Shown here in pieces: positions 1 to 64,000 of a stretch of DNA of 64,000 nucleotides. Within the stretch, counting starts at the first letter, position 1, and each line of letters begins with the position of its first letter. The notes beneath the pieces are model-generated. The model did not search any database, was not told where the DNA came from, and saw only the letters and a list, made by a program, of their open reading frames with translations. Source of the DNA: Escherichia coli (lineage in GTDB: Bacteria > Pseudomonadota > Gammaproteobacteria > Enterobacterales > Enterobacteriaceae); the NCBI RefSeq assembly GCF_003018255.1, contig NZ_CP027440.1; one strand, written 5' to 3'. Both the position numbers and the translations under genes were made by a program.

Positions 1-1065
1 GAGGATCACAATACTGCGGCCTTCCGGCGTTTCGTCGGCCAGCGAAGCCAGTTGTGCTGCGTCGGCCAGCGTTTTTTCCTCTACGCCCTGCGCAGGGATA
101 AACTCTGATGCCTGACGGTTACCGAGGGTGATGGTGCCAGTTTTATCCAGCAGCAGGACGTCCACGTCGCCCGCCGCTTCAACTGCACGCCCGCTGGTGG
201 CAATCACATTCGCGCCCAACATCCGGCTCATCCCGGCGACGCCGATCGCTGACAACAGGCCGCCAATAGTGGTTGGGATCAGACAGACCAACAGCGCCAC
301 CAGTACCGTTACGCTGACTGCATTACCACCCCATGCGGAAAACGGCCACAGCGTGGCGGTTGCCAGTAAAAAGACGATAGTCAGGGCAATCAGCAGGATG
401 GTCAGGGCAATCTCGTTCGGCGTTTTGCGTCGCTGCGCGCCTTCCACCATCGCGATCATCCGATCCAGAAATGTCTCGCCGGGGTTAACGCTGCACTCAA
501 TCACCAGCCAGTCAGAAAGAATACGCGTGCCGCCAGTGACGGAGGCAAAATCGCCGCCGGATTCACGGATCACCGGAGCCGATTCCCCGGTGATGGCGCT
601 TTCATCGACCGATGCGCCGCCTTCAATGACTTCACCATCGCAGGGGATAATATCGCCAGCTTCTACCAGTACGATATCGCCTTTACGCAGTTGATCTGCG
701 GGAACTTTGTCCGCCGCAGCGCCATATTTCGGCTCACGCAGCTTGCGGGCAAAGGCAGTTTTTTTCACCCCTTTCAGACTATTGGCTTGCGCTTTACTGC
801 GGCCTTCTGCCAGCGCCTCGGCGAAATTAGCGAACAGTACGGTGACCCACAGCCAGCCGCTAATTGCCGCGCTAAACAGCGCATTGCCAGGCATCGCGCC
901 GCTTGCCATTGCAATGCTAATAAAGGTGGTTAACAGACTGCCGATCCAGACGATAAACATCACTGGATTACGCCATTGCGCCTGCGGGTTTAATTTTTTC
1001 ACCGCTTCTTTCAGCGCCTGAACGACAAGTGTTGGTTCGAATAGCGCCAGTTGTTTACGACTCAT
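1..1065 (-). CDS. kdpB: Potassium-transporting P-type ATPase subunit B, N-terminal part; gene continues past window start
   Basis: Minus-strand frame starting [15 protein letters not shown] at 1065 (ATG complement 1063-1065), open to position 1; sits downstream of kdpA in kdpFABC order. Confidence 0.85.
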
Positions 1066-1087
1066 ATTCAGTGCTCACTCAATATCA

Positions 1088-2761
1088 TCAGGAGAGATAT
1101 TCCGCCACCGGACCAAGCGCCAGGGCAGGGATAAAGGTCAGTGCGCCAACCAGCAACACGGTGCCGATTAACAGGCCAACAAACAGCGGGCCGTGCGTTG
1201 GCAGCGTGCCGGAGCTGGCGGGCTGGCTCTTTTTACTCACCAGCGAACCGGCAATTGCCATCACCGGGATAATTACCCCGAAGCGACCGACAAACATGCA
1301 GAACGCCAGCAAACAGTTCCAGAATGGAGAGTTGGCGCTTAATCCGGCAAAGGCGCTGCCGTTGTTGTTAGCGGCGGATGACACGGCGTACAGCACTTCG
1401 CTAAAACCATGCGGGCCAGGGTTGAGCATGGCGCTACGTCCGGCGTCGGTCATCATTGCCAGCGCCGCGCCCATCAGCGCCAGCGTTGGGGTGACCAGAA
1501 TCGCCAGCGCGGTCAGTTTCATCTCGCGTACGTCGATTTTTTTACCCAGATATTCCGGTGTACGACCAATCATCAGCCCAGCAATAAACACCGCCAGCAG
1601 GACAAACAGCATCATGCCGTAAAGACCAGAACCGACACCGCCGAACACCACTTCACCAATTTGCATCAGCCACATCGGCACCATGCCACCAAGAGCGGTA
1701 AACGAATCATGCATCGCAATCACCGCGCCACAGGAAGCCGCCGTAGTCACGACCGCAAACAGGCTACTGACCAGCACGCCGAAACGACTCTCTTTACCTT
1801 CCATATTGATGCTGCTGTCCGCGCCCAGTGCCAGCAGATGCGGATTACCCTGAACTTCTGCCCACATCACCACGCCTGTGCAGATGATAAAAATCACTGA
1901 CATCGCCCACAGCAACATGCGCCCCTGACGGCGATCGCCCGCCACTTCGCCAAAGGCAAAGCACAGCGCTGTTGGGATCAAGAAGATCGCCAGCATCTGC
2001 ACGAAGTTGGTCAGTGCGGTTGGGTTTTCAAACGGATGCGACGAGTTGGCATTAAAGAAGCCACCGCCGTTAGTGCCGAGCATCTTGATCGCTTCCTGAG
2101 AAGCTACAGGCCCCATGGGTAACAGCTGTTGCGCTCCTTCAACGGTATTCACCGCCTGATAGGGCAGAAAGTTTTGCAGCGCACCTTGTTGAATAAAAAA
2201 CAATGCGATCAACAACGCCACAGGGACTAGCACCCATAACGTGATGCGTAGCAGATCGACCCAGGCATTCCCGAGTGTGCTCATGCTCTGGCGGGTAAAT
2301 GCACGTATGAGGGCAAAAATCACCGCAATCCCGCTGGCGGCAGAAAGAAAGTTTTGCACCGTTAAGCCCGCCATCTGGCTGAAATAGCTCAACGTGGTTT
2401 CACCGCTGTAAGATTGCCAGTTGGTATTTGTGACAAAGCTGACGGCGGTATTCAGCGCCAGATCCCACGACAGTCCTGGCAACTGCTGTGGATTAAGCGG
2501 CAGATAGTGCTGACCGAGCAACATAAAAAACAGCACCGCCAGCCCCAGTATATTCAGGCCAAGAATGGCTGAGAGATACTGCTTCCAGTTCATCTCGCGG
2601 TCAGAGACGCCAAGCGCGCGAAAAAGTACGCGCTCAACGCCCGTCGTACCGGGAAGAGGAATGTCATTAATCAGCCGCGCCAGCCCGCTGCCTAAAGGAC
2701 GCGCCAGCACCATTAACACCAGTAAAAACGTGGCAATCAGTAAGAACCCTTGCGCAGCCAT
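1088..2761 (-). CDS. kdpA: Potassium-transporting ATPase subunit A (557 aa)
   Basis: ORF 1088..2905 contains the KdpA sequence from [24 protein letters not shown]; start ATG at 2759-2761 overlaps the kdpF stop (ATGA). Confidence 0.95.
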
Positions 2762-2850
2762 CAGAACGCCTCCGCATTGATCAGGGCATAAACCAGATAA
2801 CCCAGTAATAAAAACACCAGCAACACGCCGGCTATCACGCCTGCACTCAC
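2761..2850 (-). CDS. kdpF: KdpF, 29-aa membrane peptide of the Kdp complex, GTG start
   Basis: Translation [30 protein letters not shown] read from the C-terminus of ORF 2761..2964; stop overlaps kdpA start. Confidence 0.85.
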
Positions 2851-2923
2851 AGTGCACCTCCAGTGGCCTAAAAGTGATACCGGAAGAGTAGAATTCTGGC
2901 TGCAAAGATTTCGCAAAAATCTG

Positions 2924-2955
2924 CGGGCGGGGTGTAAAAAAAGTATAAAAATGGC
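2924..2955 (-). promoter_or_regulatory. Probable KdpE response-regulator box upstream of kdpF
   Basis: Minus-strand sequence CATTTTTATACTTTTTTTACACCCCGCCCG with TTTATA/TTTACA half-sites, about 75-105 bp upstream of the kdpF start; matches the KdpE operator as I remember it. Confidence 0.55.
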
Positions 2956-3162
2956 AAAAGCCATGATTTAACTAATGTTTAGTATTAATTTAACCTTTGT
3001 GTAACTTAATTACGGTATGAATGTAAATAAACCATCAATAAGCAAAAATAAGTGGTCGGATGAGTAGTAAAATTACACAAAAGGCGGTACTATTTTCATC
3101 AGATAAACAAATTCATTTTTCCGGTGCTATTCACCGGGTAGATACAAAAGGGGGAGAAAAGT

Positions 3163-3369
3163 ATGGAACTCTACAGAGAATATCCTGCATGGCTTATCTT
3201 TTTACGCCGTACTTATGCGGTTGCAGCGGGCGTTCTGGCGCTGCCTTTCATGCTTTTCTGGAAAGACCGCGCCCGCTTTTACAGCTACCTGCACCGCGTC
3301 TGGTCGAAAACCAGCGATAAACCGGTGTGGATGGATCAGGCCGAAAAGGCGACTGGTGATTTTTACTGA
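3163..3369 (+). CDS. ybfA: Small conserved membrane protein YbfA (68 aa)
   Basis: [71 protein letters not shown]; GGAG-type RBS upstream. Confidence 0.85.
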
Positions 3370-3393
3370 TTGCTGAGTTCTGAATACATTGAA

Positions 3394-3427
3394 AACCGCC
3401 AGCGGAAACGCTGGCGGTTTTTTTTGT
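3394..3427 (+). terminator. Rho-independent terminator after ybfA
   Basis: Hairpin CCGCCAGCG-GAAA-CGCTGGCGG followed by a run of 8 T. Confidence 0.8.
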
Positions 3428-3613
3428 ATCAGGAAGATGTTCAGAGGAATATTTAGACACCGTTATACCAATCGAAACATATATTCATGAAATATATATA
3501 AATATTTTCCTAATTGTTCTTATCTGACAGATATCTCACTTAAGGCTTTCTTATAAATCTGTAGGGTTTCGCCTGTCAGCAGACAAATAACCCGATAAAA
3601 CAAGGATGAGCAG

Positions 3614-6600
3614 ATGAGCGGAAAACCGGCGGCGCGTCAGGGCGACATGACGCAGTATGGCGGTAGCATTGTTCAGGATTCAGCCGGGGTACGTATTGGT
3701 GCCCCCACCGGCGTGGCCTGTTCGGTGTGCCCCGGCGGGGTGACGTCCGGCCATCCGGTCAATCCGCTGCTCGGTGCGAAGGTCCTTCCCGGCGAAACCG
3801 ACCTTGCCCTGCCCGGCCCGCTGCCGTTCATCCTCTCCCGCACCTACAGCAGTTACCGGACAAAAACGCCCGCGCCGGTGGGGAGCCTCGGCCCCGGCTG
3901 GAAAATGCCTGCGGATATCCGCTTACAGCTGCGCGATAACACACTGATACTCAGTGATAACGGCGGCAGAAGCCTGTATTTTGAGCACCTGTTTCCCGGT
4001 GAGGACGGTTACAGCCGCAGCGAGTCACTCTGGCTGGTGCGCGGCGGCGTGGCGAAACTGGATGAAGGTCACCGGCTGGCCGCACTCTGGCAGGCGCTGC
4101 CGGAAGAGCTTCGCCTGAGTCCGCATCGTTATCTGGCGAAGAACAGTCCGCAGGGGCCGTGGTGGGTATTCGGCTGGTGTGAGCGGGTGCCGGAGGCGGA
4201 TGAGGTGCTGCCTGCGCCGCTGCCGCCGTACCGGATACTGACCGGGCTGGTGGACCGCTTCGGGCGCACACAGACGTTTCACCGTGAGGCTGGCGGCGAA
4301 TTCAGCGGCGAAATCACCGGCGTGACCGACGGCGCAGGCCGTCACTTCCGGCTGGTACTGACCACGCAGGCGCTGCGGGCAGAAGAGGCCCGGCAGAAGG
4401 CCACTTCCGGCGGGACGGAACCGTCCGCTTTTCCTGATACCCAGCCGGACTACACGGAATATGGCCGGGACAACGGTATCCGTCTGTCTGCCGTGTGGCT
4501 GACGCACGACCCGGAATACCCGGAGAATTTACCTGCCGCGCCGCTGGTACGCTATGGCTGGACGCCGCGCGGCGAACTGGCGGCGGTGTATGACCGCAGC
4601 AATACACAGGTGCGCAGCTTTACTTACGATGATAAATACCGGGGCCGGATGGTGGCGCACCGTCACACGGGCCGGCCGGAAATCCGTTACCGTTACGACA
4701 GTGACGGGCGGGTGACAGAACAGCTAAACCCGGCAGGCTTAAGCTACACGTATCAGTATGAGAAAGACCACATCACCATCACCGACAGCCTGGACCGCCG
4801 TGAAGTGCTGCACACGCAGGGCGAAGGCGGGCTGAAGCGGGTGGTGAAAAAGGAACACGCGGACGGCAGCGTCACGCAGAGTCAGTTTGACGCGGTGGGC
4901 AGGCTTAAGGCACAGACGGATGCCGCAGGCCGGACGACTGAGTACAGCCCGGATGTGGTGACCGGACTCATCACGCGCATCACCACGCCGGATGGCAGGG
5001 CATCGGCGTTTTACTATAACCACCACAGCCAGTTAACGTCAGCCACCGGGACTGACGGGCTGGAGTTGCGCAGGGAATATGATGAATCCGGCCGTCTGAT
5101 TCAGGAAACTGCCCCTGACGGCGATATCACCCGCTACCGTTATGATAATCTACACAGTGAATTACCCTGCGCAACGGAAGATGCCACCGGCAGCCGGAAA
5201 ACCATGACATGGAGCCGTTACGGTCAGTTGCTGACCGTCACTGACTGTTCCGGTTATGTAACCCGTTATGACCATGACCGTTTTGGTCAGATGACGGCGG
5301 CGCACCGCGAGGAAGGGCTGAGTCAGTATCGCGCATACGACAGCCGTGGACAGTTAATTGCGGTGAAAGACATGCAGGGCCATGAAACGCGGTATGAATA
5401 CAACGCCGCCGGTGACCTGACCGCCGTCATTGCCCCGGACGGCAGCAGAAACGGGACACAGTACGATACGTGGGGAAAGGCCATCCGTACCACGCAGGGT
5501 GGTCTGACGCGCAGTATGGAATACGATGCTGCCGGACGGGTCATCCGCCTGACCAGTGAAAACGGCAGCCACACCACCTTCCGTTACGATGTACTCGACC
5601 GGCTGATACAGGAAACCGGCTTTGACGGCCGCACACAGCGTTATCATCACGACCTGACCGGTAAACTTATCCGCAGCGAGGATGAGGGGCTGGTCACCCA
5701 CTGGCACTATGACGAAGCAGACCGCATCACGCACCGCACCGTGAAGGGTGAAACCGCAGAACAGTGGCGGTACGACGAACGCGGCTGGCTGACACAAATC
5801 AGCCATCTCAGCGAAGGCCACCGGGTGACGGTGCATTACGGGTATGATGAGAAAGGCCGCCTGACCGGTGAGCGCCAGACGGTACATCACCCGCAGACGG
5901 AAGCACTGCTCTGGCAGCATGAGACCAGACATGCGTACAACGCGCAGGGGCTGGCGAACCGCTGTATACCGGACAGCCTGCCCGCCGTGGAATGGCTGAC
6001 TTACGGCAGCGGCTGGCTGGCAGGCATGAAACTCGGCGACACACCGCTGGTGGATTTCACCCGTGACCGCCTGCACCGGGAAACGCTGCGCAGCTTCGGC
6101 CGTTATGAACTCACCACCGCTTATACCTCTGCCGGGCAGTTACAGAGCCAGCACCTGAACAGCCTGCAGTATGACCGCGATTACACCTGGAACGACAACG
6201 GCGAACTCATCCGCATCAGCAGCCCGCGACAGACCCGGAGTTACAGCTACAGCGACTCCGGCAGGCTGACCGGCGTCCACACCACCACCTCAAATCTGGA
6301 TATCCGCATCCCGTATGCCACGGACCCGGCAGGTAACCGCCTGCCCGACCCGGAGCTGCACCCGGACAGCACCCTCAGCATGTGGCCGGATAACCGTATC
6401 GCCCGTGACGCGCACTATCTTTACCAGTATGACCGTCACGGCAGGCTGACAGAGAAAACCGACCTCATCCCGGAAGGGGTTATCCGCACGGATGATGAGC
6501 GGACTCACCGGTACCATTACGACAGCCGGCACCGGCTGGTGCACTACACGCGGACACAATATGCAGAGCCGCTGGTCGAAAGTCGCTATCTTTACGACCC

Positions 6601-7300
6601 GCTGGGGCGCAGGGTGGCAAAACGGGTATGGCGGCGTGAACGGGACCTGACGGGCTGGATGTCGCTGTCACGGAAACCGGAAGTGACCTGGTACGGCTGG
6701 GACGGCGACCGGCTGACCACAATACAGAACGACAGAACCCGCATCCAGACGGTTTATCAGCCGGGGAGCTTCACGCCACTCATCAGGGTCGAAACTGCCA
6801 CCGGTGAGCTGGCGAAAACGCAGCGCCGCAGCCTGGCGGATGCGCTTCAGCAGTCCGGCGGTGAAGACGGTGGCAGTGTGGTGTTCCCGCCGGTGCTGGT
6901 GCAGATGCTCGACCGGCTGGAAAGTGAAATCCTGGCTGACCGGGTGAGTGAGGAAAGCCGCCGCTGGCTGGCATCGTGCGGCCTGACGGTGGAGCAGATA
7001 CAAAACCAGATGGACCCGGTGTACACGCCGGCGCGAAAAATCCACCTGTACCACTGCGACCATCGCGGCCTGCCGCTGGCGCTTGTCAGCACGGAAGGGG
7101 CAACAGAATGGTGCGCAGAATACGATGAATGGGGCAACCTGCTGAATGAAGAGAACCCGCACCAGCTGCAGCAGCTCATCCGCCTGCCGGGTCAGCAGTA
7201 TGATGAGGAGTCCGGCCTGTATTACAACCGCCACCGCTATTATGACCCGCTGCAGGGGCCAGGGAAAGATCACGTAACGCTGCTTTTTTGTACTAAATAA
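3614..7300 (+). CDS. rhsC: Rhs core protein of the RhsA/B/C subfamily (1228 aa), C-terminally truncated just before the DPxGL boundary; no toxin tip
   Basis: GC-rich ORF with YD-repeat core; N-terminus [21 protein letters not shown]; ends ...[13 protein letters not shown] then 13 unrelated codons ([13 protein letters not shown]) and stop. Confidence 0.9.
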
Positions 7301-8255
7301 TTCGCATTTTATGTTTAAAAATTGAGATATTCCTCATTACCTAAAGCTGTTTTTCATTGCTTATACATGATCAAATACTCCTTACATAATTAAGGAGAAC
7401 AAAATGGAACTTAAAAAATTGATGGAGCATATTTCTATTATCCCAGATTACAGACAAGCCTGGAAAGTGGAACATAAATTGTCTGATATTCTACTGTTGA
7501 CTATTTGTGACGTTATTTCTGGTGCAGAAGGTTGGGAAGATATAGAGGATTTTGGGGAAACACATCTCGATTTTTTAAAACAATATGGTGATTTTGAAAA
7601 TGGTATTCCTGTTCACGATACCATTGCCAGAGTTGTATCCTGTATCAGTCCTGCAAAATTTCACGAGTGCTTTATTAACTGGATGCGTGACTGCCATTCT
7701 TCAGATGATAAAGACGTCATTGCAATTGATGGAAAAACGCTCCGGCACTCTTATGACAAGAGTCGCCGCAAGGGAGCGATTCATGTCATTAGTGCGTTCT
7801 CAACAATGCACAGTCTGGTCATCGGACAGATCAAGACGGATGAGAAATCCAATGAGATCACAGCTATCCCGGAACTTCTTAACATGCTGAATATTAAAGG
7901 AAAAATAATCACAACTGATGCGATGGGTTGCCAGAAAGATATTGCAGAGAAGATACAAAAACAGGGCGGTGATTATTTATTCGCTGTAAAAGGAAACCAG
8001 GGGCGGCTAAATAAAGCCTTCGAGGAAAAATTTCCGCTGAAAGAATTAAATAATCCAGAGCATGGCAGTTACGCAATGAGTGAAAAGAGTCACGGCAGAG
8101 AAGAAATCCGTCTTCATATTGTTTGCGATGTCCCTGATGAACTTATTGATTTCACGTTTGAATGGAAAGGGCAGCCATGGACAGAAAATATCTGGCGTCA
8201 GTCCTTGCGGGGAGCGTGCTTTCGTAATTTTGCCCTGCTACAACAGGATTAACTT
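7258..8255 (+). mobile_element. H-repeat (ISAs1-family) element remnant fused to the 3-prime end of the Rhs core
   Basis: Rhs homology stops after the DPLQG codons at about 7257; AT-rich leader then an H-repeat transposase ORF with an internal deletion; no terminal inverted repeat seen at the right end. Confidence 0.7.
7404..8252 (+). pseudogene. H-repeat-associated (ISAs1-family) transposase, internally deleted and frameshifted (282 codons; intact homologs are about 378 aa as I recall)
   Basis: N-terminus [35 protein letters not shown] typical of YhhI/YdcC-like H-repeat proteins; after ...FEWKG the frame changes and the expected C-terminus ([16 protein letters not shown]) is readable in another frame at 8177-8227. 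Confidence 0.75.
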
Positions 8256-8312
8256 CACAAACATCATTTGCCAACGTCTACACTTACTCCTGTTAATATC
8301 TCAGGAGCAGTA

Positions 8313-8822
8313 ATGAATCAGCAACGATTTGATGAAAGCACTCTAATCCGTATCTTCGCGCTTTATGAGTTACATCGACTGAAAGAACATGGCTTAACGC
8401 GCGGGGCACTCAACGATTATCACAGCCGCTATAAACTCGTCTTTCTGGCCCATTCCCAGCCCGAGTACCGCAAACTTGGCCCGTTCGTGGCTGATATTCA
8501 CCAGTGGCAAAATCTGGATGACTATTACAACCAGTACCGCCAACGCGTAGTTGTTTTGCTTTCTCACCCCGCCAACCGACGTGACCACACCAATGTTTTG
8601 ATGCACGTTCAGGGTTATTTTCGCCCTCATATTGATTCCACAGAACGCCAGCAGCTGGCGGCGCTTATCGACAGTTATCGCGGTGGCGAGCAACCGCTTC
8701 TTGCGCCGCTGATGCGTATCAAACACTATATGGCGCTTTATCCTGACGCCTGGCTTTCAGGGCAGCGTTATTTCGAACTTTGGCCGCGTGTGATTAACTT
8801 GCGCCATTCAGGAGTTTTATGA
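8313..8822 (+). CDS. ybgA: DUF1722 protein YbgA (169 aa)
   Basis: ORF MNQQRFDESTLIRIFALYELHRLKEHGLTRG...; stop overlaps phr start. Confidence 0.85.
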   Translation: MNQQRFDESTLIRIFALYELHRLKEHGLTRGALNDYHSRYKLVFLAHSQPEYRKLGPFVADIHQWQNLDDYYNQYRQRVVVLLSHPANRRDHTNVLMHVQGYFRPHIDSTERQQLAALIDSYRGGEQPLLAPLMRIKHYMALYPDAWLSGQRYFELWPRVINLRHSGVL

Positions 8823-10237
8823 CTACCCATCTGGTCTGGTTTCGCCAGGATTTACGTCAGCATGATAATCTCGCGCTGGCTGCCGCCTGCCGCAATTCGT
8901 CTGCAAGCGTGCTGGCGTTGTATATCGCTACACCACGCCAGTGGGCGGCGCATAATATGTCGCCGCGTCAGGCTGAATTTATCAATGCACAACTGAACGG
9001 GCTACAAATCGCGCTGGCGGAAAAAGGCATTCCTTTGCTGTTTCATGAAGTGGATGACTTTGCCGCCAGCGTCGAAATAGTTAAACAGGTGTGCGCGGAA
9101 AATCGTGTTACCCATCTGTTTTATAACTATCAGTATGAGGTGAATGAGCGGGCGCGGGATGTGCAGGCTGAGAGGGCGCTGCGTAACGTGGTGTGTGAAG
9201 GATTTGACGACGGCGTGATCCTGCCGCCGGGGGCGGTGATGACTGGCAATCATGAGATGTACAAAGTCTTTACGCCATTTAAAAACGCCTGGCTTAAACG
9301 GCTGCGAGAAGGGATGCCGGAGTGCGTCGCTGCGCCAAAAGTACGTAGTAGCGGATCGATAGATCCCGCGCCATCCATTACGCTGAATTATCCTCGTCAG
9401 CCTTTCGATACTGCGCATTTCCCGGTGGAAGAGAAAGCGGCGATTGCGCAATTACGCCAGTTTTGCCAGAACGGTGCCGGAGAGTATGAGCAACAGCGAG
9501 ATTTCCCTGCGGTAGAAGGCACCAGCCGTTTGTCCGCCAGCCTGGCAACGGGCGGGTTATCGCCTCGCCAGTGTTTGCATCGCCTGTTGGCGGAACAGCC
9601 GCAGGCGCTGGACGGTGGGGCCGGTAGTATCTGGCTTAATGAGCTGATCTGGCGCGAGTTTTACCGTCATCTGATAACGTATTACCCCTCGCTGTGTAAA
9701 CATCGTCCGTTTATTGTCTGGACCGACCGCGTGCAGTGGCAGAGCAATTCCGCGCATTTAAAGGCCTGGCAGGAAGGCAAAACGGGATACCCGATTGTTG
9801 ATGCTGCCATGCGTCAGCTTAACAGCACCGGCTGGATGCATAACCGGCTACGGATGATTACAGCCAGTTTTTTGGTGAAAGATTTATTGATCGACTGGCG
9901 CGAAGGTGAGCGATATTTCATGTCGCAGCTGATTGATGGTGATTTGGCAGCCAATAACGGTGGCTGGCAGTGGGCCGCTTCAACCGGAACCGATGCAGCG
10001 CCGTATTTTCGTATTTTTAACCCGACAACCCAGGGCGAGAAATTTGACCGTGAGGGCGAGTTTATCCGCCAGTGGCTACCGGAACTGCGCGATGTGCCAG
10101 GGAAAGTGGTGCATGAGCCGTGGAAGTGGGCGCAGAAAGCAGGTGTGACGCTGGATTATCCGCAACCGATAGTTGATCACAAAGAGGCAAGGCTGCGAAC
10201 GCTGGCAGCGTACGAAGAAGCGAGGAAAGGAGCCTGA
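8819..10237 (+). CDS. phr: Deoxyribodipyrimidine photolyase (472 aa)
   Basis: MTTHLVWFRQDLR... with FAD-binding C-terminal region (GWMHNRLRMITASFLVKDL, WQWAASTGTDAAPYFRIFNP). Confidence 0.95.
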   Translation: MTTHLVWFRQDLRQHDNLALAAACRNSSASVLALYIATPRQWAAHNMSPRQAEFINAQLNGLQIALAEKGIPLLFHEVDDFAASVEIVKQVCAENRVTHLFYNYQYEVNERARDVQAERALRNVVCEGFDDGVILPPGAVMTGNHEMYKVFTPFKNAWLKRLREGMPECVAAPKVRSSGSIDPAPSITLNYPRQPFDTAHFPVEEKAAIAQLRQFCQNGAGEYEQQRDFPAVEGTSRLSASLATGGLSPRQCLHRLLAEQPQALDGGAGSIWLNELIWREFYRHLITYYPSLCKHRPFIVWTDRVQWQSNSAHLKAWQEGKTGYPIVDAAMRQLNSTGWMHNRLRMITASFLVKDLLIDWREGERYFMSQLIDGDLAANNGGWQWAASTGTDAAPYFRIFNPTTQGEKFDREGEFIRQWLPELRDVPGKVVHEPWKWAQKAGVTLDYPQPIVDHKEARLRTLAAYEEARKGA

Positions 10238-10279
10238 TAAAACGCAGCGAGCGTCTTATCAGGCATCGGTGCTGGCCTG

Positions 10280-11944
<1,665 letters not shown>

Positions 11945-12031
11945 TTAATATGTCAAAAGATTGGCTATCGACGAACAGGCGAGGTAACGCTATGTTAACG
12001 GTGTAGCTATCAGAATACGGAAGGCGCGAAG

Positions 12032-12775
12032 ATGAAAAACACCGAACTGGAACAACTGATTAACGAAAAACTGAACAGCGCGGCGATTAGTGATTACGCG
12101 CCGAATGGTTTGCAGGTGGAAGGCAAAGAGACGGTGCAAAAAATTGTTACCGGTGTCACCGCCAGCCAGGCTTTGCTCGATGAAGCGGTGCGTCTGGGCG
12201 CGGATGCGGTCATTGTGCATCATGGCTACTTCTGGAAAGGTGAATCTCCGGTCATTCGCGGAATGAAGCGTAACCGTTTAAAAACGTTGCTGGCGAATGA
12301 TATCAACCTGTATGGCTGGCATCTGCCCCTGGACGCGCATCCGGAGCTGGGTAATAACGCACAACTGGCGGCGTTACTGGGGATCACGGTCATGGGCGAA
12401 ATTGAGCCGTTGGTGCCGTGGGGCGAACTGACCATGCCTGTGCCGGGACTGGAACTGGCCTCCTGGATTGAAGCGCGTCTGGGACGTAAGCCGTTATGGT
12501 GTGGCGATACCGGACCTGAGGTGGTCCAGCGCGTCGCCTGGTGCACGGGCGGCGGGCAAAGTTTTATCGATAGCGCCGCGCGTTTTGGCGTGGATGCTTT
12601 TATTACTGGCGAAGTTTCTGAACAGACCATTCATTCAGCCCGCGAGCAGGGATTGCATTTTTATGCTGCGGGTCACCATGCCACTGAACGCGGTGGTATT
12701 CGCGCGTTGAGCGAGTGGCTGAATGAAAATACCGATCTTGATGTGACCTTTATTGATATTCCTAATCCTGCATAA
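12032..12775 (+). CDS. ybgI: NIF3-family metal-binding protein YbgI (247 aa)
   Basis: ORF MKNTELEQLINEKLNSAAISDYAPNGLQVEGKETVQKIVTGVTAS... Confidence 0.9.
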   Translation: MKNTELEQLINEKLNSAAISDYAPNGLQVEGKETVQKIVTGVTASQALLDEAVRLGADAVIVHHGYFWKGESPVIRGMKRNRLKTLLANDINLYGWHLPLDAHPELGNNAQLAALLGITVMGEIEPLVPWGELTMPVPGLELASWIEARLGRKPLWCGDTGPEVVQRVAWCTGGGQSFIDSAARFGVDAFITGEVSEQTIHSAREQGLHFYAAGHHATERGGIRALSEWLNENTDLDVTFIDIPNPA

Positions 12776-12797
12776 CGAATAATCAGAGGGATCGAAA

Positions 12798-13454
12798 GTG
12801 CAACGAGCGCGTTGTTATCTGATAGGTGAAACGGCGGTAGTGCTGGAGCTGGAACCGCCGGTGACGCTGGCTAGCCAGAAACGGATCTGGCGACTGGCGC
12901 AGCGTCTGGTGGATATGCCGAATGTGGTTGAAGCCATTCCCGGCATGAACAATATCACGGTGATTTTACGTAATCCTGAGTCGCTGGCGCTGGATGCCAT
13001 AGAGCGTTTGCAACGCTGGTGGGAGGAGAGTGAGGCGCTGGAGCCGGAGTCTCGCTTTATTGAAATTCCGGTGGTTTACGGTGGCGCAGCCGGACCGGAT
13101 TTGGCGGTGGTCGCGGCGCATTGTGGATTGAGCGAAAAACAGGTTGTTGAATTGCACTCCTCCGTGGAATACGTGGTCTGGTTTTTAGGTTTTCAACCGG
13201 GCTTCCCGTATCTCGGGAGTTTGCCGGAACAACTACACACGCCACGGCGCGCTGAACCGCGCTTGCTCGTTCCGGCAGGTTCTGTCGGGATCGGCGGGCC
13301 GCAGACTGGTATTTATCCGTTGGCAACGCCGGGTGGCTGGCAGTTGATTGGTCATACCTCACTCAGCCTGTTTGATCCGGCGCGTGACGAACCCATCTTA
13401 TTACGTCCGGGAGACAGCGTGCGCTTTGTACCGCAGAAGGAGGGAGTATGCTGA
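12798..13454 (+). CDS. pxpB: 5-oxoprolinase subunit B (218 aa), GTG start
   Basis: [25 protein letters not shown]...; first gene of the ybgJKL (pxpBCA) cluster. Confidence 0.88.
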
Positions 13455-14380
13455 AGATTATTCGTGCGGGTATGTATACCACTGTGCAGGATGGCGGTCG
13501 TCACGGTTTTCGCCAGTCGGGTATCAGCCACTGCGGCGCACTGGATATGCCTGCGCTGCGCATTGCTAACCTACTGGTGGGTAATGACGCCAATGCCCCC
13601 GCGCTGGAGATCACGCTCGGTCAGTTAACGGTTGAGTTCGAAACTGATGGGTGGTTTGCTCTGACGGGGGCCGGTTGCGAAGCGCGGCTGGATGATAACG
13701 CCGTCTGGACCGGCTGGCGATTGCCGATGAAAGCAGGCCAGCGTTTAACGCTTAAACGCCCGCAGCACGGGATGCGCAGTTATCTGGCGGTCGCGGGTGG
13801 TATTGATGTTCCGCCGGTAATGGGGTCATGCAGCACCGATCTCAAAGTGGGGATTGGCGGGCTGGAAGGCCGTTTACTGAAGGATGGTGACCGACTCCCG
13901 ATTGGCAAATCGAAGCGTGATTTTATGGAAGCGCAGGGCGTTAAACAGCTGCTGTGGGGCAACCGCATTCGCGCCTTGCCGGGGCCGGAATATCATGAGT
14001 TCGATCGCGCCTCGCAGGATGCATTCTGGCGTTCGCCCTGGCAGCTTAGCTCGCAAAGTAACCGAATGGGCTATCGCTTACAGGGGCAAATTTTAAAACG
14101 CACCACCGATCGCGAACTGTTATCTCACGGTTTGTTACCGGGCGTGGTGCAGGTGCCACATAACGGGCAGCCGATTGTGTTGATGAACGACGCACAGACC
14201 ACCGGTGGTTATCCGCGTATTGCCTGTATCATTGAGGCTGATATGTACCATCTGGCGCAAATTCCGCTCGGTCAGCCGATTCATTTTGTCCAGTGTTCAC
14301 TGGAAGAGGCACTGAAAGCACGGCAAGATCAACAACGTTATTTCGAACAATTAGCGTGGCGGCTGCACAATGAAAATTGA
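13448..14380 (+). CDS. pxpC: 5-oxoprolinase subunit C (310 aa)
   Basis: [36 protein letters not shown]...; overlaps pxpB end. Confidence 0.9.
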
Positions 14381-15104
14381 CCTGAACGCCGATCTGGGCG
14401 AAGGCTGCGCCAGCGACGCAGAGCTATTAACGCTGGTTTCCTCTGCCAATATTGCCTGTGGATTTCATGCAGGCGATGCGCAAACCATGCAGGCTTGCGT
14501 GCGTGAAGCCATAAAAAATGGTGTTGCGATTGGCGCTCACCCGAGTTTTCCCGACAGGGAAAATTTTGGGCGCAGCGTCATGCAGCTGCCGCCAGAAACC
14601 ATTTACGCCCAGACGCTGTATCAAATTGGCGCGCTGGCAACGATTGCCCGTGCGCAAGGCGGTGTTATGCGTCATGTCAAACCTCACGGCATGTTATACA
14701 ACCAGGCAGTGAAAGAGGCACAACTGGCAGACGCCATCGCCAGAGCGGTATACGCTTGCGATCCGGCATTGATTCTCGTCGGACTGGCGGGAAGCGAGCT
14801 GATTCGTGCAGGCAAGCAATATGGCCTGACAACGCGCGAGGAAGTGTTTGCCGATCGCGGTTACCAGGCTGACGGCTCGCTGGTGCCGCGAAGCCAGCCA
14901 GGCGCGTTGATTGAAGACGAAGAACAGGCGCTGGCGCAAACGTTGGAGATGGTGCAACACGGCAGAGTCAAAAGTATCACCGGCGAATGGGCAACGGTCA
15001 CGGCGCAAACGGTCTGCCTGCATGGCGACGGCGAGCACGCACTGGCATTCGCCCGCCGACTACGCTCTACATTTGCCGAAAAGGGGATTGTTGTCGCAGC
15101 ATAA
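14370..15104 (+). CDS. pxpA: 5-oxoprolinase subunit A, LamB/YcsF family (244 aa)
   Basis: [43 protein letters not shown]... Confidence 0.9.
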
Positions 15105-15139
15105 CCCCGTTTAATAAAGAATGAAAAAAGGATATCACC

Positions 15140-15931
15140 ATGCCTGAAGGCCCGGAGATCCGCCGTGCAGCGGATAACCTGGAGGCGGCGATCAAAGGCA
15201 AACCACTAACTGATGTCTGGTTTGCCTTCCCGCAGTTAAAACCTTATCAATCACAACTTATCGGTCAACACGTTACCCATGTGGAAACGCGTGGTAAGGC
15301 GTTGTTAACTCATTTTTCCAACGACTTAACGCTCTACAGCCATAATCAGCTTTACGGCGTCTGGCGCGTGGTTGATACCGGCGAAGAGCCGCAGACTACG
15401 CGAGTATTGCGGGTAAAACTGCAAACGGTTGACAAAACCATTCTGCTTTATAGCGCCTCGGATATTGAGATGTTGACGCCGGAACAACTGATCACGCATC
15501 CGTTTTTACAACGAGTCGGCCCCGATGTGCTGGATCCGAATCTGACGCCGGAGGTGGTAAAGGAACGGTTATTGTCGCCGCGCTTTCGTAACCGTCAGTT
15601 TGCTGGATTACTGCTCGATCAGGCGTTTCTGGCTGGGCTTGGCAATTATTTGCGGGTGGAGATCCTCTGGCAGGTTGGGTTGACTGGAAATCATAAAGCG
15701 AAAGATCTCAGTGCGGCGCAACTGGATGCACTCGCACACGCGTTACTGGATATTCCTCGATTTTCCTACGCTACGCGGGGGCAGGTGGATGAGAATAAGC
15801 ATCATGGGGCGCTGTTTCGCTTTAAGGTTTTTCATCGTGATGGCGAACTGTGCGAACGCTGTGGCGGCATCATTGAGAAAACCACGCTGTCATCTCGCCC
15901 GTTTTACTGGTGCCCTGGCTGTCAGCACTAG
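15140..15931 (+). CDS. nei: Endonuclease VIII (263 aa)
   Basis: [21 protein letters not shown]... with C-terminal zinc finger [25 protein letters not shown]. Confidence 0.95.
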
Positions 15932-16974
15932 GCCGTACGTTTCGGCGCATAGGTTGAAATAAACCGCGCAATGGCAGGTCCCGTCAGCAAAATACTGAAC
16001 AGGCGCAGGGTTTGCATCGCCATGATGAGCGCCATATCGGCATTGCTCCCTGCGGCGATGACCGCCACGGTATCAAGCCCGCCGGGGCTGGTGGCGAGGT
16101 AGGCGGTCATAAAATCAATATGCATAAACCGGGTCAGCCCCCACGCCATACCCGCACAAATAGCCAGCAGAGCAAAAATCGACAGCAGGATTTGCGGTAG
16201 CGGGCGCAATGCCCGCAGTAAGATTTGTTTATCGAAACCAAGACCAATCCGCCAACCAATTGCCATATACGCCATCGCAAGCAGCCATTCCGGTAGTTCG
16301 ATGGTGATGAGCTGACCAGACTGGAGCACTGCGCCCGCCAGCATCGGGATGAGCATCGTGCCGGAAGGAAGACGTAGCAAGCATCCCACTGTACCGGCAA
16401 CGACCGCGAGCAAAATCGTAAGCAGGAGATTAATGCTCACTGGCGGAAACCAGACGATCTGCTGGTTAACCGCTTCAGCGTTATCGCCCAGCATCATGCG
16501 GGTGACCAGAACAGCGGCCCCTGCGACGAACAGCACTCGCAGATATTGCATAAACGCCACCAGGCGAATATCTGCGCCGTAATCTTGCGCCATAGCGACC
16601 ATTGCCGCCGCGCCGCCAGGAGAAGAACCCCAGGCACCGGTATTTCCAGGCAGTGAGCTATAGCGCACCAATAACCAACCCACGATGGCGCTGGAAAGTA
16701 ACGTCACCAGTAAAATAGCTAACACAATCGGCCAGTTCACCGCTAGCGTGGTCAGGATCGAACCGGTCAGGTTTTGCGCAATCATGCAGCCAAGAATGGC
16801 CTGGGCGGCGAGAAAAGCGGAGCGGGGAAGTTGCAGAGTAATTCCGCGCATACTAAAGATGATCCCGGCGATCATCGGCCCAAGTAATAGCGCCGCCGGG
16901 AGATGAACCGCGAGGAAACCAATTGAAAGGAGAAGTGAGAGCACACATAACATTCCCCACTGCAAAACTGGCAT
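15928..16974 (-). CDS. abrB: AbrB-family membrane transporter (348 aa)
   Basis: Start chosen at [23 protein letters not shown] inside the longer ORF 15928..17052; convergent 4-nt overlap with nei. Confidence 0.85.
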
Positions 16975-17126
16975 CCTTCGTTCCCTCATTATTTTTTCTT
17001 TGGTGTATCGATACAGCATAAAGAAAGCCGGGCCAGGAAAAAATAACAGCAATCAAGGAAAAGGGGAAAATCAGCAATTTTCTGAAAGAGAGGCCCTTTA
17101 CTAACTGCAAAGGGCATCATGATAAA

Positions 17127-18188
17127 TTAGTTATAGTTAATCTTAAAAAGCACCACTGTATCGAAGGGACCCGCTTCGATGGGGGTGCCGGGAATGGACG
17201 AAAGTTCAGCCGTATAGGTTTTTTCGTAGATCAGCATATCGCTGGTGAAATCAGCATATTCGCTGTATTTGTTGAAAGTATAGGGTGAAGAATTTTCATC
17301 CAGCAAACGTAGCTTCAGTCCATTACCAATCAGCAGTGCTTTATCCTCTTCAATCAATGTTTCTTCGGTATAAAACGAAGAGCTGACCTTAAATCCGTCG
17401 GTGCACTGGTCATTTTGTGATTTTGTCGTCTTAATACTGAATGTTTTCGACATTGTGTGGCGGCGAATATCCAGCAGGTTAAATTTACCAAAATCAATCA
17501 CCTGTGTTTCTGGTGAAATAGAAAAATTGACGCTGCAATCCAGTACACGAATGTTTTCCAGACCAGTAATATGGTATTTCAGGTTTTGGGCGGTAGGGTC
17601 TTCGTTAACGCTACCGGCACCATCAAATTGCACGACGATGTAGTCGCTAAGCGAACTTTGATAATCATGCGGCGGTATTTCGCGAATCTTAACGTATAAC
17701 CGCATACGAGCAAGAAAGGTTCGCGACATGTGAATATTAGCGGGGTCACCCGAGCATATTTTGTTCTGCCAGCCCATCGCGATAATCTGCTCAGGGGTAT
17801 AAATGTTAATGTTCTTACTGTCGATACACTGGTTGGTGTCGATGCGGCTTTTCCCCAGACTGGCATCGTAATCGACACCATTGTATGTCACGCCGAGTTG
17901 ATAATAACGATCCTGTACCCCCGGGTAGGGGTTTACCCATGCGTAGACATGTTCGCTTTCAAAGTTGCCGTTGGTATTGTTGTCACAATAGACGGGAATT
18001 TTAATATCGTCAGATTCCCAGATCTTATCGCCGGGTTTGGCATTACCTGGCACAGCAAAGGGTTGAATCGCTTCCGATTTTTCTACCGTTCCGCCGGAAG
18101 TACCAAAATAGCAGTTCAGCGCTAGCGCAGACTTCAATGGCAGAAATACCAGACAGATGACGAGCAACACTCCCTTGCCAGCACTCAT
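17127..18188 (-). CDS. ybgO: Fimbrial adhesin-like protein (353 aa)
   Basis: Signal peptide [23 protein letters not shown]; last gene of a chaperone-usher operon; start overlaps ybgP stop. Confidence 0.85.
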
Positions 18189-18913
18189 TTCTTCGCCTCC
18201 ACTGCTTGTAAACGGCATTGTCCGCTGCAGTTGAGCGTCGTCATGCGTAACGCGCCGTAATCATCCATATAACCGAGATAAAACTGACTGCCGCTATAAC
18301 TTCCGGTGTTTGTAATTACTGTACTAAAAGGCGCAACCATCACGGTTTTGAAGCCGGGAAGAACGCCTTTTTCATTTCTCCCCAGATAGGCAATGGTCAG
18401 ATAATACGCGGTAGGATTTTTCAGTGTCAGTTGGTTGCCCTGCTGGCTGACCTGTAACTGCAGTTCGACCTTTTCTCCTGCTTTCTTGCGTAATGCAGCC
18501 GGTCGCCAGAATACCTTGATACGACTCTGAATGGCGACTTGCAGAACGGCATGGCCGCTGTTTTTTTCTGGGGAGGGAGGAATTTCACGCATATTGTAGA
18601 AAAATAGCGTTTCGCGATCGCCCGGTAATTTTGTGGTCGAGGCTTGCTTTACTATCCGTACCTGCGTTGTTGCTTTCGGTTCCAGACGTTGTATCGGTGG
18701 CAGGGCAACCAGAAGATCATCGCTTTTCTCCCCTTTTTCATTTTCGAGCCAGGAATAAGCGAGGTAGGGGAGTTTATCGCTACGATTATCCACGCGCAGA
18801 CTGGTAGCTTTATCATTAGCGTTAAACACAATACGAGTGCGATCGGGTTGTAGTGCAGCGTGGCTGCACAGACTGGCAACCAACAACAAAAGGGGTAGTC
18901 CTTTCATAAATGT
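18185..18913 (-). CDS. ybgP: Periplasmic fimbrial chaperone, PapD-like (242 aa)
   Basis: [44 protein letters not shown]... Confidence 0.88.
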
Positions 18914-18930
18914 CATTTTCATTTCCTTAA

Positions 18931-21390
18931 TTAATGACAAGGTAAAATCAGGCGATTTGCGGTGTCTTCCATATGTTCAGGAAGATGGAGCGAGCAACGC
19001 TGGCTATCACCCCAGATCACGGTAAATTGTTGATTTTCAGCGACTCCGCTTAACCAGGCATGTCCTTCCTCGCCAACCATCCCCACGCTAATGCCGCTGT
19101 TATCCTGGCGGATATCCGCACCGAGGGGAGGGAACTGACCGCTGGCGTTGCGAATGATGACGTTAACGTCTTTACCGGAACGGGAAGCCAGCGATTTGTA
19201 ACCTATCGCGCCTTCAATCCACGTTTCTTTGATAACGTTTTCTGCCACTGTTACGCCGTCGGGTAAGTCATTCATGTTCACCGCCACGGTGGAAGGCTGA
19301 TAACTGGAAATCAACGGCACCACCGCAATGCCAAAATGGTTGGTGTAGTCGAGATTGCCCTGAACCGGAATATCTGCCACGCCATCGGTACTGACCATCA
19401 GACGTGGTTCATTGGTGGAGCTGCGACGATGGAACGCCGCACCATATTGAGTTGCCGTGAAAGAACCGCTCCAGCTGCTGCTGACGGAACTGTAATCATT
19501 GGCGGCATAGGTACCAGAAATATCCCACTCACCCGCTGAACTCAGGTGCTGATAGTTACCGCTCACCTGGGCTCCATTATCCGGACGGTCGGATTGCAGT
19601 CCGGTAGACATGCCCCAGCTATTACGTTCATCTAACGTATCATTCCACGACATGCGGTGCGTGGTGCTGTGACTACTGTTTTGCATGTCATAACCGACCC
19701 GCCCCCCGTTACCGAAGGGGAGCGAAATCGACAGGTAAATCTGATTGTCGCGATCTTTATCTTCGTAATGGGTTGTATTGAATGACGTCGAGATCGAGAT
19801 ATCTCTCCAGTTACCAATATCAACATTAAAACCCGCCGTGATGTTGGCGGTCGTGGAGGCGTCTGCATTCCACCAGGTTTGATGCAGCAGGTTGGCGTAC
19901 AGATTGAGGTTCAGTGGGGTAATCGGTTGGCCCACGGATAAGCTGATCGTCTGTTTTTCGTCCTGCGCATCGCTGTTGTTGTATTTGTGATCCAGATAGT
20001 TGGCGTAGCTGTGAAAATGACGATCGGAGAAACGATAAGCGGCGAGCGAAATCGTGCTGTCGGTGGCATCCACTTGTTTGCTGTAATTAAAGCGGTAACT
20101 TAAGCCCCGCTCGTCCTGCTGAGTATCAAACTGACTACTGGCCCACGTGACATCAAACGACAATGCACCAAGCCACAGCATATTTTGCCCGATACCCATT
20201 GCGGCAGAATGGTAGTCGTCACCCGAAATCAGCAGGCCGCCGTACAGTGAGGTATTTGACAGCATCCCCCAGGAAACTTCATTGCTAAAAAAGGTTTCAT
20301 TTTCAGTTTGATGAGACATAGATGTTCGCGGCTGACCGGCAGCAAGTTTATAGCGAACCTGCCCCTGGCGCGTAAGGAAAGGCGTCGATGCTGCCGAAAC
20401 CTGGAAATTGTTCGCCCGACCATCTTCTTCCGTCACTTTGACATCTAACGTACCCTGGACGGACTGATTAAGGTCATCAATGATAAACGGACCTGGTGGG
20501 ACTTTCTTCTGGTAAATAACTCGCCCTGAGTGACTCACGGTGACGGTGGCGTTGGTTTGTGCAATGCCGCTGATTTGTGGGGCGTAGCCGCGTAGCTCCC
20601 ACGGTAACATCCGATCGTCACTTGCCAGTGCCGCGCCGGTATAAGAAAAGCCGTCGAAAATATTGGAACTGAAATCCGTTTCACCAAGGGTTAATTTTGA
20701 ACCTAATTGCGGTAATGGACGAAAAAGATAGGTGCGTGATATTTCGCCTGACTGTTCATGGTTATCATCGCTATCGGTCTGATTCAATTGGTAATCACTG
20801 CGTAAACGCCATGCTCCCGCGTTAATTCCGGCTGTTCCATAGGCGTTCAGGTTAGTGCTGTTGCTACCATCCTGTGGGCGGTAGCTGCTTGCAAACAGGT
20901 TGTAGTCCATCAGGACGCCGGCGACACCTTCTTTCCATGTTGAGGGGGGAGTCCAGTTATCTGAGTGCCACGCCAGCCAGGCTTGTGGAATAGTGATATT
21001 CAGTTGCTGGCTAGCCTGATCAAAAATGAAGAGAATTTCAGGCCGGGAGCTAAAATCGACGCACTGGTTTAACCGTGGTAACGACTGACGAACTTCAGGT
21101 TTTAAACCAAATTTATCTACCAGTAAATCATTAATACACGGAATGGTTTGGTCACCGTTCTTTTTCCAGTCAATTTTTTGTCCGTTACTGATTTGGTTGT
21201 TATTTACTGCAACGCTAACAAAATATTCACCGGGAACAATGACCCCTTTTCCCTTTAATAATGAAATATCAATGCGATCTCGCATCGATTTATCGAGGAC
21301 ATTCAGGTTGAATTCGACCGCCAATGCGCAAGGCATCGCCATGACCAGACAGGATATAAAAGAGAGTCGATAAATATTCACGGTGTCCAT
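18931..21390 (-). CDS. ybgQ: Fimbrial outer-membrane usher (about 819 aa)
   Basis: Large beta-barrel usher ORF; start taken at MDTVNIYRLSFISCLVMAMPCALA; exact start codon uncertain. Confidence 0.85.
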   Translation of the reverse strand: MDTVNIYRLSFISCLVMAMPCALAVEFNLNVLDKSMRDRIDISLLKGKGVIVPGEYFVSVAVNNNQISNGQKIDWKKNGDQTIPCINDLLVDKFGLKPEVRQSLPRLNQCVDFSSRPEILFIFDQASQQLNITIPQAWLAWHSDNWTPPSTWKEGVAGVLMDYNLFASSYRPQDGSNSTNLNAYGTAGINAGAWRLRSDYQLNQTDSDDNHEQSGEISRTYLFRPLPQLGSKLTLGETDFSSNIFDGFSYTGAALASDDRMLPWELRGYAPQISGIAQTNATVTVSHSGRVIYQKKVPPGPFIIDDLNQSVQGTLDVKVTEEDGRANNFQVSAASTPFLTRQGQVRYKLAAGQPRTSMSHQTENETFFSNEVSWGMLSNTSLYGGLLISGDDYHSAAMGIGQNMLWLGALSFDVTWASSQFDTQQDERGLSYRFNYSKQVDATDSTISLAAYRFSDRHFHSYANYLDHKYNNSDAQDEKQTISLSVGQPITPLNLNLYANLLHQTWWNADASTTANITAGFNVDIGNWRDISISTSFNTTHYEDKDRDNQIYLSISLPFGNGGRVGYDMQNSSHSTTHRMSWNDTLDERNSWGMSTGLQSDRPDNGAQVSGNYQHLSSAGEWDISGTYAANDYSSVSSSWSGSFTATQYGAAFHRRSSTNEPRLMVSTDGVADIPVQGNLDYTNHFGIAVVPLISSYQPSTVAVNMNDLPDGVTVAENVIKETWIEGAIGYKSLASRSGKDVNVIIRNASGQFPPLGADIRQDNSGISVGMVGEEGHAWLSGVAENQQFTVIWGDSQRCSLHLPEHMEDTANRLILPCH

Positions 21391-21440
21391 ACCTGATAAA
21401 TATTTGAAGAAAGGCAGCGATAGCGCCGCCAAAGTGATAC

Positions 21441-22007
21441 TTATTTATAATCCAGCACGTAGGTTGCATTCGCCGTAACTGCACCTGGCGTTACAGGTGT
21501 TGCCTGATCAATTTGTTCCATCCAGGCAAAGAAATTCAGCGTTTGCTCGCTGGAGGTCGGAGCCAGGTCGATATCTGGAGTCGCGGTGCCTAAAACGATA
21601 TTGCTTTGATCTTTATTCATTAAACGCACGCCGACACCGGTGGCTTCACCCGTGCTGGTGTTGTTGAGAATCGGATCTGCGCCGGTGGTTTTCGCTGAGC
21701 TGTCAAAGGTGACTGCAACTTTAGAAATCTTGCCGCCGGAACCGTTGTTGGAGTTTTCCAAATCGCAGTTGACTAAGCGCAGGTCGACAGCAACGGCATC
21801 GCTGTGATGTGACTGATTAATGTGGCTGGTGGTCACCTGACCGAGTTCAACCTCTTTATCAATATCATCCTGATGTATTTCACACGGTGCTTCAATAACT
21901 TCACCTTTAAAGTGAATTTCACCGGATCCTTCATCAGCCGCATAAACAGGTGCTGTGAATAGCAGAGATATGGCCAGTGCGGCCAATGTTTTTTGTCCTT
22001 TAAACAT
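21441..22007 (-). CDS. ybgD: Fimbrial major subunit (188 aa)
   Basis: MFKGQKTLAALAISLLFTAPVYA signal peptide; AGGA RBS 7 nt upstream. Confidence 0.88.
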   Translation of the reverse strand: MFKGQKTLAALAISLLFTAPVYAADEGSGEIHFKGEVIEAPCEIHQDDIDKEVELGQVTTSHINQSHHSDAVAVDLRLVNCDLENSNNGSGGKISKVAVTFDSSAKTTGADPILNNTSTGEATGVGVRLMNKDQSNIVLGTATPDIDLAPTSSEQTLNFFAWMEQIDQATPVTPGAVTANATYVLDYK

Positions 22008-22334
22008 AGCTGAGTCCTTTAAATAATGAGATAGAGTGTTGCGAGGCAAGAATATATTAACTGACAGTTGAATGTATTTGGTTTTATTTAACAATATTAA
22101 AAAGCTTGTTATATAAAGAATGGAATAATTGAGTGCATAAATTTATTGTTTAATGAGATGAAAGATGGGGTGGGATGGATATGCATAATTTTCATTGGGT
22201 TAACAATGCTACCGGCAGGAAAGTAAAAAAATAAACTTATCATTCTGCTCAGTATGTGGCTTGTCACATTTTTTCACCTTATTAATGGGTATTTGCATCT
22301 GGTTTAATTTTTACAATTTATTATGTTCAGCCAT

Positions 22335-22370
22335 ATAAAAAAGAACCCGCTCTATTAAAGGCGGGTCCGG
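22335..22370 (-). terminator. Rho-independent terminator after gltA
   Basis: Minus-strand hairpin GACCCGCC...GGCGGGTTC followed by a run of 6 T. Confidence 0.7.
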
Positions 22371-22396
22371 AAAGTAAACGGCTTAGCAATCAACCA

Positions 22397-23680
22397 TTAA
22401 CGCTTGATGTCGCTTTTAAAGTCGCGTTTTTCATATCCTGTATACAGTTGACGCGGACGGGCAATCTTCATACCGTCACTGTGCATTTCGCTCCAGTGGG
22501 CGATCCAGCCAACGGTGCGTGCCATAGCGAAGATCACGGTGAACATAGAAGACGGAATACCCATCGCTTTCAGGATGATACCAGAGTAGAAATCGACGTT
22601 CGGATAGAGTTTCTTCTCGATAAAGTACGGGTCGTTCAGCGCGATGTTTTCCAGCTCCATAGCCACTTCCAGCAGGTCATCTTTGGTACCCAGCTCTTTC
22701 AGCACTTCATGGCAGGTTTCACGCATTACGGTGGCGCGCGGGTCGTAATTTTTGTACACGCGGTGACCGAAGCCCATCAGGCGGAAAGAATCATTTTTAT
22801 CTTTCGCACGACGAACAAATTCCGGAATGTGTTTAACGGAGCTGATTTCTTCCAGCATTTTCAGCGCCGCTTCGTTAGCACCACCGTGCGCAGGTCCCCA
22901 CAGTGAAGCAATACCTGCTGCGATACAGGCAAACGGGTTCGCCCCCGAAGAGCCAGCGGTACGCACGGTGGAGGTGGAGGCGTTCTGTTCATGGTCAGCG
23001 TGCAGGATCAGAATACGGTCCATAGCACGTTCCAGAATCGGATTAACTTCATACGGTTCGCACGGCGTAGAGAACATCATATTCAGGAAGTTACCGGCGT
23101 AGGAGAGATCGTTGCGCGGGTAAACAAATGGCTGACCAATGGAATACTTGTAACACATCGCGGCCATGGTCGGCATTTTCGACAGCAGGCGGAACGCGGC
23201 AATTTCACGGTGACGAGGATTGTTAACATCCAGCGAGTCGTGATAGAACGCCGCCAGCGCGCCGGTAATACCACACATGACTGCCATTGGATGCGAGTCG
23301 CGACGGAAAGCATGGAACAGACGGGTAATCTGCTCGTGGATCATGGTATGACGGGTCACCGTAGTTTTAAATTCGTCATACTGTTCCTGAGTCGGTTTTT
23401 CACCATTCAGCAGGATGTAACAAACTTCCAGGTAGTTAGAATCGGTCGCCAGCTGATCGATCGGGAAACCGCGGTGCAGCAAAATACCTTCATCACCATC
23501 AATAAAAGTAATTTTAGATTCGCAGGATGCGGTTGAAGTGAAGCCTGGGTCAAAGGTGAATACACCTTTTGAACCGAGAGTACGGATATCAATAACATCT
23601 TGACCCAGCGTGCCTTTCAGCACATCCAGTTCAACAGCTGTATCCCCGTTGAGGGTGAGTTTTGCTTTTGTATCAGCCAT
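22397..23680 (-). CDS. gltA: Citrate synthase (427 aa)
   Basis: [71 protein letters not shown]... Confidence 0.97.
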
Positions 23681-24388
23681 TTAAGGTCTCCTTAGCGCCT
23701 TATTGCGTAAGACTGCCGGAACTTAAATTTGCCTTCGCACATCAACCTGGCTTTACCCGTTTGTTATTTGGCTCGCCGCTCTGTGAAAGAGGGGAAAACC
23801 TGGGTACAGAGCTCTGGGCGCTTGCAGGTAAAGGATCCATTGATGACGAATAAATGGCGAATCAAGTACTTAGCAATCCGAATTATTAAACTTGTCTACC
23901 ACTAATAACTGTCCCGAATGAATTGGTCAATACTTCCACACTGTTACATAAGTTAATCTTAGGTGAAATACCGACTTCATAACTTTTACGCATTATATGC
24001 TTTTCCTGGTAATGTTTGTAACAACTTTGTTGAATGATTGTCAAATTAGATGATTAAAAATTAAATAAATGTTGTTATCGTGACCTGGATCACTGTTCAG
24101 GATAAAACCCGACAAACTATATGTAGGTTAATTGTAATGATTTTGTGAACGGCCTATACTGCCGCCAGGTCTCCGGAACACCCTGCAATCCCGAGCCACC
24201 CAGCGTTGTAACGTGTCGTTTTCGCATCTGGAAGCAGTGTTTTGCATGACGCGCAGTTATAGAAAGGACGCTGTCTGACCCGCAAGCAGACCGGAGGAAG
24301 GAAATCCCGACGTCTCCAGGTAACAGAAAGTTAACCTCTGTGCCCGTAGTCCCCAGGGAATAATAAGAACAGCATGTGGGCGTTATTC

Positions 24389-24778
24389 ATGATAAGAAAT
24401 GTGAAAAAACAAAGACCTGTTAATCTGGACCTACAGACCATCCGGTTCCCCATCACGGCGATAGCGTCCATTCTCCATCGCGTTTCCGGTGTGATCACCT
24501 TTGTTGCAGTGGGCATCCTGCTGTGGCTTCTGGGTACCAGCCTCTCTTCCCCTGAAGGTTTCGAGCAAGCTTCCGCGATTATGGGCAGCTTCTTCGTCAA
24601 ATTTATCATGTGGGGCATCCTTACCGCTCTGGCGTATCACGTCGTCGTAGGTATTCGCCACATGATGATGGATTTTGGCTATCTGGAAGAAACATTCGAA
24701 GCGGGTAAACGCTCCGCCAAAATATCCTTTGTTATTACTGTCGTGCTTTCACTTCTCGCAGGAGTCCTCGTATGGTAA
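24389..24778 (+). CDS. sdhC: Succinate dehydrogenase cytochrome b556 subunit (129 aa)
   Basis: [34 protein letters not shown]... Confidence 0.95.
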
Positions 24779-25119
24779 GCAACGCCTCCGCATTAGGACG
24801 CAATGGCGTACATGATTTCATCCTCGTTCGCGCTACCGCTATCGTCCTGACGCTCTACATCATTTATATGGTCGGTTTTTTCGCTACCAGTGGCGAGCTG
24901 ACATATGAAGTCTGGATCGGTTTTTTCGCCTCTGCGTTCACCAAAGTGTTCACCCTGCTGGCGCTGTTTTCTATCTTGATCCATGCCTGGATCGGCATGT
25001 GGCAGGTGTTGACCGACTACGTTAAACCGCTGGCCTTGCGCCTGATGCTGCAACTGGTGATTGTCGTTGCTCTGGTGGTTTACGTGATTTATGGATTCGT
25101 TGTGGTGTGGGGTGTGTGA
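24772..25119 (+). CDS. sdhD: Succinate dehydrogenase hydrophobic anchor subunit (115 aa)
   Basis: [37 protein letters not shown]... Confidence 0.95.
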
Positions 25120-26885
25120 TGAAATTGCCAGTCAGAGAATTTGATGCAGTTGTGATTGGTGCCGGTGGCGCAGGTATGCGCGCGGCGCTGCAAATTTCCC
25201 AGAGCGGCCAGACCTGTGCGCTGCTCTCTAAAGTCTTCCCGACCCGTTCCCATACCGTTTCTGCGCAAGGCGGCATTACCGTTGCGCTGGGTAATACCCA
25301 TGAAGATAACTGGGAATGGCATATGTACGACACCGTAAAAGGGTCGGACTATATCGGTGACCAGGACGCGATTGAATATATGTGTAAAACCGGGCCGGAA
25401 GCGATTCTGGAACTGGAACATATGGGCCTGCCGTTCTCGCGTCTTGATGATGGTCGTATCTATCAACGTCCGTTTGGCGGTCAGTCGAAAAACTTCGGCG
25501 GCGAGCAGGCGGCACGTACTGCGGCGGCAGCTGACCGTACCGGTCACGCACTGTTGCACACCCTTTATCAGCAGAACCTGAAAAACCACACCACCATTTT
25601 CTCCGAGTGGTATGCGCTGGATCTGGTGAAAAACCAGGATGGCGCGGTGGTCGGTTGTACCGCACTGTGCATCGAAACTGGTGAAGTGGTTTACTTCAAA
25701 GCTCGCGCTACCGTGCTGGCGACTGGCGGGGCAGGGCGTATTTATCAGTCCACTACCAACGCCCACATTAACACTGGCGACGGCGTCGGCATGGCTATCC
25801 GTGCAGGCGTACCAGTGCAGGATATGGAAATGTGGCAGTTCCACCCGACCGGTATTGCCGGTGCGGGCGTACTGGTCACCGAAGGTTGCCGTGGTGAAGG
25901 CGGTTATCTGCTGAACAAACATGGCGAACGCTTTATGGAGCGTTATGCGCCGAACGCCAAAGACCTGGCGGGCCGTGACGTGGTGGCGCGTTCCATCATG
26001 ATCGAAATCCGTGAAGGCCGCGGCTGTGATGGTCCGTGGGGGCCACACGCAAAACTGAAACTTGACCATCTGGGGAAAGAAGTTCTCGAATCCCGTCTGC
26101 CGGGTATTCTGGAACTCTCCCGCACCTTCGCTCACGTTGATCCGGTGAAAGAGCCGATTCCGGTAATTCCAACCTGTCACTACATGATGGGCGGTATTCC
26201 GACCAAAGTGACCGGTCAGGCGCTGACTGTGAATGAGAAAGGCGAAGATGTGGTTGTTCCGGGGCTGTTTGCCGTTGGTGAAATCGCTTGTGTATCGGTA
26301 CATGGCGCTAACCGTCTGGGCGGCAACTCGCTGCTGGACCTGGTCGTATTTGGTCGTGCGGCAGGTCTGCATCTGCAAGAGTCTATTGCCGAGCAGGGCG
26401 CACTGCGCGATGCCAGCGAGTCTGATGTAGAAGCGTCTCTGGATCGCCTGAACCGCTGGAACAATAACCGTAACGGTGAAGATCCGGTGGCGATCCGTAA
26501 AGCACTGCAAGAATGTATGCAGCATAACTTCTCGGTCTTCCGTGAAGGTGATGCGATGGCGAAAGGGCTTGAGCAGTTGAAAGTTATCCGCGAGCGTCTG
26601 AAAAATGCCCGTCTGGATGACACTTCCAGCGAGTTCAACACCCAGCGCGTTGAGTGCCTGGAACTGGATAACCTGATGGAAACGGCGTATGCAACGGCTG
26701 TTTCTGCCAACTTCCGTACCGAAAGCCGTGGCGCGCATAGCCGCTTCGACTTCCCGGATCGCGATGATGAAAACTGGCTGTGCCACTCCCTGTATCTGCC
26801 AGAGTCGGAATCCATGACGCGCCGAAGCGTCAACATGGAACCGAAACTGCGCCCGGCATTCCCGCCGAAGATTCGTACTTACTAA
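25119..26885 (+). CDS. sdhA: Succinate dehydrogenase flavoprotein subunit (588 aa)
   Basis: [24 protein letters not shown]... FAD-binding fold; start inside the longer ORF 25107..26885. Confidence 0.97.
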
Positions 26886-26900
26886 TGCGGAGACAGGAAA

Positions 26901-27617
26901 ATGAGACTCGAGTTTTCAATTTATCGCTATAACCCGGATGTTGATGATGCTCCGCGTATGCAGGATTACACCCTGGAAGCGGAAGAAGGTCGTGACATGA
27001 TGCTGCTGGATGCGCTTATCCAGCTGAAAGAGAAAGATCCCAGCCTGTCGTTCCGTCGCTCCTGCCGTGAAGGTGTGTGCGGTTCCGACGGTCTGAACAT
27101 GAACGGCAAGAATGGTCTGGCCTGTATTACCCCGATTTCGGCACTCAACCAGCCGGGCAAGAAGATTGTGATTCGCCCGCTGCCAGGTTTACCGGTGATC
27201 CGCGATTTGGTGGTAGACATGGGACAATTCTATGCGCAATATGAGAAAATTAAGCCTTACCTGTTGAATAATGGACAAAATCCGCCAGCTCGCGAGCATT
27301 TACAGATGCCAGAGCAGCGCGAAAAACTCGACGGGTTGTATGAATGTATTCTCTGCGCATGTTGTTCAACCTCTTGTCCGTCTTTCTGGTGGAATCCCGA
27401 TAAGTTTATCGGCCCGGCAGGCTTGTTAGCGGCATATCGTTTCCTGATCGATAGCCGTGATACCGAGACTGACAGCCGCCTCGACGGTTTGAGCGATGCA
27501 TTCAGTGTATTCCGCTGTCACAGCATCATGAACTGCGTCAGTGTATGTCCGAAGGGGCTGAACCCGACGCGCGCCATCGGCCATATCAAGTCGATGTTGT
27601 TGCAACGTAATGCGTAA
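26901..27617 (+). CDS. sdhB: Succinate dehydrogenase iron-sulfur subunit (238 aa)
   Basis: MRLEFSIYRYNPDVDDAPRMQDYTLEAEEGRDMMLLDALIQLK... with Cys clusters. Confidence 0.97.
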   Translation: MRLEFSIYRYNPDVDDAPRMQDYTLEAEEGRDMMLLDALIQLKEKDPSLSFRRSCREGVCGSDGLNMNGKNGLACITPISALNQPGKKIVIRPLPGLPVIRDLVVDMGQFYAQYEKIKPYLLNNGQNPPAREHLQMPEQREKLDGLYECILCACCSTSCPSFWWNPDKFIGPAGLLAAYRFLIDSRDTETDSRLDGLSDAFSVFRCHSIMNCVSVCPKGLNPTRAIGHIKSMLLQRNA

Positions 27618-27618
27618 A

Positions 27619-27742
27619 CCGTAGGCCTGAGAAGACGCGCAAGCGTCGCATCAGGCAACCAGTGCCGGATGCGGCGTGAACGCCTTATCCGGCCTACAAG
27701 TCATTACCCGTAGGCCTGATAAGCGCAGCGCATCAGGCGTAA
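27619..27742. repeat. Cluster of REP (BIME-type) palindromic elements between sdhB and sucA
   Basis: Three imperfect palindromes of the GCCTGATGCGACGC / GCCGGATGCGGCGTGAACGCCTTATCCGGCCTAC type in alternating orientation. Confidence 0.8.
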
Positions 27743-27917
27743 CAAAGAAATGCAGGAAATCTTTAAAAACTGCCCCTGACACTAAGACAGTTTTTAAAGG
27801 TTCCTTCGCGAGCCACTACGTAGACAAGAGCTCGCAAGTGAACCCCGGCACGCACATCACTGTGCGTGGTAGTATCCACGGCGAAGTAAGCATAAAAAAG
27901 ATGCTTAAGGGATCACG

Positions 27918-30719
27918 ATGCAGAACAGCGCTTTGAAAGCCTGGTTGGACTCTTCTTACCTCTCTGGCGCAAACCAGAGCTGGATAGAACAGCTCTATGA
28001 AGACTTCTTAACCGATCCTGACTCGGTTGACGCTAACTGGCGTTCGACGTTCCAGCAGTTACCTGGTACGGGAGTCAAACCGGATCAATTCCACTCTCAA
28101 ACGCGTGAATATTTCCGCCGCCTGGCGAAAGACGCTTCACGTTACTCTTCAACGATCTCCGACCCTGACACCAATGTGAAGCAGGTTAAAGTCCTGCAGC
28201 TCATTAACGCATACCGCTTCCGTGGTCACCAGCATGCGAATCTCGATCCGCTGGGACTGTGGCAGCAAGATAAAGTGGCCGATCTGGATCCGTCTTTCCA
28301 CGATCTGACCGAAGCAGACTTCCAGGAGACCTTCAACGTCGGTTCATTTGCCAGCGGCAAAGAAACCATGAAACTCGGCGAGCTGCTGGAAGCCCTCAAG
28401 CAAACCTACTGCGGCCCGATTGGTGCCGAGTATATGCACATTACCAGCACTGAAGAAAAACGCTGGATCCAACAGCGTATCGAGTCTGGTCGCGCGACTT
28501 TCAATAGCGAAGAGAAAAAACGCTTCTTAAGCGAACTGACCGCCGCTGAAGGCCTTGAACGTTACCTCGGCGCAAAATTCCCTGGCGCAAAACGCTTCTC
28601 GCTGGAAGGTGGTGACGCGTTAATCCCGATGCTTAAAGAGATGATCCGCCACGCTGGCAACAGCGGCACCCGCGAAGTGGTTCTCGGGATGGCGCACCGT
28701 GGTCGTCTGAACGTGCTGGTGAACGTGCTGGGTAAAAAACCGCAAGACTTGTTCGACGAGTTTGCCGGTAAACATAAAGAACACCTCGGCACGGGCGACG
28801 TGAAATACCACATGGGCTTCTCGTCTGACTTCCAGACCGATGGCGGCCTGGTGCACCTGGCGCTGGCGTTTAACCCGTCTCACCTTGAGATTGTAAGCCC
28901 GGTCGTTATCGGTTCTGTTCGTGCCCGTCTGGACAGACTTGATGAGCCGAGCAGCAACAAAGTGCTGCCAATCACCATTCATGGTGACGCCGCAGTGACC
29001 GGGCAGGGCGTGGTTCAGGAAACCCTGAACATGTCGAAAGCGCGTGGTTATGAAGTTGGCGGTACGGTACGTATCGTTATCAACAACCAGGTTGGCTTCA
29101 CCACCTCTAACCCGCTGGATGCCCGTTCGACGCCGTACTGTACTGATATCGGCAAGATGGTACAGGCACCGATTTTCCACGTTAATGCGGATGATCCGGA
29201 AGCCGTTGCTTTTGTGACCCGTCTGGCGCTCGATTTCCGTAACACCTTTAAACGTGATGTCTTCATCGACCTGGTGTGCTACCGCCGTCACGGCCACAAC
29301 GAAGCCGACGAGCCGAGCGCAACCCAGCCGCTGATGTATCAGAAAATCAAAAAACATCCGACGCCGCGCAAAATCTATGCTGACAAGCTGGAGCAGGAAA
29401 AAGTCGCGACGCTGGAAGATGCCACCGAGATGGTTAACCTGTACCGCGATGCGCTGGATGCTGGCGATTGCGTTGTAGCAGAGTGGCGTCCGATGAACAT
29501 GCACTCTTTCACCTGGTCGCCGTACCTCAACCACGAATGGGACGAAGAGTACCCGAACAAAGTTGAGATGAAGCGCCTGCAGGAACTGGCTAAACGCATC
29601 AGCACGGTGCCGGAAGCAGTTGAAATGCAGTCTCGCGTTGCCAAGATTTATGGCGATCGCCAGGCGATGGCTGCTGGTGAGAAACTGTTCGACTGGGGCG
29701 GCGCGGAAAACCTCGCTTACGCCACGCTGGTTGATGAAGGCATTCCGGTTCGCCTGTCGGGTGAAGACTCCGGTCGCGGTACCTTCTTCCACCGCCACGC
29801 GGTGATCCACAACCAGTCTAACGGTTCCACTTACACGCCGCTGCAACATATCCATAACGGTCAGGGCGCGTTCCGTGTCTGGGACTCCGTACTGTCAGAA
29901 GAAGCCGTGCTGGCGTTTGAATACGGTTATGCCACCGCAGAACCACGCACTCTGACCATCTGGGAAGCGCAGTTCGGTGACTTCGCCAACGGTGCGCAGG
30001 TGGTTATCGACCAGTTCATCTCCTCTGGCGAACAGAAATGGGGCCGGATGTGTGGCCTGGTGATGTTGCTGCCGCACGGTTACGAAGGGCAGGGGCCGGA
30101 GCACTCCTCCGCGCGTCTGGAACGTTATCTGCAACTTTGCGCTGAGCAAAACATGCAGGTGTGCGTACCTTCTACCCCGGCACAGGTTTACCACATGCTG
30201 CGTCGTCAGGCGTTGCGCGGGATGCGTCGTCCACTGGTCGTGATGTCGCCGAAATCCCTGCTGCGTCATCCGCTGGCGGTATCCAGCCTCGAAGAACTGG
30301 CGAACGGCACCTTCCTGCCAGCCATCGGTGAAATCGACGAGCTTGATCCGAAGGGCGTGAAGCGCGTAGTGATGTGTTCTGGTAAGGTTTATTACGACCT
30401 GCTGGAACAACGTCGTAAGAACAATCAACACGATGTCGCCATTGTGCGTATCGAGCAACTCTACCCGTTCCCGCATAAAGCGATGCAGGAAGTGTTGCAG
30501 CAGTTTGCTCACGTCAAGGATTTTGTCTGGTGCCAGGAAGAGCCGCTCAATCAGGGCGCATGGTACTGCAGCCAGCATCATTTCCGTGAAGTGATTCCGT
30601 TTGGGGCTTCTCTGCGTTATGCAGGCCGCCCGGCCTCCGCCTCTCCGGCGGTAGGGTATATGTCCGTTCACCAGAAACAGCAACAAGATCTGGTTAATGA
30701 CGCGCTGAACGTCGAATAA
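27918..30719 (+). CDS. sucA: 2-oxoglutarate dehydrogenase E1 component (933 aa)
   Basis: [48 protein letters not shown]... Confidence 0.97.
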
Positions 30720-30733
30720 ATAAAGGATACACA

Positions 30734-31951
30734 ATGAGTAGCGTAGATATTCTGGTCCCTGACCTGCCTGAATCCGTAGCCGATGCCACCGTCGCAACCT
30801 GGCATAAAAAACCCGGCGACGCAGTCGTACGTGATGAAGTGCTGGTAGAAATCGAAACTGACAAAGTGGTACTGGAAGTACCGGCATCAGCAGACGGCAT
30901 TCTGGATGCGGTTCTGGAAGATGAAGGTACAACGGTAACGTCTCGTCAGATCCTTGGTCGCCTGCGTGAAGGCAACAGCGCGGGTAAAGAAACCAGCGCC
31001 AAATCTGAAGAGAAAGCGTCCACTCCGGCGCAACGCCAGCAGGCGTCTCTGGAAGAGCAAAACAACGATGCGTTAAGCCCGGCGATCCGTCGCCTGCTGG
31101 CTGAACATAACCTCGACGCCAGCGCCATTAAAGGCACCGGTGTGGGTGGTCGTCTGACCCGTGAAGATGTGGAAAAACATCTGGCGAAAGCCCCGGCGAA
31201 AGAGTCTGCACCGGCAGCGGCTGCTCCGGCGGCGCAACCGGCTCTGGCTGCACGTAGCGAAAAACGTGTCCCGATGACTCGCCTGCGTAAGCGTGTGGCA
31301 GAGCGTCTGCTGGAAGCGAAAAACTCCACCGCCATGCTGACCACGTTCAACGAAGTCAACATGAAGCCGATTATGGATCTGCGTAAGCAGTACGGTGAAG
31401 CGTTTGAAAAACGCCACGGCATCCGTCTGGGCTTTATGTCCTTCTACGTGAAAGCGGTGGTTGAAGCTCTGAAACGTTACCCGGAAGTGAACGCGTCTAT
31501 CGACGGCGATGACGTGGTTTACCACAACTATTTCGACGTCAGCATGGCGGTTTCTACGCCGCGCGGCCTGGTGACGCCGGTACTGCGTGATGTCGATACC
31601 CTCGGTATGGCAGACATTGAGAAGAAAATTAAAGAGCTGGCTGTTAAAGGTCGTGACGGCAAGCTGACGGTTGAAGATCTGACCGGTGGCAACTTCACCA
31701 TCACCAACGGTGGTGTGTTCGGTTCCCTGATGTCTACGCCTATCATCAACCCGCCGCAGAGCGCAATTTTGGGTATGCACGCTATCAAAGATCGTCCGAT
31801 GGCGGTGAATGGTCAGGTTGAGATCCTGCCGATGATGTACCTGGCGCTGTCCTACGATCACCGTCTGATCGATGGTCGCGAATCCGTGGGCTTCCTGGTA
31901 ACGATCAAAGAGTTGCTGGAAGATCCGACGCGTCTGCTGCTGGACGTGTAG
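30734..31951 (+). CDS. sucB: Dihydrolipoyllysine-residue succinyltransferase E2 (405 aa)
   Basis: [29 protein letters not shown]... lipoyl domain and catalytic domain. Confidence 0.97.
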
Positions 31952-32044
31952 TAGTTTAAGTTTCACCTGCACTGTAGACCGACGTGGATAGGGTGTCGGT
32001 CTACGGTTTAAAAGATAACGATTACTGAAGGATGGACAGAACAC

Positions 32045-33211
32045 ATGAACTTACATGAATATCAGGCAAAACAACTTTTTGCCCGCTATGGCTTACCAGC
32101 ACCGGTGGGTTATGCCTGTACTACTCCGCGCGAAGCAGAAGAAGCCGCTTCAAAAATCGGTGCCGGTCCGTGGGTAGTGAAATGTCAGGTTCACGCTGGT
32201 GGCCGCGGTAAAGCGGGCGGTGTGAAAGTGGTAAACAGCAAAGAAGACATCCGTGCTTTTGCAGAAAACTGGCTGGGCAAGCGTCTGGTAACGTATCAAA
32301 CAGATGCCAATGGCCAACCGGTTAACCAGATTCTGGTTGAAGCAGCGACCGATATCGCTAAAGAGCTGTATCTCGGTGCCGTTGTAGACCGTAGTTCACG
32401 TCGCGTGGTCTTTATGGCCTCCACCGAAGGCGGCGTGGAAATCGAAAAAGTGGCGGAAGAAACTCCGCACCTGATCCACAAAGTTGCGCTTGATCCGCTG
32501 ACTGGCCCGATGCCGTATCAGGGACGCGAGCTGGCGTTCAAACTGGGTCTGGAAGGTAAACTGGTTCAGCAGTTCACCAAAATCTTCATGGGCCTGGCGA
32601 CCATTTTCCTGGAGCGCGACCTGGCGCTGATCGAAATCAACCCGCTGGTCATCACCAAACAGGGCGATCTGATTTGCCTCGACGGCAAACTGGGCGCTGA
32701 CGGCAACGCATTGTTCCGCCAGCCTGATCTGCGCGAAATGCGTGACCAGTCGCAGGAAGATCCGCGTGAAGCACAGGCTGCACAGTGGGAACTGAACTAC
32801 GTTGCGCTGGACGGTAACATCGGTTGTATGGTTAACGGCGCAGGCCTGGCGATGGGCACCATGGACATCGTTAAACTGCACGGCGGCGAACCAGCTAACT
32901 TCCTGGACGTTGGCGGCGGCGCAACCAAAGAACGTGTAACCGAAGCGTTCAAAATCATCCTCTCTGACGACAAAGTGAAAGCCGTTCTGGTTAACATCTT
33001 CGGCGGTATCGTTCGTTGCGACCTGATCGCTGACGGTATCATCGGCGCGGTAGCGGAAGTGGGTGTTAACGTACCGGTCGTGGTACGTCTGGAAGGTAAC
33101 AACGCCGAACTCGGCGCGAAGAAACTGGCTGACAGCGGCCTGAATATTATTGCAGCAAAAGGTCTGACGGATGCAGCTCAGCAGGTTGTTGCCGCAGTGG
33201 AGGGGAAATAA
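32045..33211 (+). CDS. sucC: Succinyl-CoA synthetase beta subunit (388 aa)
   Basis: [36 protein letters not shown]... Confidence 0.97.
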
Positions 33212-34080
33212 TGTCCATTTTAATTGATAAAAACACCAAGGTTATCTGCCAGGGCTTTACCGGTAGCCAGGGGACTTTCCACTCAGAACAGGCCATTGCA
33301 TACGGCACTAAAATGGTTGGCGGCGTAACCCCAGGTAAAGGCGGCACCACCCACCTCGGCCTGCCGGTGTTCAACACCGTGCGTGAAGCTGTTGCTGCTA
33401 CTGGCGCTACCGCTTCTGTTATCTACGTACCAGCACCGTTCTGCAAAGACTCCATTCTGGAAGCTATTGATGCAGGCATCAAACTAATTATCACCATCAC
33501 TGAAGGCATCCCGACGCTGGATATGCTGACCGTGAAAGTGAAACTGGATGAAGCAGGCGTTCGTATGATCGGCCCGAACTGCCCAGGCGTTATCACTCCG
33601 GGTGAATGCAAAATCGGTATCCAGCCGGGTCACATTCACAAACCGGGTAAAGTGGGTATCGTTTCCCGTTCCGGTACACTGACCTATGAAGCGGTTAAAC
33701 AGACCACGGATTACGGTTTCGGTCAGTCGACCTGTGTCGGTATCGGCGGTGACCCGATCCCTGGCTCTAACTTTATCGACATCCTCGAAATGTTCGAAAA
33801 AGATCCGCAGACCGAAGCGATCGTGATGATCGGTGAGATCGGCGGTAGCGCTGAAGAAGAAGCGGCTGCGTACATCAAAGAGCACGTTACCAAGCCTGTT
33901 GTGGGTTACATCGCTGGTGTGACTGCGCCGAAAGGCAAACGTATGGGCCACGCGGGTGCGATCATTGCCGGTGGGAAAGGGACTGCGGATGAGAAATTCG
34001 CTGCTCTGGAAGCCGCAGGCGTGAAAACCGTTCGCAGCCTGGCGGATATCGGTGAAGCACTGAAAACTGTTCTGAAATAA
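33211..34080 (+). CDS. sucD: Succinyl-CoA synthetase alpha subunit (289 aa)
   Basis: [45 protein letters not shown]... Confidence 0.97.
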
Positions 34081-34180
34081 ATATCTGTAATAAGAAATAG
34101 CCCTCGCCGCTTCCTTCTACAGGAATGGCGAAGGGCTGTCGGTTTCGACATGGTTGGCCATCATATGATGGCCTTTTTTG
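34081..34180 (+). ncRNA. sdhX: 3-prime-UTR-derived small RNA region of sucD (SdhX/RybD-like) with intrinsic terminator
   Basis: About 100 nt after the sucD stop with two hairpins (AGCCCTCGCC...GGCGAAGGGCT and GGCCATCATATGATGGCC) followed by a T run at 34173-34179; ends not determined. Confidence 0.5.
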
Positions 34181-34183
34181 TGC

Positions 34184-34906
34184 TTATCGCGATGATTTTC
34201 GCTGCGCTATCAGGGTAAATTTATAGTCATCGGTATTAAAAGCGTTGCGGCTATATTCAAACACCCGGCCATCAACTAAATATCCACGCGATACTTTTTC
34301 AAGAATCGGCTTAGTCTGGCTGATATTAAGCAGACGGCTCATTTCTTCGGTTGGCATCAGAGGAATGATTTCCTGTTCGCTACGATCGATAACCATTTTC
34401 TTCACTTCTTCAATAAAGTGATATTTCGAATTTTCCATGACCTGCCAGGTGAGATCCGGGAACAACGCAAGCGGCATCCAGGTTTCTTCCAGCGCCATTG
34501 GCTTTTGCTTGCGATAGCGCACGCGCTTCACATGCCACACACGATCCTGCGCGGTGATTTGTAGCTGTTGCTGAAGAAAATCGTCAGCCGGAATCACTTC
34601 GAATATCAGAACTTCACTGTGTGTATCGACGTGACGGTCCGTCAGTTTTTCATCAAAACTGGTTAACTGAAAAATATCGTAATTGACCCGCTCTTCTTTT
34701 ACGTAAGTCCCGCTGCCCTGAATGCTTTCGAGGATCTGCTGTTCAACTAACTGGCGCAAAGCCTGACGCACCGTAACCCGGCTGACGCCAAACTCTGTTT
34801 GTAGCGCTGATTCAGTGGGTAACGCATCGCCAGGTTTAAGCTCGCCACGCGCAATTTGCTCACGAATGCGATCAGCAATCTGTCGGTATAAGGGTTTCCG
34901 TCCCAT
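34184..34906 (-). CDS. mngR: GntR-family transcriptional regulator of the mannosyl-D-glycerate operon (240 aa)
   Basis: N-terminal GntR HTH (MGRKPLYRQIADRIREQIARGELKPGDALPTESALQTEFGVSRVTVRQAL) plus UTRA-type C-terminal domain. Confidence 0.93.
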   Translation of the reverse strand: MGRKPLYRQIADRIREQIARGELKPGDALPTESALQTEFGVSRVTVRQALRQLVEQQILESIQGSGTYVKEERVNYDIFQLTSFDEKLTDRHVDTHSEVLIFEVIPADDFLQQQLQITAQDRVWHVKRVRYRKQKPMALEETWMPLALFPDLTWQVMENSKYHFIEEVKKMVIDRSEQEIIPLMPTEEMSRLLNISQTKPILEKVSRGYLVDGRVFEYSRNAFNTDDYKFTLIAQRKSSR

Positions 34907-35015
34907 GATTTAGCATCTCATTAATACGAATTTAGCCATTATGCCCGATAAATTCATCCTGTAAATAATACAAATACAATACAAATAATTTCAATCAAGT
35001 GAAATTGATCACATA

Positions 35016-36992
35016 ATGGTATTGTTTTATCGGGCACACTGGCGCGACTATAAAAACGATCAAGTGAGGATCATGATGAACCTGACGACTCTGACCCACC
35101 GCGATGCGTTGTGTCTGAATGCGCGCTTTACCAGCCGTGAAGAGGCCATCCACGCGTTGACTCAACGTCTTGCTGCTCTGGGGAAAATTTCCAGTACTGA
35201 GCAATTTCTGAAAGAAGTGTATCGCCGTGAAAGCCTTGGCCCGACCGCCTTAGGTGAAGGGCTGGCTGTGCCGCATGGCAAAACTGCTGCGGTAAAAGAA
35301 GCGGCGTTTGCGGTCGCCACACTCAGCGAGCCGCTTCAGTGGGAAGGCGTGGATGGCCCGGAAGCGGTTGATTTAGTGGTGTTGCTGGCGATTCCCCCCA
35401 ATGAAGCGGGTACTACGCACATGCAACTGCTGACAGCGCTGACCACGCGCCTGGCGGATGATGAGATACGGGCGCGTATACAGTCGGCGACGACGCCTGA
35501 TGAATTGCTCTCGGCGCTGGATGACAAGGGAGGCACGCAACCCTCAGCTTCTTTTTCCAACGCGCCAACTATCGTCTGCGTAACGGCCTGCCCGGCGGGT
35601 ATTGCTCACACCTATATGGCTGCGGAGTATCTGGAAAAAGCCGGACGCAAACTCGGCGTGAATGTCTACGTTGAAAAGCAAGGTGCTAACGGCATTGAAG
35701 GGCGTTTAACGGCAGAGCAACTCAATAGTGCAACCGCCTGTATTTTTGCGGCTGAAGTCGCCATCAAGGAGAGTGAGCGTTTTAACGGCATTCCCGCGCT
35801 TTCTGTGCCTGTTGCCGAGCCGATTCGCCATGCAGAAGCGTTGATCCAACAAGCGCTTAACCTCAAGCGTAGCGATGAGACGCGTACCGTACAGCAAGAT
35901 ACGCAACCGGTGAAAAGCCTCAAAACGGAGCTAAAACAGGCACTGTTGAGCGGGATCTCTTTTGCAGTGCCGTTGATTGTCGCGGGGGGCACGGTGCTGG
36001 CGGTTGCGGTATTACTGTCGCAAATCTTCGGGCTACAAGATTTGTTTAATGAAGAAAACTCCTGGCTGTGGATGTACCGCAAACTGGGCGGAGGGCTGCT
36101 CGGGATTTTGATGGTACCGGTGCTGGCAGCCTACACCGCCTATTCACTGGCTGATAAACCGGCGTTAGCGCCAGGCTTTGCGGCTGGACTTGCCGCCAAC
36201 ATGATCGGTTCCGGGTTTCTCGGTGCTGTCGTTGGCGGATTGATAGCCGGTTATCTGATGCGCTGGGTGAAAAATCACTTGCGTCTTAGCAGTAAATTCA
36301 ATGGATTCCTGACTTTTTATCTCTACCCGGTGCTCGGTACGTTGGGAGCGGGCAGTCTGATGCTGTTTGTGGTGGGGGAACCTGTCGCCTGGATCAATAA
36401 CTCGCTTACCGCCTGGCTGAACGGTCTGTCAGGAAGTAACGCGCTGTTGCTGGGTGCCATTCTCGGTTTTATGTGTTCCTTTGACCTTGGAGGGCCAGTG
36501 AACAAAGCCGCTTATGCATTCTGCCTGGGCGCAATGGCGAACGGCGTTTACGGCCCGTATGCCATTTTCGCCTCCGTCAAAATGGTTTCGGCATTTACCG
36601 TAACCGCTTCCACGATGCTCGCACCGCGCCTGTTTAAAGAGTTTGAAATTGAGACCGGGAAATCCACCTGGCTGTTAGGGCTGGCAGGTATTACCGAAGG
36701 GGCGATCCCGATGGCGATTGAAGATCCGCTGCGGGTTATTGGTTCGTTTGTGCTGGGCTCTATGGTAACGGGCGCTATCGTCGGCGCGATGAATATCGGC
36801 CTTTCGACACCCGGTGCCGGCATTTTCTCGCTCTTTTTACTTCATGATAATGGCGCGGGCGGTGTTATGGCGGCAATTGGCTGGTTTGGTGCGGCATTGG
36901 TGGGGGCTGCAATCTCGACTGCAATTCTTCTGATCTGGCGGCGTCACGCGGTTAAGCATGGCAACTATCTGACTGATGGCGTAATGCCATAA
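35016..36992 (+). CDS. mngA: PTS 2-O-alpha-mannosyl-D-glycerate-specific EIIABC component (658 aa)
   Basis: EIIA (PTS-type) N-terminal domain, EIIB, and polytopic EIIC domain; divergent from mngR. Confidence 0.9.
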
Positions 36993-37009
36993 ACAAAAAG
37001 GAAACGACG

Positions 37010-39643
37010 ATGAAAGCGGTATCTCGCGTTCACATCACCCCGCATATGCACTGGGATCGGGAGTGGTATTTCACCACCGAAGAGTCACGCATTCTGCTGG
37101 TCAATAATATGGAAGAGATCCTGTGCCGACTGGAACAGGACAACGAATACAAATATTACGTACTCGACGGGCAAACGGCGATCCTCGAAGATTATTTCGC
37201 GGTGAAACCGGAAAACAAAGACCGTGTGAAGAAACAGGTAGAAGCAGGCAAGTTGATTATCGGCCCCTGGTATACCCAGACCGATACCACGATTGTTTCT
37301 GCGGAATCCATCGTCCGTAATCTGATGTACGGAATGCGTGACTGCCTCACGTTTGGCGAGCCGATGAAAATAGGTTATTTACCAGATTCCTTTGGCATGT
37401 CCGGGCAACTGCCGCATATTTACAATGGATTTGGCATTACCCGCACCATGTTCTGGCGCGGATGTTCTGAGCGCCACGGTACTGATAAAACCGAGTTTTT
37501 GTGGCAAAGCAGTGACGGTAGCGAAGTGACGGCGCAGGTGCTGCCGCTGGGCTACGCCATCGGTAAGTACTTACCTGCCGACGAAGACGGATTACGCAAA
37601 CGCCTCGACAGTTATTTTGATGTGCTGGAAAAAGCGTCAGTAACCAAAGAGATTTTGCTGCCGAATGGTCATGACCAGATGCCATTGCAGCAAAATATCT
37701 TCGAAGTGATGGATAAGCTACGTGAGATCTACCCTCAACGTAAGTTTGTGATGAGCCGCTTTGAAGAGGTATTTGAGAAGATCGAAGCGCAGCGAGATAA
37801 TCTGGCAACCCTGAAAGGGGAATTTATTGATGGCAAATATATGCGCGTGCATCGCACCATCGGTTCTACGCGTATGGATATCAAAATTGCCCACGCGCGT
37901 ATTGAAAATAAGATTGTTAATCTGCTGGAACCGCTGGCAACGCTGGCCTGGACGTTGGGTTTTGAATACCACCACGGCTTGCTGGAGAAATTGTGGAAAG
38001 AAATTTTAAAAAACCACGCCCATGACAGCATCGGCTGCTGCTGTAGTGACAAAGTTCATCGCGAGATTGTCGCCCGTTTCGAACTGGCAGAAGACATGGC
38101 GGATAATCTGCTGCGTTTCTATATGCGTAAAATTGCCGATAACATGCCACAGAGTGATGCCGACAAACTTGTGCTGTTTAACCTGATGCCCTGGCCGCGG
38201 GAAGAAGTGATCAACACCACTGTGCGGCTGCGCGCCAGCCAGTTTAATTTGCGGGACGATCGCGGTCAGCCTGTACCGTATTTTATTCGCCATGCCCGTG
38301 AGATCGATCCTGGCCTAATCGATCGGCAAATCGTTCATTACGGTAATTATGATCCCTTTATGGAGTTTGATATTCAGATCAACCAGATTGTCCCTTCTAT
38401 GGGCTATCGCACGCTTTATATCGAAGCGAATCAGCCTGGCAACGTGATTGCGGCAAAAAGTGACGCTGAAGGGATACTGGAAAATGCTTTCTGGCAAATT
38501 GCGCTCAATGAGGATGGAACGCTACAACTGGTAGATAAAGACAGCGGTGTGCGCTATGACCGGGTGTTGCAAATTGAAGAAAGCTCTGATGATGGTGATG
38601 AATATGACTATTCACCCGCAAAAGAAGAGTGGGTAATTACTTCGGCGAACGCGAAACCGCAATGCGAGATTACTCATGAGGCCTGGCAGAGTAGGGCTGT
38701 TATCCGCTATGACATGGCGGTGCCGCGTAATCTGCATGAACGCAGCGCAAGACAATCCACTGGCAGAGTAGGGGTGGAGTTGGCTGTCACTCTGAGTGAT
38801 AACAGCAGGCGCATTGATGTGGATATCAACCTTGATAACCAGGCTGACGATCATCGCCTTCGCGTCCTGGTCCCTACACCTTTTAACACCGACAGTGTTC
38901 TGGCCGATACCCAGTTTGGTTCGCTAACGCGCCCCGTGAACGACAGTGCAATGAACAACTGGCAGCAAGAAGGCTGGAAAGAAGCGCCGGTTCCGGTATG
39001 GAATATGCTCAACTATGCTGCCTTACAGGAAGGGCGTAACGGTCTGGCTGTCTTTAGCGAAGGGCTACGTGAATATGAAGTCATCGGTGAAGAGAAGAAA
39101 ACCTTTGCCATTACGTTGCTGCGTGGCGTGGGCTTACTGGGGAAAGAAGATCTGCTTTTAAGGCCTGGACGTCCTTCAGGAATAAAAATGCCGGTGCCCG
39201 ATTCACAATTACGTGGCTCCTTTAGCTGCCGTCTGAGCTTATTTAGTTATACAGGTACGCCTTCGACCGCCGGTGTAGCCCAGCAGGCGCGCGCATGGCT
39301 GACGCCAGTACAGTGTTACAACAAAATCCCGTGGGATGCGATGAAGTTAAATAAAGCCGGATTCAATGTGCCGGAAAGCTATAGCTTGCTGAAAATGCCC
39401 CCTGTGGGATGCCTGATTAGCGCTCTTAAAAAAGCGGAAGACCGGCAAGAAGTGGTATTGCGACTGTTTAATCCGGCAGAATCGACAACCTGTGAGGCAA
39501 CTGTCGCGTTCAGTCGTGAGGTGATTTCATGTACGCAAACGATGATGGATGAAAGCATCAGCACAGCGGAAAGAGATAATTTAAAGGAACTGGGGGCATT
39601 TTTACCGGGGCAGTCACGGACATTTAGCTACCGCCTTGGCTGA
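37010..39643 (+). CDS. mngB: Alpha-mannosidase, glycoside hydrolase family 38 (877 aa)
   Basis: [38 protein letters not shown]... GH38 signature. Confidence 0.93.
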
Positions 39644-39681
39644 TTATTGCGCTAAAAGTGTATCTGAGGGGGGCAATAATT

Positions 39682-39712
39682 TCAGGCCATCTTCGGATGG
39701 CCTGAGATTGTT
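39682..39712 (+). terminator. Probable terminator after mngB
   Basis: Hairpin TCAGGCCATC-TTCG-GATGGCCTGA followed by a T-rich stretch. Confidence 0.55.
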
Positions 39713-39787
39713 GATAAACAAGTTTGTTAGCTTACGCAGATACCAGATTTGACCTGCGTGAGAACCGCAGGCCATTTATCATTTCAG

Positions 39788-41185
39788 TTACCCCTTAAAC
39801 GTTAACCACGGTCGAAATCTGACCGCTGGCTGAATTAATCCGGCTTCTTGTTGGGCTTCGATAACCGGACCAATATCTTTATAAGCCGCTGGCGCTTCTT
39901 CAAAACGTCGTTCTTCGCGCAATGTGACGCATTGCCACGGCAGCGTTGACTCTTCAGTCGCGCGTGAGCGCATGGCCTGCCGACGCTGGCTGCGTCCTGC
40001 TCCGTGACTGCATGACCACAGCCACTCCGGGTTGCCGCAACCTACCGCAAGCCACGAATAATCGCCCATTGAACCGGGGATTAACGCCAGATTGCCCACT
40101 CGTGCCGGTGTTGCGCCTTTGCGATGAATATTCATTTCATGCTCGCGAAGGATGATGTTATGTGGCACATCCACCACCAGATGCGAATTGTCCTGATGAA
40201 AGAGATTGGCAAGACATACGCGCACCATTTCGGCAATTGTGACGCGATTTAACCATGCGTAACGCGCCGCCATTCCTATCGCTTGTAGATATTCCTCCGC
40301 CAGTCCGCCTGCCAGACCATATAACCCGCTTTGTGGATGTTTATGTCCGGTGGGCCATTCAGCACGGGCGCGATCCATCCAGCGTCTTCCGACGTAAAAG
40401 CCAACATCTCGCGATCCACTGTGGATCATCACCACAATATCGCCTGTTTTCAGCCCTTGTTGCCAGGCTACATGGCGATCAACCACGCTATCAACGACCT
40501 GAAGTTCAATAAAATGATTACCTGAACCCGGCGTACCCAGACAAGGATCGCGGAGTAATGCGCGGTCCGTTGCCTGCAGGGCGGGTGGGGCATAACGCGA
40601 ATGACTGTTATGCTCGTTAAGCCCAATGCAGCGGTCAATCTCTTGTACCATTCGGGGGATATTCGTGCGTATCCAGAGACCTTCTGATGGCAAGGTCGAC
40701 ACGCAATCTGCCGGTCCGCCATCAAAAAGCGCGGTGAACGCCTGTGCGGATAACGGAACATCGCGCTCATTTTGCAGTAGCACTTGCGTTAACCGCTGAG
40801 CGATGACGTCTTTATGCGCTTCGGCTTGCTCAAGTGTTAATCCGGTCGTCAGCAGCCGCATGCCACAAGAAATATCGGTGCCGATGGCGGCGGGAATGAC
40901 TAAATCCGGCGTTGAGGCCACCACCGCGCCAACGGGGACGCCATTGCCGGGATGAAAATCTGGCGTCGCGCACGTCTGGCGCACATAACCTGGGTGGTCT
41001 GGTAGCTTCACTTCTGCAAAATCAAGCAGTTGTGTTACTGCTTTTTCTTCCAGCGGCAGTTCGTCCGGCAGCAGTACGCGGGCACTGGCACCTGATGGAC
41101 GAGATAATGAAACAATATTGTTGGCGCGGGAAAGTTGGATCCCTTTGCGCAGAAAGGCTTTATCAAGCCTTGAAAGATGATGCAT
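39788..41185 (-). CDS. RtcB-family RNA 3-prime-phosphate ligase paralog (465 aa), orphan
   Basis: Conserved RtcB motifs: TPDFHPGNG, IPAAIGTDISCGMRLL, GTPGSGNHFIELQ, MIHSGSRDVG, IPGSMG, CSHGAGR, AYKDIGPVIEAQ; N-terminus about 30 aa longer than canonical RtcB; start codon uncertain. Confidence 0.85.
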   Translation of the reverse strand: MHHLSRLDKAFLRKGIQLSRANNIVSLSRPSGASARVLLPDELPLEEKAVTQLLDFAEVKLPDHPGYVRQTCATPDFHPGNGVPVGAVVASTPDLVIPAAIGTDISCGMRLLTTGLTLEQAEAHKDVIAQRLTQVLLQNERDVPLSAQAFTALFDGGPADCVSTLPSEGLWIRTNIPRMVQEIDRCIGLNEHNSHSRYAPPALQATDRALLRDPCLGTPGSGNHFIELQVVDSVVDRHVAWQQGLKTGDIVVMIHSGSRDVGFYVGRRWMDRARAEWPTGHKHPQSGLYGLAGGLAEEYLQAIGMAARYAWLNRVTIAEMVRVCLANLFHQDNSHLVVDVPHNIILREHEMNIHRKGATPARVGNLALIPGSMGDYSWLAVGCGNPEWLWSCSHGAGRSQRRQAMRSRATEESTLPWQCVTLREERRFEEAPAAYKDIGPVIEAQQEAGLIQPAVRFRPWLTFKG

Positions 41186-41490
41186 AACGCTGTCCTGAAA
41201 TATAGACGTTAAACAACCCCCTGTATGGCGAGGGTAATTTTGTCTTTCCGGTCAGCAGCCAGCAAAAGGGAAAGAAAACGCGCGTAGTGTATGTGGCGAT
41301 AGCAAGTGTTACAAGTGGTAAATCTGGCTTATTGTTAAAGAGGAATTATCTTTTGTGAAGTCTTTTAAGGCCATGACTCATTCAATTTAACCGGACATAG
41401 ATAATATATAACATAGGGTATCTAAATTTATCATTGTATACTTGTCATAATTCAAGTTGCATGTGCTGCATCGATGTTCGCTCACCCAGG

Positions 41491-42060
41491 TCACTTACTT
41501 ATGTAAGCTTCTGGAAATTCATTATTTGTTCCCTTCCTGCAACTTGACTTATTTAGAGTATATTCATGTATACACATCGAGATTTCAGCCAGCAGACGCG
41601 CATCTGGCGTGCCGTGGCGGATCTGTAGCGGTTTTTGCAGAGTTTCGGTGAGGCGACGGCAAGCTGCAACGCCGTGGTTAACGACCGGTAAACCGTTCAG
41701 TTTAGAGGTTCCGGCTTCGATGGATTTTTTAATCCCTACAGCCGCTTCTTCGTACCGATTCAGACGGGTATATGCATCGATGGTGCTCGGCAGCAGATCG
41801 CACTCTTCTTGTAGTGTTTTCAGTAGTTCGATGTGTTCGTCCATCAGCGCCACACCTGCGCGCGGTTGGCTAAGGGTTTTACCTTCCTTGTCTGCTTTCA
41901 ACAGCGCAAGAGAGAAGCGTTTATGCTCAGGAATGGTTTGTTGGTATTTAACGCCATCTTCAAAGTTTTCAACATCCTTGCCGGTTTCCCAGGTTTTCAG
42001 TACCTGTTGCCGCTCGGTCATGAATTCGTCATGGGTTAATTTCTTATTTCGAAGTTCCAT
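41491..42060 (-). pseudogene. glmE: Glutamate mutase E (epsilon) subunit, truncated: 189 codons versus about 480 in intact homologs
   Basis: [33 protein letters not shown]...[20 protein letters not shown]...[15 protein letters not shown]...[13 protein letters not shown] resembles the GlmE N-terminus; similarity ends near codon 165, then 24 unrelated codons and stop. Confidence 0.75.
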
Positions 42061-42078
42061 TGATTGCAGCCTTAATTG

Positions 42079-43467
42079 TTATAGGGTTAAGCATTGAATA
42101 CTGGTGCGCGCGGCGGCCAGCGGATCGACTCTGGCGACGTTTGCCAGCAGTGGTAATAGCCCCCGGGAATCGCGGTAATATTCAAATTCGGTCGGTAAGA
42201 GAATGCGTTTACCGTCGTCGTTTAACTCGCGGTATTTCAACCAGTGATGCATATCGAACTGACTGGCACGCGAGAGCCATCCGCCGGATCCGACGACTTT
42301 ACGCACGGTTGTCAGGTCACGTCCCATCTGTAAATCGACATTGCCGACGCAGGTGCAGACCTCTTTTTTGGTGCCCGCATGTCTTTCGGTGGCATAACCC
42401 ACACACAGTCCGGCCAGGACGGTATCGAAATATTTTTCTTCTGCATTCGCGGGTAAGTAGTCGGGATGAGCGACTAGATGACGGAGGTAATGATAAAAAG
42501 CGTCCAGCTGTGCGGGTTGCTGAGCAAAATTCACATTGACTAACTCTTTCGCACTTTCACCAACCACCATTGCCGAGACGCGCATTCCCAGATCTCCTTC
42601 CACCGTCCGTTTTACGAAGGGTTCCGGTACGCCATGTAAAACAGTGTCGGGCGAGAGCGTGTTGGCACTGGCGGAATAGACATCGGTGGTTGCGCCACCC
42701 ATGTCGATCAGCATGAACTCTTTCCAGCTGTGATCGACATTACTGATTGCCTTAACCAGTTCAAAGACTGTCCACGGTGTCGGCATTGGTTCTTCGCCTG
42801 TTTTATCAACAACGACATCCAGCCCTTTCCCTTTAACGATGCGTTTAAGGAATATGTCGCAGATAGCCTGGCGTGCAGCTAAAGGGTTCGGATGGTCAAG
42901 ATCGGGCAGAACGTTGTCGACGATGGTCAGGTCTTTATGCCCGAGGATCTCCTGCACCTCGTCCTGAATATCCCGGTTTCCGGCATAAATAATGGCGCAG
43001 TCGAGTTTGGATTCTGCCAACACACGGGCGTTATTCAGTCCGTAGCTTTCTTCTCCGCCATCGGTGCCGCCGGTGAACAAGAGAATATCGGGCTGCGTTT
43101 CTTCCAGTGCCTGGATATCACGGCGGTTCAGCTTGTAGGCGTAAGATTGCGCAATTTTAGCACCCGCAGAGTGAGCGGTTACTTTCGCGGTTTCCAGGGT
43201 GATAGAAGGCACCAATCCCATTGCGGCAACCGCCAGCCCACCTTTGGCAGAGGAGGAATACTTCAATGCAACCTCACCACTGTTTAACAGGGGGAGGGCA
43301 TCATCTACGTTTAACACCTGGTCCAGGCTGGAGAAAAACCCCTTCGCCAGATGATGGGTGGTGGTTGGGGTCAGTACGTGGTTAACCAACGTTAACGCGT
43401 CCCCCTCCCGGGCGAAGAGGGCTGCTTTGGTCCACGTCGATCCAATATCGACAGAGACGATTTGCAT
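42079..43467 (-). CDS. glmL: Glutamate mutase accessory protein GlmL/MutL-like (462 aa)
   Basis: [18 protein letters not shown]... actin/Hsp70-like ATPase fold; translationally coupled to glmS (TGATG overlap); placed between glmS and glmE as in clostridial operons. Confidence 0.75.
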   Translation of the reverse strand: MQIVSVDIGSTWTKAALFAREGDALTLVNHVLTPTTTHHLAKGFFSSLDQVLNVDDALPLLNSGEVALKYSSSAKGGLAVAAMGLVPSITLETAKVTAHSAGAKIAQSYAYKLNRRDIQALEETQPDILLFTGGTDGGEESYGLNNARVLAESKLDCAIIYAGNRDIQDEVQEILGHKDLTIVDNVLPDLDHPNPLAARQAICDIFLKRIVKGKGLDVVVDKTGEEPMPTPWTVFELVKAISNVDHSWKEFMLIDMGGATTDVYSASANTLSPDTVLHGVPEPFVKRTVEGDLGMRVSAMVVGESAKELVNVNFAQQPAQLDAFYHYLRHLVAHPDYLPANAEEKYFDTVLAGLCVGYATERHAGTKKEVCTCVGNVDLQMGRDLTTVRKVVGSGGWLSRASQFDMHHWLKYRELNDDGKRILLPTEFEYYRDSRGLLPLLANVARVDPLAAARTSIQCLTL

Positions 43468-43916
43468 CAGATTGCCTCTTCAAGAATACGAGTATCAACG
43501 TCATGACGTTGGTTGATATCGTGGGCCATCAGCTGACAAACATCTTCTAAGTCATGACTTGGGGCAAAGACGCGATCAAATCCCATCTCTTTGAATTTGG
43601 TTTCCACGTCAGCGAAGTCATGTTTTCCGACCACCAGGTTACCGCCCACATAGAGCAGGATGTCCCCCAGTCCACGCTCGATGCAGCGTTCGCGCATGCC
43701 CAGACAGTCGATATCGCCATGCCCATAGATAGAGGAGACGACAATCGCGTCAGCACCAGTTTCAATGGCAGCATCAATATATTCGTCCTGGCTGACCATT
43801 ACGCCCAGATTAATAACTCTGAAGTCATGGTTGCTAAAAACGCGGTCCAGAACTTTATTGCCTACTGCATGGCAGTCCGCGCCAATAACGCCAATCACAA
43901 GTGTTGCTTTCTTCAT
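43467..43916 (-). CDS. glmS: Glutamate mutase S (sigma) subunit, B12-binding (149 aa)
   Basis: [24 protein letters not shown]... with the DxHxxG cobalamin-binding motif; AGGA RBS 7 nt upstream of this ATG (the listed ORF extends 21 codons further upstream). Confidence 0.8.
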
Positions 43917-44463
43917 GGGTAATCCTTTGTAAGACAGAGAGTAAAATAAGTTACACACGTCGTATTTATGGCCGCTCATAACGGCACAGGTTTAATATCA
44001 CAGGAGTGTCTTTATCTGACCGTAATGTTGCAATTGATCTATTTTCAAAATGTCTTTCGGGAAATGATTGTTTAAAGTGTGTTTTCAAATTCTCATGTTA
44101 ATTCAGTGTGTTATGTCAACTAATGTCATGAATGTTAAATTTTTAAAATTAACTTGATTTGATGTATTGAGATAATTGTGATCAACTTCTAATTTGCATT
44201 TTAGTGATATGGGGTTAGCCATGAGTAAATGCATTTCATAAAAGTTAAGTCGAATTTCACTGCAATTCATCTCTGCTTAATGTAAAAATAATGTTGAAAA
44301 TAACAAATAATTAATGATTCATGCGAATTATGACCTTTGTTAGCTCTTTTGATTTTTCGTAAAAAAGAAAAGTACATGAAGGTGCTACCAGTACGAGAAA
44401 CGTTAATCAAAAGTTTTATTACGTCTGGCAATAACGCAGGCCATTTTTCGCGACAGGAGGGAT

Positions 44464-44886
44464 TTAATCAGTATAATCCTCATACAATAGGTCAGGATTT
44501 ACAGAACCGTTAACGGGGTTTTGGTGTTGAAATTTAGAAATGGTGGAGTCAATCAATGAAGACAGTATCGAAAAAATGACTGTGTCAGAATTAATTTCAA
44601 TTAATCCTTCTCGTTGTTGACCAAAAAAGATATTTATCTTGATTTCATTTGTACTACGGAAATCAATATGTAGTAATTTTTGATCGCTGAGATTTTCTGT
44701 TTCATAAATGTTTTTGGCGATAGTCGGATGTATTGATGCCAGACATCTGCTCAGATAAGCCAGATCCTTTAGGGAACACCCCGCTGAGTAGAGGATGTCA
44801 GAGAATTTTTGTGTGTCAACTGTTGGCTCTGAAGCGTATGTTGCATTGACTGGAAGGGTGTTGAAGGAGATTTGAGATGGGATCAT
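44464..44886 (-). CDS. Hypothetical protein (140 aa), small and acidic, low GC
   Basis: Intact ORF MIPSQISFNTLPVNATYASEPTVDTQKF...; no recognisable motif; sits in an AT-rich segment of the island. Confidence 0.5.
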   Translation of the reverse strand: MIPSQISFNTLPVNATYASEPTVDTQKFSDILYSAGCSLKDLAYLSRCLASIHPTIAKNIYETENLSDQKLLHIDFRSTNEIKINIFFGQQREGLIEINSDTVIFSILSSLIDSTISKFQHQNPVNGSVNPDLLYEDYTD

Positions 44887-44966
44887 TATTTAAATCTTTC
44901 CGTGAGTAATAAAAATTAATCCCCGGGCATTGTTTAGTAATATTTGCCACAGGGGATATATAAAAA

Positions 44967-45911
44967 TTAAAGTATTTGATTGGCATCGGTTAACTGATCA
45001 ATAACCAGTGCCAGATTGGTAAACATTTTGAAAAAGCGATACTGGCTCGGAATATCTCTTTCAAAGACGAAACATTCAATGTCATTGTTTGAAAAATAAA
45101 GGACTAGTGATGCTGATTCGTCAGGAAAAATATGGAAATATATCTGGTTACCAGAAGGAGGATAGTCCAGAAGAAGGGTATCTTTGCCCGTCACATACCT
45201 GTTGTGGTCGTGGATGCTGCGCTCACACTTCATCAGAGGTGTCATGATACTCATGTATTCATCTGATGTTAATATATTAAAATCACCATCCATTTTAAAG
45301 AAACGATAAAGTAACAGTACATCCTCTTGCGTAACCGGTTCGTTTGTTTTTAGAGGGAAATAAGTGGGAACCAGAAGATGAGGTTCTAATCTATTTTGTT
45401 GAGCGCTATAACTAAATTTGAACATAAATTCCGGATCGCTCATCAATTGAGCGACATAATTATGCCTGGCTTCAAAAATTTTAACTTTTATCAGGTTAAA
45501 TAAGTCTGTTTCGTCATCCTGTATTAAAAGACATTGGCCATAGCAGCCAGGCTTTTTTTCATTATAAGCAGAAACGGTTATTCTGTCAGGAGTGTCAACG
45601 TTATATCCAAAAGCCAGATAGTGACCTTCCTCATCGAGATTTGTTTCCAGGTTATTTAAATTCATCACATGAAGTGTTTGCAATGCTGATTCAATGAGCT
45701 GTTGACTCTCTGAGGTAAATGTTTCGCGCTGCGTTGTATAAAGTGTATCGATTCCAACGACTATCCGATGTGGGTCAAGGATGGCGGCAATCATCTTTAT
45801 TACCTGCACAGTCATGGGTGATGTCATTGATTCTTTATCTGTTTTTAGAGGATCATTAGATGGCCAACCTGAGAAGCGATTGACAGCAGAACTGATAATA
45901 TCAGGACTCAT
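44967..45911 (-). CDS. Hypothetical protein (314 aa), low GC
   Basis: Intact ORF MSPDIISSAVNRFSGWPSNDPLKTDKESM...; GAGG RBS 8 nt upstream of ATG; no signal peptide or TM helix evident; no family recognised. Confidence 0.6.
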   Translation of the reverse strand: MSPDIISSAVNRFSGWPSNDPLKTDKESMTSPMTVQVIKMIAAILDPHRIVVGIDTLYTTQRETFTSESQQLIESALQTLHVMNLNNLETNLDEEGHYLAFGYNVDTPDRITVSAYNEKKPGCYGQCLLIQDDETDLFNLIKVKIFEARHNYVAQLMSDPEFMFKFSYSAQQNRLEPHLLVPTYFPLKTNEPVTQEDVLLLYRFFKMDGDFNILTSDEYMSIMTPLMKCERSIHDHNRYVTGKDTLLLDYPPSGNQIYFHIFPDESASLVLYFSNNDIECFVFERDIPSQYRFFKMFTNLALVIDQLTDANQIL

Positions 45912-46365
45912 AGCAGCAACCTCATTGTAATCAAGCGAGGCGCTGAGCGTACTCGGCTATAGAAAAACTAACTTGCAAAAATCGCTCATTTTTCATTTAT
46001 CAGGCGAAAGTGGTCTCTGTTCACTCAGAAACAATCACTCCCGCTAAGTCATACCTGTTTCATCGATACATTTAAGTGATTATTACTAATGAAACAATAA
46101 CATAATGGGCTTACGGCCGGTGCTCATAAACGCAACAATCAATTAACTTTGATAAAAATATGTTATGTAAAATAGCAACAAATTGGCTAATCTAATCAAT
46201 TGGTATTATAAAAAGTGGATAAGGCGGTTCTGTTAAATAAAACACTGGTTTTTTATCTATACCTTTTCATTGTAATAATTGTGTTGCATAAATATTTCAC
46301 AATAAATTAACAATAAAATCACCAATGATCTATGGTTTATACATAATTAACATATTTGGTTGATT

Positions 46366-46379
46366 TTGATATAAATCAA
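46366..46379. promoter_or_regulatory. FNR/CRP-type palindromic site in the cydA upstream region
   Basis: Perfect TTGAT-ATAA-ATCAA (TTGAT N4 ATCAA) about 340 bp upstream of cydA in an AT-rich leader. Confidence 0.55.
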
Positions 46380-46716
46380 TTTTTAATTCTTGAAAAAAAT
46401 CTGCAAAACACGATAAATTGTCGTAGATCAAATTGGTGAGATCGTGACAATTTCGCTATAAATTGATCACTGTCGAAAAATGCAAATTTGCTCAATAAAA
46501 ACCTGTTTATTGTAAGGATTTTGCGGCGTAATATAATTACGGGATCAATTTGGTTTATTCATTAACACATTTGTAACTTTTTTATCATTGTCTTTTCCTC
46601 TTTTGATGAAATGGCAACGATAGAGGCGAGCAAATAATTTTGTATTGGGGCATGCGTGTGACCCTTTCTAACGGGGTTCACTCTCGGAGTCTTCATGCGA
46701 TGAGCAAGGAGTCATG

Positions 46717-48285
46717 ATGTTAGATATAGTCGAACTGTCGCGCTTACAGTTTGCCTTGACCGCGATGTACCACTTCCTTTTTGTGCCACTGACGCTCGGT
46801 ATGGCGTTCCTGCTGGCCATTATGGAAACGGTCTACGTCCTTTCCGGCAAACAGATTTATAAAGATATGACCAAGTTCTGGGGCAAGTTGTTTGGTATCA
46901 ACTTCGCTCTGGGTGTGGCTACCGGTCTGACCATGGAGTTCCAGTTCGGGACTAACTGGTCTTACTATTCCCACTATGTAGGGGATATCTTCGGTGCGCC
47001 GCTGGCAATCGAAGGTCTGATGGCCTTCTTCCTCGAATCCACCTTTGTAGGTCTGTTCTTCTTCGGTTGGGATCGTCTGGGTAAAGTTCAGCATATGTGT
47101 GTCACCTGGCTGGTGGCGCTCGGTTCAAACCTGTCCGCACTGTGGATTCTGGTTGCGAACGGCTGGATGCAAAACCCAATCGCGTCCGATTTCAACTTTG
47201 AAACTATGCGTATGGAGATGGTGAGCTTCTCCGAGCTGGTGCTTAACCCGGTTGCTCAGGTGAAATTCGTTCACACTGTAGCGTCTGGTTATGTGACTGG
47301 CGCGATGTTCATCCTCGGTATCAGCGCATGGTATATGCTGAAAGGTCGTGACTTCGCCTTCGCTAAACGCTCTTTTGCTATCGCTGCCAGCTTCGGTATG
47401 GCTGCCGTTCTGTCTGTTATTGTTCTGGGTGATGAATCTGGTTACGAAATGGGCGACGTGCAGAAAACCAAACTGGCTGCTATTGAAGCCGAGTGGGAAA
47501 CGCAACCTGCGCCTGCTGCCTTTACTCTGTTCGGCATTCCTGATCAGGAAGAGGAGACGAACAAATTTGCGATCCAGATCCCTTACGCGCTGGGCATCAT
47601 TGCAACGCGTTCCGTGGATACTCCAGTTATCGGCCTGAAAGAACTGATGGTGCAGCATGAAGAACGCATTCGTAACGGGATGAAGGCGTACTCTCTGCTC
47701 GAGCAACTGCGTTCTGGTTCTACCGACCAGGCGGTTCGTGACCAGTTCAATAGCATGAAGAAAGACCTCGGTTACGGTCTGCTGCTGAAACGCTATACGC
47801 CAAACGTGGCTGATGCGACTGAAGCGCAGATTCAACAGGCAACCAAAGACTCCATTCCGCGTGTAGCGCCGCTGTACTTCGCGTTCCGTATCATGGTGGC
47901 GTGTGGCTTCCTGCTGCTGGCAATCATCGCGCTCTCTTTCTGGAGTGTCATCCGCAACCGCATTGGCGAGAAAAAATGGCTGCTGCGCGCCGCGCTGTAC
48001 GGTATTCCGCTGCCGTGGATTGCTGTAGAAGCGGGCTGGTTCGTGGCTGAATATGGTCGCCAACCGTGGGCTATCGGTGAAGTGCTGCCGACAGCTGTGG
48101 CGAACTCGTCACTGACCGCAGGCGATCTCATCTTCTCAATGGTGCTGATTTGCGGCCTGTATACCCTGTTCCTGGTGGCAGAATTGTTCTTAATGTTCAA
48201 ATTTGCACGCCTCGGCCCAAGCAGCCTGAAAACCGGTCGCTATCACTTTGAGCAGTCTTCCACGACTACTCAGCCGGCACGCTAA
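46717..48285 (+). CDS. cydA: Cytochrome bd-I ubiquinol oxidase subunit I (522 aa)
   Basis: [41 protein letters not shown]... Confidence 0.97.
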
Positions 48286-48300
48286 GACAGGAGTCGTCAA

Positions 48301-49440
48301 ATGATCGATTATGAAGTATTGCGTTTTATCTGGTGGCTGCTGGTTGGCGTTCTGCTGATTGGTTTTGCAGTCACTGACGGTTTCGACATGGGGGTGGGCA
48401 TGCTCACTCGTTTCCTCGGTCGTAACGACACCGAGCGTCGAATTATGATTAACTCCATTGCACCACACTGGGACGGTAACCAGGTATGGCTTATCACCGC
48501 GGGCGGCGCACTCTTTGCTGCCTGGCCGATGGTCTATGCCGCTGCGTTCTCCGGCTTCTATGTGGCGATGATCCTCGTGCTGGCGTCTTTGTTCTTCCGT
48601 CCGGTCGGTTTTGACTACCGCTCCAAGATTGAAGAAACCCGCTGGCGTAACATGTGGGACTGGGGCATCTTCATTGGTAGCTTCGTTCCGCCGTTGGTGA
48701 TTGGTGTAGCGTTCGGTAACCTGTTGCAGGGCGTACCGTTCAACGTTGATGAATATCTGCGTCTGTACTACACCGGTAACTTCTTCCACCTGCTTAATCC
48801 GTTCGGCCTGCTGGCAGGCGTGGTGAGCGTAGGGATGATCATTACTCAGGGCGCAACCTATCTGCAAATGCGTACCGTGGGCGAACTGCACCTGCGTACC
48901 CGTGCAACGGCTCAGGTGGCGGCACTGGTGACACTGGTCTGTTTCGCACTGGCTGGCGTATGGGTGATGTACGGTATCGATGGTTATGTCGTGAAATCGA
49001 CAATGGACCATTACGCAGCCTCTAACCCACTGAATAAAGAAGTGGTTCGTGAAGCTGGCGCATGGCTGGTTAACTTCAACAACACGCCAATTCTGTGGGC
49101 TATTCCGGCACTGGGTGTGGTTCTGCCGCTGCTGACCATCCTGACTGCACGTATGGATAAAGCGGCGTGGGCGTTTGTGTTCTCCTCCCTGACGCTGGCC
49201 TGCATCATCCTGACAGCCGGTATCGCAATGTTCCCGTTTGTGATGCCGTCCAGCACCATGATGAACGCAAGTCTGACAATGTGGGATGCAACTTCCAGCC
49301 AGCTGACGCTTAACGTCATGACCTGGGTTGCGGTGGTTCTGGTACCGATCATTCTGCTCTACACCGCCTGGTGTTACTGGAAAATGTTCGGTCGTATCAC
49401 CAAAGAAGATATTGAACGTAACACCCACTCTCTGTACTAA
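48301..49440 (+). CDS. cydB: Cytochrome bd-I ubiquinol oxidase subunit II (379 aa)
   Basis: MIDYEVLRFIWWLLVGVLLIGFAVTDGFDMGVGML... Confidence 0.97.
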   Translation: MIDYEVLRFIWWLLVGVLLIGFAVTDGFDMGVGMLTRFLGRNDTERRIMINSIAPHWDGNQVWLITAGGALFAAWPMVYAAAFSGFYVAMILVLASLFFRPVGFDYRSKIEETRWRNMWDWGIFIGSFVPPLVIGVAFGNLLQGVPFNVDEYLRLYYTGNFFHLLNPFGLLAGVVSVGMIITQGATYLQMRTVGELHLRTRATAQVAALVTLVCFALAGVWVMYGIDGYVVKSTMDHYAASNPLNKEVVREAGAWLVNFNNTPILWAIPALGVVLPLLTILTARMDKAAWAFVFSSLTLACIILTAGIAMFPFVMPSSTMMNASLTMWDATSSQLTLNVMTWVAVVLVPIILLYTAWCYWKMFGRITKEDIERNTHSLY

Positions 49441-49454
49441 GTAAGGAGCTAAAA

Positions 49455-49568
49455 ATGTGGTATTTCGCATGGATTCTGGGAACGCTTCTTGCCTGTTCGT
49501 TTGGGGTAATCACCGCGCTGGCGCTTGAGCACGTCGAATCAGGCAAAGCCGGTCAAGAAGACATCTGA
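49455..49568 (+). CDS. cydX: Cytochrome bd-I accessory small protein CydX (37 aa)
   Basis: MWYFAWILGTLLACSFGVITALALEHVESGKAGQEDI with AGGAG RBS; below the ORF-track length cut-off; stop overlaps ybgE start. Confidence 0.85.
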   Translation: MWYFAWILGTLLACSFGVITALALEHVESGKAGQEDI

Positions 49569-49861
49569 TGAGTAAGATTATCGCAACCTTGTATGCGGTA
49601 ATGGACAAGCGCCCCCTGCGGGCGCTTTCCTTCGTGATGGCGCTTCTGTTAGCAGGATGTATGTTTTGGGACCCATCACGTTTCGCCGCGAAGACCAGTG
49701 AACTGGAAATCTGGCATGGTTTATTGCTGATGTGGGCCGTCTGTGCTGGTGTGATTCACGGCGTGGGCTTTCGTCCGCAGAAGGTTCTTTGGCAAGGGAT
49801 TTTTTGCCCATTGCTTGCCGATATTGTTCTCATTGTCGGGCTGATTTTCTTCTTCTTTTAA
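49568..49861 (+). CDS. ybgE: Small membrane protein YbgE of the cyd operon (97 aa)
   Basis: MSKIIATLYAVMDKRPLRALSFVMALLLAGCMFWDP... Confidence 0.85.
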   Translation: MSKIIATLYAVMDKRPLRALSFVMALLLAGCMFWDPSRFAAKTSELEIWHGLLLMWAVCAGVIHGVGFRPQKVLWQGIFCPLLADIVLIVGLIFFFF

Positions 49862-50010
49862 ATCAGAATTCTCTTTAAAAAATTATGGGCCGCTCCAGGC
49901 CCATAAATTTTTACGCTCCCTTAACTTGCCCTCATTCCCAAACCTCAATCGCGCGCGTATAGTAGCAGCGTTTAAAAGCTCTAACTTTTGTTGCATTACC
50001 GGGATGTAAA

Positions 50011-51104
<1,094 letters not shown>

Positions 51105-51107
51105 GCC

Positions 51108-51536
51108 ATGGCCAGAGCGCGTGGACGAGGTCGTCGCGATCTCAAGTCCGAAATCAACATTGTACCGTTGCTGGACGTACTGCTGGTGCTGTTGCTGATC
51201 TTTATGGCGACAGCGCCCATCATCACCCAGAGCGTGGAGGTCGATCTGCCAGACGCTACTGAATCACAGGCGGTGAGCAGTAACGATAATCCGCCAGTGA
51301 TTGTTGAAGTGTCTGGTATTGGTCAGTACACCGTGGTGGTTGAGAAAGATCGCCTGGAGCGTTTACCACCAGAGCAGGTGGTGGCGGAAGTGTCCAGCCG
51401 TTTCAAGGCCAACCCGAAAACGGTCTTTCTGATCGGTGGCGCAAAAGATGTGCCTTACGATGAAATAATTAAAGCACTGAACTTGTTACATAGTGCGGGT
51501 GTGAAATCGGTTGGTTTAATGACGCAGCCTATCTAA
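51108..51536 (+). CDS. tolR: Tol-Pal system protein TolR (142 aa)
   Basis: MARARGRGRRDLKSEINIVPLLDVLLVLLLIFMATAPIITQSVEVDLP... Confidence 0.97.
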   Translation: MARARGRGRRDLKSEINIVPLLDVLLVLLLIFMATAPIITQSVEVDLPDATESQAVSSNDNPPVIVEVSGIGQYTVVVEKDRLERLPPEQVVAEVSSRFKANPKTVFLIGGAKDVPYDEIIKALNLLHSAGVKSVGLMTQPI

Positions 51537-51600
51537 ACATCTGCGTTTCCCTTGCTTGAAAGAGAGCGGGTAACAGGCGAACAGTTTTTGGAAACCGAGA

Positions 51601-52866
51601 GTGTCAAAGGCAACCGAACAAAACGACAAGCTCAAGCGGGCGATAATTATTTCAGCAGTGCTGCATGTCATCTTATTTGCGGCGCTGATCTGGAGTTCGT
51701 TCGATGAGAATATAGAAGCTTCAGCCGGAGGCGGCGGTGGTTCATCCATCGACGCTGTCATGGTTGATTCAGGTGCGGTAGTTGAGCAGTACAAACGCAT
51801 GCAAAGCCAGGAATCAAGCGCGAAGCGTTCTGATGAGCAGCGCAAGATGAAGGAACAGCAGGCTGCGGAAGAGCTGCGTGAGAAACAAGCGGCTGAACAG
51901 GAACGCCTGAAGCAACTTGAGAAAGAGCGGTTAGCTGCTCAGGAGCAGAAAAAGCAGGCTGAAGAAGCCGCAAAACAGGCCGAGTTAAAGCAGAAGCAAG
52001 CGGAAGAAGCGGCAGCGAAAGCGGCGGCAGATGCTAAAGCGAAGGCCGAAGCGGATGCTAAAGCTGCGGAAGAAGCTGCGAAGAAAGCGGCTGCAGACGC
52101 GAAGAAAAAAGCAGAAGCAGAAGCCGCCAAAGCCGCAGCCGAAGCGCAGAAAAAAGCCGAGGCAGCCGCGGCGGCACTGAAGAAGAAAGCGGAAGCGGCA
52201 GAAGCAGCTGCAGCTGAAGCAAGAAAGAAAGCGGCAACTGAAGCTGCTGAAAAAGCCAAAGCAGAAGCTGAGAAGAAAGCGGCTGCTGAAAAGGCTGCAG
52301 CTGATAAGAAAGCGGCAGCAGAGAAAGCTGCAGCCGACAAAAAAGCAGCAGAAAAAGCGGCTGCTGAAAAGGCAGCAGCTGATAAGAAAGCAGCGGCAGA
52401 AAAAGCCGCCGCAGACAAAAAAGCGGCAGCTGCAAAAGCAGCAGCTGAAAAAGCCGCTGCAGCAAAAGCTGCCGCAGAGGCAGATGATATTTTCGGTGAG
52501 CTAAGCTCTGGTAAGAATGCACCGAAAACGGGGGGAGGGGCGAAAGGGAACAATGCTTCGCCAGCCGGGAGTGGTAATACTAAAAACAATGGCGCATCAG
52601 GGGCCGATATCAATAACTATGCCGGGCAGATTAAATCTGCTATCGAAAGTAAGTTCTATGACGCATCGTCCTATGCAGGCAAAACCTGTACGCTGCGCAT
52701 AAAACTGGCTCCCGATGGTATGTTACTGGATATCAAACCTGAAGGTGGCGATCCCGCACTTTGTCAGGCTGCGTTGGCAGCAGCTAAACTTGCGAAGATC
52801 CCGAAACCACCAAGCCAGGCAGTATATGAAGTGTTCAAAAACGCGCCATTGGACTTCAAACCGTAA
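51601..52866 (+). CDS. tolA: Tol-Pal system protein TolA (421 aa), GTG start, Ala/Lys/Glu-rich central helical repeat domain
   Basis: V/MSKATEQNDKLKRAIIISAVLHVILFAALIWSSF...; long low-complexity (E/K/A)n region; conserved C-terminal domain. Confidence 0.95.
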   Translation: MSKATEQNDKLKRAIIISAVLHVILFAALIWSSFDENIEASAGGGGGSSIDAVMVDSGAVVEQYKRMQSQESSAKRSDEQRKMKEQQAAEELREKQAAEQERLKQLEKERLAAQEQKKQAEEAAKQAELKQKQAEEAAAKAAADAKAKAEADAKAAEEAAKKAAADAKKKAEAEAAKAAAEAQKKAEAAAAALKKKAEAAEAAAAEARKKAATEAAEKAKAEAEKKAAAEKAAADKKAAAEKAAADKKAAEKAAAEKAAADKKAAAEKAAADKKAAAAKAAAEKAAAAKAAAEADDIFGELSSGKNAPKTGGGAKGNNASPAGSGNTKNNGASGADINNYAGQIKSAIESKFYDASSYAGKTCTLRIKLAPDGMLLDIKPEGGDPALCQAALAAAKLAKIPKPPSQAVYEVFKNAPLDFKP

Positions 52867-52998
52867 TCGCGATGTTGACTGTTCCGACGGTCAACATCAG
52901 GCACCGGTTGCCACGGGGTTCTGGTAGTTTTGTGTATTTTAGTTTGTTAACATTCTGCTAAATTATCGTGGGCCATCGGTCCAGATAAGGGAGATATG

Positions 52999-54291
52999 AT
53001 GAAGCAGGCATTACGAGTAGCATTTGGTTTTCTCATACTGTGGGCATCAGTTCTGCATGCTGAAGTCCGCATTGTGATCGACAGCGGTGTAGATTCCGGT
53101 CGTCCTATTGGAGTTGTTCCTTTCCAGTGGGCGGGCCCTGGTGCGGCACCTGAAGATATTGGCGGCATCGTTGCTGCCGACTTGCGTAACAGCGGTAAAT
53201 TTAATCCGTTAGATCGCGCTCGTCTGCCACAGCAGCCGGGTAGTGCGCAGGAAGTACAACCAGCTGCATGGTCCGCGCTGGGTATTGACGCTGTAGTTGT
53301 CGGTCAGGTCACTCCGAATCCGGATGGTTCTTACAATGTTGCTTATCAACTTGTTGACACTGGCGGCGCACCGGGTACTGTACTTGCTCAGAACTCGTAC
53401 AAAGTGAACAAGCAGTGGCTGCGTTATGCTGGTCATACCGCCAGTGATGAAGTGTTTGAAAAACTGACCGGCATTAAAGGTGCGTTCCGTACCCGTATTG
53501 CCTACGTTGTTCAGACCAACGGCGGTCAGTTCCCGTATGAACTGCGCGTATCTGACTATGACGGTTACAACCAGTTTGTCGTTCACCGTTCACCGCAGCC
53601 GCTGATGTCTCCGGCGTGGTCACCAGACGGTTCTAAACTGGCTTATGTGACCTTCGAAAGCGGTCGTTCCGCGCTGGTCATCCAAACGCTGGCAAATGGC
53701 GCTGTACGTCAGGTGGCTTCATTCCCGCGTCACAACGGTGCACCTGCATTCTCGCCAGACGGCAGCAAACTGGCATTCGCCTTGTCGAAAACCGGTAGTC
53801 TGAACCTGTACGTAATGGATTTGGCTTCTGGTCAGATCCGCCAGGTGACGGATGGTCGCAGTAACAATACCGAACCGACCTGGTTCCCGGACAGCCAGAA
53901 CCTGGCATTTACTTCTGACCAGGCCGGTCGTCCACAGGTTTATAAAGTGAATATCAACGGCGGTGCGCCACAACGTATTACCTGGGAAGGTTCGCAGAAC
54001 CAGGATGCGGATGTCAGCAGCGACGGTAAATTTATGGTAATGGTCAGCTCCAATGGTGGGCAGCAGCACATTGCCAAACAAGATCTGGCAACGGGAGGCG
54101 TACAAGTTCTGTCGTCCACGTTCCTGGATGAAACGCCAAGTCTGGCACCTAACGGCACTATGGTAATCTACAGCTCTTCTCAGGGGATGGGATCCGTGCT
54201 GAATTTGGTTTCTACAGATGGGCGTTTCAAAGCGCGTCTTCCGGCAACTGATGGACAGGTCAAATTCCCTGCCTGGTCGCCGTATCTGTGA
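52999..54291 (+). CDS. tolB: Tol-Pal system periplasmic beta-propeller protein TolB (430 aa)
   Basis: [44 protein letters not shown]... Confidence 0.97.
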
Positions 54292-54301
54292 TAATAATTA
54301 A

Positions 54302-54847
<546 letters not shown>

Positions 54848-54856
54848 GAGAATTGC

Positions 54857-55648
54857 ATGAGCAGTAACTTCAGACATCAACTATTGAGTCTGTCGTTACT
54901 GGTTGGTATAGCGGCCCCCTGGGCCGCTTTTGCTCAGGCACCAATCAGTAGTGTCGGCTCAGGCTCGGTCGAAGACCGCGTCACTCAACTTGAGCGTATT
55001 TCAAATGCTCACAGCCAGCTTTTAACCCAACTCCAGCAACAACTCTCTGATAATCAATCCGATATTGATTCCCTGCGCGGTCAGATTCAGGAAAATCAGT
55101 ATCAACTGAATCAGGTCGTGGAGCGGCAAAAGCAGATCCTGTTGCAGATCGATAGCCTCAGCAGCGGTGGTGCAGCGGCGCAATCAACCAGCGGTGATCA
55201 AAGCGGTGCGGCGGCATCAACGACGCCGACAGCTGATGCTGGTACTGCGAATGCTGGCGCGCCGGTGAAAAGCGGCGATGCAAACACGGATTACAATGCA
55301 GCAATTGCGCTGGTGCAGGATAAATCCCGCCAGGATGAAGCAATAGTGGCATTTCAGAATTTCATCAAAAATTACCCTGATTCAACTTACCTGCCAAACG
55401 CCAATTATTGGCTGGGTCAGTTAAACTACAACAAGGGTAAAAAAGATGATGCGGCGTATTATTTTGCTTCGGTAGTGAAAAACTATCCGAAGTCACCGAA
55501 GGCTGCAGATGCGATGTTTAAAGTCGGCGTCATCATGCAGGACAAAGGTGACACCGCAAAAGCGAAAGCCGTATACCAGCAGGTTATCAGTAAATACCCT
55601 GGTACTGATGGCGCTAAACAGGCGCAAAAACGTCTGAACGCGATGTAA
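54857..55648 (+). CDS. cpoB: Cell division coordinator CpoB (YbgF), TPR protein (263 aa)
   Basis: MSSNFRHQLLSLSLLVGIAAPWAAFAQ signal peptide, coiled coil, TPR repeats. Confidence 0.95.
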   Translation: MSSNFRHQLLSLSLLVGIAAPWAAFAQAPISSVGSGSVEDRVTQLERISNAHSQLLTQLQQQLSDNQSDIDSLRGQIQENQYQLNQVVERQKQILLQIDSLSSGGAAAQSTSGDQSGAAASTTPTADAGTANAGAPVKSGDANTDYNAAIALVQDKSRQDEAIVAFQNFIKNYPDSTYLPNANYWLGQLNYNKGKKDDAAYYFASVVKNYPKSPKAADAMFKVGVIMQDKGDTAKAKAVYQQVISKYPGTDGAKQAQKRLNAM

Positions 55649-55812
55649 TGCATAACACACGACCAGAAGTCGCATTATTTCTGGTCGTGTCGTGCGAATC
55701 ATAAGCAGTTGAGTGATCTGCATCGAAATTTTTGTTGCGCTCAAGTCTGAAATCAGTAATATATGCCGCCGTTGCCACGGGATATCAAACAAACCGAAAG
55801 CAACGAAAAAGT

Positions 55813-55888
55813 GGGTCGTTAGCTCAGTTGGTAGAGCAGTTGACTTTTAATCAATTGGTCGCAGGTTCGAATCCTGCACGACCCACCA
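55813..55888 (+). tRNA. lysT: tRNA-Lys (anticodon UUU)
   Basis: GGGTCGTTAGCTCAGTTGGTAGAGCAGTTGACTTTTAATCAATTGGTCGCAGGTTCGAATCCTGCACGACCCACCA. Confidence 0.95.
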
Positions 55889-56023
55889 ATCGCTAAGGTG
55901 GAAGCGGTAGTAAAACGTGAAGGATAACGTTGCGTCAGCAACGGCCCGAAGGGCGAGACGAAGTCGAGTCATCCTGCACGACCCACCACTAACCTAGTTA
56001 GTTGTAGTATCCAGCGTAGTATC

Positions 56024-56099
56024 GGGTGATTAGCTCAGCTGGGAGAGCACCTCCCTTACAAGGAGGGGGTCGGCGGTTCGATCCCGTCATCACCCACCA
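56024..56099 (+). tRNA. valT: tRNA-Val (anticodon UAC)
   Basis: GGGTGATTAGCTCAGCTGGGAGAGCACCTCCCTTACAAGGAGGGGGTCGGCGGTTCGATCCCGTCATCACCCACCA. Confidence 0.95.
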
Positions 56100-56101
56100 C
56101 C

Positions 56102-56177
56102 GGGTCGTTAGCTCAGTTGGTAGAGCAGTTGACTTTTAATCAATTGGTCGCAGGTTCGAATCCTGCACGACCCACCA
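56102..56177 (+). tRNA. lysW: tRNA-Lys (UUU)
   Basis: Identical to the lysT sequence. Confidence 0.95.
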
Positions 56178-56228
56178 CTAATTACGGTGGGTTCGGTGGA
56201 AGTAGTTTGTAGTATTCAGCGCAGTATC

Positions 56229-56304
56229 GGGTGATTAGCTCAGCTGGGAGAGCACCTCCCTTACAAGGAGGGGGTCGGCGGTTCGATCCCGTCATCACCC
56301 ACCA
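56229..56304 (+). tRNA. valZ: tRNA-Val (UAC)
   Basis: Identical to the valT sequence. Confidence 0.95.
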
Positions 56305-56307
56305 CTC

Positions 56308-56383
56308 GGGTCGTTAGCTCAGTTGGTAGAGCAGTTGACTTTTAATCAATTGGTCGCAGGTTCGAATCCTGCACGACCCACCA
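56308..56383 (+). tRNA. lysY: tRNA-Lys (UUU)
   Basis: Identical to the lysT sequence. Confidence 0.95.
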
Positions 56384-56529
56384 GTTTTAACATCAAACTC
56401 AGATGTTAAGCGTGAAGGATAACGTTGCGCCAGCAACGGCCCGTAGGGCGAGCGAAGCGAGTCATCCTGCACGACCCACCAATTTTAAAGATTGGTTCCG
56501 AGTAGAAATCTTTCAGGTAACACCCGTAT

Positions 56530-56605
56530 GGGTCGTTAGCTCAGTTGGTAGAGCAGTTGACTTTTAATCAATTGGTCGCAGGTTCGAATCCTGCACGACC
56601 CACCA
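56530..56605 (+). tRNA. lysZ: tRNA-Lys (UUU)
   Basis: Identical to the lysT sequence. Confidence 0.95.
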
Positions 56606-56638
56606 TCCTGAATGATTAAAGCAGCATAATCCCGCAAG

Positions 56639-56714
56639 GGGTCGTTAGCTCAGTTGGTAGAGCAGTTGACTTTTAATCAATTGGTCGCAGGTTCGAATCC
56701 TGCACGACCCACCA
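56639..56714 (+). tRNA. lysQ: tRNA-Lys (UUU)
   Basis: Identical to the lysT sequence. Confidence 0.95.
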
Positions 56715-57063
56715 ATGTAAAAAAGCGCCCTAAAGGCGCTTTTTTGCTATCTGCGATACTCAAAGATTCGAACCTGCAGCAGGTTCGAGTTGAGCGCAGC
56801 GAAACAACGGAGCCGCTCGCGGCGACGGCCCGTAGGGCGAGCGAAGCGAGTTATCCTGCACGACCCACCAATGTAAAAAAGCGCCCTAAAGGCGCTTTTT
56901 TGCTATCTGCGATACTCAAAGATTCGAACCTGCAGCAGGTTCGAGTTGAGCGCAGCGAAATAACGGAGCCGCTCGCGGCGACGGCCCGTAGGGCGAGCGA
57001 AGCGAGTCATCCTGCACGACCCACCAATGTAAAAAAGCGCCCTAAAGGCGCTTTTTTGCTATT
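56715..57063 (+). repeat. Tandem direct repeat, 156-bp period, about 2.2 copies; each unit carries a terminator hairpin and a tRNA-Lys 3-prime-end fragment
   Basis: Units 56715-56870 and 56871-57026 differ at about 3 positions; a partial third copy (terminator part) follows at 57027-57063; each unit ends ...ATCCTGCACGACCCACCA. Confidence 0.9.
56719..56747 (+). terminator. Rho-independent terminator after lysQ (repeated at about 56875 and 57031)
   Basis: AAAAAAGCGCCC-TAAA-GGCGCTTTTTTG hairpin with T run. Confidence 0.85.
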
Positions 57064-57273
57064 CAGGCATCCTCAATTTCACTTTGTAACCTGATGACAT
57101 CTTCAGAGCTTACTTTGCAAGCAACTCTACGTCGGTGGAATTAGGCGTAATTCGAGTGACTTTTCCCCACCATTCGACTATCTTGTTTAGCATATAAAAC
57201 AAATTTCACCGATAACAGCGAATATTACGCTCATGTCGGTTTTAACGTTAAGCCTGTAAAACGAGATGGTAAG

Positions 57274-58317
57274 ATGAGCGTGATGTTTGATCCAGACACG
57301 GCGATTTATCCTTTTCCCCCGAAGCCGACGCCGTTAAGCATTGATGAAAAAGCGTATTACCGCGAGAAGATAAAACGTCTGCTAAAAGAACGTAATGCGG
57401 TGATGGTTGCCCACTACTATACCGATCCCGAAATTCAACAACTGGCAGAAGAAACCGGTGGCTGTATTTCTGATTCTCTGGAAATGGCGCGCTTCGGTGC
57501 AAAGCATCCCGCTTCTACGTTGTTAGTCGCTGGGGTGAGATTTATGGGAGAAACCGCCAAAATTCTCAGTCCGGAAAAAACAATTCTGATGCCGACACTT
57601 CAGGCTGAATGTTCACTGGATCTCGGCTGCTCTGTTGAAGAATTTAACGCATTTTGCGATGCCCATCCCGATCGTACTGTCGTCGTCTACGCCAACACTT
57701 CTGCTGCGGTAAAAGCGCGCGCAGATTGGGTGGTAACTTCAAGCATTGCCGTCGAACTTATTGATCATCTGGATAGTTTGGGTGAAAAAATCATCTGGGC
57801 ACCCGACAAACATCTGGGGCGTTACGTGCAAAAACAGACGGGCGCAGACATATTATGCTGGCAGGGTGCCTGCATTGTGCATGATGAGTTTAAGACTCAG
57901 GCGTTAACCCGCTTGCAAGAAGAATACCCGGATGCTGCCATACTGGTGCATCCAGAATCACCGCAAGCTATTGTAGAGATGGCGGATGCGGTCGGTTCCA
58001 CCAGTCAACTGATCGCTGCTGCGAAAACATTGCCACATCAGAGGCTTATTGTGGCAACCGATCGGGGTATTTTCTACAAAATGCAGCAGGCGGTGCCAGT
58101 TAAAGAGTTACTGGAAGCACCAACCGCAGGTGAGGGTGCAACCTGCCGCAGCTGCGCGCATTGTCCGTGGATGGCCATGAATGGCCTTCAGGCCATCGCA
58201 GAGGCATTAGAACAGGAAGGAAGCAATCACGAGGTTCATGTTGATGAAAGGCTGCGAGAGAGGGCGCTGGTGCCGCTCAATCGTATGCTGGATTTTGCGG
58301 CTACACTACGTGGATAA
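57274..58317 (+). CDS. nadA: Quinolinate synthase A (347 aa)
   Basis: [63 protein letters not shown]... Confidence 0.97.
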
Positions 58318-58354
58318 CGAATAATAAGGCGTAACGTTACGCTTTGGGGGAAAG

Positions 58355-59074
58355 ATGGATTTTTTTAGTGTGCAGAATATCCTGGTACATATACCAATAG
58401 GTGCAGGCGGTTATGATCTCTCATGGATCGAAGCGGTAGGCACGATCGCCGGGTTGCTGTGTATTGGCCTTGCCAGTCTGGAGAAGATCAGCAACTACTT
58501 CTTTGGCCTGATCAACGTCACCTTGTTTGGCATTATTTTCTTTCAGATTCAGCTGTATGCCAGCCTGCTATTACAGATGTTTTTCTTTGCCGCGAATATT
58601 TACGGCTGGTATGCGTGGTCGCGACAAACCAGTCAGAACGAGGCGGAGTTGAAAATTCGCTGGTTGCCATTGCCGAAGGCGCTAAGCTGGTTGGCGGTTT
58701 GCGTTGTTTCGATTGGTCTGATGACGGTATTTATCAATCCGGTGTTTGCATTTTTGACCCGCGTGGCAGTCATGATCATGCAAGCATTAGGATTACAGGT
58801 TGCGATGCCTGAACTACAGCCGGACGCTTTCCCGTTCTGGGATTCATGCATGATGGTGTTATCTATCGTGGCAATGATTCTGATGACGCGTAAGTATGTG
58901 GAAAACTGGCTGTTGTGGGTGATTATTAACGTGATTAGCGTCGTTATTTTTGCACTTCAGGGCGTTTACGCCATGTCTCTGGAGTACATCATCCTGACCT
59001 TTATTGCCCTCAACGGCAGCCGGATGTGGATCAACAGCGCACGCGAAAGAGGTTCACGCGCGCTGTCCCATTAA
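58355..59074 (+). CDS. pnuC: Nicotinamide riboside transporter PnuC (239 aa)
   Basis: [51 protein letters not shown]... Confidence 0.95.
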
Positions 59075-60012
59075 TGGTGATGATGTGAATGGCCAGACAC
59101 CCCTTCATTCAGGTGGCAGTCTGGCCCATGACAAGGTTGATATTCCATCTGAATAGTGGCGTGCTCAATCTGATAGTGATCCATCAGGTAGTGTTGGATC
59201 TGATCTAACAAGGCATCGTGATCGTGTGGCGGGATCACCTGCACATGCAGCGTCATCACCGGCTTCTCGCCTACCATCCATACATGCACATGGTGCACAT
59301 TGCGGACTTCCGGGATTTCCCGGCACATACGACGCTTCAGTTCGGCGATATCCAGCGATACCGGTGCACCTTCAAGTAATTCATTCACGCTATCTTTCAA
59401 CAGTCGCCACGCGCTACGCAGAACCAGAAGCGACACCAGTATTGAGAGAATGGGGTCAGCAGGTGTCCAGCCGGTCCAGATAATAATCAACGCGGCAATA
59501 ATAGCCCCAACCGAACCCAGCAGGTCCCCGAGCACATGCAGTGCCGCTGCTCGCACGTTGAGGTTTTTCTCTTCGCTGCCGTGATGAAGTAACCAGAAAG
59601 AAAGTATATTTGCCAGCAGCCCAGCCACGGCAATTGCCATCATCATGCCGCCCTCGACCGGACGCGGAGTGCGGAAGCGTTCTATCGCCTCCCAGACAAT
59701 CAAAATAGTAATCACCACCAGGGCGATGGCATTCACAAACGCCGCGAGCGTGGTCAATCTTAGCCAACCGAAAGTGTGGCGAATGGTGGGAGGACGACGG
59801 GAAAATTGCACTGCGAGTAGGGCGAAAAGCAGGGCGGCAGTATCGGTCAACATATGACCCGCATCGGCCAGCAATGCCAGAGAACCGGAAAGAAAACCAC
59901 CAATGACTTCTACGAGCATAAACCCGGCAGTCACGCCGAAAGCATACAACAAGCGACGAGCATTATTATCTTCTGGCAGGTGTGAGGAAGTGTGTGAGTG
60001 TGAGTGCGCCAT
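59071..60012 (-). CDS. zitB: Zinc efflux transporter, cation diffusion facilitator family (313 aa)
   Basis: His-rich N-terminus [11 protein letters not shown] and C-terminus SGHSHHHH; CDF membrane core; convergent overlap with pnuC. Confidence 0.95.
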
Positions 60013-60126
60013 GACGAGTCATCCCTTAATTATTCTCACTTAACTTTATGACATCATACTGCTTTTAGAAGGGAAAAATTAAAAGGGAGAGACTCCGCTC
60101 TCCCATTATTGGCTATTTTCGCAGGG

Positions 60127-60507
60127 TTACTGCGTGGTACCGTCGGTTTTGGTATCGACATCATTGTTGATGCCATCACCGGTTTGGACTTTTTTATTGA
60201 TATCCGGGCAGCGACCATCTTTGCACATGGTGTTCTTGTGCTCTTCATCTTTGGTCATGCCGTCATTGTTCATTGAAGAACCATCCGGATGCAGCATTGT
60301 GCCGCCAGAACCGGTATTTACCCCGTTATTGTCGACGTTATTTGGCGCGACATTTTCACGGGCATCAGGGGCTACCTGGCCCGCATCAGCTGCGGCGTTT
60401 GCCTGGCCGTTATTGCTTTGCGCTCCGCTATCGGCAGCCAGTGCGGCACCGCTGGCAAGGCTTAGAGTGGCAGTCAAAAATAGTGTGGCCAGTTTTGTCA
60501 TTTTCAT
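60127..60507 (-). CDS. ybgS: Secreted Gly/Asn/Asp-rich small protein YbgS (126 aa)
   Basis: [24 protein letters not shown] signal peptide followed by a low-complexity N/G/D-rich region. Confidence 0.88.
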
Positions 60508-60822
60508 AGGATGCTCCTGTTATGGTCGTTATGTCGGATAACCTCTTCCAACAGTGCATTTGCAGGTGAATATAAGGCAATGGTTTAAGATTTCAGCCAG
60601 GCAAAGATACCCAGCAGAGAATCTTGAAATAATTAACAAACAAAGGAGTTACAGTTAGAAATTGTAGGAGAGATCTCGTTTTTCGCGACAATCTGGCGAT
60701 TTTCTTGCTAATTCCAGGATTAATCCGTTCATAGTGTAAAACCCCGTTTACACATTCTGACGGAAGATATAGATTGGAAGTATTGCATTCACTAAGATAA
60801 GTATGGCAACACTGGAACAGAC

Positions 60823-61875
60823 ATGAATTATCAGAACGACGATTTACGCATCAAAGAAATCAAAGAGTTACTTCCTCCAGTCGCATTGCTGGAAAAATTC
60901 CCCGCTACTGAAAATGCCGCGAATACGGTCGCCCATGCCCGAAAAGCGATCCATAAGATCCTGAAAGGTAATGATGATCGCCTGTTGGTGGTGATTGGTC
61001 CGTGCTCAATTCATGATCCTGTCGCGGCGAAAGAGTATGCCACTCGCTTGCTGACGCTGCGTGAAGAGCTGCAAGATGAGCTGGAAATCGTGATGCGCGT
61101 CTATTTTGAAAAGCCGCGTACCACGGTGGGCTGGAAAGGGCTGATTAACGATCCGCATATGGATAACAGCTTCCAGATCAACGACGGTCTGCGTATTGCC
61201 CGTAAATTGCTGCTTGATATTAACGACAGCGGTCTGCCAGCGGCGGGTGAATTCCTGGATATGATCACCCCACAATATCTCGCTGACCTGATGAGCTGGG
61301 GCGCAATTGGCGCACGTACCACCGAATCGCAGGTGCACCGCGAACTGGCATCAGGGCTTTCTTGTCCGGTCGGCTTCAAAAATGGCACCGACGGTACGAT
61401 TAAAGTGGCTATCGATGCCATTAATGCCGCCGGTGCGCCGCACTGCTTCCTGTCCGTAACGAAATGGGGGCATTCGGCGATTGTGAATACCAGCGGTAAC
61501 GGCGATTGCCATATCATTCTGCGCGGCGGTAAAGAGCCTAACTACAGCGCGAAGCACGTTGCTGAAGTGAAAGAAGGGCTGAACAAAGCAGGCCTGCCAG
61601 CACAGGTGATGATCGATTTCAGCCATGCTAACTCGTCAAAACAATTCAAAAAGCAGATGGATGTTTGTGCTGACGTTTGCCAGCAGATTGCCGGTGGCGA
61701 AAAGGCTATTATTGGCGTGATGGTGGAAAGCCATCTGGTGGAAGGCAATCAGAGCCTCGAGAGTGGGGAACCGCTGGCCTATGGTAAGAGCATCACCGAT
61801 GCCTGCATTGGCTGGGATGATACCGATGCTCTGTTACGTCAACTGGCGAATGCAGTAAAAGCGCGTCGCGGGTAA
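60823..61875 (+). CDS. aroG: Phe-sensitive 3-deoxy-7-phosphoheptulonate (DAHP) synthase (350 aa)
   Basis: MNYQNDDLRIKEIKELLPPVALLEKFPATENAANTVAHARKAIHKILKGNDDRLLVVIGPCSIHDP... Confidence 0.97.
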   Translation: MNYQNDDLRIKEIKELLPPVALLEKFPATENAANTVAHARKAIHKILKGNDDRLLVVIGPCSIHDPVAAKEYATRLLTLREELQDELEIVMRVYFEKPRTTVGWKGLINDPHMDNSFQINDGLRIARKLLLDINDSGLPAAGEFLDMITPQYLADLMSWGAIGARTTESQVHRELASGLSCPVGFKNGTDGTIKVAIDAINAAGAPHCFLSVTKWGHSAIVNTSGNGDCHIILRGGKEPNYSAKHVAEVKEGLNKAGLPAQVMIDFSHANSSKQFKKQMDVCADVCQQIAGGEKAIIGVMVESHLVEGNQSLESGEPLAYGKSITDACIGWDDTDALLRQLANAVKARRG

Positions 61876-61907
61876 TTTATAGTCGAATCGCCATGACTGT
61901 ACGTTTG

Positions 61908-61945
61908 CAGCCCTGATAAGACGCGCAGCGTAGCATCAGGCAATG
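61908..61945. repeat. REP palindromic element downstream of aroG
   Basis: GCCCTGATAAGACGCGCAGCGTAGCATCAGGC palindrome. Confidence 0.7.
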
Positions 61946-61970
61946 TGCTCCATTGTTAGCAACGACAAAC

Positions 61971-62004
61971 AAAAAAGCCGACTCACTTGCAGTCGGCTTT
62001 CTCA
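61971..62004. terminator. Bidirectional intrinsic terminator between convergent aroG and gpmA
   Basis: AAAAAAGCCGACTCACTTGCAGTCGGCTTTCTCATTTTT hairpin flanked by A and T runs. Confidence 0.75.
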
Positions 62005-62022
62005 TTTTTAAGCGAATGACGT

Positions 62023-62775
62023 TTACTTCGCTTTACCCTGGTTCGCAACGGCCGCTGCTTTCGCCGCGATCTCGTCAGCATTACCCAGATAATAGCGTTT
62101 CAACGGTTTGAAATTCTCGTCGAACTCATACACCAGTGGCACACCAGTCGGGATATTCAGCTCAAGAATCTCTTCTTCGCTCATGTTATCAAGATATTTC
62201 ACCAGCGCACGTAACGAGTTACCGTGTGCAGCGATGATTACGCGCTCACCGCTCTTCATACGCGGCAGAATGGTTTCATTCCAGTAAGGGATCACGCGGT
62301 CAATGGTCAGCGCCAGGCTTTCCGTCAGTGGCAGTTCTTTCTCGCTCAGCTTCGCGTAACGTGGATCGTGACCCGGATAACGCTCATCATCTTTAGTCAG
62401 TTCCGGCGGAGTCACTGCAAAACCACGACGCCACTGTTTCACCTGCTCGTCGCCATACTTTTCAGCGGTTTCTGCTTTGTTCAGACCCTGCAACGCACCG
62501 TAGTGACGTTCGTTCAGTTTCCAGGATTTCTCAACGGGCAGCCATGCCTGATCCAGTTCGTCCAGCACATTCCACAGGGTATGGATAGCGCGTTTCAGCA
62601 CAGAGGTGTAAGCAAAGTCAAAGCTGTAACCTTCCTCTTTCAGCAGCTTACCTGCTGCTTTTGCTTCGCTTACGCCTTTCTCAGACAGATCCACGTCGTA
62701 CCAACCGGTGAAACGGTTTTCTTTGTTCCACTGACTTTCGCCATGACGAACCAGAACCAGCTTAGTTACAGCCAT
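62023..62775 (-). CDS. gpmA: 2,3-bisphosphoglycerate-dependent phosphoglycerate mutase (250 aa)
   Basis: [46 protein letters not shown]... with RHG catalytic motif; start inside the longer ORF. Confidence 0.97.
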
Positions 62776-62977
62776 ATACTTACTCCTCAAATCATCTTTT
62801 AATGATAATAATTCTCATTATATTGCCGTGACGAAGCAACAGCAATGCTTACGCATAACCATAGCGAAAATAGTGTCGCAGTGTAAGGTTGTTGTGAATA
62901 TTGAGTTGCAAATATGTCGGTGTTTGCTGGTGATTTGAACAATATGAAGATAAAGCCCTCATGACGAGGGCTTAACA

Positions 62978-64000
62978 TTACTGAGCAATAAACTGATATT
63001 CCGTCAGGCTGGAATACTCTTCGCCAGGACGCAGGAAACAGTCCGGTTGCGGCCATTCAGGGTGGTTCGGGCTGTCCGGCAGAAACTCGCTTTCCAACGC
63101 CAGCCCTTGCCAGTCGGTGTAAGGTTCGGTTCCCCGCGACGGTGTGCCGCCGAGGTAGTTGCCGGAGTAGAATTGCAGAGCCGGAGCGGTGGTGTAGACC
63201 TTCAGCTGCAATTTTTCATCTGCTGACCAGACATGCGCCGCCACTTTCTTGCCATCGCCTTTGGCCTGTAACAAGAACGCGTGATCGTAACCTTTCACTT
63301 TGCGCTGATCGTCGTCGGCAAGAAACTCACTGGCGATGATTTTGGCGCTGCGGAAATCAAAAGACGTTCCGGCGACAGATTTCAGGCCGTCGTGGGGAAT
63401 GCCGCCTTCATCAACCGGCAGATATTCGTCCGCCAGAATCTGCAACTTGTGATTGCGCACGTCAGACTGCTCGCCGTCAAGATTGAAATAGACGTGATTA
63501 GTCATATTCACCGGGCAAGGTTTATCAACTGTGGCGCGATAAGTAATAGAGATACGGTTATCGTCGGTCAGACGATATTGTACCGTCGCTCCGAGATTAC
63601 CCGGGAAGCCCTGATCGCCATCATCTGAACTCAGGGCAAACAGCACCTGACGATCGTTCTGGTTCACAATCTGCCAGCGACGTTTGTCGAACCCTTCCGG
63701 GCCGCCGTGCAGCTGGTTAACGCCCTGACTTGGTGAAAGCGTCACGGTTTCACCGTCAAAGGTATAACGGCTATTGGCGATACGGTTGGCATAACGACCA
63801 ATAGAGGCCCCCAGAAATGCGGCCTGATCCTGATAGCATTCCGGGCTGGCACAGCCGAGCAGCGCCTCGCGGACGCTGCCATCGGAAAACGGAATACGGG
63901 CGGAAAGTAAAGTCGCACCCCAGTCCATCAGCGTGACTACCATCCCTGCGTTGTTACGCAAAGTTAACAGTCGGTACGGCTGACCATCGGGTGCCAGTGC
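62978..64000 (-). CDS. galM: Aldose 1-epimerase (galactose mutarotase), C-terminal part; N-terminus lies beyond window end
   Basis: ...RNNAGMVVTLMDWGATLLSARIPFSDGSVREALLGCASPECYQDQAAFLGASIGRYANRI...; reading frame still open at the window edge. Confidence 0.93.
   Translation of the reverse strand, partial: ALAPDGQPYRLLTLRNNAGMVVTLMDWGATLLSARIPFSDGSVREALLGCASPECYQDQAAFLGASIGRYANRIANSRYTFDGETVTLSPSQGVNQLHGGPEGFDKRRWQIVNQNDRQVLFALSSDDGDQGFPGNLGATVQYRLTDDNRISITYRATVDKPCPVNMTNHVYFNLDGEQSDVRNHKLQILADEYLPVDEGGIPHDGLKSVAGTSFDFRSAKIIASEFLADDDQRKVKGYDHAFLLQAKGDGKKVAAHVWSADEKLQLKVYTTAPALQFYSGNYLGGTPSRGTEPYTDWQGLALESEFLPDSPNHPEWPQPDCFLRPGEEYSSLTEYQFIAQ

Follow-up and report, generated by a model that had tools for sequence, protein, structure and literature searches.

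The window, a stretch of 64,000 nucleotides of Escherichia coli DNA, carries tolA on its plus strand at 51601-52866, an open reading frame (ORF) that begins with GTG and encodes 421 amino acids followed by a stop codon. The product is identified as TolA by its match to the NCBIfam equivalog model NF007065 (554 bits, cut-off 213); it also scores 308 bits against TIGR02794 (cut-off 59), and it is identical over 421 of 421 residues to TolA of strain MG1655 (b0739). At the DNA level, the gene differs from its MG1655 counterpart at 16 nucleotides, all of them in third codon positions and all synonymous, and it is 100% identical to tolA of E. coli DETEC-S792. Among complete E. coli genomes, tolA was found in 5,425 of 5,426. 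From 50011 to 55648, the list of ORFs and the Pfam matches give the canonical gene order ybgC-tolQ-tolR-tolA-tolB-pal-cpoB, with the domains 4HBT thioesterase (YbgC), MotA_ExbB (TolQ) and ExbD (TolR) upstream of tolA, and TolB_N plus PD40 (TolB), OmpA (Pal) and TolA_bind_tri plus TPR (CpoB) downstream; the annotation of DETEC-S792 gives a matching order of tol genes. This genomic context (tolQ-tolR-tolA-tolB-pal) separates TolA from TonB. An Rfam scan of 49500-57500 detected no known RNA within tolA or antisense to it, and the matches in the scanned interval, all downstream of the gene, were the cpoB thermometer, tRNAs and RtT elements.

The encoded protein can be divided into three domains and a linker, all on the plus strand. 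Domain I is the N-terminal membrane anchor (aa 1-47; 51601-51741), whose hydrophobic helix contains the motor-binding motif S18-x3-H22-x6-L29-x3-S33; the residues S18, H22, L29 and S33 are directly legible in IIISAVLHVILFAALIWSS and correspond to the SHLS motif as defined in previous work (PMC10666116, PMC12204202). A single-sequence AF2 model places a transmembrane helix at aa 3-34, followed by a disordered stretch. Domain II (51778-52506) is predicted from AF2 and from the pairing of charged residues to be an alpha-helical rod or hairpin, with one helix at aa 60-200, a break at aa 201-203 and a second helix at aa 204-302. A Gly/Asn/Ser-rich flexible linker with the sequence GKNAPKTGGGAKGNNASPAGSGNTKNNGASG (aa 303-333; 52507-52599) then connects domains II and III; AF2 assigns it no secondary structure, and its pLDDT falls below 50 at aa 306-331. 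Domain III, the C-terminal globular domain (aa 325-419; 52573-52857), is recognized by PF06519 (E 2e-38), which is the sole Pfam match in TolA, domain II being without a model. Chains of the solved E. coli domain III (1tol, 1s62, 2x9a and 3qdp) match aa 292-421 with E-values of 3e-59 to 4e-78, and the cryo-EM entries 9k49, 9ddm and 9kpz have full-length TolA as their deposited sequence. An earlier note on this DNA had assigned the interval 51900-52500 to the central domain of TolA, and the family models, PF06519 and the MG1655 protein all confirm that assignment. On the explanation that we favor as a whole, and in which we have high confidence, most of domain II is encoded within this interval, and TolA is the subunit of the Tol-Pal envelope system that transduces force.

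Composition and repeat structure of domain II

Residues 101-300, encoded by 51901-52500, consist of 48% Ala, 22% Lys, 16% Glu and 4% Asp, and the underlying DNA is correspondingly skewed (38% A, 33% G, 22% C and 7.5% T), with T making up ∼20% of the remaining gene. The core of the repeat is a tandem tract of 13 imperfect units of 15 or 18 nt at 52276-52479 (plus strand; aa 226-293), delimited by Tandem Repeats Finder (TRF), by parsing of the units and by an excess of self-matches at lag 15. The units read KAAAE, KAAAD, KKAAAE, KAAAD, KKAAE, KAAAE, KAAAD, KKAAAE, KAAAD, KKAAAA, KAAAE, KAAAA and KAAAE. TRF reported a 15-nt period with 13.3 copies at 52258-52469 and only 69% matches, as well as 33-nt periods. 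Superimposed on the single units is a higher-order duplication of 78 nt (five units, 26 aa) at 52271-52429 on the plus strand, detected by TRF as a period of 78 with 2.0 copies and 88% matches, in which exact direct repeats of 20 nt and 17 nt lie 78 nt apart (at 52276/52354 and 52297/52375, respectively). Further upstream on the same strand, at 52014-52159, TRF found degenerate arrays with a 24-nt (8-aa) period, such as ADAKAKAE, with 67-81% matches.

As a control for composition, the observed periodicities were compared with those of codon shuffles that retained the amino-acid and codon content. In 52258-52479, self-matches exceeded the shuffles at lag 15 (z 5.9), lag 33 (z 5.2) and lag 78 (z 5.1), and in 51901-52257 a weak 24-nt period alone stood out (z 3.7). 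The whole interval is therefore of low complexity, and repetition beyond that expected from composition is confined to its last third. Head-to-tail units in excess of composition, found both by TRF and by the lag z-scores, qualify this tract as an intragenic VNTR. The motif quoted in the earlier note, KAAAEKAAADKKAA, is present and starts at aa 226 (position 52276). Its description of the central domain as built from near-perfect short repeats holds for the protein sequence of the last third (52276-52479), but not for the DNA, where matches reach 69%, nor for the upstream part, which is merely low-complexity or degenerate.

The tract is that of E. coli K-12: the protein is the same, as are the 13 units of 15 or 18 nt and their position at the C-terminal end of domain II, and the 16 synonymous nucleotides are the only differences, so that nothing is structurally or functionally distinct. 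The tandem-repeat tract in domain II of K-12 TolA reportedly goes back to Levengood et al. in 1991. Zhou, Michiels and Aertsen (PLoS One 2012, PMC3477136) described it as ‘13 imperfect repeats of 15 or 18 bp’ coding for a Lys- and Ala-rich stretch at the C-terminal end of domain II. Indeed, the tolA gene, its three-domain layout, the Lys-Ala-Glu/Asp repeat, the variation of its copy number from strain to strain, its RecA-dependent dynamics and its effects on phenotype have all been published already.

Open reading frames opposite tolA

Two long ORFs were listed on the minus strand opposite domain II, one of 224 aa with an Ala/Phe/Ser low-complexity translation (51939-52613) and one of 154 aa rich in Leu, Gln and Pro (52058-52522); both are spurious, the former being a by-product of tolA composition. 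Reverse-strand stop codons appear on the plus strand as TTA, CTA or TCA, and across the T-poor region these triplets are missing for 516, 522 and 678 nt in the three phases; in the phase of the 224-aa ORF, none occurs between 51939 and 52617. The third reverse frame, which is in register with the codons of tolA, is equally open and went unlisted because it lacks a start codon. In the codon shuffles, the open reverse frames had mean lengths of 121, 145 and 69 codons, compared with 171, 186 and 146 codons observed. Composition is thus mainly responsible for the reverse ORFs, and the order of the repeats lengthens the open runs further. The earlier note had traced these ORFs to the repeat region, which was correct in substance, with composition as the main cause and repeat order as a reinforcement. 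As a side effect, the T-poor set of GCN, AAR and GAR codons leaves three stop-free reverse frames, and two meaningless ORFs along with them.

A different explanation takes one of the long reverse ORFs, especially the one of 224 aa, for a true antisense gene that overlaps tolA and has an Ala/Phe/Ser-rich, hydrophobic product. The frame is indeed long and open, and all 10 substitutions that distinguish it from MG1655 are synonymous both in it and in tolA; were the gene real, the coinciding wobble positions would allow tolA and the 224-aa frame to be conserved together. However, the joint synonymy at 10 of 10 positions is purely geometric and says nothing of selection, because the wobble positions of the 224-aa frame and of tolA coincide: where the third base of a tolA codon (N) precedes the GC of an Ala codon, the reverse complement is GCN, again a codon for Ala, and changes that are silent in tolA are thereby silent in this frame. 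In the 154-aa ORF, by comparison, all six substitutions relative to MG1655 are non-synonymous in the ORF and silent in tolA, a decisive result for that frame. Codon shuffles also yield reverse frames of similar openness, and neither the low-complexity translation of the 224-aa ORF nor that of the 154-aa ORF matched a Pfam model at E≤1. A scan for promoters and terminators gave 10 terminator-like hairpins on the minus strand, whose excess inside the repeat we read as a by-product of composition, and no promoter-like site on that strand close to where the 224-aa ORF begins. RefSeq annotates tolA only over the reverse ORFs in 11 of the 11 tolA-only stretches fetched. An overlapping gene at this position thus has no positive support, and we give it next to no credence. 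For annotation, long reverse-strand ORFs over tolA are best ignored.

Length variation of tolA among E. coli genomes

The earlier note had predicted that the region is prone to length variation and had proposed a comparison of TolA length across strains. We therefore compiled tolA lengths from evenly spaced rows down the ranked hits from the 5,425 genomes, a systematic sample of ∼98 records. Among the 39 full-length hits of a 40-row sample, 26 were 1266 nt long, one was 1265 nt long (and annotated as frameshifted) and 12 had other lengths; in a 60-row sample, 40 of 59 hits were 1266 nt long and 19 had other lengths. About one third of the sampled complete E. coli genomes therefore carry a tolA of a length other than 1266 nt. 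Both samples together contained 16 in-frame length classes (1185, 1188, 1200, 1212, 1215, 1233, 1251, 1263, 1266, 1281, 1290, 1296, 1299, 1311, 1314 and 1344 nt), equivalent to proteins of 394-447 aa, and the commonest alternative to 1266 nt was 1311 nt, present in about 10% of the sampled genomes. The sampled O157:H7 strains had short alleles of 1185 and 1215 nt, and one O55:H7 strain had an allele of 1233 nt. The prediction was thus borne out, and a comparison of this kind had already been published (PMC3477136).

The position of the differences was determined by fetching and aligning ten in-frame alleles, nine of them of differing length. All indels fell within 52029-52446, and with its 16 length classes tolA shows VNTR copy-number polymorphism. 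The indels measured 3, 6, 24, 33, 45, 48, 66 and 78 nt; apart from those of 3 and 6 nt, each is made up of whole 15/18-nt units or corresponds to the 24-nt upstream unit, which is exemplified by a natural duplication of 24 nt after 52029 in strain GPEC1352. Domains I and III were invariant across the fetched alleles except for a single substitution, V23A in strain KMi029. This strain also carries a 78-nt duplication and GPEC349-628 a 78-nt deletion, both of which match the higher-order repeat.

We propose that the C-terminal third of domain II originated by tandem amplification of a unit of 5 or 6 residues (15 or 18 nt), and that recombination or slippage between units adds or removes whole units in frame, because the units are alike in DNA sequence and are multiples of three nucleotides in length, giving the natural TolA proteins of ∼394-447 aa. 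The 78-nt duplication is likely the main substrate for recombination and the source of the commonest rearrangement. In the laboratory, the dominant event in the K-12 tract was likewise an in-frame change, a five-unit deletion, and contraction occurred at a frequency of 6.9e-5 per cell, which fell to 15% of that value in a recA background and rose 3.3-fold in uvrD (PMC3477136). The five-unit laboratory deletion removes the same 78 nt as that seen in the natural alleles here. An earlier survey (Zhou et al. 2012, Res Microbiol), as cited in PMC3477136, counted 8-16 units among 234 isolates.

We also considered whether tolA might be a phase-variable contingency locus that is switched on and off by changes in unit number. 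This class does not apply, as the units are 15 or 18 nt long and every unit change stays in frame. The 31 sampled in-frame alleles that are not 1266 nt long all depart from that length by multiples of 3 nt, and the nine of these that were fetched encode a full TolA; the single frameshifted record, from NCTC9966, owes its shifted frame to the loss of one nucleotide in an A5 run and not to a change in units. Length differences in tolA between assemblies are accordingly to be treated as real in-frame alleles, and single-base frameshifts in A-runs deserve suspicion. In addition, short-read assemblies can collapse or expand the tolA repeat.

Domain II as a predicted helical spacer

In the single-sequence AF2 model, the two helices of domain II (aa 60-200 and 204-302) reach pLDDT values of 80-89 along most of their extent. 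A low overall pTM (0.25) is what would be expected of a rod with flexible joints. Independently of the model, the distribution of charges over aa 60-302 departs strongly from that of shuffled sequences: 29 pairs of Lys at position i with Glu or Asp at i+4 were observed compared with 11.3 expected (z 6.7), and like-charge pairs at i+3 or i+4 numbered 4-5 compared with 22 expected (z about −4.7). As judged from sequence, this charge pattern is the signature of a putative alanine-based helix with intrahelical salt bridges. Domain II thus belongs, by prediction only, to the alpha-helical, gamma-proteobacterial type of TolA. The length of domain II varies between 110 and 335 residues across Proteobacteria, and its helical form occurs chiefly in gamma-proteobacteria (PMC12204202). 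Published work describes domain II as an extended alpha-helix, modelled as a hairpin of 220 Å that may open under the proton-motive force (PMC8928145), and circular dichroism and SAXS evidence for an extended helix is relayed in these two papers (PMC12204202, PMC8928145).

Taken together, these features suggest that domain II forms an alanine-based alpha-helix of ∼240 residues, comprising two long helices joined at ∼201 like the published ‘helical hairpin’ and probably stabilized by salt bridges from Lys at i to Glu or Asp at i+4. Such a stiff spacer would take domain III through the periplasm, from the TolQR motor in the inner membrane to the outer membrane, where TolB-Pal is located. Each 5-residue unit would amount to ∼7.5 Å of helix, and therefore the gain or loss of units would be expected to alter the reach of the spacer or the balance of its arms and to leave the fold undisturbed. 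Most of the mapped natural indels lie in the second predicted arm, aa 204-302. On the hairpin model, indels might alter the asymmetry of the arms, and hence the resting position of domain III, and not simply the total reach.

Two other views of the variable region assign less importance to its structure or to its length. One regards the Ala/Lys/Glu region as a low-complexity tether that is intrinsically disordered, in which length alone matters and structure is irrelevant. Its composition is of low complexity and is covered by no Pfam model, and a TolA with a 127-aa disordered sequence in place of domain II retains some colicin import; however, the same replacement fails to stabilize the outer membrane (PMC10666116), and the continuous AF2 helices, the strong opposite-charge pairing at i and i+4 with avoidance of like charges, and the circular dichroism and SAXS evidence relayed in the literature (PMC12204202, PMC8928145) all point to a helix. 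We consequently consider a disordered tether very improbable. The other view, which accepts the helix and which we take seriously even though we lean somewhat away from it, is that the length polymorphism is nearly neutral, a by-product of repeat instability that is filtered by reading frame and a minimum length, without adaptive tuning or bet-hedging. Consistent with this view, about two thirds of the sampled genomes keep exactly 1266 nt, the variants are modest (none loses more than 27 aa or gains more than 26 aa), and engineered proteins with 6-39 units were without exception stably expressed and retained at least partial function (PMC3477136). On the other hand, engineered alleles with 2-39 units rescued a tolA deletion to varying degrees when challenged with deoxycholate (DOC), SDS, osmotic stress or phage fd, and copy number had opposing effects on DOC/SDS tolerance, osmotic tolerance and fd plating (PMC3477136), and therefore offers a target for selection. 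The recurrence of particular lengths by lineage, as with 1185 and 1215 nt in O157:H7 and 1233 nt in O55:H7, also speaks against neutrality, although plain inheritance explains it equally well. The reading of domain II as a helical spacer of variable length thus leads to the questions of whether repeat number is tuned to the width of the envelope or to pressure from phages, colicins or detergents, and of how a helical hairpin would transmit force.

The predicted spacer resembles several known systems. TonB, a homologous force transducer, likewise has a repetitive, charged and length-variable middle domain that spans the periplasm, but its domain II, with Glu-Pro and Lys-Pro repeats, forms a polyproline-II helix from Pro-containing dipeptides, whereas aa 60-302 of TolA are without proline and are predicted to be alpha-helical. 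In chimeras, the middle domains of TonB and TolA can partly replace each other (PMC10666116). The resemblance of the TolA units to engineered linkers would be one of function and not of homology, resting on the shared principle of opposite charges at i and i+4 and on a presumed role as a stiff spacer of modular length. In the rigid (EAAAK)n linkers and in alanine-based salt-bridged peptides, three Ala residues are flanked by Lys and Glu or Asp, which places opposite charges at i and i+4. Compared with (EAAAK)n linkers, the TolA array is natural and imperfect, runs from Lys to Glu, contains extra Lys residues (KKAAAE), extends over ∼240 residues and possibly folds into a hairpin. In ER/K single alpha-helix domains, charged residues (Glu, Arg and Lys) dominate and form ion pairs from i to i+4. 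TolA would share with them a long, isolated, charge-stabilized helix that serves as a spacer or lever, with the same i to i+4 ion pairs, but it falls outside the ER/K class, since the segment is 48% Ala and ∼42% charged and has almost no Arg.

Antisense features of the tolA repeat

Ten of the 11 terminator-like hairpins found in the scanned region (window 51400-53100) lie on the minus strand within the tolA repeat, at 52116-52483, compared with a shuffle expectation of 2.6. These minus-strand hairpins look like a by-product of the coding sequence, in which GCNGC Ala codons form palindromes and the complement of AAA Lys codons comes next. Antisense transcripts across the repeat, if there are any, would tend to be halted by them.

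The 224-amino-acid reverse ORF (window 51939-52613, minus strand) shares its wobble positions with tolA, and all 10 substitutions within it that separate the window from MG1655 are synonymous in both frames. This pattern illustrates that an antisense frame may seem conserved even if it is not a gene.

tolA in other E. coli genomes

A tolA match was missing from one of the 5,426 genomes in the E. coli complete-genome collection; two matches in this collection fell on records classed as plasmids. In strain NCTC9966, the loss of one base from an A5 run (GAAAAAGCC), at the equivalent of window 52250 and immediately upstream of the repeat, has led to the annotation of tolA as a frameshifted pseudogene. 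This frameshift could reflect an error in sequencing, or the allele could be a genuine null. In DETEC-S792, tolA is 100% identical to that of the window, with 21 mismatches across the entire 5.6-kb tol-pal cluster.

RNA elements and neighboring regions

A full-length Rfam match (142 bits) to the CpoB/ybgF intercistronic RNA thermometer (RF02782) straddles the pal-cpoB junction at window 54748-54886. Directly downstream of cpoB, seven tRNA-Lys and tRNA-Val genes are interspersed with four Rfam matches to the RtT RNA element (RF00391; window 55820-55988, 56315-56481, 56745-56870 and 56901-57026). Two ∼100-nt units in this region (55871-55970 and 56366-56463), each of which has a copy of the 3′ end of tRNA-Lys at its start, are both missing from DETEC-S792 when it is compared with the window. 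Upstream of cydA, the DETEC-S792 stretch between mngB and cydA (positions 188-6311 of L013, from this strain) contains a gene of the RtcB family and, along with hypothetical genes, genes for methylaspartate mutase (glmS, glmL and a truncated subunit E).

Follow-up and report, generated by a model that had tools for sequence, protein, structure and literature searches.

The lysT operon and its repeats

The window analysed here is a 64,000-nt stretch of an Escherichia coli genome (contig NZ_CP027440.1). Between cpoB (54857–55648) and nadA (57274–58317) it carries an array in which ARAGORN finds exactly seven tRNA genes (55813–56714), the number of intact tRNAs that a first-pass annotation of the sequence had given. 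Their order is Lys, Val, Lys, Val, Lys, Lys, Lys, with five tRNA-Lys(UUU) and two tRNA-Val(UAC). The interval 55650–57300 is 100% identical to that of E. coli JNE23-011 (NZ_AP045067.1), a complete circular genome. The array is interspersed with, and followed by, short and long copies of an element that we identify below as a tRNA-linked repeat (TLR), and three copies of a terminator hairpin:

55813..55888, plus strand: lysT, tRNA-Lys(UUU) (ARAGORN; Rfam tRNA, 79.2 bits)
55889..55988, plus strand: short TLR/RtT-like element of 100 nt in the lysT–valT spacer, ending with the 18-nt tRNA-Lys 3' copy (RF00391, 60.6 bits; repeat families D3, D7)
56024..56099, plus strand: valT, tRNA-Val(UAC) (ARAGORN)
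56102..56177, plus strand: lysW, tRNA-Lys(UUU), followed by a 51-nt spacer without the TLR of K-12 (ARAGORN, K-12 comparison)
56229..56304, plus strand: valZ, tRNA-Val(UAC) (ARAGORN)
56308..56383, plus strand: lysY, tRNA-Lys(UUU) (ARAGORN)
56384..56481, plus strand: short TLR/RtT-like element of 98 nt in the lysY–lysZ spacer (RF00391, 54.4 bits; repeat families D3, D6, D7)
56530..56605, plus strand: lysZ, tRNA-Lys(UUU), followed by a 33-nt spacer without the TLR of K-12 (ARAGORN, K-12 comparison)
56639..56714, plus strand: lysQ, tRNA-Lys(UUU) (ARAGORN)
56719..56745, plus strand: intrinsic terminator hairpin T1, AAAAAAGCGCCCTAAAGGCGCTTTTTT (fold; same sequence in K-12)
56745..56870, plus strand: long TLR, the body of 156-bp unit 1 (unit 56715–56870) (RF00391, 47.7 bits; PGAP 'RtT sRNA')
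56875..56901, plus strand: terminator hairpin T2, copy of T1 (repeat analysis)
56901..57026, plus strand: long TLR, the body of 156-bp unit 2 (unit 56871–57026) (RF00391, 47.8 bits; PGAP 'RtT sRNA')
57031..57057, plus strand: terminator hairpin T3, a further copy, closing a partial third unit at 57027–57062 (Tandem Repeats Finder, repeat analysis)

A 24-nt motif, CGAGTCATCCTGCACGACCCACCA, has four copies outside the tRNA genes, at 55965–55988, 56458–56481, 56847–56870 (with one T variant) and 57003–57026. Its last 18 nt, ATCCTGCACGACCCACCA, are found in all four elements and also form the 3' end of every one of the five tRNA-Lys genes. The short elements had been noticed by the first-pass annotation as pieces of about 70 bp (55917–55988 and 56412–56481); these are real, and are the distal parts of the 100-nt and 98-nt elements listed above, which begin at the base immediately after lysT and lysY. 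Repeat analysis aligns 55910–55957 with 56405–56452 at 92% identity over some 48 nt. The long elements, on the other hand, come after lysQ and a terminator. Here Tandem Repeats Finder recovers the two tandem 156-bp units already noted, as an array at 56697–57062 that holds 2.3 copies of a 156-nt period matching at 99% (score 718); the two full units mismatch at two positions, and direct repeats of 54 nt, comprising tRNA end and terminator, bracket each long TLR body.

The hairpin AAAAAAGCGCCCTAAAGGCGCTTTTTT, which had been read as a terminator in each unit, is present three times and folds at −19.1 kcal/mol (z = −5.75): its stem GCGCC-CUAAA-GGCGC is lengthened by A/U pairs and followed by UUUUUU. 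A consensus terminator scan found none of the three plus-strand terminators, probably because their A tract pairs with the U tract; what it picked up were hairpins on the minus strand, within the TLR cores. Our terminator call is therefore based on folding and on the K-12 literature, in which an identical sequence is treated as the experimentally studied Rho-independent terminator of the lysT and valU operons (PMC4176162).

The elements are tRNA-linked repeats of the Rfam RtT family

Scanning the window with Rfam yields four RF00391 (RtT) matches that exceed the gathering score of 45 bits: 55820–55988 (60.6 bits), 56315–56481 (54.4 bits), 56745–56870 (47.7 bits) and 56901–57026 (47.8 bits). 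The alignments of both short copies take in part of the upstream tRNA, that at 55820–55988 using part of lysT; in those of the long copies, outer-helix pairs are marked as non-canonical. These Lys-type scores, 47 to 61 bits, lie barely over the threshold, as against 133–137 bits for the copies at tyrT. Sub-threshold Rfam matches to YrlA (44 bits against a gathering score of 69), Plastid-ycf2, AgrB and sraL were set aside as by-products of tRNA-like sequence or of the terminator.

The same scan of K-12 MG1655 gives five RtT matches in the lysT operon, after lysT, lysW, lysY, lysZ and lysQ, one more after lysV and four at tyrT–tyrV, the locus that defines the family. RtT RNA corresponds to rttR of the tyrT–tyrV operon, reportedly described by Bosl and Kersten in 1991. 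The rtT RNA cut from the tRNA precursor is a discrete processed RNA of 171 nt. As summarized by Stenum et al. 2021 (PMC8144298), TLRs were first described by Egan and Landy in 1978, and the catalogue of Rudd (1999) counts 22 of them at ten K-12 loci, with one to five at each. [quoted passage not shown]

The elements of the window are of the same kind: like those of K-12, they follow directly downstream of a tRNA and their last 18 nt are the tRNA 3' end. K-12 TLRs carry both an RtT match and the core motif described below, which counts in favour of this identity. RefSeq (PGAP) labels the two long elements 'RtT sRNA' in the identical genome NZ_AP045067.1. The elements are thus already known and already annotated, which the first-pass annotation had missed, and what we report is the rediscovery of a named family. 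Only the occupied positions distinguish the two operons: K-12 has five TLRs (four short and one 156-bp unit), while the window has four (two short and two tandem units), there being none after lysW and lysZ and the unit after lysQ being doubled. Both operons have seven tRNAs.

Anatomy and predicted fold

Alignment of the window and K-12 copies shows that the Lys-short, Lys-long and Tyr elements share a 3' core of about 65 nt. The alignment has 35 invariant columns, which fall mostly in GCAACG(G/A)CCCG.AGGG.GA...GA.T.ATCCT and in the terminal CCACCA. The first part of the core consists of two hairpins, CGTTGC-NNNN-GCAACG and GCCC-GNA-GGGC, and the second of GAG, a short variable stretch and CGAGT(C/A). 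After the core, the 3' end is formed by ATCC of the T loop, the tRNA-specific 3' strand of the T stem, the 3' strand of the acceptor stem and CCA.

The 5' arm approximates the reverse complement of this tRNA-derived copy. In the short Lys elements CGTGAAGGAT stands opposite ATCCTGCACG; in the long Lys units the tRNA-Lys T arm recurs as its exact reverse complement, GATTCGAACCTGC, which makes a palindrome with a direct GCAGGTTCGA; and the tyrT units repeat the arrangement with tRNA-Tyr sequence. A TLR RNA is accordingly predicted to fold back, its 5' arm pairing with the 3' copy of the tRNA end. In the predicted folds of the short elements an outer helix, CGUGAAGGAU/AUCCUGCACG, closes both core hairpins (−35.5 kcal/mol and z = −2.54 for the lysT–valT element; z = −3.52 for the lysY–lysZ element), whereas the outer helix of the long units is more weakly paired. 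Across the elements, folding z-scores span −2.4 to −3.5.

The RtT units of tyrT–tyrV thus share with those of the window the core, the fold-back architecture and the presence of tandem copies behind the last tRNA. They differ in length (178 bp, compared with 156 bp for the units downstream of lysQ) and in having arms of tRNA-Tyr rather than tRNA-Lys sequence. Relative to them, the inner hairpin and the GAGCG..AGCGAGAG segment are missing from the short Lys copies, and each long Lys unit holds its own terminator. The layout behind lysQ is also precisely that of rrA, rrB and rrF, which are TLRs situated between the dual terminators T1 and T2 of rrnA, rrnB and rrnD (PMC8144298): in both cases the 3' end of a gene is followed by a terminator, the repeat body, a copy of the gene's 3' end and a second terminator. 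Unlike the elements studied here, rrA, rrB and rrF follow 5S rRNA, carry GGA motifs and bind Hfq and CsrA (PMC8144298).

Spacers, units and tRNA genes vary among E. coli strains

We compared the cpoB–nadA interval among complete E. coli genomes with a query of 1.5 kb of unique sequence from each side, which matched 5,425 of 5,426 genomes. Flanks alone were used because BLAST with the whole interval or with the two-unit junction merges overlapping pieces, so that single-unit loci reach 100% coverage. Sixty genomes were sampled evenly along the ranking, and in 59 of them the match spans both flanks. Among these 59 the interval falls into 17 length classes, from 3,682 to 4,549 bp. Architectures were parsed from 14 fetched representatives, giving 17 parsed lysT loci in all, and vary as follows:

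lysT–valT spacer: 135 or 35 nt
lysW–valZ spacer: 149 or 51 nt
lysY–lysZ spacer: 146 or 48 nt
lysZ–lysQ spacer: 132 or 33 nt
156-bp units after lysQ: 0, 1 or 2
tRNA genes in the operon: 6, 7 or 8

The arrangement is therefore far from uniform in E. coli, and the suggestion that tandem copy number may differ between strains is borne out. The 17 parsed loci hold from 0 to 6 TLR copies per operon; two E. coli genomes (L015 and L016) have an operon entirely without TLRs, and MC4100 has eight tRNAs owing to an extra 208-bp module made of a lysine tRNA and a TLR. In each of the long spacers, the sequence distal to the 18-mer stays the same with or without a TLR, and the gain or loss of a TLR is hence exact between two copies of ATCCTGCACGACCCACCA. 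Since all four combinations of presence and absence are seen at TLR positions 1 and 2, the events are recurrent or have been shuffled by recombination.

The two-unit state of the window is rare: it occurs in 2 of the 59 flank-sampled genomes and in 3 of 40 retrieved by BLAST with the two-unit junction, one of these three having it at lysV. In strain Yu5 the two units differ at a site other than those that distinguish the units of the window, and share a variant that the window does not have, which points to duplications that are independent and recurrent, or else homogenised.

The same core follows other tRNAs in Gammaproteobacteria

We scanned one genome per species with a 20-nt core, GCRACGGCCCGNAGGGCGAG, which is present at at least 120 loci. 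For 107 of the matches listed, a tRNA on the same strand precedes the core by no more than 450 nt, with nine tRNA/anticodon types represented: Lys-UUU (44), Arg-ACG (34), Pro-CGG (14), Pro-UGG (6), Tyr (4), Gln (2), Arg-CCG (2) and Ser-UGA (1). Of these 107 elements, 89 close with 18 nt or more that exactly repeat the 3' end of the preceding tRNA. The hosts of the tRNA-adjacent core, again among the matches listed, are Enterobacterales and other Gammaproteobacteria of many genera, and a Klebsiella genome (L030) has three tandem units. Those listed from G+C-rich actinobacterial genomes are not close to any tRNA and appear fortuitous.

Duplex energies favour pairing of a 5' arm with the 3' arm of its own element over pairing with arms from other tRNA types (−14.8 versus −11.6 kcal/mol; Wilcoxon p = 3.5e-8, a value that overstates independence as the sequences are related). 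This preference is evident for four types (Arg, Gln, Tyr and Lys) and absent, by the same measure, for Pro and Ser. An ungapped count of complementary positions between the arms, which has low power, gives 9.6 versus 8.6 of 13.

Origin, turnover and possible function of the repeats

The reading that we hold with considerable confidence is that the tRNA-Lys fragments are TLRs (RtT in Rfam) whose modules are lost or doubled by repeat misalignment or unequal exchange, and which are passive by-products of the operon. The identity and anatomy of the elements, the exact junctions and the differences between strains are shown by the data; recombination as the mechanism, and the lack of a required function, are inferred. 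The 18-nt repeats formed by each tRNA-Lys and its TLR, the 54-nt repeats and the identical 76-nt tRNA-Lys genes would all be substrates for replication slippage or unequal homologous exchange. Such misalignment or exchange would precisely delete or duplicate whole modules, and would account for all the architectures seen. The exact junctions at TLRs that are present or absent at every position support the proposal, already made in the first-pass annotation, that unequal recombination has been at work. Exact junctions are also what a site-specific recombinase would leave.

What becomes of the repeats in the transcript may be judged from experiments on K-12, where a single RNA of more than 1100 nt covers the lysT cluster and stops at the terminator that follows lysQ (Agrawal et al. 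2014, PMC4176162). RNase P strips the terminator and then cuts each tRNA at its 5' end, exonucleases trim the long 3' trailers, and few stable intermediates of the precursor are seen in the wild type (PMC4176162). By analogy, the short TLRs would be transcribed inside a lysT precursor of more than 1.1 kb and discarded when the 3' trailers are trimmed, and the long TLRs, lying beyond the first terminator, would be transcribed only through read-through, like the TLRs that lie between T1 and T2 of three rRNA operons (PMC8144298). We regard the TLRs as dispensable because they are freely lost between strains.

The first-pass annotation had offered a second origin for the fragments, as remnants of past integrations at tRNA-Lys. 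On this account they would be attL/attR-type scars of phages or islands, or miniature non-autonomous elements that a tRNA-targeting integrase would mobilise in trans. Many tyrosine integrases duplicate the stretch of a tRNA gene that reaches from the T loop to CCA. The elements do resemble att sites in being direct repeats of just this 3' portion, and their presence or absence is exact at the repeat boundaries. Yet, as the annotation itself had noted, no integrase accompanies them: RefSeq annotates neither an integrase nor any mobile-element gene in the identical genome for 14 kb to each side, where the only genes are tol-pal, cpoB, nadA, pnuC, zitB, ybgS and aroG, and there is no cargo. Nor is the insert of about 80 nt foreign. 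In place of sequence specific to each target, the interval between the repeats is a conserved structured core of some 80–120 nt across tRNA types, whose 20-nt motif recurs in many genera behind Lys, Arg, Pro, Tyr, Gln and Ser tRNAs, each with its own 3' end. Moreover, the elements stand serially within one operon and in tandem behind a terminator, and the same locus has undergone rearrangements of whole tRNAs (6–8 copies) of the sort expected from general homology-driven exchange. We therefore consider an integration scar very unlikely. An assembly artefact as the source of the 156-bp duplication is more improbable still; short-read assemblers may miscount tandem repeats of this size, but the two units differ at two positions, which argues against an expansion made by the assembler, and the window is identical to a complete circular genome. 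Two units are also found in independent complete genomes, both here (L014, H132) and at lysV (H129), in addition to the three of Klebsiella. It is just as hard to believe that the repeats encode small Arg-rich peptides resembling the Tpr encoded at tyrT, or the product of the 146-aa ORF at 56654–57094. Arg-rich ORFs of 26–28 aa do lie inside the elements, and tpr is annotated within the tyrT repeat of K-12. Against this, the ORFs of the window begin at GTG or TTG and by eye have no correspondence to the Tpr sequence, the 146-aa ORF starts inside lysQ and runs through the repeats, neither it nor the small ORFs has a Pfam match at cut-off, and the elements are freely deleted between strains.

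A function at the level of RNA deserves more weight, although we still think it unlikely. TLRs might act as regulatory or sponge RNAs once freed from the precursor, or in cis as structures that guide tRNA-Lys 3' processing, with loss and gain tuning that function. This reading is compatible with misalignment and unequal exchange as the source of the variation, and does not exclude it. The fold-back is conserved, its arms follow the sequence of the host tRNA in four types (Arg, Gln, Tyr and Lys), the folding z-scores are uniformly negative (see above) and the family is widespread in Gammaproteobacteria. The binding of Hfq and CsrA by the three rRNA-linked TLRs was seen in vitro (PMC8144298), and RtT-family RNAs have been detected on Northern blots in Actinobacillus (PMC4986893). 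On the other side, every TLR position of the lysT operon is polymorphic and some E. coli do without any TLR in it. For the 19 tRNA-linked TLRs CsrA binding is predicted not to occur (probability <0.01; PMC8144298), and, according to the account given in the same paper, the stringent-response role and phenotype originally ascribed to rtT were retracted by their own authors. The scarcity of stable intermediates in wild-type K-12 (PMC4176162) and the position of the long copies behind a strong terminator argue in the same direction. A related idea, to which we give somewhat less credence, is that TLR arms are actively kept matched to the host tRNA, either by copying or homing that uses the T loop-to-CCA segment as both target and template, or because a fold-back RNA that engages tRNA-processing enzymes is under selection. 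If copying or homing were at work, the present/absent polymorphism of the spacers would come from insertion and excision that still continue, and not from deletion alone. Passive turnover by misalignment or unequal exchange remains our preferred reading; the matching of the arms could nevertheless be a sign of selection on RNA structure, and hence of a function.

Implications

As a discovery the repeats carry little weight: their hallmark has been known since 1978, they are catalogued both as TLRs and as RtT in Rfam, and the NCBI pipeline annotates them. The remaining question is how the TLR family at large arose and what it does, and concerns nothing particular to the window. The cross-species data, with the same core behind nine tRNA/anticodon types, an ending in the 3' end of the host tRNA in 89 of the 107 elements listed and an often complementary 5' arm, restate this question rather than answer it. 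For E. coli itself, the cpoB–nadA interval needs care in short-read assemblies, and the lysT operon emerges as a structurally unstable locus, at which tRNA-Lys gene dosage and spacer length consequently differ between strains.

Hairpins and an RNA-like match at the end of the lysT operon

Behind lysQ, the last tRNA-Lys gene of the operon, the window carries three copies of a terminator hairpin:

56719-56745, terminator hairpin, first copy
56875-56901, terminator hairpin, second copy
57031-57057, terminator hairpin, third copy

Since its GC stem is preceded by an A6 tract and followed by a T6 tract, the hairpin is symmetric, and from its sequence it could terminate transcription in both directions. 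A simple terminator scan detected none of the three copies on the plus strand. In E. coli EC45, the long tRNA-linked repeat (TLR) of the unit following lysQ is 148 nt rather than 156, with an 8-bp deletion (GATTCGAA) located within the palindrome TCGAACCTGCAGCAGGTTCGA.

We also obtained an Rfam match to YrlA (Y RNA-like) at 56550-56690, scoring 44 bits and thus below the gathering score of 69. The match begins in the 3' portion of lysZ, crosses the 33-nt spacer and reaches into the 5' portion of lysQ; most likely it is an artefact produced by two neighbouring tRNA halves.

Elsewhere in the window, the region upstream of cydA (about 39788-45900) contains a gene of the RtcB family, two hypothetical genes, and the methylaspartate mutase genes glmS and glmL together with a pseudogene for a truncated subunit E, as annotated in E. 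coli JNE23-011 (NZ_AP045067.1, 1391727-1397850).

Variation of the locus within K-12 and tandem arrays in other genera

The lysT operon of E. coli K-12 MC4100 (NZ_HG738867.1; positions 2329-2820 of comparison locus L009) has eight tRNA genes. Relative to K-12 MG1655, MC4100 carries an additional 208-bp module consisting of a tRNA-Lys and a TLR, and the locus is therefore variable even among K-12 laboratory lineages. The lysQ-nadA spacer of MG1655 contains a 29-bp insertion (about 2925-2955 of comparison locus L002) that is absent from the window (about 57135); it is flanked on both sides by the direct repeat ATTAGGCGTAA and includes CATCCTGCAC, a sequence similar to the beginning of the TLR/tRNA-Lys 3' end.

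In Enterobacter sp. Bisph1 (L021, 700-2000) and at two further comparison loci (L105 and L136), tRNA-Arg(ACG) genes stand in arrays of three or four. Each gene is followed by its own TLR terminating in the tRNA-Arg 3' end, with a period of about 265-290 nt, an arrangement that parallels the E. coli Lys array but differs in tRNA type. In Klebsiella sp. BIGb0407 (L030, 1315-1646), a tRNA-Lys is followed by three Lys-type units in tandem, each containing the terminator-like GCGCCCTAAAGG, with the same 156-nt period as in E. coli; the tandem layout is thus not confined to E. coli.
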